NCBI GenBank assembly: GCA_028534125.1
Contig: CM052842.1
Span: forward strand, 1,612,001-1,676,000
Direction: 5' to 3'
Source of the DNA: Lama glama
Taxonomy: Eukaryota
Length of the DNA stretch: 64,000 nt
The position numbers and the translations under genes are program-made. Below the pieces are notes generated by a model, which searched no databases, was not told where the DNA came from, and was given only the letters and a program-made list of their open reading frames with translations. Positions 1 to 64,000 of this stretch are shown piece by piece; position 1 is the first letter of the stretch; every line of letters starts with the position of its first letter.

Positions 1-589
1 CGGTGCTCCTCCTGGTGGAGGAGGGTGATGTGATGGTGCGGCTGGGCACTCAGGCGGTGGCACCTTCCAGAAGGCCCACCTCATCAGCCCGTCCAGCCCC
101 GCGTCTCCCTGCTCCCCCTGCACAGGGCTTCCCCCGCGCTGTGCCTGGTCTTACCGCACCAGGCGGCTCCCGTAGTGAGTGCAGGTCTGCCTTCACCCTG
201 GAGAGTGAGGGTCTGTGGGGCGGAGCCTCCTGCTCCAGAGGGAGAAAGCGCTCTGGGTGTGGGGTCATAGAGGGTGTGCCCTTAGGACCGAGTTTTCTGT
301 CTGTGTCTGCCCCCTTTCCCTGTGACCAGTTGGCTCAGCAGTGCCCTCAGCCAGCCTGTCCTTGGGACACGCAGGTAGGTGGGTTCCCCCTGCCCGTGGC
401 TTCCTGCGAAGGGGTGGGGAGAGGCCTGGGGCTCCTGCTGTCTCACTGGATGCCCTTGGCCATCCTTCCCTCACTGGCCTCCCTAGGGAGAGCTGGGCTG
501 TGACACCAGGCACGGCTCGAGCTCCAGTCTGTTGCCGCGGCTGCTCTGACCGGGCCACGGCCACGTGCAGCAGGGCCAGTGCAGGCTCT

Positions 590-730
590 GGCTGGAGGTC
601 TAGCTGGGTCTGGATCCCACCTTGGCCTCTGACCAGCTGGGCTTCCTGGGCAAGTTGCTGACCTCTCTGGGCCTCATTTCCTCGTCTATGAACTGTGGCA
701 GCCAAGGTTCCTTCCCTGCAGTTAAATGAA
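590..730 (+). mobile_element. MIR SINE fragment
   Basis: GGGCAAGTTGCTGACCTCTCTGGGCCTCATTTCCTCGTCTATGAA resembles the MIR core as recalled. Boundaries approximate. Confidence 0.7.
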
Positions 731-1505
731 GTGACGGCTGCAGGCTCGCAGTCCGAGGCCTGCTAGGCCACGTTCTCCTGGGAAAGCTGGGCAGTCTGGC
801 GAGGTGAGGCGGCCCCCCTCCTGACTGGGCGTGCCAGGAGGGGGCCCAGCTCCCTCTTTGGGCCAGGATCCTCTGCCCCTACACCCCAGGCAGTCTCAGG
901 GTCTGATGGGAGCCTGACTCCTGGCTGTGGGCAGCTGTGCAGATGGGCCGCCCCCGCCTCATGACTCAGGCACAGTCCTCCTGCCACCGTGCTGGGAGAG
1001 GGCCTGGCGGACCCGGGCAGGCAGGCAGCAGGGCAGTGGGCAGAGCCAGGCCCTGAAGCCTGGCCTCCCCTGGAGGAGGGAGGGTCAGAGTGGGGCGGTG
1101 TGGCAGGTGAGGGGGGCGTGCATTTCATGGCCGGGGTCCACCGCCCTGTGGTGCTGCCAGCGATCCCTGCTTCTCTGTGGCCATTCTGGGCGTCGTTCTC
1201 AGGGTGCCTGGGGTGCCTGGCTGGTGCTCTGTTTGACGTGGAGTCCAAGTTGCTGTAGCAACACTACTAACGTGTGAACACGTGTCAGGGCAGCCCCCAC
1301 CCCTCCTCTGCCTCTGCGCACACACAGGCACACGTGGGGCCCTGATCTGGCTGGGGTGTACGTGTAGGGGTGGTGGCCCGAGCCGGGCTCTGTGCTTCGG
1401 GGTCCTGTCTAGACACGCTTCAGAGAGGTGAGGGCGGCTGCCCAGGTCATCCTCTGTGGGGACTTGCCCACAGCCCTCTGCTGACTCTCCCACCGGAGGA
1501 ACCAC

Positions 1506-1506
<1 letters not shown>

Positions 1507-1547
<41 letters not shown>
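1507..1547. repeat. (GT)20 dinucleotide microsatellite
   Basis: Perfect GT run seen directly. Confidence 0.98.
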
Positions 1548-1549
<2 letters not shown>

Positions 1550-2569
1550 GGTGGGAAGGGAAGGGCATTCACAGGTTTTGAGGCTTTTTCTCCCTCTCTT
1601 CAAAGAAAAGCTTTTACTTTGTCTCACTTTCCAAAAAGTAGTACCCACCCCTGGTAGGAGATGTAGACCAGATAAGCAAAGCGAAGGTTTAAAAATCAGC
1701 AGCTTCCCTCTTGGAGGGTAAGCACTGGGGCTTTCCAGGCCGGGACTCTTTCCAGCTTCTGTTATTCTGCATGTTTTATGGAGTTGCGACCTCACCATGT
1801 AACTGTTAGTGGACTTGCTTTTTTCACTTGAGGGAGGCAAGGCCATCTGCTGGGTGGGCAGTGGGAGTGGGGAGAGGTGCTGATGGGGAGGGGGCTAGCT
1901 GGGAGCCGACAGTCTGCTTGGGGAGCCCTCTGAAGCTGCTGGCCATGCCCAAGGCGGTCAGCCCGGGCCTGGGTGGGGCTGGCTGGGGGATAGGCGGGGG
2001 TGAGTGTCCCGGCTCGGCCCCCACTGCTGTGTGGCCGTGTGCTCCTGTGTCAGGTGGGAGCTGTGCAGGAGGAGTCGGGGGTCAGCCTTGGTTCTCCCTG
2101 GGCCAGGTTGTGGCTGGTTAGGGATGAAGTCTCCCCAGTGGACTGGATGGGTCTCTTCGCCTCCTCTACCAGGCAACAGAAACTAACAAGATGACCTTAA
2201 ACCAAATGGGGCGTGCCTGTATGCAGAGGCTGGCCGGGTGGGGGTGGGAGAGGAGCAGGACCCGGGTGAGCTGGTCATTCCTGGCCCTTTGCTCTGCAGG
2301 CACGGGGTTGCCACCTGGCAGCTCCTGGGGCCCCAGGCGGCCCGTGTGCAGCAGTGGAGGTGCTGTGGGTTGTCAGCCAGGAGACCTGAGTGCTTGCTGT
2401 GCCCCCTTTCCAGTGCTGGGGCACAGAGGTGACGGAGGCGACATGCACAGCTGGCCTGGTGGAGTGCCACCTACTGGCCTGCATGTCCCCCCACCAAATC
2501 CATGCTGTCACTGATGCACCAGCAGCCTCCTCTGACCCACCACCAGCCCCAGTGCCTTGAGCAGTTTCG

Positions 2570-2900
2570 TAACTGCTGAGATATAACTCACAAACATCCA
2601 GCTCACCACTTCCAGAGCACAATTTAGTGGTTTTTTGTACATTCACAACGTTCTGCAACCATCACCATCATCTAATTCCAGAGTGTTTTCACACCCAAGA
2701 GGAACGCCGCACCCATGGCGATCGCTCCCCGTTCCCACCTCTGATCGGCTGGCAGCGCCCGGTCCCCGTCCCATCTCCGTGGGTTTGTCTGCTCTGGACG
2801 TCTTGTGTTTGGGATCCGCCCCACGTGCTGCTCCGTGGGGCTCGTTGCCTCCACACGTCTCTCAGGGTCCTCGTGCTGCGCTTCCTCCCAGCCTTATCTG
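2570..2900 (-). mobile_element. L1M (L1MB-like) 3' end fragment
   Basis: GAGATATAACTCACA...CAATTTAGTGGTTTTTTGTACATTCACAACGTTCTGCAACCATCACCATCATCTAATTCCAGA resembles an antisense old-L1 3' end. Related text occurs at about 5590-5900 and 28075-28400. Confidence 0.75.
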
Positions 2901-5584
2901 CTCCTGTGCAGTGGGACTGGGATGTGCACCCGCAGGTCCCTCCTGCGCCTTTGTGCGGCCTGAGCTCCATGAGTGCTGCCTGTTCGGGGCTTTGCGTCAC
3001 ACAGCGCTCTGTTTGGCCTCTTGTGTTTGACGTGAGGGTTCTGCGAGCCCGGTGTGTGTCACCTGTGTCCCCGCTGGACGGAGGGACGCCAGCAGGTCCC
3101 TTCTCCTGTTGGTGTGTGTCTGGGCTATTTTCAGGCTGGGTGACGATGACCAGGTACCCTGCAGTGGGGTGACCGGGGCAAGGGTGGACGGGTCTCTGTA
3201 AGGAACTACTGAGCAGCTCTGCTGAGTGGCGCTTCCTCTGTCCCCAGGGCTGGGACACGTGCTCCTTAGGGTCGTTGTGTGTCATGTTTTGCTGGAGTCA
3301 CTTTTCACCTTACTGTCCAGTCTGAGCACTTCCCTCCACGACTGAATGTATCCTTTTAACCTTGTTCAAGGTCACTGCATCATAGTCTATTTAGATATAC
3401 CAAGGGTGATGTATTTGACTCTTTATTGCTGGCTATTTTGGTTGTCTCTAGCCTTTTGTTTTCTGCTTCGTAATGTTTCTGGCTTCTGAGTACTCCCTGT
3501 CTGATTCCTTGGAACCTAACTCTTGGGGTCAGGTGCCTGCTGCCGGTCATTTGCAGGGGCTGGTGCTGCTCTGAGCCCCGAGGAGTGGGTGTCAGGCCCA
3601 TGCCAGTTGCCCTGCCTCTGCGCTCCCCCCGGGGCACCAGCTCCGGTCCTTCTGCAGGTGGACCCCGGGCACAGGGGGCGCGCTCTCGGGTGGGGGACCA
3701 CTCCTGCATGGCTCTGGAGGCGGAGCTCCTGAATTTTGACGTTGTCTTTCTACTCAGCCTGTCGCCTCCCTGGGGGCAGGGGCCAGGAGCGCTCCGTGTT
3801 TGGGCACCTGCCCAGGTGCTGGGTCCCCGCAGGTTCTGTCCTACGTGGTTTGTCTCGCTGAGCAGTCTGATGGGGCTGAGCCTTGGGGAACCTTCCCAGG
3901 GGACCCCTCCCTCCGCCGCAGGCCTCTCCCTGCCTCACCAGTTCCTGTCTCGGTGCCTTGCCCCCACTCCAAACTGTTTTCATTTGCGAGATCCCTCCAG
4001 GGGCCTGTAATTCATGGTTTTCACACTTGTAAAGTGATGTGCTTGGAAGCCAAGTCCCCAGTGAATGACCTTCAGTCTTCGGTTTCCCTGAGTTTTATAA
4101 CTAACATCTCATGGAGGCCTCCTCCTTCGCACGTCAGTAGGGGCCGGATGGCCGTTTCGTTTTGCTTCCCCCTCCCAGGGCTGTGTTCCTCTGCCCGTGT
4201 GCGGAGTCCTCCCTCCTTTCCCGCCTGCGTCGCGGCCTCCCCCCGTCCCTGGCCGGAGAGTGCAGTCGCCACTGTGCTGACAGCCGTGGGCTCCGCCTGG
4301 GTTCTCCATCTCTGGAGCCGGCGGGTCCCTGGGCTAGTCCTCTGCGTCGTCCGTCGGCTCTGTCCAGCCTGCTGCCGGGAGCCGGGCCCTGGGGCAGATC
4401 CCGGCGTGGTCGGTCGGTGGGGTCATGTCACAGAGAACCAGGATCAGGGCTCCTCGGCTGTGTGGTGGTCTCAGGGACTCCTACTCTTGGGTTTCCCCAT
4501 CTCTCACCAACCCAGGCTCCTGCGGTGCTTAGGGCAGGTCCTGGGGACTGTGGCCGAGGGACAGTGCAGACTGGAGCCCTGAGACCAGCCCTGCACCTCC
4601 TTCCCGGAGGATGGCAGTACCAAATTGTCTTCCGCGCCTGTCCTGGATTCTTGGGCGAGTTGGGGGCGGGGTGTTGGGGGAGAGTCACATTGTCTCTGCC
4701 TCCCTCGTGGACGGGGTGTGTGCCCTGTCTCCCATCTGTGTGGGCTCCCAGGGCCTGTAAGACCGTCCAGCTGTCCTTTGAAGGTGCCTGTGCCTGGCCT
4801 GAGCCTGCTCCCGGGGCCCTGGGCCTACACCCTGAGGCTCCTTCGAAGACCAGGTGGTTTTCTCCCCCAGGGAGTTGTGCTCAGCTCCAAGCCTGGCCCT
4901 CGCACCTCCTGCCTGGTCCTGGGGGCCTGCCTGCACCCCTTTTCTCTGGGAGGAAGTCACACAGACACATCCCAGGCAGCTCAGGATCTCAGCAGACGGG
5001 TGTGGGAAGGGAGCGCTGGGGAGATGCCGGGGTCAGGATGGGGAGGCGGCCCTGGAGGAGCAGAGGAAGCTTTTGGAAGGGGCCGCGTGGCCTTTGGGAG
5101 CATGTGTGCCTGTGGCCTGTTGGCGGTGGGACAGGAGCCCTCGTGCGGGCCGTTTACTCCCCCGCGCCCATCGGGCCCCGCTCACAGAGGAGGGGACCCA
5201 GGGGGGAGTTTAGATGAGGTGATGGTCACATGTCTCTCCTTTTATAGCATTTAACTTTGAGCCCTACTTAGGAGACTGTCTCCACAGTCAGGTCAGAGGG
5301 GAGCTCTCCTTTCTTCAGGTCTGTTTGTCTTACCTTCTACTCGCAGGGCCCTGGTCTCTTTGGCACATGCTCTTTTTATTATGTTAGGCGTGAATCACTT
5401 TCTTTTCCCACGGGGCTAACCAGACGTCCCAGCTCCGTTTGTTAAAAAGCCCTTCGATTTGAGATGCTGCGTTAATTCCACCCTAACTGCCCCCCTGTCT
5501 GTGGGTCCAGTTTTAGACTTACTCCCCGAGTCCCTTGGTTTGTTTGTGTTTTCCTATGTGGTTCTAATTATAGAGACTTCAGCA

Positions 5585-5910
5585 TTTGTTGGAGACAGAA
5601 CCCCCTGCCCTAAGGCTCACCCTCTCAAGGGCCCAGTTCAGTGGTCTGCTGTATCTTCACGGAGCTGTTCGTTCGTCTCCGCTGTCAAGCGCAGGACATT
5701 TTCATCACCCTAGAGGAAAGCCCATACCCGTTGGCATCCCCTCCCCTGGCCTCTGGCAGCCACCTGTCTGCAGTGTGTTTCCGTGGATCTGCTGTTCTGG
5801 ATGTTTCACACACGTGGGATCGTTCACGTGTGGCCTCTTTGTGTGTCTCTGGCCAGCGTGACGTCTTCAGGACCATCCGTGTTGTGGTGGTGTCAGCACT
5901 TCTTTCCCTG
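5585..5910 (-). mobile_element. L1M 3' end fragment, GC-shifted
   Basis: CAGTTCAGTGGTCTGCTGTATCTTCACGGAGCTGT...GGACATTTTCATCACCCTAGAGGAAAGCCCATACCCGTTGGC aligns by eye with the 2570 and 28075 copies. Confidence 0.65.
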
Positions 5911-6212
5911 GGACTGTTAAGTCCCACACAGTAGCCGACCTTTTTACTTGCTTGTTTGGTGTTTTCCCGTGTCAACCCCTTCGGCCTGTCCGGCTCTGTA
6001 AAGGCCTTGTGGGTATTGTTATTGGGGTGGGAGAACGGATCTCCTTGTGAAATAGGCTCGTCCTAGCCCAGGACACAGTTGGCTGTCCGTGCAGCCAGCT
6101 CTGCCTTCTGTCTTGTTTTAGTTTCTTTTCAGAGATTTTTCCCATTTCATGTTAACTTTTTTCGTGGACGCGTTGCCTTTTTTTTGTTTTCTTTCTAATG
6201 ATTTTTTAAAAC

Positions 6213-6300
6213 TTTTTTTTTTATGGGGATACGGGGGATTGCACCCAGGTCCTGGTGCATGCTGAGCACGAGCTCTGCCCCTGAGCTCCACCTCCCGCCC
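6213..6300 (-). mobile_element. tRNA-derived SINE (camelid type) with poly(A) tail
   Basis: Reverse complement GGGCGGGAGGTGGAGCTCAGGGGCAGAGCTCGTGCTCAGCATGCACCAGGACCTGGGTGCAATCCCCCGTATCCCCAT-A(n): decayed A and B boxes followed by an A tail. Confidence 0.8.
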
Positions 6301-6599
6301 ACGTGTCATCTCCTGTGTTGCTCAGGTAACCGGCAGTTCCCTTACTGTCTGCCCTCCAACCGGGCGTGTGCATGGAAGGCATTTGCTTTCTGCATGAGAA
6401 TTCTATACCCTGCTGCTTTGCCAAAGCCTTTGCCTCTTGGCATTTTAACATCATCTCTAGGGTTCTCCAAGTGCACCGTCCTGGCCCTGGCCCTGGCCTG
6501 AGCACCCATCCCGGCTCCCTTTCCCGGGTCTCTGGGTCTCGCCTGTTGACCTGTTGGCGACCCGCCTCCAGAGCTTGCTGGGCGGTGCTGGGCGGTGCT

Positions 6600-7750
6600 G
6601 GGCATCTCTGCCCCTCCCTGGTCTCCGGGAACTGCCTCCAGGGCTTTCCCTTTAAAGAGATGCTTACTTTAGGATAAAGGGGGATTTGCTTTTCCATTTT
6701 AAGAAAGATTCTTGAGTGTTTTCACCGGGAATTTGGTTGATGCTATTTTTAGCATCTACGGAGAGACTCACAGCCTTTCCCTCCCGTCAGTGAACACGGT
6801 ATATGTTACGTCAGTGGGGTTCCTAATGGTGAACATGCCGCGCATGCCTGGAAGAATGAACAAATCGGGTTTGATGTTTGTTTTTTAGTCTTTTATTTGG
6901 CATTTTGGCATCCGTATTCATAGCCAGTATCGGTTTGTAACTTCCTCTTTTTTTGGACTGTGTTTATCAGGTTTCCTTATCAGTGTTACACGTGCTTCAT
7001 TAAACAATCAGCAGGTTTTCCTTTATCATCAACACTCTGGAATAATTTATGGAGCAGGGGAAGTATTTGGCTTTGGAAATATGGCAGAATTCCCCTGCAA
7101 AACCATCTGGTCCTGGTGTTTCTGTGGGGTAGTTTTGATGATAACTGTTTCTGTTTCTTTTGTCCAGATTTGTCTGTTAAAGCCTTCTGTCTCCAGTGGG
7201 TCTCTGTTGCTGAACCTCCCTTTCCCAAGACACGACCCATTTCACCCCGTTTTACACATCTGCACACTTCACGGAGACTGGGGAGCAGAGACCTAAGAGC
7301 TCCCTGACTCTCTGTCCCAGCGGTTTGTCTCCCGTCCATTCCCTGTGCTGTGTGTTTGTGTCTCCTCCCTCTGTCGTGTCTGCGTTGGCTGGCTGTCTGT
7401 CTGGTTAGCGCTGTTTAGAAAACAGGATTTTGATTTATTAATTAGGTCCGTGGTTTTCCTGTTTCCTACCCCATTCATATCGTTAGCTTTTATTTATAGT
7501 GTTTCCTTCTTTGTGGCTACATCTGACTAGCTTTCTTTGCTCTTTTCCAACCTTTATAGCTAAGAATGAAGTCCCTTTGTTTCCCTTTTTTTCAGGACAT
7601 GTGAAGTTTGCGATTTTTCTTCTGATCACTGCTTTCAGTGCAGCCTGCTGATTTTCACACATAGTGTTTTCACTGTTTTTTGTTTTAGAAATTTCTTCAT
7701 TTTAGCTTGTGTTTCCCTTTTGTCTCCAAGAGCTGCTTAATGGATCGCTG
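6600..7750 (-). mobile_element. Degenerate L1 ORF2 fragment
   Basis: Minus-strand translations ILPLLHKLFQSVDDKG and NKSKSCFLNSANQTD echo the L1 ORF2 segments PILHKLFQKIEEEG and NETKSWFFEKINKID. T-rich + strand. Confidence 0.75.
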
Positions 7751-10700
7751 TTGAGCTGGGAGGAGCGTCCTGGTTTCAGGAGATGTTTGAAGCACACGCC
7801 CCCGTGCCTGCCAGGCCCCCAGGTCCCTGTCCGTGCAGCTTGGCCACCTTGGTGCCCCACCCACGAGCTCGGTGCCCTGCACTCACTTATGTTTTCTTTA
7901 CTTCCTTTTATGAATTTTTTTTAGTTTTCAGTATACAGATCTTGCACCTTTCTTAAATTTATTCCTAGGATTAAAAAAAAAATCTCTAGTGAATTTTTAC
8001 TTTGAACTTGAAACTTCTGGACGTAGTAATTCTAGATTTAAGAAAAGTGACCAGATTAACAGAAAGCCTTCCTGCCCCCAGGCTCGCACGTGTTGCCCTG
8101 TCCCCGTGTCTCCTCCACGCCCTGCTGCGTGTGCGTGTGCACATGGCTTGTGCTTCTGAACCGCTCCCCGAGGTGCACACGTGATGCTCCTCAGTCCCCA
8201 AAGGCATAATCTCCTGCGTCACCGCCGTGCGCTGTCAGAGTCAGGCCACTGCACTGACACAGCAGCCTGAGGCTGTCACCCCCGTGCATGGGGCAGGCCT
8301 TGGGGGAGATCCCAGTAGCACACATCTCAGCAAAATGCAGTCCCTGGTCATGGGTTGGTTTTGGGGATGACGTCTCTTTGGCCTCCTTCAACCTGGACGG
8401 TTAGCTCCTCAGACTGTCTTTGTTCCCTGCAACTTTGCGATGGTGAAGGTTGCCGTGGAGCTGTCTTGCGGGCGGTGCCTCCGCGCCGTCGTTCTTGGCA
8501 GGTGGACCGGGAGGTGCGTCCCCGCAGCACGCAGGCGGCGTTTGCTCCAAGGCTCGCGGGCGACGCCGGTTCTTTGCTTCAGCTGACGGCTGCTAGGTTT
8601 CTCCTCTGTGAACTTGTTGTGTTTCCATTTCCAATTAGGAAGGTTCCTGGGGAAGGTACTTTGAGACTGTGTGTCACTCACTGGACTTTGGCCACGAGCT
8701 CTGCTGCTCGTGGACGTCCTCGAGTCGGTCACCACGGCGCTGGGCTGACTCCAGCGCTCCGCCCCGGTACGGGTGTCTGCTCTAGGGAGGGGCTGTTCCC
8801 TCTTCCCCTGGTTTATTTGTTTATAACAGTGTGGATTTTTATTTTACTTCTTTATGGTAAGGCTATAATAAATAAAAGTTGTGATCCTTTATTACCGTTC
8901 TCAACTTTCATACTCAGAATTGTCCCTGATTGGGCCAGTGGAAGCCTCTCAGGCTGGTTCTTGTGACCTCTAGAGATGGCCCCGCCTTCCTTTGAGTACT
9001 TCCTTACACTTATGTAGAATGCTCTAGGCTTATCTTTTACGTTCTCAGCTGCAGTCCTGGAATCAACCACCTCTCCAAGCAGTCTTACTTCTGTTGTGAG
9101 AAGAGCGGTATTTCGTGACCCAGGTCTGTGTGCCGGGCTCATGGCTCTAGGGTGACTTACCGGCTTAGACAAACCTGGGAAGCAGATGGATGTCACAGTC
9201 ACACGCAGCTGTGCGAGTGAGTGACCTGTGTGTGCTTCCTTCTACCCACATGCATCTGCACCGTCTGTGCGTGCTAGAAACTGATTCCCACGATGCCTGC
9301 CAGCTCCGGTTGAGTGGGCCGCCTGGGAGTGCTGGCGGGGCACTGTGGGGGCGGGGGGCCCACGACCCTCTTCCTCTGCAGCTGTGGTCTTGGTGTGAGG
9401 ATGGGGGAGGCGGGCCGAGGGGGTTAGCAGCCTTGTCCGTGACCCCGTCTTTCTCTGTGACTTTGGATGAGTCAGGTTCCCTCCCTGAGCTCAGTTAATT
9501 GGGGTTTGAGCTGGATCAGGGGATATCTGGTGCAGATGCCTCCACCCCCTCCCCTGGACCCATGGTAGACACCCGGCATCCTCCAAGGCCCCCAGGACCC
9601 CTAAAAGGTCCCAGACATCTTCTCTACAGGACACTCGGGTCATGGCGCCAGGTGCGACCAGACCCAGGGCCAGTGTGCCGAGCATCCTGGTTTCCAGTGA
9701 TGTCCTGGCCTTCATCCGGGGTCTCCAAGCTGGTTTGGCTTCCATAGTGCCCCCATCTGAAGCCACGTAGGTGGACCCATGTGTGGTGGTCAGTGGAGGG
9801 AGGTGCAGGTCAAGCTTGGGGTTTGACTCGTGCTGCCCGCCGGGCCCTCGGGTGGGCAGCAGCCCGGGCTGCTCAGCATCCCCCTGGAGCATTGTGGGTG
9901 GGACTGGGCACCGCTGATGCCTCCCACCTCGCCCGCCCTGGGGCAGTGCTGTGGTCTCTAAGCAGCGCAGCCCAGGGCCTCCTGCCTCCCCGGAGCCACG
10001 GGGCTGGGCCCAGGGTGGAGCAGAGTGCAGAGCAGAGTTGAGGCGGGCCTCCCCCAGCAGGTCTCCTGGCGGGTGGGCGTGGGGCCAGGTGAGCGGAGGG
10101 CGGCCACGGCAGGAGGACTTGGCTGGCTTTCCCTCTGCCCTGCCTGGCAGATCCCCTTCCTGCTCCGCCCCGCCTCCTTCAGGGAGCCTCCCCGTCACCC
10201 CTGCATCCCGCACACAGAGCGGGTGTGGAGGAGTGCCCGTGCGAGGCCTGCTGGCCGCTCCCTGTGTCTGGCACCTTTCTGGTTGGGGTCCGGGGCAGGT
10301 GTTTAGGCACAGACCCCAGAGTCCCGTTGTCCCCGACCCTCTGCTTGCTCTGGCCCAGTGGGGCAGAGAGAGGACGGGGAGGGCAGAGAGTTCCCGAGCA
10401 GAAGGACGGCATCCCTGGAGTCAGGGCCAGCGGACCTGGAATCTCAGCCCCGCAGCCTGGCCCTCCGCCTCTTTCCTGGCCTGGCAGTGTGGCCAGAGGA
10501 AGGCTCGCTGCGTGTCTGGGAGGGCTGGGCTGTGGCGGCAGGTGGGCTGCAGCCACCACACCCGCCTGGCCCCATGTTACCTGGAGAGCTGGGTTCACTA
10601 GGGTTGTGGTTGTGTGGGGGCAGAGGAGGAAGGGCACGGGAGGGGTGGCAGGGGTGAGTCCTGGGGTTGGCACGGGGCATGGAGAGGAAAGGGGATAGAG

Positions 10701-11334
10701 TGGGCTGAAGGACAGTGACCTGGGGTTGGGGATGGGAGGGGGAGTGGCCGGATCTCGGGCCGCTGGGATGAGGTCCCAGGGCTGTCGGTAGTGACGAGGT
10801 CTGGGTGTGACTGAGGGAGGGGTGCAGATGGGAAACACGGAGCTCTGGAGGAGGGGAGTCCCCGAGTGGGTGTGTCAGTTCCCCTGCCTGGGGCCTGGTG
10901 TGGTCCCCCAGTGTGGGGTGTGTCCTTGCGTGTTGAGCACCGTCAACACCCGTCCAGTGCTGAGGCCCTTCATGGGAAGCGAAGGCCCTGGGAGGCCAGA
11001 GGTCCTGCCGCAGGGGCTGCACGTGGCAGGTGTGCTGTCGCCCTCGGCCTCCTCTTTCCGTGCCCTCCTCCTGAGTCTCCCAGGGTCCTGGTCAGCTCAG
11101 GCCTTCAGGAGGCTGAGGCGGAGATCTGGCCCTGCTCCCTCTTCTCTGGCCCATGAGGCTCTGTCCCTCTGGCCTCCAGCCCTGGGCCTTCACTCTGCGG
11201 GGCAGTGCTGCTCAGCGCCGCTGCTGTCCAGCGTTGCACGTGTCCCCGCGCCACTGAGGGGCAGAGGCTCACAGAACGAGCTGCAGACGGTCACTGATGG
11301 GTGCCTTACTCTGATCTGCTCAGGGCGGGCTTGC

Positions 11335-11400
11335 TGCCCCCTTTTACAGGTGAGAAAACTGAGGACTAGGGGTGTGAAGTGCCTTGTGCAGACCCTACCT
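11335..11400 (-). mobile_element. MIR fragment
   Basis: CCCCTTTTACAGGTGAGAAAACTGAGG matches the antisense MIR core. Similar fragments lie near 14070-14210, 44420-44500 and 50370-50460. Confidence 0.7.
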
Positions 11401-14400
11401 AGGAAGGACTTGCTCTCCATCCTTGGGGGAGTCCCTTCAGCTTAATGGGGCAGAGACCATTCTGGGGCACCCCAGTTTAGACAGCACCATTTCTTGTCTG
11501 CTGCTGGAGGTCCGCCCTGGTCTTGGGGGTCCCCTGCCTCTGAGAGCCCCAGGCTGGGGGAGGAGAGCTTCAGGCAGAGGTCATGTCCTGCTTGGGAGCC
11601 CCTCTGGGGCAGACCTGGCTGCGCTGCAGCCTCAGCTCTTGCCTTGGAGCCTGGGTCATTGGACCTCAGCCTGAACTGCGTCCAGGCGCTCCCTCCAGCC
11701 CGGTGTCTGGTGGCGTCCTACTGGCGGGCCACCCCCTCCTCCTGGGCCTGGGGCCTTTGTCCTGGGAGCAGGGCTGCATTGCTGGGGCGTTCCCTGGAAC
11801 CCCCACTTCCTCTGGTGCCTTCTGGACAGGATCTGGGCAGTACGAGGACGGATGGTTCCCTCCAGTCACTGGGGGCGGGAGACAGATGTCCGGGGAAGAG
11901 CCTGGTGCCAGCCCTGGGGCACAAGGCCGGAGGAGGCTGGCAGTGGTGGTCACGGAAGCCGCTCAGTAGGAGGCCTCCTTGGGAGCGGGCATCACTCCGG
12001 TGGCCTCTGTCCAGCAGTTTTGAGGCAGCCGGGGCTCTTTCTGGGCACCGCAGCCCTCCCGCCTGGCCAGGCTGCCACTTCCACCTGCCACCGGCAGCCA
12101 GCAGCCCCTGAAGTCTCTTGTCTGCTGCCCCCTCCCTCTTCCTCATCTGGCTCCCGCTGTCCACGGCCTGCCCTTGCCAGCTGGGACACCTTGGTGGAGA
12201 CATCAGGGCTTAGACTGCAGGTGGATGGGTGGGAGTGGTGGGGAGGGTGCTGAGGGTGCAGGCTGGCCAGAGGCCCTTGGGAGCCTGGGGGTTCCGGTGG
12301 ACAGCTGCGTTCCCAGGCACGGGGGATGGGCCTGCTGGGCTCCAGGTCCCCAGGGCCTCGGGGCCCAGAGCCTGGCCAGGGGGGCACAGAGCAGCAGGCC
12401 AAGGACACACTGGCATTTCGAGTTCCCAGCCCAGCGGGCTCTGGCTGGGGCAACTCTTTGTGGCCCCAGCAGTGGGACCGCAGGTGAGCTGAGGACAGGC
12501 TGGGGTCTTTCCGCCTTCCCGTCTGCGCAGACCCTGACTACTCAGGGCACGGCGACAGGAGCCCTCGGCCTGAATTTGCCCCTCAGAGCACCAGGTGCTG
12601 CTGGCTGGGCCCTTCTGTCCCCGCCAGCTGCCCGCCTGCATGCAGGCAAGCTGTGGGCCAGTGGGCTGGGGGGTCTTGAGTGCGCCCCTAGCCTCCGCCA
12701 CGCCTTATAGGTGCCCTCGCTGTCCCTCCCGTCTTCCCAGGGCTGCCCTGCCCCTCGCTTCAAACTATGGCCCCTGCTCCCTGCTCCTGACTCAGATCTG
12801 GCTTGAGCTGCTTCCTCTGGGGACCCAGTGGTCTGGGGCTCCAGCTGTGCCCCTGGGGTCTCTAAAAGCCCCTTTTGGAGCCCTTGGGAGTGGGGGTGTC
12901 CAGTCTGCACAGGGAGAGAGCATTGGGACGTCCCCCATGGTGTCCTTGGGACGAGAGGGAACCCACGCGAGGCACTGCAGCGTGGTGGCGCGCGCCCACT
13001 GTCTGGGGGCACCAGCCGCTGACCTTCCTGCGTTTTGTGTCTCCTCCTCTGGCGGCGCCGCTTCCCCGGGGCCGCTGCTGCCTCGGGCCCCTCCTTCGCG
13101 CCGTCTCCCCAGATGCGGGCCAGGCCGCTGGGCGCTGGTGAGTGCGCTCGTGGGGGCTCCGGCTAGGCCAGCGATGCCCCCCCACCAAGCTTCTGTCCCC
13201 CATCTCCCCGCGGGAGTGGAGAGTGTGGAGGCTGCTCCCATGGGGATGGGGCAGGCGTCCAGCATGTGGCCTGAGACCCACGGAGAGGAAACCCTTCCCG
13301 TCCACCGGGGTTCTCACCGGGCCTTTACATCCCTTTCAGGTCCTCCCTGCCAACCCCCTGCCAGCCACCAGTGTGGGGCCAGGATTCCTCACGCGCTCTG
13401 GCCGCACAGTGTGTCTGGACTGAGACCTCTGGGTCCCGCTGGGCGAGCTGGCTGCCGGCTGCCCTGTCCTGGCCGGCTCAGGCACCGTGGGGGCAGAGGA
13501 AGGCTGGACGTGCCGCTCCCTGCGGACGGGTCCCTGGAGGCCCGATGACCCCGGGGACGTGGGCTGCTGCTGCTCCTCTGAGGGCCCCCTCTGGCCATAA
13601 CTTGCTTGCTCATGGGGGGTTTGTTCCGGTGAGTTGAGTGGTGTCTGGAAAGCGCTGAGCGGAGAGCCTGTTCCGACAGGGTGCTCCGTGAACCATGCCC
13701 ACGTCATTGGGATGTGGCGGATCAGACAGACACCGCACACACCTCTGTGTGCCCGAAGGTCACGAGCCGGGTGTCCCAAGGGCAGTGTAGGCGCAGCACA
13801 CTCAGAAAACTGGTGTGTCTGCATGGTCCCTTCCTGGGCCATGGGACGCTGGAAGGTCACAGGTGGCGGTTTTCAGGCTGGGGAGGTGCCCTCTGGGGAG
13901 GCCATCCTGGGGCTGCGGTCCGTGGGAGGAGCAGAGGGGCGGAAGGGTGCTGAGACAGCCGGGCCGGGGCGCCTGGCCCCACGCTCAGGAGCCAGCTGCG
14001 TGTGGGGTGCCTACCGCGCGTCACCCGTTCTGGGCACTCTCCGTGCGTCCGTTTACGACTCCCGACAGCCCTGGGAGGCAGTCTTGTATTACTGTCCACT
14101 TACAGGTGAGGGAACGAGGCCCGAGAGGGCCGGTGGCTGGACCCCAGCTGCACAGGTAGCACGTGGCCGAGTCAGGTGGAGCCCCAGGCAGCCTGGCTCC
14201 AGCCCCATGCTGCCCCCTGCAGCTCAGGAGGACCCGGCTGGAGACGGCGCTTTGGCAGGGGCCCTGTGCCCTGCAGGCCCCTGGGGTCATGGGTGTGGGG
14301 CTCCTTTGGGACCATGGTGGTCTTTGAGAGGGAGCCCTGCAAGGAGGGACAGTGGGGCCTGGCTGAGCTGAGCTCCGGGCGCAGGCTGCCTGGTGGCGCT

Positions 14401-14544
14401 AAGCAGAGTAAGGCTGTGGGCAGGCTGGGCGGCCCGAGTGCACCCTGGATCCTGAATCCATGTGCTCACTCTCTCCTGCCTCCCCACCCGGTTCTGTTTC
14501 CTCCAGCTCTTCAGGACAGTGGCGGCCCTGTCTCCTCTGAGAAG

Positions 14545-14632
14545 ATGTCCTATGGCTCCATTGCTGGCAGCAGCGGCCTGGAGAGCCGTGGCCCTTTCGG
14601 GGGGCCCTCCAGACAAGGCTATCGGCCCCTAG
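14545..14632 (+). CDS. TSNARE1: TSNARE1 first coding exon (MSYGSIAGSSGLESRGPFGGPSRQGYRPL, ends phase 1)
   Basis: ATG at 14545 (gaagATGt). Pyrimidine tract with candidate acceptors ending at 14506 or 14514. Donor CTAG|gtgagg at 14633. Peptide matches the TSNARE1 N-terminus as I recall it (MSYGSIA...GPFGGPSRQG). Confidence 0.93.
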
Positions 14633-16549
14633 GTGAGGACACGGCTGGCAGCGTGGGTTGGGGAGGAGGGCGCATGGTGGTGGGCGGGCCTCCACTGTCG
14701 TGTTGGTGGATAGAGAGGGGTTCTGTCCTGACCAGCGCTGCCTGTGACCTGAGACCAGGGGTGGTGCTGGGGCAGCACCAGGAGAGAACAGAGCAGAGGA
14801 GGTGCCGTGCCCTGGGGGCAGGCCTGGGCGCCCGCGGCCACTCCGCAGTCGTCCGGGGGCACCTGTGGGTGCGTGGTGAGTGGCCAGGTGGGTGAATGGC
14901 AGCCTGTTCTTCCCAAGGGTAGCGTGGGGCAGGTGCTACTGCTCAGTGCGCAACGGGGGAGACAGGCCCGTGGTGATGGACAGCGTCCCGGGGCTTTGCA
15001 GCTGGTTTGGGCAGGGGGGGAATCCACTTCTGTGCTTCTGTGTGTGAGCCCGGCTCTGTCCACTGAGCCAGCGCGCCCCGCAGGCTGAGCCCTGGGTGTG
15101 CGCACGTGGCCTCTGGGGGCCGTGCCCCTCCTCGCTTTCCCCTACCCGAAAGGCGCCTGTGCTCCAGGTGGCAGGCGCGTTAGAGCAGGTCTCCACCCGC
15201 CGGTTCCCTCCTCGGGCCCCTGGCATCTGGGTGAGCGCAGCCTTCATGGGCAGCAGTCTGGGAGTGGGGAGGGGACGGAATTTGAGATCCCTGAGCTCTT
15301 TGCTTGTGTCTGTGGACCACACTTGCCCTGGCCTGAGGCTCAGCCCAGCACCTGGGGTAGGTCAGAGCCCTGGCTGTCCCGGTAGGGGTTGGGGTGGGGG
15401 TGGGTCCCCGTCCCCTTGGAGACATTCTGAAGGTGGCCCACGTTTCTTCCCTTTTGGCTTTTCTCGGGCTCCTCCAGGGCTCGGTTCCCCAGGGGTGCCT
15501 GACTGGGTGGTGGTCTGGACAAGGGGCCATCTCAGGCTCCTAGGCAGCCCCCTCCCAAGGAGGAAGCAGCGTGCACTTGGCAGGGGGCTGAGTTGCCTGT
15601 GCATGTGGCCGTCCTTGTCTCTGTCGTCCCGCGGTCTCTTGGAGCTTTGCCACTTCCTGCTGCCCAGGCTCAGGTGAGGCGCTGGGACACACTGGTGCCC
15701 AGGGCCAGGCGCCATCCTGCAGCACAGTCCCATCACTGTCGCCTTCCCTCCGTCCCTCCTTGAGCTGGGAGCGAGGGCCTCCTCCCTCTCCTTCCTGCTG
15801 GGAGTGTGCATCCAGGCAGCCCTGTAGATATTGGGGCCACGGAGGGGACACAGGTGGCCCCGTGCCACCAGGGAGACATTCCCCGAGCCATCTTAGGAGC
15901 CATAAAGAAGGTGAGGGAGGAAGGAGGGTGTAGGCTCTGTTGCCAAGGAGGTCAGGGAGGACCCCCTGGGGGGGAGCTGGGGAGGAGGGAACCCCCAGGG
16001 TCTGAACAGGCCTGTCCTGTCGGGAGGCAGCGTGCGTGTGAGTGTGGGAGCACGTGAATGTGACGTTCGGTTTAAATGTACCGGTGAAGGGCTGATGACA
16101 CAAACTCCCAGGTCCCTCCTTCTGGGTTGCAGGTTCTGCTGCCGCGCTCTCCCCGAGGTTTCACTCCCACGTGTCACATCCTTACACCGACCCTTGCTGA
16201 GCCTGCTCTCTCGGGACTGTTTAATGGGGCGTCCGTTTGTATTGTTCTGAGATTTGGGGTTTTGCTGTCTTGCTCCTGAGTCACTGCTGTTTGCCTGGCT
16301 ACCCCGGCAGCTTCCTGCTCTGCAGCGCTGGGTTATGTGTGAGGCCATGGCAGGGGCGCCTGGTCCACGGGCGGGGGGCCGTTGGGGCACCCGTTTTGGC
16401 TCCTGTCGCGTAGCAGCACTGAGGACCCAGGGGCACTGGTGCTGTTGGGACACCCTGCACGTGAGGGGTGGCCAGGGCCGGGCAGACGCGTTGCTCGTGC
16501 TTCTGTGACCTGTCCCTGCTCCTGTCCTGTCGACACCAGGCGGCGGCGG

Positions 16550-19260
16550 CCTTGACCGTTTGCCCGTCTTGGGTGTGGAAGGGTGTCTTCTGGGTTGAAT
16601 TCGCATTTCCCCAGTAACTAACGGGGTTGATAAGTTTTTCCTGTGATTGTTGGGCACTTGTGTTTCTCTGGTTAACCCTCTCTGTGTTTTTCTCCTGGGT
16701 TTATCCTGCTCTTACTGACGTCATCCCCTGTCACGGTTTGCATTTTTCTGTTTCATCTAATAAATTTTGTCACAAGCTGATAACGACTTTACCTTTGGTG
16801 TGCATATTTAAGCCTTCGAATCACTTGGAGTTGAGTTTGTTTGAGGAGTGAGGTGGGGTGGGGACGGTGGTCTGTGGTGTCGCTTCTCTCTGCTCGTGTA
16901 GCGAGTTGTCCTGAACCCTTTACTGAGAACCCCACCCCTTCTGCAGACGTGCGGCGCCAGCTCTGTGACAAATGCGGTTCCGTGTGGGTTCCCTCGGCTG
17001 GTTGTCTGTGTCTGTGCAGAATTCCATCTTCATTGGCATAGTTATTGTGACTCTTGGTATTTTCTACGGCGAGTTGCTTACTTCCCTCGGAGACGCCCGG
17101 GGTGCGTTTGGCCTGTGGCTGCGCACACCTCGGAGTCCCCGTCACAGCTGGGCTGGGACTGCTCTGCGTCCGCGGCGGTGGTGCATGAGGGTCGGAATCC
17201 TTGGCATCCTGAGTCTCCGGTGCACACATGTGCTTGTCTTTCTGTTTATGGAACTTCTTTAACGGCTTCAAGTGTTTATCGTTTTCTCTGTGAAGATCTT
17301 ACATATCCCTTATTAAACTTCTCTTAACAAAATAAAAACTAATTTTTGCTGCCATTCTGAGCAGTGCCTGCTCTAAGTCTTTGTGGCTGGTGCATGCACA
17401 CACATTAGTTTCTTCTAGAAGCCAAGTCCAGGGGTTTTATTTAACGTTCACACATTATTAATTATTATTATCTTACTTACTAAACGTGGGGAGTTTCAGA
17501 CATAGAAGAACAGACGCAGTAACGTAAGGAGCCCGGCGCATGCCCACTTGGCTTTGTCGCGTGTCCCCTGCAGCCGGGCCAGCCTCACCTGTGCCGTCAG
17601 GAACCCCACCGCGGGGCGTTTGGAAGGAGGTCCCAGAAGCCAGCACATCCCATGTGTGAGTGTTTCAGAGTGCCTCCTCCTTTCCGTGATCGCATGTCCC
17701 ACCAGAATGTGGCCGTGGCTTCCTGCCCAGCGGTCAGACTCTGGGCGCCCGTGGAGCCCACGGGTGCCCGGCGTCCCCGTGGGCACCCTGATCGGGCCCA
17801 CTGTCGTGGGTGGATGCGCCTTGTAAGTCTTTCTGCTTCTCTGGATACCCCTCCATCTTTTAGTTCTGCTGCTGCTTTATTTTCTTAAACTTTGTTTCTT
17901 GGGGAGACCATGCTTTTCCTTTGGAGTGTGGTTGGTTTTTGTCCACTGCCGTTCTGCTGAGGCCCTTTTATGAACTGCAGTGATTTGTAGAATCTTGAGT
18001 TTCCCGTATAGACAGTGTCATTTGTGAGCATCACAGTGTTTTTCTCTTCGGTTCCAACGCCTTCGCCTTTGGCGCGCTCTCCCTGCCGCCCTGAGCTGGC
18101 GGAAGCGGTAGCACAAAGCTGAGTGCGAGCGGTGATTGTGCCCCGCGTGCGCTGTTGCGAGAACAGGGCTTTGTGCTTCTCACGTGTTTCTGGGGTTTTG
18201 CTGTGAAACTGCCGCCCGGGCCGAGTGATTTCCTGGTGGAAGGCCTTTGACGGCCGATTACTTTCCCATCTGTACAGGCGCCCAGGCTCTCTGTTTCTTA
18301 CTGGGTCAGTTTGTGAAGTTGTGGTTTTCAGGACGTGTGTCTGCTCCATCAAAATGTTCAAGTTGTCTGAAATAACGCTGTGGGTGGCCACGTCGTCAGG
18401 TGTGACCCGGGCAGCGTCCTGGGTGGTTAGGGGCACAGCTCAGAGGCAGCTGCCCCGGTTCCGACCCCCGGTCGCCGTGTTCCAGCCGGCCCCAACCCCC
18501 TGGAAATGGGTCAGGTAGAGAGGGGAGCTTCCCTCCCATCGCGTGGAGGTGAGGGGCCCAGGGTTCCCGCTGTTCACTAGCACCCGAGGTGTCGGGACCA
18601 CGCCCACGTTTTATTCCTAAAGCTGTCTGTTCACATGGCTCCTCTTTTCTTCTGTGATCAGTGTTGACAGACACTGGCAATTTTATAAGCCTCGCCAAAG
18701 AGATGACTTGTCTTTCTTGATCTTTATTATATGCTAGTTTTAAGATTTGATGGATTTCTTCCTTTTTTTTTTGTTTACCTTTTTTTTGTGTGGGAGAGCA
18801 ATCAGGTTTACTGGGGATTGAACCCAGAACCTCGTGTGTGCTAGGCTCAGGCTCTGCCGCTGAGCTAGCCCCTGCCCCAGGGCTGCTGGATTCTGCCAGT
18901 GTGTTTAGTGTTTCCCTCCTCCTCTCTCTGAGTTGATGCTGTTTTGTTTTTCTAACCCCTAAGTTGGACGTTTACCTCATTCATACTCAGTTTTCATTCT
19001 TTTCCAATAAAAGCATTTAAGAATATAAATGTCCAAATAATTAGTTTTAGTTGGATATCACCCATTAAAAATATCTGATATTTGTAAAGTTAATGTTTAT
19101 TGTATTATTTTATTTCCATTATGATTTCTTCCCTGATCCAGGGTTTATTTAGAATCATAGTTTATCATTTCCAAACATACGACTTTTCTTAGTTGTCTTT
19201 TAAAAATGATTTCTTAGTTAATTACATCTCTGTCAACAAAGGATGTGCATCGTCCTGATT
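16550..19260 (-). mobile_element. Cluster of degenerate antisense L1 fragments
   Basis: T-rich L1-like phrases (TTCGCATTTCCCCAGTAACTAACGGGGTTGA, GACAGTGTCATTTGTGAGCA, CCCTGATCCAGGGTTTATTTAGAA). Boundaries approximate; several pieces. Confidence 0.6.
18763..18878 (-). mobile_element. tRNA-derived SINE (camelid type) nested in L1
   Basis: T-tract, GGGAGAGCAATCAGGTTT, then ACTGGGGATTGAACCCAGAACCTCGTGTGTGCTAGGC...CTGAGCTAGCCCCTGCCCC, the reverse of a tRNA-like head with B box GGTTCAATCC. Confidence 0.8.
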
Positions 19261-21369
19261 TGTTGACAGTTGCTGAAACCCGGACTGCGTCTGTGATGCT
19301 GGGTGTGATTCTGGGGGTGACCGGGAGGCCTCCCAAGAAGGCAGGCCCCAGGTGTGGGAGCAGCTGCCGTCAGTGGTCCCTCCTGTGTGCCAGCGCTGTG
19401 GGTTATGGGTTACTTGGTGGCCCTGGAGTTAATGACGCAGAGCTTAGGGTGGGCTGTTACCGTAAAATCCCGTCAGAAATTCAGCAAAAAGCCAAGTGGG
19501 AGGTTACTGACACATAAAGAACTCACTTAAGTAGGAGGAAAACCCCCATATCTTTATCCAGATGGGCCCGATCCGTGTAGAGAGGGATGGCTTCAGTGTG
19601 AGAAGTGCTCAGCCGCACTGGTACCCAGAGAGGTGGACGTGCACAGGGCCATCCTCCTGTGGCCAGGCTGCGCGGGGCGGGCTCCCTCGGAGGAGGGGGC
19701 ACGCTGCTCCCTGCCTCCGGACCCCGCCTTCCGTTCCCTGGCCCAGCCCTGCCCCTTCTCTTTTAGGAAGTAACCAGAGATTTAGGCAGAGGTGTTCGCT
19801 GCAGCGGGACACAGGACAGTTCAGCAATGCCGTAGCTCGCGTTGGTGGGATGTGATGCCGTCTTTGGGGTCGGTTGTTGGAAGCTGCTGGGTGACCCATC
19901 CGCATCCAGAGAGGATGACAGACTTGGGGAAATGAAACAGGCGAGACCATGTCCACAGTTGCTAGCTGTGTGAGACCCTCCCCCCTCAGTGACAGCAGCG
20001 TTTACCTCAGGGCGCGTGGTTACCAAGGATCTTTACTGTTTTCTTTATACTTGTCTGCTTCAAATTTAAGTTGTCCCAGCTCTTCCCAGGGTTCAAAGCT
20101 GGTGGGATTCCAGAGGGCAGGCCAGACTGGCCCCTCCATGGGTGTCTGGGGACCGTATGGAGTAACCTGAGGGGGTGGTGGGCAGGGCTGGGACTTCTGG
20201 TGACTGGATGCGGTGTGGCGAGGACATTGGGTGGCATGTGTGGCCTGCGGTCTCCTTGCTCCCCACAAAGCAGGTGGTGACCCCACTGCTGGGTTCCGGG
20301 GCAGTGGTCGCTGGGGCTGGGGTTCCCATCTGGGGAGGAGGCCCTGCCTGGAGGCTCCCTGTGAAGCCCTTGGGGAAGAGGGAATTCACCTGGCCTAGCC
20401 TTCTTGAGAGATGGGCCCCGTCCTGGACCTTCAGACCCAGACACGCCTGGACGTGGAGGCCTTTCCTGAGGAGGAGCTGCTGAGGCAGGGGCTCAGCGGA
20501 GATGGGCCCGGGGCGTCAGTCACCCGGGAGTTCCCCGGGCCGCCGCCGTGGCCAGACAGCTTCGGAGCACGCTCCTGGGACCCGCCCTCCTCCTTGGAGC
20601 CTGGACGGAGCGGGGCTGGCACACGGCCTGGCCCCGCCACCTCCGCCGACCCTGAGGTGCCCTGGGTAGGATGCAGCCTGGCTCCGGAGGCATCCGAATG
20701 TCTTCACAGTGTGCCTCTTAGGGTCTGGGAATCCAGCGAGTCCGTCCCGGAGGCTCAGAGAGGAAAGTGCATCCTCCCTGGGGCCCAGTCCTGTGCCTGG
20801 GCCTGTTGAGGGCCCTGCAGTCGCTGCTCAGCTCCACAGACACGTATCAGGGGAACCGATTTTTTTTCCCCCACTTCCGATATGCCATGAACAATTCTTC
20901 CATAAAATGCAATGGAATGGCCCCATGCTGGTGGTGTGCCGATTTCAAATGGTCATGAGCTTTCCCAAAACCTTATTCTCCGCTTTGCATATCGCAGACA
21001 GATAACACCTGTTGAAGTCCTGGCCTGGTCTGTGGGCCTCACCTGAGGTTCTGCTCTAAGGAGTTTCATACTGGTTTGGAATCACCTTCCAGAAGAATTG
21101 GGGTACAGAGAAAGATCTGAAAGATCCGAAGTTTTGAACTTGGGGCTGGCTTTCAGCAAATGGGGGGTGTCCTGCAGGATGTGGCGGTCAGGGAGGGCTT
21201 CCTGGAGGAGGTGGGTCTGAGTGAGTGGAGCTCTCAGCATGGACGCTTGGAGGCCTGGGGCACCTGCTGTCCTGCATGAAAGCCTCACTCCACCAGCAGC
21301 ACCCTGAGCACCCTGAGCCACTCTGCGGACAGGCTGGGCATAACTGTGACTATCCCTTGCTGTCTGTAG

Positions 21370-21483
21370 AGTGTGCTAAACTTTGGACCCAGTATGGGAG
21401 CCACCATTTCCCCCGCCCATCACCTGAGAGCAGCCTGTGGGACCCCTTTGTGGGCGAGGGGCCAAGAGGGGCCAAGAAGCGAG
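21370..21483 (+). CDS. TSNARE1: TSNARE1 coding exon 2 (ECAKLWTQYGSHHFPRPSPESSLWDPFVGEGPRGAKKR; 114 nt, phase 1-1)
   Basis: Acceptor tgtctgtag|AG and donor CGAG|gtactt. In frame with both neighbours. Resembles the human TSNARE1 segment ECARCWTEYG...RARKRG as recalled. Confidence 0.88.
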
Positions 21484-22331
21484 GTACTTCCACTGGGACG
21501 CTGGGGCTGGGGGGCCCCAGGGAAGGGCACCCACAGGTGCCTTGTGCTGAGGAGGGAGAGTCAGCAGGTGGGCCTTGGAATTCCGGGGGCGCAGGCTGGG
21601 GGACCCTGGGCAGTACGAGCCAGGGGAGCTGGGGCAGGGATTCCCACCTGTCTCTTCCTTCACCCCCACCAGCCCTTCCCTTTCCTTCCTCGAGGACCAT
21701 GGATGGCGTGGTGGGGCTGGGCCGGTGGCAGGAGAGATGTGGCCCGGCTGTCAGGGTGACCTGGTCTCCAGGGACGAGGCCAGTCCTAAGGATGGAGAGT
21801 GAGGGTCTGGACTGGCCCCCATGGCCCCTCGGTCCCAGGGCCCGCGTCCTCCTTGCAGAGGGGGCTAGCGCAGACGTGTGAGGTCCTCTGTGTGCTTTAG
21901 GAGGGTGCTGTGCAGGAGGGGGGGCTGAGGCCTTGACTCATCCAGCTGGGCAGGAAGGCAGGAGTCAGCGGTGCCCTGCGGGGTCTTGGTCAGGGCGTCT
22001 GACTTGTCATTGGTGAGGACTGTCCCCAGGTAGGCCCTGGCCCTGGTCCCGGAGGGCCTTCTCCCTGCGGACGGGAGACAGCTCCCCCTGACGACAGCTG
22101 CAGGAGGCAGGCAGGGCTGGGGTGGCCCTTTTTGGAGACAGGCACTGTGGCCCGAATGCCTGGCTGGATGGCACCCAGCCAGGCAGCGGCAGGGCCAGGA
22201 CTTGGACCCAGGCCCCAGAACACCCAGCAGGGAGTGGCCGGGGGCTGGCAGCAATGCTCTGAATTGGAAGCCAAAGAGAAGGCGCCCCAGGAGCTGGTGT
22301 CACAGCTGCCACCCACCAGCCAGGGCCTTAA

Positions 22332-23006
<675 letters not shown>

Positions 23007-26000
23007 TGACTTCCCCCTCAGTGGCGCTCAGCCCTCTCCCACACTGCGCAGAGCTCTGAGCCGGCACAGACACCGCGCTCTTCCAAGGGCATCTAGTTCC
23101 AGCCTTTGGGCCGAGACCTGCAGTAAGAAAGACGTTTTCTCCTGCCACCAGCGTCCCTGGTGCATCTGAACCCCAGAGGCTCCAGGGCGGTGCTTACCCC
23201 ACCGCTGTTCCCGCTGCGTGTCTCTCCTGTCCCGTCCCACCGCTGAGCAACGTGCTCCTGGCAACTTTCCGAACTGGTTTCCCCACCTGGTGTCAGGGCT
23301 CGGCTTGGAATGCCTGGTGTCTCTGTTGCTGATTCAACATCCAGGGGCGGCCTCAACACGGGCTGGGCTGACCCTGTGTATCAGGATGGGCGGATGGAGA
23401 CACAAGCCCCGGTTACCAGGTACTTCAGGCCTCTAGACTCAGGCAGAGCCCTTCCCAGGCCTCTTTCCAGGGGAGCATCGCTCCATGGGGCCTGACTGCT
23501 CCATGAGGGCTCCAGTCGTGCGTAGCAGGTTGGCGCAGGTCTGCCACCTGGGAGCTCAGTGCTGGGTCCCAGACAGGCACTGGGACAGCACGTTGTGTGG
23601 AAGGGCGCCGACCCAGCGGCATGCAGGCTATACAACTGCTGTGTGAGGCCATCGCGGCAGCAGCCACGGGGCTGGAGGAGGGTGAGGGTGCCCGTCCCTG
23701 TGTGGGTCCCTGCTGCATGAGCCTTGGGTGTCCGTTCTGCCACTGGGCTGGGCTGGCCTTGAGTTTGCGGCTGCAGCAGGTGGTCCCCGCCCCTCAAGAC
23801 ACCAGCCCAGCTCTGCTTTTGCTCCGAGCCTGCATGCGGCGATGACTCAGACGGTGTGGGGCGCCTGGGAGATGTTCCGAGCTGCAGCCTCTGCTCGGCC
23901 CCCAGGAGGGACAGGCAGAAGTGGCAGCCCCCAGACCATGCAGACCCCCAGTGGCCTCTCCTCTGGGCAAGGCTGCTTTCCTGAGGCCATGGGGCTCCTG
24001 CTGCCTCTGGTGTTGGAGCTTGGAGGCCATCTCAGCCCACGGCCTCACCCTCTGTGCTATTTGGGGTGAGGACAGGTGCCCCAGTGGGTCAGACAACTTG
24101 TGTTGAGGTGGTGGTCACGCTGGGAGACCAGGGGGCTGTGGTCCTGGGGCCCCAGGCTCCTTGACCTCTGCTTCCATGAGGAGCAGCTGTCCTCAGAGGT
24201 CAGAGTCAGGGGCTCGTGAGGAGTGTCTGGTGGCCGTGGCTGGCCCACAGGAGGGCTGGGTGCAGGCTTGTGGACGAGGCCGTGGACGAACAGATGTGGT
24301 GTTGACGGGGTGGCAGTGACGTTGGTGGGAGCCATGCTGGGGGACATGGCGAAGACAGGTGAGGGGCCCCTTATCCAGCCCTGTGTCCCAGGCCTCTGGT
24401 CCCCTGGGCTGTCTGTGCTGCACTGGGCCCCAGGAGCACGTTCTCTGGCGTGGGGTCAGAGGGCAGGGGCTAGAGGGCGTGTTCAGGCCTGAGGCCAAGG
24501 CCCCAGTCTGCTGCTCACTGGCCCTCAGCTCCTCGCAGTCTGTCCACTGCCGCCCTGTCCTCGCGTCCCACCCACGCGCACCAGGACTGGCCTTTACTGC
24601 CCCCCAGCGAGAGTCCCTCTGCCCCTGCCTTCCCGGGACACAAGTGTCTGGTCCTGTCACCTGTGAAGATGCCCAGATGTGCGTGGGGGGCAGGCGGTCA
24701 CTGGAGGCCGTTCTCTCGTGTTCCGACCCTTGGTCAGCATCTTCCATGTCACTGGCCCCTCCTCTGTGCAGGGTCCGTGCCTGATAGCCACAGAGCCAGT
24801 AGCAGATGGCCGCAGAGGTCCAGGCTGTGACCCGGAGCCCCGGGTAGGCTGCTGGGTCTGAACACCAAGAGCCAGAGGCGGGAGAGGAGAGGAAACAAAG
24901 CTGTGCTCTGGTCTGGCCTCAGACGCACATGCAGGCTGCCCGGCCACTGTGGGGCCGGCTGGGGCCACGCCCGGCTGAGTCAGCTTCCCCGCGGGCCGTA
25001 TGCAGGGCAGGCTGGGGCCACGTTTGACTCCCGCGGGGCTCTCCATGCTGGCCACAGGGTGTTGTGCAGCCGAGCCACCCTGGGTCCCTCTGGGTCCCCC
25101 TCCCACCCGGCCTGTGGCTGCTGTAGGCACCCTTAGGACCCAGCAAAGGGCAGGGCAGCCCCTGCAGCAGATGGGGCGCCGACCTGGTAACAAAGCCGAA
25201 CTGGCAGCCGCACGGGGACGTCTTCATCCTTGTCCCCGCGTTGGGCAGATGAGGCCCCGCAGCCCGCGGTGAGATGTGGGCGATGCGGAGCCCGGTGACT
25301 TTAAGTCTCCTTATCTCTGCTCACGGTGGGGGGAGGGAGGGATGGGGAGGCCCAGGGACAAGCCCGATAAGCCGTGCTGATGTTTTATTTTAATTTCCCG
25401 AGGGCAGTGGAGTCGTTCAGGTGGCGTGAAGAGGGCTTCCCCTTCCTTCTTGGGGTGGGGGTGAGGGGCTGCTGCAGAAGGGGGCGCCCCCTGGGCTCCT
25501 CCGGGGTGTGCTTTGCCCAGCACGTGCTCTGGACACCTGTGCGGAGGGAGAGGTGGATGGGCCCTGCCCTTGCCCTGAGGGAGGCCGCCTGGGCCACGGG
25601 GGACCTGGTGCTGGGAAGACGGGCTATGTGGTGGCCACAGGCCAGGGCCACGGGGCTGGGCAGAGGCGGGTGCTCCGGTCTCCCCCCTCGTTCTGAACAC
25701 AGGGCACAGCTTCATCCAAGTTTGACTGAACGGGCAGGACAGCACGTCCCCTGAGGGCCCAGTTCAGTGAGGCGTGCCCAGGAGCACAGGGACGCTTAGT
25801 GCAGGGCGTCCTGTGGCTCCCGCGGTCTCCCGCGCCCCCGCCCGCCTACCCGGGGGCAGCGCTCAGTGCCTCGGCCGGGTGGGCTGGGCTGCGCTTTGCA
25901 GGGCCTCACCTGCGTGGGGTCTGCGGGCTGCCCTCCTCGGGCTCCGCTTCCTTCCTGTCCTCGCGTGTCGAGGACCAGCCAGGGGTGCTGGGCAGTTGGT

Positions 26001-26049
26001 GGCTCATCCTTCCGCTGCTCAGGAGGGGACCCTCTACGGTTCGTGCCCC

Positions 26050-27800
26050 GTCCACAAGGTGAGCGGGCCCTCGTTGCCGGCCTTGGCCCCGTAAAGGTGT
26101 GCGAACGTCTGTGTGTGGATGCGCGTTCTTGCGTTCTTGAGGGGGGTTGGACAGATACCTAGGGGTCTAATTGCTGCTTGTGCGTGCGTGTGAGTTAACT
26201 TCGTAAGATGCTGCCGACCTGTCATCCCCGGGCTGAGCCGGTCTCAGGCCCCACAGTAGGGCCCGCGAGGCCCCTCGGCGCCCCTGCCGCACTGCTGCCG
26301 TGGTCCCGCTGGTTTTGGCCGCTCAGCTGACGAGCTGAGGGACCGCCCCCTGTTTCAGCCGCCACCCGTGCCCAGACTCTTGTCCCGTGCTTCCTGTCCA
26401 CTTGTCCATCTTCCTTGGTGCTCAGTCCACGCCCGTCCCCTGTTGGGCTGCTGGCCTGTCCTGTCACATGAGCTCGGTCTTGGTTCTGGATATAAGGGAC
26501 CCGTCAGACCCCCGCGAGTCTCTCGGGCTCTGGCGGCTTGTGTTCCTTCACTGTCTTCCTGAAGGTCAGAGCAGGGCGTTTTGACGCCCGCGCGTCCTTG
26601 TCCAGCCTGTGCCCTCCATACCCGACCTAGTAAACCTCTGCCCCGGGGCTGCAAGGTCCCAGAGCTGTGGGTTGTGTGTATTTTAAAATAGTTTTATAGT
26701 TTCAAGTCCATGGCCCACGCTGGGTGCATTTTTGAGCTTGGCGGATTTGGGGTCACGGTTCGGTGGACGGCAGCTGTTCACACCGGCGGTTGCGTGCCGA
26801 GTGGCCTGGGCACTTCTGGCCACGCGCGTCTGCCCGTCTGTGTCCTGCTTACGCGGCACGCGCTGTGCGGGGCGGCAGCTGTGGGGTGAGTCTTGGAGTG
26901 AGCGTGGAAGCACTTCCTCCTCCTGTTTTCTGCGAGGGTCTGTGTGGAATCGGCACTGTCCTTCCCTTACGGACGTGGCGGCGTCACCAAGGCAGCCGCC
27001 CGAGCCGGCGTTCTCTCTGGGGAGGCCCGTCGCCCAGTCTCTGTTCTGAGCCGCCCGCGCTGCCCGTTCTTCTCCAGTGAGCTTTGCTGCTGTTTGGTGT
27101 CTTCAGGGAACTTGCATGTTTCATCAGAGTCATCAGAGTGACTGGCACGAAGTGTCGCTAACGTCCGAACGCCTGTGGGGTCCGTAGCGAGAGCGCCTCT
27201 CTCCTTCCTGATGTTGCCAGTTTGTGCTTTCTGTTTGGTTCTCCGCTGGTCTGGCTGCTAGTCTGTCGGTTCTGTTGATTGTTTCAAAGGACCAGGTCCT
27301 GGTTTCATTCGTGCTCTGCTTCCCCTGCCGAGTCAGTTGCGCTCTGCTGGCCGCTGCGCCCCTTCCTCCGGCCTGTTTGGGGCCGTCTGTGTCGGTCGCC
27401 GACCTGAGACCCTCTCGTCCCTGGGCGCAGCCACGGCAGCTTTCCCGCGGCGCGCTGCTCTGCCCACACGCGTCCGTGCGCTGCGGTTTCACTCAGTTCA
27501 GTGCTCTCTAAGTTCCTCCGTGATCTTGCTGTCTCACTGGTGGCTGTTCGGAGGCGTGTGGCTGCCTTCCGAGCACTTCTCTGTCCCCAGGCGCCTTCCT
27601 GCTGCTGGTCTCCGGTTTAATCCTCTCGTGCCCAGAGGGTGTGTCTTGCTTGACTTTCAGCTTTTATGAGCTTGAGACCTGCTCTGTGGCCGGAGGCGGG
27701 GCGTCCTCTGGGCTCCTGGTGCGCTTGGCACGAACGTGTGCTCGGCTCCTGTCGGGTGGCGTGTCCTGCACATGTCGCCCTGGCCCGGTTGATGGCCGCG
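26050..27800 (-). mobile_element. Strongly GC-shifted degenerate L1 (ORF2 and 3' region)
   Basis: ORF 27133..27492(-) contains NETRTWSFETINRTDRLAARP, which matches L1 ORF2 NETKSWFFEKINKIDKPLARL. Confidence 0.75.
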
Positions 27801-28069
27801 CTGACTGACAGCTGGTCTCCGCCTGCCAGGTGTCCGTGGCCCCATCCTGGCAGGGTGCTGTGCCCCTGCGTCTCCCCGAGACCCTCCCCAGGCTCAGGAG
27901 TGAAGCTTCTCCTGCGTGCACCTGCATCTCTCTCTGAACACCAGGGTGGCATCTCTGGGCCAGGGGGCCGAGGACCGCCTTCTGTGGGACAGCAGGCCTC
28001 TCCGTCGTGGCTGTGCCATCATAAGCGTCCCCTCCTTGCTAGGGCTTGGTGGTGCCCGCGCCGTGTTCA

Positions 28070-28400
28070 ATGTGTTTATTTAATGGAGATAAAATTCACC
28101 ATTTTAACCGCTCTGAAGTGTTTGGCTCAGTGGGTTTTAGTATATTCACGTTGTGCAACCATCACCACTGTCTAATTCCAGAACATTCCATCACCCCAAA
28201 GGGAGACCCCACACCCGTTAGCAGTCAGCCCACCCCCACCCCCTGCCCTGGCCACCACGGGTCTGCTTTCTGTCCCATGGACCTGCCTCTGGGTGTGGAC
28301 ATTTCATGTAAGTGGAATCAGAGGCCTCGGTATCTGGCTTTTAACCAAGGAGCGTTTTCCAGACTCAGCCACGTGGTGGCATGTCCATGGTCCTTCCTCT
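28070..28400 (-). mobile_element. L1M (L1MB-like) 3' end fragment
   Basis: GGAGATAAAATTCACCATTTTAACC...CAGTGGGTTTTAGTATATTCACGTTGTGCAACCATCACCACTGTCTAATTCCAGAACATT. Confidence 0.8.
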
Positions 28401-28654
28401 CCCTGGACCATGCTTCCTCATCAGCTGGTGGACGTCGGGTGGTCCTGCCTGTGACTCTTGAACACGTGTGTTCAATCTTGTGCCCTGGCTGTGCCCGGCT
28501 GTGGGGAGCAGGGCGGGTGGCACCAGGCTTGGCCCAAGGACCCCCATCTTTGTGCCTTTCTCTCCTTCTCCAGCCGAGCGCCTTGGGGCAGGTGGTTCCT
28601 GTTCCATCTCTGAGGCTCCATCCGACCCTGGTGGGCAGAGCTGGGGGGGGGTGA

Positions 28655-28885
<231 letters not shown>

Positions 28886-29525
28886 TGAAATGGGGTGATG
28901 CTTGTGGCCTTCCCCGACTCGAGTGCCCTGCGGCCCAGGCCCAGGCGTCTCAGGACAGCGGGGGTGAGGGAGGTGGGCCAGGTTGGCATGAGCCTGCCGT
29001 CTCAGGCCGGGCAGTGTCCCCGGTGCTCTCCCCGCCCACGTCACCCGGCTCCAGCAGGCACCCTCTTCAGCTCGACTCCTCTCTCTCCCGTCACACCCCT
29101 GTGACCTGGACGGGCCCTGGGGGAGGAGCGGGTAAGAGCCTTCCTCAGGTTGGCAAGGCTGGCAGACTCACGGGTCCTTGAGGCTGGGGGTCGGGGTGGG
29201 AGCCACACCCCGTAAGGCCGGGGCTCATCCTCGGCTCCTGCAGGACACGGGGACACAGAGTGGGCAGGGGTTGGTGATGCCCTGAACCCTGAGCTCTCCT
29301 AGGTCAGTAAAAGCGATGACTGGGGGAAGAGAGACGCCCCCTCCCCAGACCCAGGGTGAAGCCTGCTGGAGGCGGCTCCCGAGAGTCCTTGGATCCGATA
29401 TGGTCCTGGGTGCTTTTCCCAGGACTGCTGGGGAGACAGGCCCTGGCCGGGGCCTCTGCTGGGGGTGGGGGGTTGCCTGGCGGAGCCCCGTCTGCTCCTC
29501 ACTCCTGTCCCCCTTCTCTTGGCAG

Positions 29526-29595
29526 TGACCTCTTTGGAGCAGAGCCTCCGGTCCCTGGGGATGCCGAGTGACACGCAAGAGCTGCGGGACAGCCT
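29526..29595 (+). CDS. TSNARE1: TSNARE1 coding exon 5 (VTSLEQSLRSLGMPSDTQELRDSL)
   Basis: Acceptor ctcttggcag|TG and donor GCCT|gtgagt. 70 nt, phase 1-2. Carries the LGxxxDxxELR motif of the STX7/12 Habc. Not represented in the ORF track in this frame. Confidence 0.92.
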
Positions 29596-32500
29596 GTGAG
29601 TATGTATGCAGTGCCATGTGTGTGTGGGGTGTGCCCTGCCCCCAGTTGCGCATGGGTGAGGCCCTCCACAGGGCACACAGGTGTGCGCGGAGGTGCACCT
29701 GTAACACTCCTGTAGACACCTGCATGCAGTGCACTCAGGTGGCAGGACATGCAACTGCTTGCACACTTTCTGCCCCACTGACTGTCCCCAAATGTGCCTG
29801 CCACACACCAGAGCTCACAGAGGGCCTGCGCACTTGCAGTGCACCTCTGGGACACCGCACAATACAGGTGTGCCGTCTGCACGGCCGGTGTGCAGCGGTG
29901 GACGTGCAGGCTGGGCAGGAGCAGGCCTTTGGGCTTTTGATTCTGCCCCGTGGGGTCCCACTGGGTCTTGTGTCAGGGTTGTCCCGAGGCCTGCTGGGGG
30001 TCGGGCTGGGTAAGGCAGCTGGTCTGCGGTGAGGTCAGCTCCTGACAGAAAGGCCCCTCAGGTGCTGGGTCCCCAGGAGGAGAAAGCAGGTGCTGCAGGA
30101 GCCTAGCCTGTCTGGCGTGGGGCAGGAGCTCTGTGTTCAGGCCAAGGCTGCCAGGCCTTTCTCAGGGTGCCCCAGTGAACCCCAGCCCTTCCAGCTGCGA
30201 TCCCAGCACAGTGTGGAGTGGAGGGCACCAAGAGGGAGCCCGAGGCCTGCATCTGAGAGCCCCTGTCCCCTTTGCCACCTCCCTGAGGGGGCCCTCTCAT
30301 CCTGAGCCATTATGCCTGGAAAGGGGGTAGTGTGGGTGGTGGACCGCACATGCTCTGGGGGTGGCGCAGGCTGCTGCCAAGGTCCCTATCTCTTCCTGGC
30401 ATAAATGTTCATTGGAGAGTTTGGGGCTCCTCTCCCAGGCGGCCCCCATCCTTAGACCCAGAGGAAACCCTGGGGGCAACTGGGTTCCCTGGGACGCCAG
30501 GGTACTGGGCAGAATTGAGCCCAGTGTCCCGCATGGAGCCACCCCAAGTGCTGTGCCTGGACCCTAGGACTTTCCCAGTCCCCTGTCGGGGCTTCCCAGC
30601 CTGGCCGCCCCCTCTCCTACCCCCGTCCTTGGTAAACTGCAGTGCTTCTGGGATGGGGACAGCCCACAGCGTGCAGTAGGTGGTAGGGGCGCCTAGTGGG
30701 TCCCTAACCCCCAGCTTTGCTCTGGGCAAGTGGAGCAGTTGGCGGCCCCCAGGAGAGAAGCTGTCCTGCGGTAACAAGTCTGATGGCGAGCCCCAGGGCC
30801 CGAATCCCTGGGGGTCCAGTGCTTGCCAATGTCAGGCCAGCACCTTGTCTCTCGTCAGACCTCAGTAAGTGCCAGGCCATCAGCAGCCGTGCCTCCCAGC
30901 CCTTGTCAACGCAGCACCTGGCCGGCCTCCCCGACAGGGAGCCTTATGGTTTGGAAACCCAGGCCAGGCACCCGGCTGCACCTCTGAGGTCTGGGCCATT
31001 CACTTTTGAGCTTAACGTTTTCTACTCTGATGATTCTTGATGCTTTGGAATTAGAGATTGTGACAGAATCATGCCCAGAACAGAATGGGGCTCCTCGTCG
31101 GGCCTCCACCCTGCCCTCAGCCCCTGGCGTCCTGCCTGCAACCTGGGAAGGAGGGCAGGTAATGTGATTCCAGCTTTATTGATGGAGACCCTGAGGCTCC
31201 GAGAGAGGTTGCTGTGTGGCTGAAGCTGCACCTTTGAAATGACAGTCCAGCCAAAACCCACCCACCCACCTGTCCATCCACCCGCCCACCTGTGTTTCCT
31301 TCTGTCCATCCCAGGCAGGCTGGGACCACCCCTGCGAAGTCTCAGGGTCCAGTGCTCGAGGCAACAGCGGGCCCTGGGCAGATTTTATGTGCAACTCTAT
31401 TTTTAATTAGCCTTTATGTTTCTTTTTAAAAGTAACGTGTATTGTTTTCTGATTGTGAAAGTAACATACGCTGTTGTAGGAAGTTGGGCACACAGGATGT
31501 CTGAGGCAGCGCCGTGAACGTTTCGGTGTTTCCTGCCAGCCTCTTCTCAGACCCACGGGCGTTCTGCAGAATTGGATTGAAGTGAATCATGTTCTGGATC
31601 CCGCTTTTTACACTTAGGATTGGGGGTGTATGTGCCCCCCTCACACGTGGAAAACATGCCCTTCAGAGGTGCGGACACGCTGCTGAGCCTGTGAGATCAT
31701 TGAGCGGAGACGCTGGCCGCTCTCCAGCGGGCCCCGTCTTCAGCCTTAGGAGCAGCTCCCGGGCTGTGCGGTCGATCTCTGTGGTGCCGCCTGTGTCTGG
31801 GGGGAGCCTCTGTTGTGGCGTCCCCAGGGCCAATCGGTGGGCTGCCTCGCCCGGTGGCCCTGGTGGCTGGAGGATGACGTCCCCTGCGCGGGTCTGGAGA
31901 GGATGGCTGGCTCTGGACCCTCCTGTCCGTCCGACACAGAGCCTCCCCCAACCCCCGCAGGGCCCCCCAACCCTCTTACCCTTCCTCGCTGCCGGGTGGC
32001 TGCTGCCCAGGCTGCCTAGCCTGCTTGCCTGGCCTTCTGGAGCCTTCCACGACCCCATGCCCTGGGGGAATTTGCACGTCATGGACCTTCAGCATTTTAA
32101 AATAACTTGAGACCACCGTAAGGTCACCAAGTTTGTGTTTTCTCCACGTTGATAGTTCCCAGTTCCTTTTTTATTTTGTCAAGTAAAGACATAAAAAAAA
32201 GTACACTGCCATCCATCATTACTATCATTTTATTAAAAAAAGACATCTCAGTACCCCTGCGGTGGGCGGGATCCAGTCTCCAGAGAAGACAGCCCTTCAA
32301 ATGGAATGAATTTAGCTTCCTAAGAACCTGGGAAGGCGCAGCCTGCTTTGCTCATCTTGCGTGAGATAGGTGTGGGCTTTGCATTTCTCTCAGCCCCCGA
32401 GAGTGGACCCTGTCCCGGCCCTCTCAGCACACGCTCCCAGACTGGCTGAGGTGGCCCAGTCCATGGAGGTGACACTTAGCGGCAGCAGGACCGTGCTTGT

Positions 32501-33924
32501 CGGCATCAGCCTGGGGCACTGCTGGAGCTCCTTGGGATGGTAGCTGAAGGAGTGGATGGTCATTCAGGAGCCCCGGGCAGGACGTCTGCCTGTGGGTGGG
32601 GGCTCTGTCACCAGGCTCCGGGGAGCCCAACTCTGAATCCATAGGGCCAGGGCCCAGCGTGGGTCAGTGATGATGGTGTAGCCTGATGCTGGGCCTGAAC
32701 CGTGGCTGAGCCCACACCCAGCTCTCGTAGCCTGTGTCCATGGCAGGGGGGGAGTCTCTTTCCAGGACAAAGCGGGGACCCTTGCACTGGGCCTGCAGGC
32801 CCTGATGTTCTGTCGTCCCAGCTCCTCTGAGCAAGTGTGTGGGCTCGCGTGCAAGGCTGGGTCCCTGGCCCATGCTGCTGGCCCCTCACAACATGCTGGG
32901 GTCACCAGTGATGGTTGGACTCAAGGGGAGCTGGCGGTGTGGAGGGAGGCACAGGGGAAGGCAGACACCATGCAGGGAGCTGGACTGCAGCTTCCATCCA
33001 GGCTGAGGTCTGTGCTGGCCCAGGTCTCAGTGGACCCTGCCTCCAGCGGGACCCTACACTGGTAGGGACCACTCCGATGGCCTCCTCTCCCGGGTGGGAC
33101 CTACGTGGCTGTGGAAGTAGCATCAGAGCTGCGTGGTGCTCCCTGGCAGACCAAAGGGCAAATACCCAAGCAGGGGTGGGGGGGCGGGCTCACGAGTTCC
33201 GTCTGGACATCGTCTACTGTGTTCCCCCCACCACGCGTGTCCTCAGACACTGTCTCCCACTACCCCCAACCATGCATGTCCTCAGCTTGGCCCTCTCCCC
33301 ACCTCAGCCCCTGCGAGGCCTTTCCTTCCTCTCTGCCTCCATTCTTGTCTTTTCCTGTGTGGCTGTGTCTCACCTCATTGCCTGTCCGCTCTCAGCTGGG
33401 GCTGAAGCACCAGGAGGCGTCCTCCCTCACACGTGATTGCGGGTGGGTGACACTGATCTCAGTGGGGGTCACTCGGGTAGCTTGGGCTCTCGGGGCGTGG
33501 GCCTCTTGGGAGCTGGACTTCTGTGTCGGCTCAGGGCTCTCGGGTGAATGTTCTGACAAAGAAGTCACGAACCACATGACATTGCCTCTTATGACCAGCT
33601 CAGAAGTCACGTAGCCACACCTCTGCCGACCCCTGTGGCTAAGGCGGTCCTGAGCGTGACCAGATGCAAGGGACCTTGACCCACCATGCATGTGGTGGGA
33701 GAAATGTGGCAGAATTTTTTGGCCAGTTTTTTCAAGCTGCCACAGTCCTGAAGCAGCAGTAGACGTGGCATCTTTGAGGAGCCAGAAGTGGGCGGCTACG
33801 GCCAAGTCTGTTGGTCAGGTGGGCCTGGGCCAGACCACACCAGCCCTTGGAGGCCTGGTAGATTGTTTGGGCTTCATTCCCCAGCAGTAGGAAGCCAGTG
33901 GAAGGCTCTGGAAGGGTGTGGCAC

Positions 33925-34150
33925 AATGAGGGGACTGGAGACCAGGGATTCTGGGGACGGAGCCCTATTCATGCACTCCTCGCCGTGGCCGGGCTCTGAG
34001 GCCGGCTGAACAGGGAGGGCTCTCAGCAGACCTTGACCCGCTGGCGCACTGATCTTGGACATCCAGCCTCCAGACAGTGAGAAACCGCGCCCCCTGCTCC
34101 TGGGCCCCGGTGTGCGGTGCAGTGCCAGAGTGGCCGGCGCGGACGAAGCC
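33925..34150 (+). mobile_element. MLT1 (ERVL-MaLR) LTR fragment
   Basis: CTCAGCAGACCTTGACCCGCTGGCGCACTGATCTTGGACATCCAGCCTCCAGACAGTGAGAAA resembles the MLT1 3' motif as recalled. Confidence 0.7.
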
Positions 34151-34169
34151 AGCCCTGCTCATCAGCTCA

Positions 34170-36730
34170 CGGAGGTTTGGTGGTTTCTCTTTGGCGACTG
34201 TGTGTACTGATGCTCTGAGCGTCTGTGTGGACCCTTGTTGTCCCTTCTCTTGGGTGGGTCCCTAGGAGTGGCCTTGCTGGTCAGATGGTGACTCTGTTGA
34301 ACATTTTGAGTAGCCGCCAGACTGTTTCCCAGGGGCTGCACCTGTACCCCCCCAGCAGAGCGTGAGGGCTACGATTTCCCCACTCCTCCCGACCCTCGTC
34401 AGCTGCCTGTGACCCCAGCCGTCCTCCCACGGGCGCAGTGGCGTCTCAGGGTGGATTGGACCTGCACATCCCGATGCCCGGTCGTGTGGAGAGTTACTGA
34501 CGTTGGTATGTTTTCTGTGAGGACTGTTTGGTTCTCCGCCCGTGTTTGAATGAGGTTACTTGTCTTTTTATTGTTGATTTGCTTCCTCCTTCCGGAAGCT
34601 TCTTCCAGGCTCTGCTGCTCGCCCTCTCCTGGGCTTCTGCCCTCCCTGGTTTGGGCCACCTGTCGGCCTCCTTCGCCAGCTCCTCCTTCCAGTGTCTTCA
34701 TCTGCTTCCTCCATGCTGGGGGATCAGGCGTCAGCGGAGCCCTCCCGGGGCCCGTTGTCCACTGCAGAGACTTGAGGGGTGGCCTTGGCGCCCCACACCT
34801 TCACCTAGCCCGGCTGGTGCTGCTGAAACGTGTCTCCCTTCCCCAGCTCCTGGCCACTCCACCTCTTCTCTGGACCACATCTGGCCACGCTCCAGGTCCC
34901 CACCTGTTCCTCCTCAGTGCAGCCTGGCTGGGCCTCCCCACTGCTGGTCCCCCTCGCCTTCCAGGTCAGGGTCAGCTCCTGTGCCCGAGCCTCCAGCTGG
35001 GCCTCCACGGCCGCCTCTGTCCGTCACCTGCCCTGGTGACCGTTTGTGTGCGACGCTGCCCCTTGCCCAGCCTGCTGACCCCAGGCACCCTCCAGCCTCA
35101 GCCGGGCAGCCCCTCCTCCTGCAGACTTGCCAGGCTGGGGGCGCCAGGGCTTGGGGACTGCCTACGTGTCCGGCACAGAGGGTGGTATGAGGTGGGAGTG
35201 CAGCCTGATGTTCCTTAAACATGGTTACCTAGTTGCTGCAACTCCATTTGTTGAAAAGACTGTCCTTTGAATGCCTTGAACACCTCAGCACCTTCTTCAG
35301 TGATTACTTGAACGTCTACATACAGGGGCACCTCGGGGTTATTCTGTGTCACTGCTCTCTGTTCTCAGGACGGTGCCGTGTTGTCTTAATTACAGTTTCG
35401 TGCGGAGCCTTGAAATCCGTTGTGTCTGACCACCAGCTCTGTTCGCCTTTGTTTGAAATTGTTAGGGATGCTCCTGGGCAGTTGTGTTTCAGTATCAGTT
35501 TTAGAATCTGCTTGTCAATTTCTGCTTTTTAAAAGCCTTTGATAATTTTGTAATTTTGAATCTGTAGTTTAAAAATTTGTAATTTTATAGTCTTAAGCCT
35601 TTTACAGGTTTGTTTGGGGTTACCTTGACTCTGCAAATCAATCTGAGGACGGATGTCCGAAGGAGCCTGGGCCTTCCTAGCTGGGAAGTGGCCGGCCCTT
35701 CTCTCGTTTCTGTTCTTATTTCTTTGAGCAGTTCCTTGCGGGTTTCTGTGCACTGGCCTTCAGTGGGTTTTGTTAAACTTACGGCCGTGTTTTCTTGCTG
35801 TTTGTTCTGGGGTAAGAGGTGTCATTGTTTGAGTTTCATTTTCCTGTGTAGATGCCTGTGCGTGTAGATGACGGGTCCTGCTGGTTGCCACGCCCTGTGC
35901 CCTCGTTAGATTCCGGCTTCCCTAGGATTTTCCACGTCTGGGAAGCTGTCTTCCGTGGCAGAGGCAGTTTCATGTCTTTGTTCTCAGTGCCCATGCTGCT
36001 CACCTCTTTTCCACGGGACACTGTTGTAAGCGTGTCCTTTCACGGTCAGAACGTCATAACCCGTACAGCGCGGCGTGGAGGCAGGACGCTGGGCGCCCCG
36101 CAGGGCCCGGGCTGGGCGGGCCTCACAGGCTCTTCCCCTCCAGCTGATCGTCTCCCTTTTCTCTCCCAGTTTCTTAGCTTTTGCACGAGTGGGCGTTGAG
36201 TTTGGCCGGATGCTTTTTCTGCGTGGTTTTATTGAGGTGATTCCCCCTTTCCAATCTGTTCTGTTAACACGAGGATTGCAGTCGCTGGTGTTTGGATGTC
36301 AGACCAGCCTTGCCTTCCTCGGAGGAACGCCTCTTGGTCGCAGGATGTTACCCTGGTTGTGGGCGGTTGGACTTGCACCCCTAACGCCCTGTTAGGGGCC
36401 TTGCGCTGCGCTCCTGGGCGACCTGTGCTGCTCTTTTCTTTCAGGTTCTTCAGTTAGATTTTGGTGTCAGGGTGATGCTGGCTGTGAAATGGAAGTGTCC
36501 CTTCTTGTCTGTTTTCTGGAGGAGTTTGTGTGGTATCGATGTTACTGCTTCTTTAAATATTTGATAGTGAAGTCATCTGTATTTTGGGAACGTTTTTAAG
36601 AACAAATTTAATCCCGTCAATACATACAGAGCTATTTAGGTTTTCTGTTTCTTCTTGAGTCAGTTTTGATCATTCTTGTCTTTCAAGGAATTTCTCTGTT
36701 TCATCTTAGTTGTCAAATTTATTGACACGT
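34170..36730 (-). mobile_element. Degenerate antisense L1 fragments (interrupted about 34620-35170)
   Basis: GTTGCTGCAACTCCATTTGTTGAAAAGACTGTCCTTT, TCAGTTTTAGAATCTGCTTGTCAATTTCT and GTCTTTCAAGGAATTTCTCTGTTTCATCTTAGTTGTCAAATTT are typical antisense L1 text. Confidence 0.7.
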
Positions 36731-37505
36731 GATTCATAAGCTCTCAGGAGCTTCCCACGTTCAGCCCAGGCCAGCCCGGTGCCCACCCCCTCTGCTGCTG
36801 TGTGGGGGTCCTGCGGGGAGTAAAGAGGGGCATCTGAGCTGCAGCTGGAAGGCCAGGAGGTTCCCTGGTGTCTGCAGCCTGGAGCCAGGCCAGGGTCCTT
36901 CCCTGGCTTGGCCGTGTGAGCCCGCAGGAGGCCTGAGGGCAGGGTTGTCCCCCACCACTCTGTCCACAGGGGCGGCAGTCAACCTCACACCAGCAGGGTG
37001 CTGGGAGAGACCCCCAGCCTGGGTCTGGAGATGGGCGTCTCACCCGCAGCCCCAGAGGCCTGCCCAGCAGGCTAAGGTTTCCTCAGCGGTGGTCCCAGGG
37101 CCATCTCTGCGGCCACCCTGCTCCCTGGGCCTGACTGGTGCTGCCCCCTGGGGCCTCTGCGGGAGGGCTCAGGGCTGGGCCCCAGTGGTGCAGGTGCCAA
37201 TCCCATGGCTTGTGTGTGGGTCCGTGGGGTCCACAGGGTGAGGGGTGTGGTGACAGGGACTCGAGCTCACTGTGCACTTCCCTCCCTCCTGCCTCACCCG
37301 CCCACCCCTGCATCCTCTCCTGTCTCCCTCCCTGGGCCTGCCTGTGTGTCCTTACTCCCATCTGGCCCTCTTTCCTCTGCCTGCTTCTTCCTTCCTGCTG
37401 GCTTCCCTCTCCCGTGTCCTCTTCGCACACCCGTGCCCGCTCTGCTGCTCCCACCAACCCCGCCCCCCCACCTTCTCTCCCCTCCGCCCCGCACACTTGC
37501 CCCAG

Positions 37506-37596
37506 GCATGCGGCACAGCAGGAGACCAACCAAACCGTTGCAGCCAGCACCAGCGCCCTGAAGCAGATGGCCGAGCTCCTGCGGGGCTGCTCCCGG
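37506..37596 (+). CDS. TSNARE1: TSNARE1 coding exon 6 (HAAQQETNQTVAASTSALKQMAELLRGCSR)
   Basis: Acceptor ttgccccag|G and donor CGG|gtatgt. 91 nt, phase 2-0. Hb helix. Confidence 0.92.
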
Positions 37597-38239
37597 GTAT
37601 GTTCCCTGGGGACTGGGGCGGTGGCGGGGGTGGGGGGGCGCCAGGGGGCGGTGCAGCGTGGGGAAAGGATGGCCCACGTGGCTGCTTGGGGCAGAGGTTG
37701 CGTGTTCAGCCGTCCACTGGGCAGTGTCACAGGCCAGGCAGTGGTGTGGGTGCTGTGGGCTCCCAGCCCTCCTGGACAGGAGTGCCTCCGTCCGCCCGGC
37801 CTGAGACCCCTCCGCTGCTCCACATGCCCGCGATTTAACCATCATGGCCTGGGTGTGGGACCAGAGGCAGCTGCCTGGCCTGGCCTTTCACCCAGGGTCA
37901 CGCCGCACCGGGCAGTGTCTGCCGCGGTTCCGTGGCCTTGGCGTTCGGGGACCTTTTTGTCTGTGGCTTTGTGCTTTATTCTTGCACTTATGCCTGCCTG
38001 AGGCATCACGGAGGGCAGGGCGGAGGCACTAGATTTGAGCTCTGGTCTTTCTGGGTCCAGAGCTGTATGTCACCAGGGCAGGAAAGCAGAGCTGAGCCCC
38101 TTGGGAATTCAGAGGGATCCCTTTTATAAAAGCAGAATACATCCTTCCTTCTTTCAGTCCTCCCATCCACCAGCTCGCTGTTTGTTTGTCTGTCCGTCCA
38201 TCCATCCACTTACCTGCCTGTCCGCTGACTTACCCACCC

Positions 38240-38345
38240 ATCCATCATCTAAGAACCCAACAAACATTTACTGAACACCTGCTCTGCCAGATGCTGGGAG
38301 AGGGATACAGATGAGGTCCCCCATTACGGCTCTCATAGTCCCATG
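38240..38345 (-). mobile_element. L2 3' end fragment preceded by (CCAT)n-like low complexity
   Basis: CAACAAACATTTACTGAACACCTGCTCTGCCAGATGCTGGG matches the antisense L2 tail. Confidence 0.65.
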
Positions 38346-39664
38346 GGAGGACGTGCTGTCCGGGCGGACTGCCAAGGGGTCACTGCTCTCTCAGGGAGGT
38401 GAGGCTGTGCCATCACCTGGAGCTGAGGGTGGACCATGTGGGCTGGAGCTGGAGCTAGAGGGGTTCTGCCATAAAGCACTAAATAACTCCCTGGGCTCTT
38501 AGGTCTGTCCTGGGGCATACGTATGGTGCTAATTACAAGAGCCTCACCTGGACACTGAAGCAGACGCCACAGAGCTGCAGCCACACAGGGACTGGGAGGC
38601 CCAGGTGCTGCCCAGTGCGCCTGAGGGGCCTGTGTTGGAGAGCCGGTCTTGCTGAGACGCGGCCGGCCCACCGGTGCACCTGCAGCTCGCCCTCACCCAT
38701 GGGCTTGCACGGGGTGCACGGTGGCAGTGAGGGGTGGGTTTTGTGACTTGAAACGCAGGGTCTGGGAAGAGGCCCGGGCCCTCCCGGGAGCTGGCGGGAA
38801 GTGCTGGGGGCAGGAGGGGACTGGGAGCCCATGTCTGCGTCCTGGTCCAAGGACACTGGGACAGGCGTGGTCTGTCGGTGCCAGGCTGCGAGGTGAGAGA
38901 GGAGGGCTTAGGGCTCCTGATGGCCGGTGGTGCTCACACGCACCTGAGCGGGTGGTGCCAGGGTCCAGGGCCTGCTTGTCCATCCCCTGGTTTGACAGTA
39001 TGTCTTGAGTGCCGGCTCTGTGCAGGCATCATTCTGGACAGTGGGGTGCAGAGACCAACAGGGGACGAGGTCCCATTCCAGCGGGAGGACAGTGGTCACG
39101 GAGGGGAGCCAAGGGGCTGGTGCTGGCTTGATGGACGGCTTGGTGACTGCAGCTCTGATGCCGGGGACAAGATGCAGCCTCGTGTGTGGTTGGGCACATG
39201 TGCTCTGGGGCCAGCGGCCTGGCTCCACCACCTGTGTGGACTGGAACAGGCCTCTGAGAACTCGGGCCCAGGATCTCCTGAGCTGTCAGAGGGGCTCCGA
39301 ACTCACCTGAGTCGTACTGGAGACCACACAGGCATGCTGTGCCGGGGCGGCTGGCTCCGCGGTCAGTGCTGACTGCGTGTTGGGGCTGGGCGGGGCTGGC
39401 GTCGGACGATGCTGTCTGTGCTCACGGAGCCCTGCTGGTGTTTGAGGGGATGGAGCAGGTGCAGTAGACATGGACGGGCCCGGTTCTAATGTGGGGGTGA
39501 TGATGGCCGTGGGACTGGTGGTGGGTGGACCGGGGGCTGTGGGGCGGGCGCTGCCAGGAGTGGCAGGAGGGCGCAGGAGTGTAGGGACTGAAGTGCCCGA
39601 GGACAGAGGGGCTGCAGAGGCAGGACGAGGCCTCAGACCTGTGGAAGCCGTCCTCTCTCTGCAG

Positions 39665-39739
39665 CAGGAGCGCCTGCAGCTGGACTGCCTGAAAACTCAG
39701 CTCTTAGATGCCGTCCAGCGCTATGGAGTGGTGCAGAAG
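39665..39739 (+). CDS. TSNARE1: TSNARE1 coding exon 7 (QERLQLDCLKTQLLDAVQRYGVVQK)
   Basis: Acceptor ctctctgcag|CAG (NAGNAG, alternative start 39668) and donor AAG|gtgagg. 75 nt, phase 0-0. Hc helix. Confidence 0.92.
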
Positions 39740-40233
39740 GTGAGGCACCTGCAGGTGAGGTTGCCGGGCAGGTGGGGTGGGCTTGGTCCCCTGAGCACTC
39801 GCTTGGTCAGCCTGGCATGGTCCCATCCCCTGAAGCAGAGGACGGGCAGCCCTGCAGACGCATAGCAGCCGCCGGGGTCCCGCTGGTGCTGCCGCGGCGC
39901 ATGCAGCGAGGGCTCTTTGACTTCTGGAGCACGGCCCAGGACAGTCCTTGCGACGGCCTCTTGGGAGGGGGGACAGCAGGTATCCCTCGTCCTGACAGGT
40001 GAGGAAACAGCCCCAGAGAGCCCGGGTGTGTGGAGGAGGCCGTCTAGCAGAGCGCCTGCCGAGCCCGGCCCGGCTCCCAGCTTTCCTGACACGTGGGGCG
40101 GCTCTCTTCTTGGGGCTGGAGCTGTGCTCTCCGTCGGCCGTGGTCCAGTACGTCATGTTTATCTGACGCTGCTGCTCTCTTCCTCACCTTTTCTGTTCTT
40201 CCTCTCTCCCTCTTCTTGTACTTTGTCCAACAG

Positions 40234-40293
40234 AAAATTGCAGAGAAGTCCAGAGCCCTGCTTCCCACGGCACAGAGGGGTGGCAGACGGCAG
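40234..40293 (+). CDS. TSNARE1: TSNARE1 coding exon 8 (KIAEKSRALLPTAQRGGRRQ)
   Basis: Long pyrimidine tract, acceptor ccaacag|AAA and donor CAG|gtgggt. 60 nt, phase 0-0. Confidence 0.92.
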
Positions 40294-40499
40294 GTGGGTA
40301 CTGAGGTTGACCATGGTCAGTGGCTGTTCGGGGACAGCATAGAGTCCGGTGCCACTGGGCTGCAGGGAAGAGCAGGGGGTACCAAGGACAGGGGCCTCTG
40401 TCTGAGGACGTCACCTTGACAAATGACCTTTGAGGAAATTGGCGTTTTTCCCTCAAGGCTCTAGCGCGGGCTTGATGAGGAAGGTCGATGGTGTTGACG

Positions 40500-42550
40500 T
40501 GTTGAAATGTCCCTAGATCATCAGAGAAGTGACAGAAAGAACTAACTTAAGATAAACTGCAGTAAAGCAAGGCTGCGTGTTACGCTGTGGGCGACGCTGA
40601 GGGCACAAGAGCGTCCCTGTAAAATGAGTTAACAGAGGGGAACATGCGGAATAGAACAAACCTGGATTAATTTAAAAGCAACAAAAGAGAAATAAGCAAA
40701 AAACAGGAAAAATAGGCAACAAGTTGTGAGATGGTGGACTTAACACTACTTACGTTGAGTTAAAACGAGCGAATCCCTCCAGCTACAGGGAGCAGACTGT
40801 CAGCCTCGGTTAGAAGGAAAATACTATGTAGTGCTTACAAGAGGTGAACCTGAAATGTGAATCTAGAAAAGTGCTGAAAGTAAAAGGATGGAAGAAAGAT
40901 ACATTACGCAACCATAAGGCAAAAGAAAACGGGCATGGCCGTATCAGCATCTGAATAGGTAGGCGGGACGTGGAGGGGGTGGTGGCGACATGGAGGTGCG
41001 TTGTGCAGGGACAAAAGGCGTCTAAATTTACGTGTAACTGTGTATGTGCGTAATAATTGAGCATCAAATAATATAAATACAAAGCAAAACTGACAGTAGT
41101 AAAAGGGAAAACTCGTAAATCTACAGTCACAGTTGGGAATTGGGACACACTTCCCTAAGTGAGTAATAAAATAGACCAGAAAGATTCAGCGAGGTTATGA
41201 GAGATTCAAATAATAACCTGACCTAATTGGTATTTATGACACTGTTCCACCGCGAGAGACCGTGTGTTCCTTTCAAGCGCACGTATGTGTACACCGGACA
41301 TTAAAGCCAGTCTCAGCAGATTCTAAAGGGTTGAGTGTGTTCTCTAACCAGAGTGCAATTAAAGGAGAATCTGCTAACAAAGAAGTCACTGGGGGGCTGA
41401 GAATTTAAAGAACACAATTTGAAATAACCCACGGATCAAAGAAGAAACCGCAGTGGAAATTAGAAATCATCTTGAACTGAACAAAGACGAAAGTGTAGCA
41501 GTTGGAGACTCAGTGAGGACCTGGCCCAGGCCCGGTGCCGGCCGCGTGGCTGGGGGCGCTGAGGGCTGGGGCACAACACTGCCGCTCCCAGCAGACTCTT
41601 TACCTCAGCTAGCCCACCCACAGGTCACTTCACTGGATCCTTGACCCATATTGTGATCGGAAAGGCAACGAAGCTTCTAGAAGCCACCATGGGAGGCTGT
41701 CTTCACATCTACATGGTGAGCAGACATTCCTTACACAGATGAAAATGTACTGACTAGAAAGAGATGGTAGACTTGACTTTGTAAAATCTGTACACCCATA
41801 AGAGAATGAAGAGACACCCCACAGTGAGAGAAGGCGTTTGCACAACACATCTCTGAAAACAGTTATGTCCGTGATATATAAAGATCTCCTACAAATCAAT
41901 AGGAACAGGCAGACAACTCAATTCAAAAACACACAAGGGTGAACATCACAAGGCAGGGTGAACCACCACGCCTCATCACTGCACACCTTACAGCTGCCAA
42001 AACAGCTAAAAATGCAGATAGAAGTGCGGGGGAATGCCACGTGTCAGCGAGGCCACAGGGCACCCAGAGATCTCGCTCACTTGATGGGAACCCTGGTGAT
42101 ATTGGCCAGAGGGTGTCATCTTCCTATCTGTGACCTTGCAGCTCCACCCGAGGTGTGTACCCTGTAGGAACGCACACACGTGTCATGGAAGCACTCGGCA
42201 CCGTGGGACATGCAGCAGGATGGACAGGCACTTGTGCCAAGTCCGTAAGTGGAAGACACTCCTTGCTCTGTGGCCAGCAAGGCCCCGGTGGCAGCTTGGA
42301 CACGTGCTGAGCCCAAGGAGCGAGACTGAAGAGGACGGAGGTCGAAACTGGGCCAAACTAACAGGCAGAGTTAGAAGCCAGATGGTTTTCCTTGGATGGG
42401 GACAGTGTAATGAGTGGGGGTCTGGAGGGCCACTTCTGGGGTCCTGGAGTGTCCATACCTGACCCGAGAGTCTTTCCCTTGCTCTGGCTGACGTGCCTGT
42501 GCATTTGTGATGTGTACATTGGACTGTTGGTGCTCTGTTTCGGTTGGATG
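40500..42550 (+). mobile_element. Sense-oriented degenerate L1 (ORF2 endonuclease region and 3' part)
   Basis: A-rich + strand. AAAGTAAAAGGATGGAAGAAAGATA (KVKGWKKI-like), GTTGGGAATTGGGACACACTT (VGDFNTPL-like) and EIRNHLELNKDES. Many stops and indels. Confidence 0.78.
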
Positions 42551-44148
42551 TTTCTTAGAGGAGGAGGGTGGCCACCGGTGCCCCTGAGAGACTGAGAAAG
42601 ATTAGGTCATTTCCGGGAACGTTGTGGGCTGACGTCCACGAGCTGACACACTGCAGGGTTCAACCCCGGGGTGTGGCTGTGTCGATGCCCCAGACTTTGG
42701 GGCCACCGTCTGCAGGCGGAGGGTCCTGGCAGGAGTGGGGGTGCCCGCTGCCCACCGGCTCTCCTCCGAGCTGAGCTCTGGATGTGGCTGCCAGCAGGTC
42801 GGCCACAGTCCCGGCCAGGAGCCGGGTCTGTCTCCCGCCCGGTCAGGCCCAGCCGCGGGCAGTGCTGCTGCGCCGGGCTCCCGCCCCGGGGCCGGGCCGC
42901 GCTGTGCAGCGCGGGGAGTGGGCGGCAGTCTGCGCCGCCTCAGGCAGCCTCACGCCTGCCGGGCAGTTCCCAGGCACCGCGGTCGGCCCTGCCCCGTCGC
43001 GGCTTCTTTATTTAATGTGTGGCCGGGCAGGACTGAACGTCGCGCCACACCTGTGTTCCGGGGTTTGCCGAGCCTCCAGAAGCTTCCATTCGTGGACAAG
43101 CAGGGCCTTCACCGTTTGGAGAAATCAGTGAGCAGCCGCAGGCTCCTAGATAAGCTGTGTTTCCCAGGCCTGTGACTGGCCCTCGCCCTGACCCCTGCCC
43201 TGCCGCTGGGTCACGGATGTTCCCACGTGGAGCCCCGGGTCGGAGTCCACGAGGAGGTGACCTGTTCCCAGAGGCCCCGAGAGCCCTGGGTCCCACTTCC
43301 CTACTTGTTGGCCCCGGGTGGGGGCCATGCTGAGCACCCCCAGCGTGACCCCCGGCCTCCCTGAGCCTCCACTGGGCTCCATCTCTTCTCACGGGAAACC
43401 GCTCGGCCCTGCCCTCCCGCAGTCACGTTGGATTCGGAGCCTCTAACCTACGTGTCAGGATGGGACCCAAGCCCTTGGCCTCAGAGGGAAGAGAAAGCTG
43501 CCTTTGTTGGCGGCCCCGCAAGCTGGAAGACCATCACACGGCTGTCCCCTCTCTCTGGCCACAGGGCCTTGCCAGCAAATCCTAATCCTGGCTTTGGAGC
43601 TCGAGACCCAAGCTGAGCCTTTGTGAGGAGGATAAAGGGCGCTTTCTGATACTTTCAGGAGGAGGGCTGTTTTGGGACTAGGCATCTCAGCCGTTTCTCC
43701 CTCCCTGGTCCCTTGTCCGGAGCTGCTCAAGGAGGGTGCCCAGTACCTGGGGAGGCCAGGCCGCACGCCCGTGTCTGCAGGGAGGCCTGCACCCTTTGCT
43801 TCAGCTTTCTGGGGCTCCCACTGAAAGCCAGGCTCCCAGAGGCTGAACGTGACACCCCATGCACTTCCTCACCGGCTTATTGACTCCCTGGGTCAGCTGG
43901 TCCATGGTGCTCACCACGGGCTGTGCCCTGGTGCCCCATCCATGTCCTGCTGGCCACGTTGTGCTGCCACAGCACTGCTGTGGGGGGGGCGTTCCTGCAT
44001 CTAGGCCCTGAGGTGCACGGCCAGGGCTCTTCCCACTCAGGTTACTGGATTGACCAGGGAAACTTGCAGAAGCCCCTGCTCAGGCGGTGCCCTCAGGCCA
44101 ATGGAGTTGGGCAGGTGGGGGGCCGGGTGCCCTGTTCTGGAGCAGCCA

Positions 44149-44309
44149 CTGCTGGGAGGGGTGCGCCGCTGGCACCCCGTGACTCCGCCTGCACGGGCGG
44201 CTGGGGCATCCGGGGTTGCACCTGCTGGGAGGGGTGTGCCACTGGCGACCATGCAGGCGTGCGCACCTGGCGCCCCGTGACTCCGCCTGCATGGGCGGCT
44301 GGGGCACCC
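44149..44309. repeat. Imperfect two-copy tandem duplication
   Basis: CTGCTGGGAGGGGTGYGCCRCTGGC and CCCCGTGACTCCGCCTGCAYGGGCGGCTGGGGCAYCC each occur twice (units start about 44149 and 44222). The second unit has about 25 extra nt. Confidence 0.8.
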
Positions 44310-47211
44310 AGCGTCACACCTGGGCTTTCGGGCCGCGTCTGGTTCTCACGTGTGCTTCCTGGTTGGGACTTTACCTTCGTCTCATTCACCCCTTTCCGTG
44401 ACTCTGGGACATGGTGGTGTCAGCCCCGCCTTATGGAGGTGAAGGTGGAGGCTTGGAGCAGTTAAGAGACTTGCCAGGACCACACAGCTAGGAAGCCATG
44501 GAGCCAAGCTTTTCCTGTTTGCTCGCTGCCCTTGCCGAGGGTGTGCGGTCAGTGAGGGGGACCAGACGCCGTCACTGCTGCTGGGAGTGAGGGTTGTGCC
44601 CGGCACCGCGTGGACAGGAGATGGGTCGGGATGGGGCAGGCAGCGCAGCTGGTGTGTGCTGAGCAGGGGCCTTGGGTGGGGGTCACTGTTCCCGTTCCCT
44701 GGGGAGCACTGAGCCCTGAGCGGGTGTCTGCCGGCCCGGGCCTCCCAGTGGTGCCAGTGCTGGGCCAGAGGCTGATTCAGCTCCGGCTGCAGCGTGGGGC
44801 GGGGGAGCTGAGAGCCGCAGAAGGGGAGGCGGGGGGCGCGGGGCCTGGCGTGGGGCCAGCCCCCACCCGCTCCTGCCCGCCTGGCACTGCTCACTTCCTC
44901 CCGCCCACACGGAAAGGGGAGGTGGTAATTGCCGCCTTGGACGAGCAGCGCTTGTCAACAGGTTTTTCAGATCTTTTATTTTATATTCATCTATCCACAT
45001 ATTTACTTATTTAAAGGCCTCTGCTGACTCCCGGGGAAGAGGTCTGTGGGGAGGATGTGGCTTTGGGAGGAGGATGGGGTGAGTGCGGATGTGTCACCCT
45101 GTGACGGGGCAGCGTGCCCATCCTGTGGGGCTGTGAGCGGAGCTGGAGGAAAAGGAGGCACCAGGCATCCCACTGTGTCCCTCTGCAGCCCCAGTGGTGG
45201 TGGTGGTCCTGTTAACCACCAGGGCCTCCCATGGGCAGGGCCACTCAGGGTGCCCGCTGTCCCCCACCCTGGATGCAGTCAGCACATGCTTTCACGGTGT
45301 CACGTGCCGTCCTGTGCTGGCGTCTGTCAAGCTGGTGCTGTTCGTTGCTTTCGACGCGCAGGTGAGTGTGTCTGTGCCCGGGGCTCTCCCGCTCTGTCTG
45401 CTCCATCCCCAGACCTGGCCCGGGAGGGCCGTTGTGGGCCTGACATGCAGGACAGAACGTGGATGTGTGCCCTCCTCCTGCTGACCCAAGGGGCACCTCC
45501 TGGGGGCACGGCGGGGCCAGAGCTGGGTTGTGGCGGGCCCACAGGAGGCAGGGTCTGCTGGAAGAACAAGCGTGGTCCTGGAGCTGCCACCCATGAGACA
45601 GCCCCAGCCGGGGGGACCTGGAGGCCCCCCTTCCACCCCGAGTCCCACGTGTCACTTCTGCTGGCATCAGTGTGGCCCTGTGGCCTGAGCTGCACAGGAA
45701 GGTTGGAAGCTAGTCTTCCTCGCAGGCAAACATCAGGGGCCGGGGACAAAGAGGAAAGCAGAAGAGAGGCAGGTCATGGCCTCTGCAGCCGCCTCCAGGG
45801 GGACTGATGCCGAGTCCCGGGATGTGGAGCCAGCAGAGGGTGGTCCTGTGGATGATGCCAGCCCTGTGTTCAGCCCCGTCCCGTTGCCCGACACTGTAGG
45901 AGGGGCTGAAGGGAGTTCTAGACTTGCGGGTGCCCGCCAGCTGTGTGCCCAGCACTGACCTCTGCCTCTAGGACAGCACTGCCCCTGGGCTGGGAGGGGG
46001 GCACTATGGTCAGCGCTGCCCAGGCACTGTCCTCTCTCCTGGCTTGGGGCTCCCGCCCTGGAGCTCCTCTGGGCTGCGTGGGAGCCCGGAGTCCCGGCTT
46101 CATGTCTGTGATATGGGCTCCTGGCTGCTCCCTACGAGGTTTTCGGGAGCGTCAGGGACACGCAGGAGGTGGGAAGCACTAGCTGCCGGGCTGCCCTCCC
46201 GTTGCCCCTGTCATCTCATGCATGTACACGTGGTAACACACACGGTCACGCACCTGTGATCGTGCACACAGACTCAGCATGAGGAAACGCCCCGACTGGG
46301 AGGGGGCAGTGTGGGGGCCGTCACCTGCTGCCTGGCGGGAGGAGGGGGAGGGCGTGCAGATCAGTGGCTTTGTTGTTGCACATTTGCGGTTAACTTGAAT
46401 GTGTTGTGCGTGTGAAGTCACGGCTCTGGGGGGGCCTGTCCCCATGTCCTGCTCACCTCTGGAGGGGGCCGGGGTCAATGCAGCCCCCCACAGGCACCCC
46501 GCACCCAACTCGGACCTGGCCCCTCAGAAGGGTGTCAGCTCGCTTGTACCCAGACTGTCCCATGAGGGAGCGAATAGGGCTTATTCAGGGGAGAGGCCAC
46601 TACTGAACTTTAAATTTTGGTAAGTTGAAAAAATGAGTAAAGAATGAAACAACTTGAAAACCCCCCTCAGGCTTCCCTTCCCCGTGGTCCCGCCCCAGCT
46701 GGGGGCGGGGTGGTGGTGGAGGATTGTGTCCTGCCTTGTGACATCCATGCCTCGGTTTCCACAGCCCTTGCCTGGCAGCTGCTCCCCAGTCTGTAACCCG
46801 CTCTAGGATGGGCTTTTGGGGAGTTCACAGCCCCCAGATGAGAAGCTGGGGTTTGTGTTTGTGCATGTAGGGGCATTTTCTGGGGGTTCTCAAAGAGGCT
46901 GGTGACCCCCAAGAGCTGGGAACATGGCAGCTGTGCTCTGCAGGGCCTTCCATGTGGCCCTAGCTTGGGAAGTGGATGTGGGGTCCCCGCAGCCAGGCCT
47001 GGGATGGCTAGAGGTGGGCACGTGAGCTGAAGGGCAGGGGCCTGGCATCTGCCCATCCCTGGTCCCTGTGCACCATTCATAGCAGCCCCAGCTCCCCATG
47101 GCCCCGTGGGGATGTCCCCCAGTGACAGGGTGGAGGTCCCAGGCCCCCACCCTTTCAGGGCTGTAGAGTCCGGGCCGGGATGGGGCTCCTGGGTGCCTGA
47201 GCCACGGCTGA

Positions 47212-47553
<342 letters not shown>

Positions 47554-50500
47554 TGAGTGGTGGCTCGGTCAGCCCTGCAGGCTGACCAGTAGGCCGTGAC
47601 CCGTCCCCCGTCTGAGGCTGGGGGGGCTGGAGCTGGGCTCCTAGGGCCTTGCCTGAGCTGTCGGCCTCCCCTTGGCCATCTGGCCACCAGGGGGGGAGAG
47701 CAGAGTCCAGGGACCCCGACGGTCGCACTCTGTGTCTCATGCCCACCACCTGGCATTTTCCTAACAGGGCTCAGCCCTCTGGCCTGGAATCCCCCGGCCA
47801 CTTCCTTCTCTGCACACCTGGATTTCCGGGAGGCTGTTTCGCTGATGAGGCCGTTCAGCACCTTGGGCAGTTCCCATTAGATGTGTTTTGAGTGGTGGAA
47901 TGAACTGCCAGGAGACTGAACCTGTAATTAAGCGGTCTGCCAGCAGGTGGCGATGTTGTTGGAGGCGCGGGGGTGGGGAGGGGGCCTGGGTGAGGGCTGC
48001 TTGCTCTTTGTTCTTCTCAAGCTTGCCCGTGTGCAACACGTCCCGCCAAATGCTTCTCTGGCCGCGGACAGTCTGTGACTCCGGCCAGCGGCCTGCAGTC
48101 CCTTGAGCTGGGTGCATGAATGTGTGTGTGAACACGTGGGTGGCCGTGTAGGTGTGGGAGCAGGGGTGCGGGTGAGTGTGCGAGCCGGTGAGTGAGTGTG
48201 CGAGTGGCCTCTCGCTCCTGACGCTGGAAGTGCCCGCAGGTTGTAGCAGGTGGGCCGCCCGGTGGAGACGTGCTAGCTCTGTGGGTGTTGGGGTCCCGCC
48301 CCCGGGTGTGGCTGTGGGCAGTGGGCCTGAGCCTCCGGGGAGGCAGGTGTCCCTCCTCTCTCTGTGCCTCTGTCTCATTGCCCGAAGCTCCCAGGGGCTG
48401 GGTTTCTGGAACAAAGTCCCCTAAAAGCAGCTGCTCTTAGAGGATCAGGGAACTGGCGAGATGGTGAACCGAGTCCCTGGCTCAGGACCTCTCGCCGTGG
48501 CTCTGACCAGCAGGTCCTGGACTCTTGAAGCCCTGTGAGGAGGTGGCATCCCACCGCTTTACCCCTGGGGCCTGGGGGTGGGGAGGGCTTGTTTCCCCAG
48601 CCCCTGTCAGAGGACTGTGCCTCAGCAGAGCCCCCGCTCTCCTCACACCCAACCTCGCTCCCCAGAGAGGAAGGCGGCCGTCTGGCCGGCCCTGGCAGGA
48701 GGCCCCTCCTGTTGCTGAGATGGTCCAGAGCAGGACCAGACACACAGAGAGGGCACGGGAGACCTGCTTTCCCTGGAAAGTCGAGAACAGATCAGGAGAT
48801 GTTGCCCCAGCGACCCAGGGGCTGGGAGGCCCTGGAGGCAGAGGGACCCGCATCTGCCTTCAGCTCGAGAACCGAAACCCTCTCAGGAAGGGCCCCCGAG
48901 AACCGCGCGGGCTCGCCCGGGCCTGGCCGAGTGCGTGGTGGGTGAGCGGCTGCTCGTGACTGCCTGGGTGCGAGGCGCGGGGGGCCAGGGGAGCCCCCAG
49001 GAGAGGCCGGGGGCTCAGCTCTGAGGGTGTGCTGGGGGTCTGGCGGGGGCCTGGGACGGCCTGCTGCAGCTGACAGGCTGAGGGAGGTGCCAGACGCACA
49101 GCTCTGCGGGTACAGAGGCCTTCAGGATGGGGTTCGGAGGAACTGAGACCCAGGCACTGCCAGCTCGTCCTGGTCCTCGTGTGAGCGGTGAATGCAGGTG
49201 GGGCGGCGGGGGAGGGCGGCTCTGCCGGGGTTAGCTCAGCTGAGGTGGAGGGGCCTGGGCTGGCAAGAGAGGGGCAGGGCTCTGCGCCGACCTAGGACCT
49301 CGGTTAACACGGGGCCAGCCTGAATTCAGTCTTGTCTGTGGCCCTCAGCGGGCTGGGGGTTTGTGGGGGGCCGTGGGCAGGACCCGAGGCCAGCCTCACT
49401 GTTCACCTGTTTCATCTGCAGTGTGGGGTGATGTGGGCGGGCAGGTGCCGGCCAGAGGGCGGTGGCGTGGGAGCCGGAGTCAGCATCATGGTCTTGGGAG
49501 GCAGCCTGCGGTGAGCACTGCGCCTCCCTCCCTCCCTCTTACAATCTTTGGAAATGGGAAAAACAAATGCAAACTGTCATTAGCCTTTAAAAAGCCCTCC
49601 CCCAGGTTTGCAGCTGTCCTGGTAACCAGGCATCTCAAACAGGACTGGTGTGGGAGGGGCCCCGGCGCCCAGCCAGGAGCTCGTGCAAGTGACAGCAGCA
49701 GAAACCCAGTCCGAGGGCTGGTGGGCATCCCCAGGTTCCTCCGGGGACAGCCTGAGCCTGGCTGCTCAGGTTTCGGGGGTTGTGGGTCCAGAGCTGCAGG
49801 GCCTGCGGGGGCCGGGCTGCGGTGAGTGGGCAGGTGTTCTGGGGAGGGGGCTGGGAACAGCCCCAGGGAGACACATGTTTCTCACCTGGGCCAGTGGCAG
49901 TGTTTCCATGTGGAAACACGTCACTGTTCCCCACCGCACCCCCCGTCTCATTCTCCCCACTGTCCCCCACATGCCCAGAGGCCTTTTGGACTTGTGTGGA
50001 TATATGCATTCAGAGTGTCACCGGGTGAGACATGGGGTCCCGGGGAGCCCCTTTGAGGCCCTGGTCTGCCCTCAAGGACTTGCCTACTGTGGGGTGGGGG
50101 GAGTGGACAGAGGGGGAGACCGAGGCCCCAAAAGTGGCATTAAAGTCACAGCGACAGGTGAGTCGTGTCTGATTCCCTCGTACTTCTCTCTCCTTCCTGC
50201 TTCCTGGCCGGTGATGGGCGTTTGTGGGGTGCGTGCTGGGCCCCGCACGGCCCCGTGCTGAGGGTGCAGGGCTGATGGGTCCACTCGGTGTCCCCGTCCC
50301 TTCCCCCTGCCCCCTCCTGACTCATCTTACTGGACAAAACAAAGTACCAGACTAGGGTGCCTTGTTCTGGCTTCAGGCCCAGCTCTCTCCTAACTGGCTG
50401 GGTGACCTTGAACCCACCACCCACCTCAGTTGTTTCATCTGGGAAATGGGCTGGATGAGGGGTGGCCATCCTCTCGAGGCCCTGACATTTCAGATGGCCC

Positions 50501-53210
50501 ATGAGGTGCTCTCAGGGGCCAACGGGCAACTTGGTTTGCTGGCAAGGGATCAGGCGGTGAGTGGGCAGGAGACCGAGGGGTGCCCCAGCCTGTGATTCTG
50601 GGCGCTTCCCAGGCTCAGTGGGCCCACCTAACCTGCCCAGTTAGGTTCCAGATGAAGGTATGAACACCTCCACCCAGCCTCCCTGGGCAGCCTGTCCTCT
50701 CTGAGCACAGAGTGTCCTTTCAGACCCTTGCGGGGCTTCCCACTTGTAGGCATGACATCCCATGTCCCTCCCCTGGCCTGGACCCCTGAGATGGCCCCTG
50801 CCCCCATCCCCATTGCCCCACGACACCACCCCCTTGCTCTCGAGATGCCCAGAATGAGCCTCACCTGCTGCTGCCATGGCTGCTGCCTCCTGGAAGCCCT
50901 CCCGGGTCTGGATGTTGCTGGCTGCTGGCCTCCCCTGCTATCTGCCTGGAGCTGCAGGGGCGGCCCAGGTGACGGAGGGCTGTGTCCCTGGTGTTTCAGG
51001 AGCTGGCTCCCTGCCCCGAGGATGGCAGTACTTGGCCTGCAGGCTCCCAGGGTGCAGGAGACCCCTCTAGACACCCCCTCCAGCCGGAGGAGCAGGGAGA
51101 CTGCAGAGGGCAGAGTGGCCAGTCATGAGGGGGAGCACGCAGCCCCAGGACGCACTCACGTGGAGCCACGGCATGGCACCCACTTCCCGCCGGGCAGGGC
51201 ACATGGCTGGCCTCGCGGGGTCTGAACCCTGATCCTAGCACTGCAGGCAGCCCTGGCTCCACCGGGTGAGGCGTGTCAGGGGGACTGTGCCGGGCAGAGG
51301 TGAGCTCCGCGCGTGCAGGACCCGGGCCCGTGGGCAGGTCCCCCTGACGGGGTGCTCGTGGCACCGGTTGTCCCTGGGGAAGGAAGCAACGCCTCCGCCG
51401 AGCCTGGCGCTCCTTTCTGGGCTCCTTCTCCCCGATTTGAGGTGGCTGGTCTCTGGCCTCCCAGCCGAGGGCAGTTCCCTGACACAGGTCCCAGGTGGGC
51501 CAGGCCCACAGGGCCCCCGCACTCCTAGGAGCCCTTCTGGAGCAGAGAGGAGGGAAAGCCCATGTCCTTCCCGCTGCCGAGAACGGGAGCTTTAGTCGGG
51601 TTTGAGCAGCGGCGTGAGGCTGGGTGCGGGTGGGAAGGGCAGCATGGATGCAGCATCAGGAGTGGTCCGCGCCCCCAGTTAAGTCGTGTCCAGGAGGTGC
51701 TGCCCTCCCCACCATGGACCACTGGGTGACCAGGCACTGGCAGCTCTGTCCCTAGGCCTGTCTGCTGCCCTCGGCGGTCTCTCCGTCCATCCCAGCTGTG
51801 CCAGGGCCGGTTCAGGTGCCGCCAACCGGCCCCACCTCCTCCTCGGCCTTGGCCCTCCCCTGAGAGTCTGGCCCGCAGGGCAGGGTGCCCACTGCCCACA
51901 TCCACTGGCCGTGTACCCTCCACCCTATTCCTTCTGCAGCTGAGCACGTGGGGCCCCAGGAAGAAGCTGGGGTCCCTTCGGGCACACAGCAAGGCTGTGG
52001 CCGGCCTGGGCAGAGCCAGCTCCCCTGGCTTCGCCCCCTCGCACCCCTCATGGTCTCAGGGCCCCTCTGTGAGTCTGTCTCGTGGCCCCATGGGGTGGCC
52101 AAAAGGGCGGGGCCCTCAGCCAGTGGGCGGCGGGGTGCCTTGCAGGCTGGAAAGTGGAGCGCCCCTGGGTGCCACTGCGGCGACCCCCTGGGGCTGCAGG
52201 CCGACCTGGGCTGGGTGACAGGGGGTGGCCTCTCTGGAGGGGCAGGAAGGGTGCCTGCCGGTCCACACGACACTCCAGCGAGGCCCCCTTCCTGGGAGAC
52301 CCGTCCTCCCCAGGGGCGGGAGGCGAGGCCTCCGTTGCTTCCTTCCCCAGGGACAAGGCCGCCCTCAGAGCCCATGTTCTCCCCCTGGCCGCTGGCTTGC
52401 CCGGGGTCCCCCCAGCTGTGTCTGGCTTCAGATGCTCACAGCTGACCCCTCTTTCGTCGCTGCAAGGCTGCCCCTCAGCTCTGCCGGGCACCCCGTGCTC
52501 CCTGCGCTCCCGCTGCCCTGCTTTCCCTCCTGCCAGCTCTGGGTCCACGGCCCCCCGGGACCTCTGCGGCCTAAAATTTCAGTTTCCCCACTGTGCCGTC
52601 TAGCATGCTGTTTAATTAGTTATCTTGTTGCTTCTCTTCCTCCAGGAGAATGTCACCCCTCCGGAGGCAGGGGTTTTGTTTTAGTCACTGCAGTGCTCCT
52701 AGCACCCCGGAGGGCACTCAGTGGCTGTCTCTAGGACAAACAGATGGTGGGGGGACGGACGGATGGAGGGATGGTGGGGGGCACTGGGGGATGGCAGGTG
52801 AATGGACCACAAGCGGCACGTGCTGGGACTCCGCAGACTTGCGTGTTGAGAAAGGGGCTCTGCCGCCTTTGTTTGTGTGCGTCTTCTCATCCGCCCCCAC
52901 AGCAGCCCTGTGAGAGGGAGCGCCCCCATGTTCCAGTTTCATCAGAGATGCAGTGGCGTCTCAGAGGAGTCGCATCACTTGGCTGTGGCGGAGCTGGGCC
53001 TCGAGCCCAGGCTGCCTGACTCGAGAGCAGGGCTGTTCTGACGGCGGTGCTCTGACACCTGCCCCTTCCTGAGGTGAGGGTATGGCAGGTCACTGAGGTC
53101 GCCCCACGAGGCTGTCGGTGGCGGAGCCCGGGAGCCAGCCCGTGAGGCCCAGCTGCATTCAGCCACGGGCAGCCACTGAGCTCTGGGTGAGGTGGGCTCT
53201 TCCTTCCTGG

Positions 53211-53240
53211 AGGGCAGGGCAGGGCAGGGCAGGGCAGGGC
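53211..53240. repeat. (AGGGC)n pentamer repeat, about 6 units
   Basis: AGGGCAGGGCAGGGCAGGGCAGGGCAGGGC seen directly. Confidence 0.9.
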
Positions 53241-55159
53241 CCACCCCAGGGGTTTGGGGGGAGGTGGAACGAGATGGGCACGTGCCCCCAGCCACTGCCA
53301 GCACGTAGGGGGCTTGCCTGGCACTGCCCAGCTGCATCTGCCCACCGGCCTGGGCGGCCGTGTCTGCGCCAGCCTGACTCACCTGATCTCACCTGTGAGG
53401 CCTGGCTCTCCGCTCCCTTCCTGAGCTGGTGTGTCACCTGACCCAGGTGCGTGCTCAGCTGCCCTGTTACCATGGCTACCTGGCAGGTCGGGAAGGAAGA
53501 GGCTGGGGTGAGGAGGGGCCAGGAAGGGCCTCCAGGCTGAGCAGAGCCTGTCGGGTCCCAGCCACCCTCTCCACAGCTGGCGTCCTGCAGCTGGAATGCA
53601 GAGGAGAGGTGGTTATGGTGAATACTTAGCTCTCAATATGTGAACACATCAGTAGATGAAGTTTGGCTGTTCCGCGAACTGGAGGAGTCATCTCTGTGGG
53701 AGGACGGCTGCCGAGGTCCTGAGCTTGAGAAGAGACTGCACGATAGAGAAAAGCACAGTGGTGCTTTCTTTCCCTTCGTTCTTCGAAGTGGGGGGAACGC
53801 AGACGCACACGCGCACGCACACACCGAGGCTTATGGTGTCTTGCGCAGGGCTGCTATTCTGCAGTGCCAGTAGAGGAGAGAAAGAAGATTCCGTGAGCGC
53901 TTTTAATGAGTTCTAGTTTTAGAAGCAATCAGGAAAATAATTGCATGATTTAAACATTTAGTAACTGAAGGTGTTTTTATAGTCTCTCCGCTCTCTGGTG
54001 CCCACGCCTGGGCACACGGCTCCCAATGCCTGCCGCCCTCATGCACCACAGCTGGGGCTGCTCGACGCCCCTGGGAGCTCCATCCCAGGGCAGCTCTGGG
54101 GGGCTTCTGGGCTCTCAGCCCCTCCACCCTCCCAGTGACCAGCCTGGCCTGCAGCCTGCACCCTGGGACTAAGGCCTGGACTTCTGCCCGGAGCTTGGTC
54201 CCCACCCTGGCTCCTGGTGGGATCCAGGTCTCTGGTGCAGCCCCCCAGAAGAGCTGGGACCTAAGCCCCACCTGCCCTTGGCATCCTCCATCAGGAGCCG
54301 AGGCCGGCCTCGATGCCCAGCGTGGTGACCAGAAGGACACCTGGCCACGCTGTTGCCTGCACCCAGACACTCCTCCTCTGCCCACTGTCCCTGCTAATGA
54401 GGCTGCCCTCTGCGCCCCCTCCCCCGGCCCCTCCCGCCCCCGGCCCATCAAGTCTCCCCACAGCCCAGTCCCAGCATCCGTGAGGGATCTTGGAGGAGGA
54501 GGCACAAGCCCAGAAACTCGTTCACGGGCAGGTGGCCAGGGGCTGGGGGTGGGTACCGCACATTCCCCCACCCCACATCCAAGGCCACGCCTGCTCTCTC
54601 TACTAGGAAAGTCTGGGTGGGGCTCCCTGCCCCAGGCCAGAGGCTGTGAGCCCACAGGCTGATGATCTGGCTGGGAGCTGGAATCCTGGGGTCCCCATGG
54701 TCTGAGCAGCCCCTCCGAGCCAGTCTGGTCCGTTCCCTGAGATCACAGGCAGCTGCTGCCTGAGGGTCCAGGAGGGGTTTGCCGCCCCAGGCTTGCCACC
54801 TACTTCTTGTCTGCTCTGGGTGGAGGGCGCCCCCTGCTGACACCCTCGTGGTGGCCAGAGGTCAGGGTTAGGCCCCACAAAAGTCCGTGTGTCAGCCTGG
54901 CGCCCAGCAGCATCGTCCTCCTCCAGCCCTCACTCCGCCAGCCACCAGACCTGGCGGAGACCAGCTGGAGCATGTGGGGCCCTGGGACACCCTCACGGCC
55001 CTTGTTCTCCCAACACAGCTCCCTTGCTTTTGGGGCAGAGAGAGTCTTTATTCCAAGGGCTTGTTTCAGGAGGTGGGGGGCTCTTGAGTAAGGAGACCAC
55101 TGTGACGTAAGCTGTCCTAGCAGCTTGAGAATCGGGGACATGGGTTCTCTTCTGCAGAG

Positions 55160-55659
55160 NNNNNNNNNNNNNNNNNNNNNNNNNNNNNNNNNNNNNNNNN
55201 NNNNNNNNNNNNNNNNNNNNNNNNNNNNNNNNNNNNNNNNNNNNNNNNNNNNNNNNNNNNNNNNNNNNNNNNNNNNNNNNNNNNNNNNNNNNNNNNNNNN
55301 NNNNNNNNNNNNNNNNNNNNNNNNNNNNNNNNNNNNNNNNNNNNNNNNNNNNNNNNNNNNNNNNNNNNNNNNNNNNNNNNNNNNNNNNNNNNNNNNNNNN
55401 NNNNNNNNNNNNNNNNNNNNNNNNNNNNNNNNNNNNNNNNNNNNNNNNNNNNNNNNNNNNNNNNNNNNNNNNNNNNNNNNNNNNNNNNNNNNNNNNNNNN
55501 NNNNNNNNNNNNNNNNNNNNNNNNNNNNNNNNNNNNNNNNNNNNNNNNNNNNNNNNNNNNNNNNNNNNNNNNNNNNNNNNNNNNNNNNNNNNNNNNNNNN
55601 NNNNNNNNNNNNNNNNNNNNNNNNNNNNNNNNNNNNNNNNNNNNNNNNNNNNNNNNNNN
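55160..55659. other. Assembly gap (exactly 500 N)
   Basis: Run of N. The round length suggests a scaffolding placeholder of unknown true size. Confidence 0.99.
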
Positions 55660-57077
55660 TACCAGTGGCCTCACCCAGGGAAGGCTTGTGGGGACAGGAA
55701 TCCCAGAAATGGGCCTCAGGCTGAGGCCACCCAGCACCCACTCAAGGCCCCACCCCCATCACCACCTTCCCGGCCGTGGGCCCTGTTCCCGCAGGAAGCC
55801 GCCTGCCTGGGCCGTGAGTGAGCCCAGTAATTGAATTGAAATTGATAGTACATGTCGGTTTAAGATCACGCTAATTGCTTCATTTCCCAGAACACTCCTA
55901 AAAAGAAAATGAATCTCCCTGTAACATTTTGCAGTGGGGTGAAGTGACCCTTGTGGAAATCAGTCCAGGCTCCCGATGGGCTGCAGGGTGGAGGGCGCTG
56001 GGGCAGGGTGCACCCCACCCGCCGTCTCACAGGCGTGAGGGAGCCTCCCTCCTGGCTCGACCCAGGCCACGTGCAGGGCGCTGAGGGAGGCGGTGTGGAT
56101 CTGCTCAGTGGTGGGTGGGGGAACCTGCTCCAAGGTTCTTTGCCCAGGGCCACCTGGCTGGCTGTCGGAGCCGTCCCCGCAGGGTGGCAGTCAGGAAGGG
56201 AGGGGGCTTTAGGCAGTGGGCCCTGGTGCCAGCCCCAGCCCTGCCTCTCTGAGAGGTCGCAGAGGTAACACATCTTCTGGAGCCCCACAGCCCCCGCTGC
56301 CAGGTGGGTGCTCTGGCTGCCCCTCGGGTGCTACCAGGTGTGAAGGCAGCCACGTGTGATGTGCCCACAGCCCAGACCCAGGCGTGTGATCTGTGAGTGG
56401 GGTGGCCATGTCCCTCATGAGCATCACTGCTATTTTGCTGGGCAAGTGGAGTGAAGATGGGGGTGGGCAGTTTGGAGGAGGCAAGACGCCAGTGTGGTGT
56501 GCGAGTGGGGGGTCCCCAGGGCCTCTGGATCCAGCTTCTGCTCCTTAGCATGTTCACTAGCTTCACAGTTACTCAGTGTTCAGACAGCAGTGGGGCTGCC
56601 ATCCATCCACCCCTCACCAGTCACCCACCCCAGTGTGCTGGCCCCTGCTCAGTGCTCGGTGTTCAGAGAGGAAAAGGTCAAGGAGTCCCAGGAGGGAAGG
56701 GGAGTGAGGTATCTCCAGGCCCGATGGGCCTGTAGGGGTGCAGACTGAGGGCTCTGCTCCGGACAGCCTCTCCCCTCCTCCAGTCAGGCCTGCAGGACAG
56801 TGTTGGGGACACAGCGCTGCACTGGTCTGCAGCCTTCTTGGGGGCCGGCTCTGGGTCCTCTGTAGCCAGGGAGGGAGCTCATGACCCCAGGATGCTCAGC
56901 GTGGGGTTTGGTCTTGGAGTCAGAAGACAGTATTTCAGACCCTAGCCTTACCTCTGACTTGTGGGGTGACCCTGGCTCGTTTCTGGTCCTTGGTTCTCAG
57001 CACTCTTGCTGGCCGTGCCCTTGACCTCTGTACCTGCCGACCCCAGGTGTCTAATGTCTGCTATCTTGTTTCCACAG

Positions 57078-57150
57078 AGCGACCTGCTGGATGTGAACCA
57101 GATCATCAAGGACTTGGCCTCCATGGTGTCAGAGCAAGGAGACGCCATTG
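57078..57150 (+). CDS. TSNARE1: TSNARE1 coding exon 10, Qa-SNARE N-half including 0-layer Q (SDLLDVNQIIKDLASMVSEQGDAI)
   Basis: Acceptor ttccacag|AGC and donor ATTG|gtgggt. 73 nt, phase 0-1. DVNQIxKDLAxMxxxQG syntaxin SNARE motif. Confidence 0.94.
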
Positions 57151-58406
57151 GTGGGTACCCACGCCATCTGTCAGGCCACCTGCCCCTCCCCCCGGTGTGG
57201 GGCTGGGGCGGCTTCTGGGGTCTGAGTGTCTCCCCAGCCCCTCAGGAAGGCCGGGCAAGGGAGACCCAGGCCAGAGGTTGGCCCGCCCCTTCTCCTCACT
57301 GAGGAGCGCTGGCCTGTGTGCCCCCTGCCCTGGGCCTTCCTCCTCAGCCAGGGGCTCCCCAGGGTGAGGACCAGCTGTCTGGGGGGCGTCAGACTGCAGT
57401 GGGTGCCCCAGCGGAGGGCGCTGGACGTGGCACCACCGTGGAGTGCCGATCCTGCTGCTGATTCACCACGTCAGCCACTTCTCAGGAAACGTGGGTGGTG
57501 GGGACAGGGCTGTGCAGGACGAGCCGTTGTCCCTGCTGTTCCTTCCACGTGAGAGCCTCCGCCCCACCAGCCCGGTGCCCACACCCTGCGGCCATATGGC
57601 TTCTCCTGAGTGCCCTGGGCGCCCGAGCAGGAACTCACCACCCTCTGGCCTAGAAGAGTGGCTCCTGGTCCCCAGAGCCACTTGCCAACAGTCAGCTCCC
57701 GGCCAGGACCCCAGGGCTCACCCACCCAGCCTCTCTACCTGTTCCCCGGCTGAGCTGTTGCCTCACCAGGGGCCCCGCGGCTGTGAATAAGCCTCTCGCC
57801 TCTCAGCCTGGGTGCCGTGGAGCTTCTGAGGTCCAGGCATGTGCTGTTCCCTGGCGGGCAGCCCAGCCGCCCCCCTGCCCTAGGAGGGCGACTGGACAGG
57901 GTTGGGCCGTGACGCTGGCAGGCTTGTCCTCGCTCCCACGGGATCCCGCTCCTCAGCCTGGGCAGCTCCAGTGGGGCCGCCCTGTCACCCCTTCACAGCA
58001 CCTCTTGCAGGACCCCCCCCTCCACCTCTGGCTGGCTGTCTTGGGGCGGTGTGTGCAAAATGCTTTGTACACTCCAGATGGATGCCCCGGTGTCTACAGA
58101 TGGTCACTCAGTCCTGCTCCTGGACGATCAGGAAGGGATCGTCTCCCGGTGGGGAGGTGGAGAGGGCTGACCTGCTGCAACCGTGTAGGGGCCCGGCGGA
58201 GGGGTGGGCACCTGGGGACCAGAGTAGCCAGGAGCCAGGACCCCACTGCCCCCTGATGTGGGTGTTTCTAGGGTGATGGACGTTGGGCTGGGGCCACTGT
58301 ACCCTCTCCAGGGGGCAGTGGGGGCCTGGGACCAGGATTCTGGGGGTTCCCTGCTCTCCATGGCCCGTCCCATCTGCTGCCCACTCAGCCTCTGGTGCCT
58401 TTCCAG

Positions 58407-58865
58407 GGTCCAGAAGCAGCCAAGCCACATGCCAGCGGAGCTCCAGCCCCGAGCCGGCCATGGCGGCCCTGCTGTCCGGGCCGGGCTGCGTGCCCCTGCG
58501 GCCGAGCTCCCACTCCCGCACCAAGACCCGGAAGCCCAACTTCAGCCCCCAGGAGACAGAGGTGCTGGTGCAGAGGGTCACGCGCCACTACCCGCTGCTG
58601 TTCGGGGCGCTGCGGGGCCCGCCCGCCCGGAAGCATCGCGTGTGGAGCCGCATCCTGCAGGCGGTGAACGCACTGGGCTACTGCCGCCGGGACCTGGGCG
58701 ACGTCAAGCACAAGTGGCGGGACCTGCGCGGCGTGGTGCGCCGGAAGCTGGCCGAGCGGCCCCGGGCCCCTGGCCCCGTGCTCACGCCCGTCGAGCGCAT
58801 GGTGGCCGAGACCTTCGCAGTCCCGGGCCCCCCGGGCGAGGGCCAGGCCGCAGAGCCGCTGCCAA
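58407..58865 (+). CDS. Second, paralogous Myb/SANT-like exon inside the SNARE-splitting intron (putative alternative TSNARE1 exon or nested Myb gene exon); 459 nt, phase 1-1
   Basis: Acceptor gcctttccag|GG and consensus donor CCAA|gtaagt. Open frame (ORF 58283..58909) encoding [18 protein letters not shown]...[37 protein letters not shown]. 57/76 aa identical to the exon-3 core by manual alignment. Confidence 0.85.
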
Positions 58866-61800
58866 GTAAGTGGTCCCTTCACCGCCTGCAAGGGGCTTCC
58901 AGCGCATGACCGCCGAGAGCAAGATTAGGGGAGAGCGGAGGCCCCTTGGCATCTAGATGGGGGCATGGAGGCTCAAAACCAGGGAGTGCAGGAGCTGAGG
59001 CTGAGTCAGGTCGGCCCTGGCCCGGGCTTGGGGGCATCTGGGGTTGTCCCATGTGACAGTGCGGCCACCAGCCTCCAGAAACCCACAGGAGCTGAGGTGC
59101 AGGTGAATCGCTGGACTGCTCGTGGAAAGCCGTCACCAGCCCAGCTCAGCTCAGCTCCCTGCCCGCTGTGTGCCCTATCTTGGGTGTAGGGGAGGGAGTA
59201 GGGGTGACCGCACCCTCCCTCTGACCCCCTCATTGTGGGGGCCCCTCTCCCCGGGTCGCAGCCCCCAGACCAGGCCAGGCCAGAGCGCTATCTGGAGGCT
59301 CTTAGCTTCCTAGGGCAGGCTGATCCCCTCGGAGCCCGTGGGCCCACCTCCAGGGCCCACCTTTTCAGAAGGGTCTGTACCTGGTGAAGAAGACGCGGGT
59401 GGCACAGTGCCTCTGACTCCGGGGCAGGGCTGGCTCACTCCTGCCGCCTGCAGCGCCTCCTCCTGCCCGCTCCGCCTGCTCCTCGTCCTCCTCCTCAAGA
59501 CACCTCTGAACCTCGTCAGGAGCGCCCTTCACCTGCTGTCTGCATGCAGCGGCTCCGCCCACAGCTCAGAGCTGAGTCCTGCTGGACCCTTCCCCACCCC
59601 TTCCTGGGGAGCTGCTGGGAAGACTGAGGATGAAGCCAGAAGCAGGACCACCTCCCTCTTGAGGGCTGCAGAGTGGACAGCAGGACTCAGCCTCGTGGGG
59701 ACAAGCAGAGGCCCCAGATGCCACCAACAGAGGCCCCAGCAGACCTTCTAGTGGGGGGTCTGTGCAGAGCAAGCCTGGGCCAGTCAGAGATGCAGGCAGA
59801 CCCCGACGTGGCCGTGCCCTGGGCTGGGCTTGGTCGTGGGCCTGAATGATGGGGTGGGGTGGGGCCCACCTGTTAGTCCTGGGGAGGCCACCCGCTCTCC
59901 TACAGGCATAGCCAGACCTGGTTTTGGGGTGCTGAAGGGCGGGCAGCGGGCAGCATGGGTGTGGCCCTGGGTGCTCCGACCTTCCCATGAGCCCCCAGCC
60001 CTGGAGTGAGGTGGGAGCTTGCGACTGCGCTTGTCCCCTGGGTGTGGTGCTTGGCTCAGAAGGCTTCCTGTCCACCCTGGTGGGCCAGTGCCCCCTCCGC
60101 CAGACCCCATGGCTCCCCTCCCGGGCTCTCCTCCATCAGGGCAGCCAACCGGCTGGTCCCTTAGTGCTGTGAGCTCTGCGGGGAGTGGCCGACACCATGC
60201 CGACGGGTCCTGAGATTTGTTAAATGTGTGAGAGCAACGTGGGGTGAGGCTGAGGCCAAGCAGGGAAGTGGCTGCAGCGCCTGGTTTTGGGGGTGATGGT
60301 GGAGACCACAGCTGGAGGCCCAGCCCCGCCAGCGCTGCCCTCTGGGTCGGCACTGGCCTGGGGCTGAGGCACGATCCCGGCGTACGGGCATCTCCCGGCT
60401 GTAGGGCTGAGGAAAGCCCGCTGGCCGCGTGTAGGGCCCCCCAGGGGTGCCTGTGCCTGGGTTCCCCCCACTTGGACTGGGCTTTGCAGGGCTGTCCCCG
60501 GTCAACCTGGAATCTTTATGACGAGGTGAAGGGGGTGGCCCGCGGCCAATGAGGCGTCAGCACCATAGGCCGTGTGGTGGGGTGCCCCCGCTTGCCTGGC
60601 AGCCCCCAGGGCCCAGGAGAGGGTCGCTGGCCACGAGCCAGGGGTCTGCTTGTACGGTGTCCCAGGGTGGAGCCGTGTGTGATCTGGGGGCTGAGCAGAT
60701 CTGCGATCCAGCCCGGGGGCCACAGGACGTTTGTTCTCTGGGCTGTGTGCACCTTGGCCGCCGGGGGCGCTTGCCTCTGGGATGTACGCTACCATCAGAG
60801 TCAGGCTCCCTGCCGCGGGGCGCCGACTCGGTGCAGACCAGGGCTGGGCAGTCTGAGGGCAGGTCCCCGCGCAGCCCAGAGCGTGTGTGGTTGCAGGTCA
60901 GAGCGAAAAGCCAGCTAGGAGTGTGACCCCAGCTCACGGCTGGCCCAGACACTGCTGCCCGCCAGGCACAGCCACCTCTCTCTGTGTCGGGGCTCCGCCA
61001 GGTTGTTGCCGACAGAGTCTGGAGCACAAGGTAGCTCCTAGTCACGTTGTTGGTGGTGGCAGGGGCGGGGGCCTGGGTGGGTGCCCTCCCCCGACCCCCC
61101 GCAGGGCTGGTCCTGCCTCGGGGCAGCTGCGTTCCTTCTTCCTCATCTAGGCTGGCTGGAGAGGCACCACGGGAGGCCTGCGCCCCTGGCAGGCGGCAAA
61201 GGCACCCTGCAGGCCCCAGCTCCAGGAGGGCCCGCCCACACCCTCTCCTGGTGGGGAGCACACCCACGGGGCCTCAGGACGCCGAGCCGGGGCGGTTCCC
61301 GCCTTTGAGGGGACCTTGCCGGCCTCAGGCCTCGGGCGGCGCCCAGGTGCACAGCTGCAGGAAGAGGAGTGATTTGAATCCAGCCATTTCTGCCTCCAGA
61401 GCTCTGAAAATGTGTGAATTTGGAGGCGTGTCTGCTCTTCCTGGAAGAGTTCATTTCACGTGTTACTGCGTCTGGTGCAGCGGCAGCAGCTGGTCTGTGC
61501 TGAGGGCAGCGCCCCTGGCTGCGGGCTCTCAGCTGCTCATCTGCGGGCACGGGGCTCTTTCCCATTCATTGGTAGAAGACACTGCGCAGGGGGGTCCTCA
61601 CCTGGATTCAAACCCGGTTCCTTGCAGGGTCGAGTGCCGCAGCCCTAACTCCCCACTGCCCTGCATGCCCCTCGGCGGTGGGGTGGGGACGGGTCTGGTG
61701 CATGGTTTACATGATGCTGCCTTTTAACCGCTGGCATCGCTGAGCGAAATCTTCAGGTTTCCGCGGGCAGCCCCTGGACCTCGTCAGCAGCTCAGGTGTG

Positions 61801-62291
61801 CTGCTGGTGTGACATCTTGGGGGCTGTGTTGACACACCTACCAGGCGAATTCCCTGGTCCCCCACTCAGCCCCGCACGGTAGTCAGAACCGGCTGATCAG
61901 GGCCCGGACACCCATGGCCAGCGCGCAGAGGAGGGTGTTCGCAGACCCCGTCACGCTGTCTTCACAGCCGCTCTGTGAGCCTGTGCAGTCGCCCCCAGGG
62001 TGCAGAGTTGTAGCAGAGCCAGGCCCGCACCCTGTCTTGAGTGGGCTGCTGCTGCCCCAAGGGGGTGCTTCCAGGCTCCCTGCCCTACAGCTCGGCCCGG
62101 CCGGTGCTCTATCCTTGCCGCCTCTGCTTCTCTGAAGGCTGGGCTTCCTGCCTGGGCCTCCGAGTGACCACCAGGGGGTCAGGTGCTGTCTGCTTCCGCC
62201 CCCCGCGACCCCAGGCTGGGCTCCCCAGGCTCGCCCTCGGGTGACCCCAGGGTCCCCACTCTGTAACTGCTTCTGTTGTCTTGATTTGCAG

Positions 62292-62374
62292 ATAGTATTG
62301 AAGCCGGCCTTGAGGCTGTGTCCTCACACACAGAGGCGGCCAGCGAGCTCCTGGCCGGAGCCAGCCGGCACCAA
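62292..62374 (+). CDS. TSNARE1: TSNARE1 coding exon 11, Qa-SNARE C-half (DSIEAGLEAVSSHTEAASELLAGASRHQ)
   Basis: Acceptor gatttgcag|AT and donor CAA|gtaagt. 83 nt, phase 1-0. Completes the (I)DSIE...A..YQ/HQ syntaxin motif. No transmembrane exon is seen before the window ends. Confidence 0.94.
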
Positions 62375-64000
62375 GTAAGTCAGTGTGAGGGGACAGCCCG
62401 TGGCCCGGGAGGGGCAGGTCTGCAGGGTCTTCTCTGAGCTCAGGCGGACTGCTATGGGGAGCGGACAGGAAGGGGCTGCGGGCCCAGGGCGGTCAGCACC
62501 GCCTCCCGTCTGGTTTGCACCCCCACCGAGGGGGCGGCCTGGGGTCTCTGCCTGCTGGCTCTGCCAAGCGAGAGGACAGGGGTGCGTGGCCAGCTGTGGG
62601 AGTGGCCGGGGCTCCCAGGATTGTGCCGCATCCCCGAGCTGCCCCTGCAGGACGTTCCATGGCTTCTCTCGTTTTTCTCAGAAGGCTGGGTGGGTCTACC
62701 CTCGTCTGCTGCCTTCCTGGAGGAGAGGGCCGCAGAGAGGGCCGCCTGGCCTCCTGCGCCTCCACCTGCCACTGGGCCAGGTGTGGCTCCATGTCTGCCC
62801 GTGGTCTGGCCCTGGGCTGGAGCTGGGGGGGCCTCCCCCCCAGGTTGGAGCAGGCAGAACTTGACTTGGGACAAGTTGGCTCAGTGAGGACAAGATCAGA
62901 CCTTTGTTTGTTTGATACGAGGCCAAGGGCAGCCTCGGGGATCGATGACGGGCCTCTTGACCCACGTTCAGTACCGGAACCCCTGGTGGGCTCAGGCCTA
63001 CGTCCATCGAGGGGTCAGCAACCGCCCTCTGCTGGCTCCCTACTGCTCACTGGCCCTCTGCTCTGTGCTGCGCCCTGACATGCAGAGATGGACCCCGCAG
63101 AGCCTGTTCCTCTGGGAGCGTGCGTCCTAGGGGTGGGGTGGGTGGACAGTCCAGTCCAGTGACACGAGGGCCCTGGCCCGGCTGAGGCAGGGCAGGCTTC
63201 CTGGGGGAGCGCCAAGCAGGAGTTGTGCTGGTGGAGAGGACAGAGGCCAAAGGAGGGGCAGCCCAGGTGAGCTCGGGACACCGCAGGCTGGAGTGCAGAG
63301 TGTGGGGGCTGTGCCGTTGGGAGTGGCGTGGAGACTGGGGAGAGATGTGGACCAGGTCCTCGTTCCGTGGGGGCTTCAGGACATCAGAGCTGTGCTGGCA
63401 AAGGGGACTGTAGTTGCCCTGGGGGGAGGAGAGGCCTCAGGGCGGTGGTCTGGACCGTGCAGGGTCTGTAGGTGGGGCAAACAGTGGGAAAGGGCAGGAC
63501 CCCTCCTGGCACCGCGTCTGCTCCCTTCCCACACCTCCCCTCCCTCAGGGAGCCAGGTGGGCAGTGCGCACGCGGGACCGGCAGCCGCAAGACTCTGCGA
63601 GATCGTCTGAGGTTGGAGGCTGGGCCCACTGTTGGCCTCCCCTTTTGTCTGTCGGTGGCCATCAGACTTCTGAGGCAGGGGCTGGCCTCACTGGCAGCTG
63701 GTGAACGCCACACCAGTGGGGAAGCGGGACCTGCCTGCAGGATCGGGCAGAAGCAGGGCTGGAGGATGTCTGTTCATGCCCGCTGCAGGCTCTCTGCCCT
63801 AGCCACAGCCCCCACCTGCCAGCATGTGAGGGCGTCAGGCGTGGTCCCTCTAGGGCCGCCCAGCGTGAAGGTACAGGTTGCAACTGACGAACGAGGTAGA
63901 CTCATGGGAAGCCCAGGGCCTGGCCTCTCTAATGGGAACTCTCCGAACGGTGGTGCCTGCCAAGGGCCCTCACCTCCAGAAAGCTTCATCTCACCTCGAG

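Follow-up and report, generated by a model that had tools for sequence, protein, structure and literature searches.

A second Myb exon in the SNARE-motif intron of llama TSNARE1: annotation, conservation and predicted products

The MybB exon and its surroundings

The window analysed here is a 64,000-nucleotide stretch of the Lama glama genome (assembly GCA_028534125.1, contig CM052842.1) that carries exons of TSNARE1 (syntaxin 20), all on the forward strand. Its SNARE exons were placed by tblastn of public TSNARE1 proteins. The upstream SNARE exon (human 'exon 11'; positions 57078–57150) ends in phase 1 after ...SEQGDAI at layer +1, while the downstream exon (human 'exon 12'; 62292–62374, 83 nt) is entered in phase 1 and left in phase 0; its first bases, AT at 62292, complete a D codon (G|AT), SIEAGLEA... 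follows, and it ends with CAA|gtaagt at 62374. The heptad register of the Qa-SNARE motif in syntaxins has a glutamine at layer 0 and a hydrophobic residue four positions on at layer +1. Since the exon at 57078–57150 ends just past ...SEQGDAI, the intron that follows cuts the SNARE motif after layer +1. This intron holds the second Myb exon of the gene ('MybB'; 58407–58865), an alternative exon of 459 nt and phase 1-1. Because the upstream exon ends in phase 1 and exon 12 is entered in phase 1, the form that skips MybB and the form that carries it as a cassette are both in frame. A run of 500 N (an assembly gap or mask) occupies 55160–55659, in the intron preceding the layer +1 exon.

The acceptor of MybB (...cctttccag|GG) lies at 58406/58407 and its donor (CCAA|gtaagt, with gtaagt at 58866–58871) at 58865/58866; the acceptor region at 58393–58408 (16 nt) is identical to that of the N-terminal, exon-3 Myb copy ('MybA'). 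The phase-1 frame is stop-free, with 152 full codons from 58409, and the exon thus has canonical splice sites and a frame compatible with alternative use. The translated exon contains a Myb/SANT trihelix core at 58529–58753 (residues 41–115), which hmmscan assigned to Pfam Myb_DNA-bind_5 (PF13873) with an E value of 9.3e-20 and 70.8 bits; this is the whole domain (profile positions 1–77 of 78), above the curated cut-off of 21.7, and places MybB in the family by profile score. The preliminary description, which had reported a second intact Myb exon, open and of phase 1-1, bounded by a canonical acceptor and an A|gtaagt donor and placed in the phase-1 intron between ...SEQGDAI (57150) and 62292 where it could splice in frame, and had proposed a profile search, is borne out on each of these points.

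Stop-free frames make up 3–4% of all 459-nt frames in this region of 61–75% GC, and other frames across the same bases are also open, for 168–208 codons. Openness is weak evidence for MybB because such frames are common in GC-rich DNA; homology and cross-species conservation together make it more than a chance open frame. Within the non-domain start of the exon (58407–58520), the motif TC[KQR][RQ]S.SPE is kept from turtle to mammal amid fast-changing sequence and may be a candidate modification or binding site.

The remaining landmarks of the window flank this arrangement. MybA occupies 22357–22848 (492 nt, phase 1-1) and matches Myb_DNA-bind_5 with an E value of 5e-25; it is the Myb-like domain of the literature and the sole other Myb copy in the window. 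The segment 21371–21492 is the camelid copy of a Cys-rich exon that in other mammals reads ECAKCWTEYGI.HFPCPSPES...C; the camelid version reads ECAKLWTQYGSHHFPRPSPESSLWDPF..., is shorter, has three of the four cysteines replaced and is skipped in the fetched alpaca RefSeq isoforms. Downstream of exon 12, parts of 62375–64000 (for example 62970–63430) are coding in older or single-species models (alpaca P0264, horse P0001 and P0151), with only about 50% identity between species and in differing frames. These extra stretches have the look of bridges made by gene predictors, or of terminal exons peculiar to single species, and not of conserved exons.

Annotated isoforms and the exons joined to MybB

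The product of MybB is identical at 151 of 152 residues to the corresponding part of the Vicugna pacos RefSeq TSNARE1 isoforms X1–X4, the single difference being P in the window for L near the end of the exon, and is 97% identical to that of Camelus. Exons were searched one by one, and full-length comparisons were made via public proteins. When the exon alone was searched against 1.84 billion representative proteins, it retrieved TSNARE1 models with two Myb stretches, MybB lying at about residue 450; those named t-SNARE domain-containing protein 1 came from horse, Przewalski horse (XP_070487226.1), meerkat, lynx and turtle. A word-index search with the Myb-plus-tail part of a mink-type protein (P0003) found more than 100 models in RefSeq, Ensembl and GenBank that span the whole of this part, from carnivores, camelids, cetaceans, equids, rhinoceros, bats and pigs, and further from ruminants, primates, elephant, sloth and squirrels. 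Three Homo sapiens models (XP_011515216.1, XP_011515217.1 and XP_011515220.1) hold MybB; the human XP proteins entered the result tables and motif counts, and alignments and trees were built without them. Two Logan-derived proteins, P0007 and P0159, are primate-like in look. MybB is also present in turtles and in marsupials, in some of which the MybB-containing form is the sole model of the gene.

The long RefSeq and Ensembl isoforms, such as Suricata A0A673VPV9, Chelonoidis abingdonii XP_074919392.1 and Equus przewalskii XP_070487226.1, hold MybB at the same junction past ...EQGD.. and show no substantive difference from the arrangement in the window. Judged from the protein models, this junction past the layer +1 exon is shared by placentals, marsupials and turtles, so the position appears fixed and the sequence no longer mobile. 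Both the MybB exon and the long isoforms without a transmembrane (TM) segment are therefore already annotated in databases and are not new. The statement in the preliminary description that long TM-less TSNARE1 isoforms exist was correct (alpaca X1–X4; XP_011515216.1), and the comparison with RefSeq and Ensembl that it proposed removes the novelty of the exon.

Our literature search found no paper that discusses the MybB exon, the long isoforms or the conserved tail. The one functional study described human tSNARE1 as a SNARE with a 15-exon model, one Myb-like domain and four isoforms, MybB not being included (Plooster et al., 2021; bioRxiv 10.1101/2021.02.09.430442); the four isoforms were validated in human brain by RT-PCR, and the authors noted that the Myb-like domain might be a mere relic of transposition. 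Its derivation from Harbinger is credited to Smith et al. (2012), as cited in 10.1101/2021.02.09.430442, and other papers on TSNARE1 merely repeat the domestication of a Harbinger element. The published 'Myb-like domain' (human exon 4) corresponds to MybA and shares with MybB its Pfam family, its phase 1-1 and the 16-nt acceptor. The two differ in what they permit: MybA lies at the N-terminus and can coexist with a full SNARE motif, whereas MybB falls within that motif and excludes an intact one.

MybB occurs in 153 of the 314 fetched proteins. From it, 123 of the 153 run into a conserved tail, among them alpaca RefSeq X1–X4; the sequence after MybB then reads T/N-DEEDE..C.W.PLRT, and the tail ends in ...GMILKVEEEV/I. 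This tail contains an acidic LWLPLRT motif, a P/S-rich linker, a 63-residue helix and the near-invariant ...GMILKVEEEV end. tblastn of Myb-plus-tail proteins gave matches in the window to all of their other coding exons and no match to the tail, which places the tail exon beyond base 64000; its frames were accordingly taken from proteins and not from DNA. Alpaca X1 (T-DEEDE) and X3 (N-EEDE) differ in a way that fits a tandem acceptor, with sites 3 bases apart, at the tail exon.

Nine of the 153 instead carry MybB as an in-frame cassette followed by N/K-SIEA... (horse and Przewalski horse X5, grey seal X1, lynx, Iriomote cat X4, slow loris X2, argali and Gopherus). The relevant product could on this pattern be a protein with a Myb domain between SNARE layers +1 and +2 and the rest of the SNARE motif and the C-terminus after it, and in the window the cassette would keep the reading frame (A|AT, read as N, then SIEAGLEA...). 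The nine public models are, however, rare beside the 123 that divert to the tail, none is found among the alpaca or camel models, and the sequence past exon 12 is unconserved and species-specific; that the cassette is the product that matters is thus highly improbable. The preliminary description had offered insertion of 153 residues or diversion to another terminal exon as alternative outcomes; among the public models, diversion is the main form and the cassette a minor one. Its view that either product would carry half a SNARE motif agrees with the position of the exon immediately after layer +1, which leaves any product that includes MybB without an uninterrupted motif.

The reading frames of the joined exons bear on how the tail is reached. 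MybB ends in phase 1 and exon 12 in phase 0, so one tail acceptor gives two frames. The Mesoplodon model, for example, reads PTRTRPPAACGYPCGRW after ...SRHQ, which is a one-base shift of TDEDEAPGCLWLPLR in the Delphinapterus MybB isoform. Mammalian models that pass from exon 12 to the conserved tail do so by ad hoc bridges, each of them different and unconserved. Since the conserved tail frame needs a phase-1 exon and exon 12 ends in phase 0, MybB alone gives consistent in-frame access to the tail among the mammalian models that were fetched.

A second route exists in turtles and a caecilian. Here ...HQ is followed by a conserved third exon of the Myb_DNA-bind_5 family ('MybC'; for example in Chelonoidis X2 and Rhinatrema LOC115085754), which resembles MybB in its phase-1 end and in being joined to the same tail; unlike MybB it sits after the complete SNARE motif, and it is only 33–35% identical to MybB. 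No MybC was detected in the fetched mammalian models or at 62375–64000 of the window. Carriers of MybC include P0305, P0304 and P0314 (turtles and caecilian), so that non-mammalian TSNARE1 shows two Myb routes to one tail, and one Gopherus model combines MybB, exon 12, MybC and the tail.

Paralogy, conservation and fold

MybA and MybB are identical at 56 of 75 residues of the core (the preliminary description gave 57 of 76). Their acceptors are identical over 16 nt, and the first third of the exons is no longer alignable. Comparison of the cores gives a dN of 0.17 and a dS of 0.43 (dN/dS of about 0.4), and a 57-nt stretch contains four differences, all synonymous. Among placentals MybB is as conserved as MybA, with identities of 0.90 and 0.87, respectively. 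The tree of Myb cores unites MybA and MybB in one group (support 99/100), apart from MybC and the other Harbinger-type domains, and turtle MybB groups with mammalian MybB (91/70). MybA is absent from all turtle models examined, and an origin of MybA in mammals only is not rejected (AU test, p 0.35). Because the turtle models carry MybB and MybC without MybA, it may be that MybA, which the literature treats as the Myb-like domain, is the younger of the two copies.

phmmer searches with the MybB domain returned NAIF1, a sturgeon Harbinger-like protein and many uncharacterized Myb_DNA-bind_5 proteins, with E values from 1e-9 to 1e-25. The tail is less clearly placed: its match to the sturgeon protein P0077 is weak (E of 8e-6 in a search of 150 sequences, with compositional bias), its profile gave no detectable similarity to the C-terminus of NAIF1, and Atlas scores of 0.77–0.78 are leads only. 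NAIF1 and the MSANTD genes are domesticated Harbinger Myb-like genes (Etchegaray et al., 2022; PMC9392472). MybB with its tail resembles them in layout, with a long C-terminal region coming after a Myb_DNA-bind_5 trihelix, in a genomic position fixed across vertebrates and in purifying selection. The two cases differ in that NAIF1 and MSANTD are free genes, whereas MybB and the tail belong to a syntaxin gene as alternative 3' exons.

Conservation of the MybB-tail part is modular, with conserved modules alternating with fast-changing linkers. The Myb core has an identity of.93 between placental pairs (mean over 14 placentals),.88 between placentals and marsupials and.88 between mammals and turtles; the corresponding values are.83,.77 and.63 for the helical segment and.85,.83 and.86 for the last 16 residues, compared with.49-.63,.21-.50 and.17-.46 for the three linker regions, where identity falls as low as.17-.27. 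The aromatic core of the domain (F, W, W) is invariant in the alignment. An AlphaFold2 model was computed for the tortoise Myb-plus-tail orthologue from a 39-row alignment. The model displays trihelix helices at 27–39, 52–68 and 76–102 and a fourth short helix, all with pLDDT of about 90, and the tail forms one 63-residue helix (pLDDT >90), with a disordered linker. The predicted structure of the tortoise orthologue shows the three-helix fold, and the alignment its spaced F...W...W core. The conserved C-terminal motif has low confidence in the model, as would be expected of a short binding motif. No relatives were found in the PDB by sequence; the nearest solved fold is the DNA-bound DNA-binding domain of Drosophila Zeste (5cqq), which superimposes on the model of the Myb core with an r.m.s.d. 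of 2.4 A over 73 columns (TM score of 0.75 on the target), the likeness being at the level of the fold only (23% identity; Foldseek E of 0.048).

MybB is also the most CpG-rich spot of its intron, with a CpG o/e of 0.79 (0.2-0.5 around it) and a GC content of 0.75, and camelid and horse MybB contain an in-frame ATG 18 codons into the exon. These features, with the stand-alone Myb-plus-tail proteins listed in Ensembl for Sarcophilus and Chelonoidis, would suit a nested gene with its promoter in the SNARE intron, encoding a free NAIF1-like protein that is not fused to the syntaxin part. The ATG, however, is not conserved, being replaced by V, A or T in meerkat, mink, lynx, marsupials and turtles, and conservation of the MybB frame starts right at the acceptor: the stretch upstream of the ATG is 68% identical among placentals and includes the TC[KQR][RQ]S.SPE motif shared by turtles and mammals. 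Furthermore, the acceptor is intact and identical over 16 nt to that of MybA, and most models begin in TSNARE1 exon 2. We therefore consider a nested gene improbable.

The same data bear on whether MybB might be a conserved-looking relic that gene predictors include, rarely spliced or confined to unproductive transcripts and with no role of its own. Support for the exon comes from predicted models only, and XP and Ensembl models can include homologous open reading frames on little transcript support; it went unreported in the human brain RT-PCR work, and open frames are common in GC-rich DNA. Among the sequencing runs listed, none that contains MybB is recorded as RNA; the whole exon is present in four small runs, of unspecified kind, from the species of the window. 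Against this explanation stand a frame kept intact for about 320 million years and a Myb core 88% identical between turtle and mammal, the alternation of conserved modules with fast-changing linkers, the dN/dS of about 0.4 between the paralogues with a 57-nt stretch of purely synonymous differences, and the maintenance in mammals of a tail frame that is consistently reached only via MybB in the fetched models. There is accordingly only a small chance that MybB is such a relic. Since conservation extends from turtle to mammal and MybB is the mammalian gateway to the tail, we would say, from these comparisons, that the MybB-tail isoform is under selection.

Predicted products and their significance

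Taken together, MybB is likely to be a real, ancient and already annotated alternative exon of TSNARE1 that is usually spliced to a tail beyond the window and would yield a product without a complete SNARE motif. Past the layer +1 exon, a transcript would proceed either to exon 12, completing the SNARE motif, or to MybB, and from MybB it would usually continue to the terminal tail exon. The diverted product would consist, in order, of MybA, the Habc domain, SNARE layers −7 to +1, MybB and the tail. It would thereby hold two predicted trihelix DNA-binding domains, and its MybB-tail portion would be laid out like a whole Harbinger Myb-like protein, as in NAIF1.

The diverting models are without the rest of the SNARE motif and without the TM segment, the latter being seen in the sheep-hybrid model P0018. 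The MybB isoform thus does not contain the uninterrupted layers −7 to +8 and the membrane anchor of a fusion-competent Qa-SNARE. Without layers +2 to +8 and an anchor, the diverted product would presumably form no complete four-helix SNARE bundle. The isoform may have a nuclear function, or it may bind SNARE partners in a partial, non-fusogenic manner. The preliminary description proposed a toggle between a trafficking SNARE and a nuclear or dominant-negative factor; such a toggle may exist, and what speaks for a function is the deep conservation together with the reading-frame argument. We infer use of the MybB junctions in camelid tissues, and likewise nuclear localization, DNA binding and the inability of the product to act as a SNARE.

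Among schizophrenia risk genes, TSNARE1 ranks as one of high confidence. A wider reading, which we advance tentatively and hold to be possible rather than probable, is that TSNARE1 makes two products, an endosomal SNARE regulator and a conserved, nuclear-looking DNA-binding factor built of Habc, half of the SNARE motif, MybB and a tail of Harbinger type, with MybA perhaps the younger of the two Myb copies and with schizophrenia-risk variation acting via the MybB isoform. The contribution of the present analysis is the combination of annotation, conservation and frame logic; MybB as the discovery of an exon is not new. What depends on MybB is a deeply conserved and apparently unstudied isoform of a schizophrenia-risk gene, which merits inclusion in studies of TSNARE1 risk variants, isoform ratios and protein function. 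If the two-product reading is true, schizophrenia-risk variation at TSNARE1 might act through the MybB isoform.
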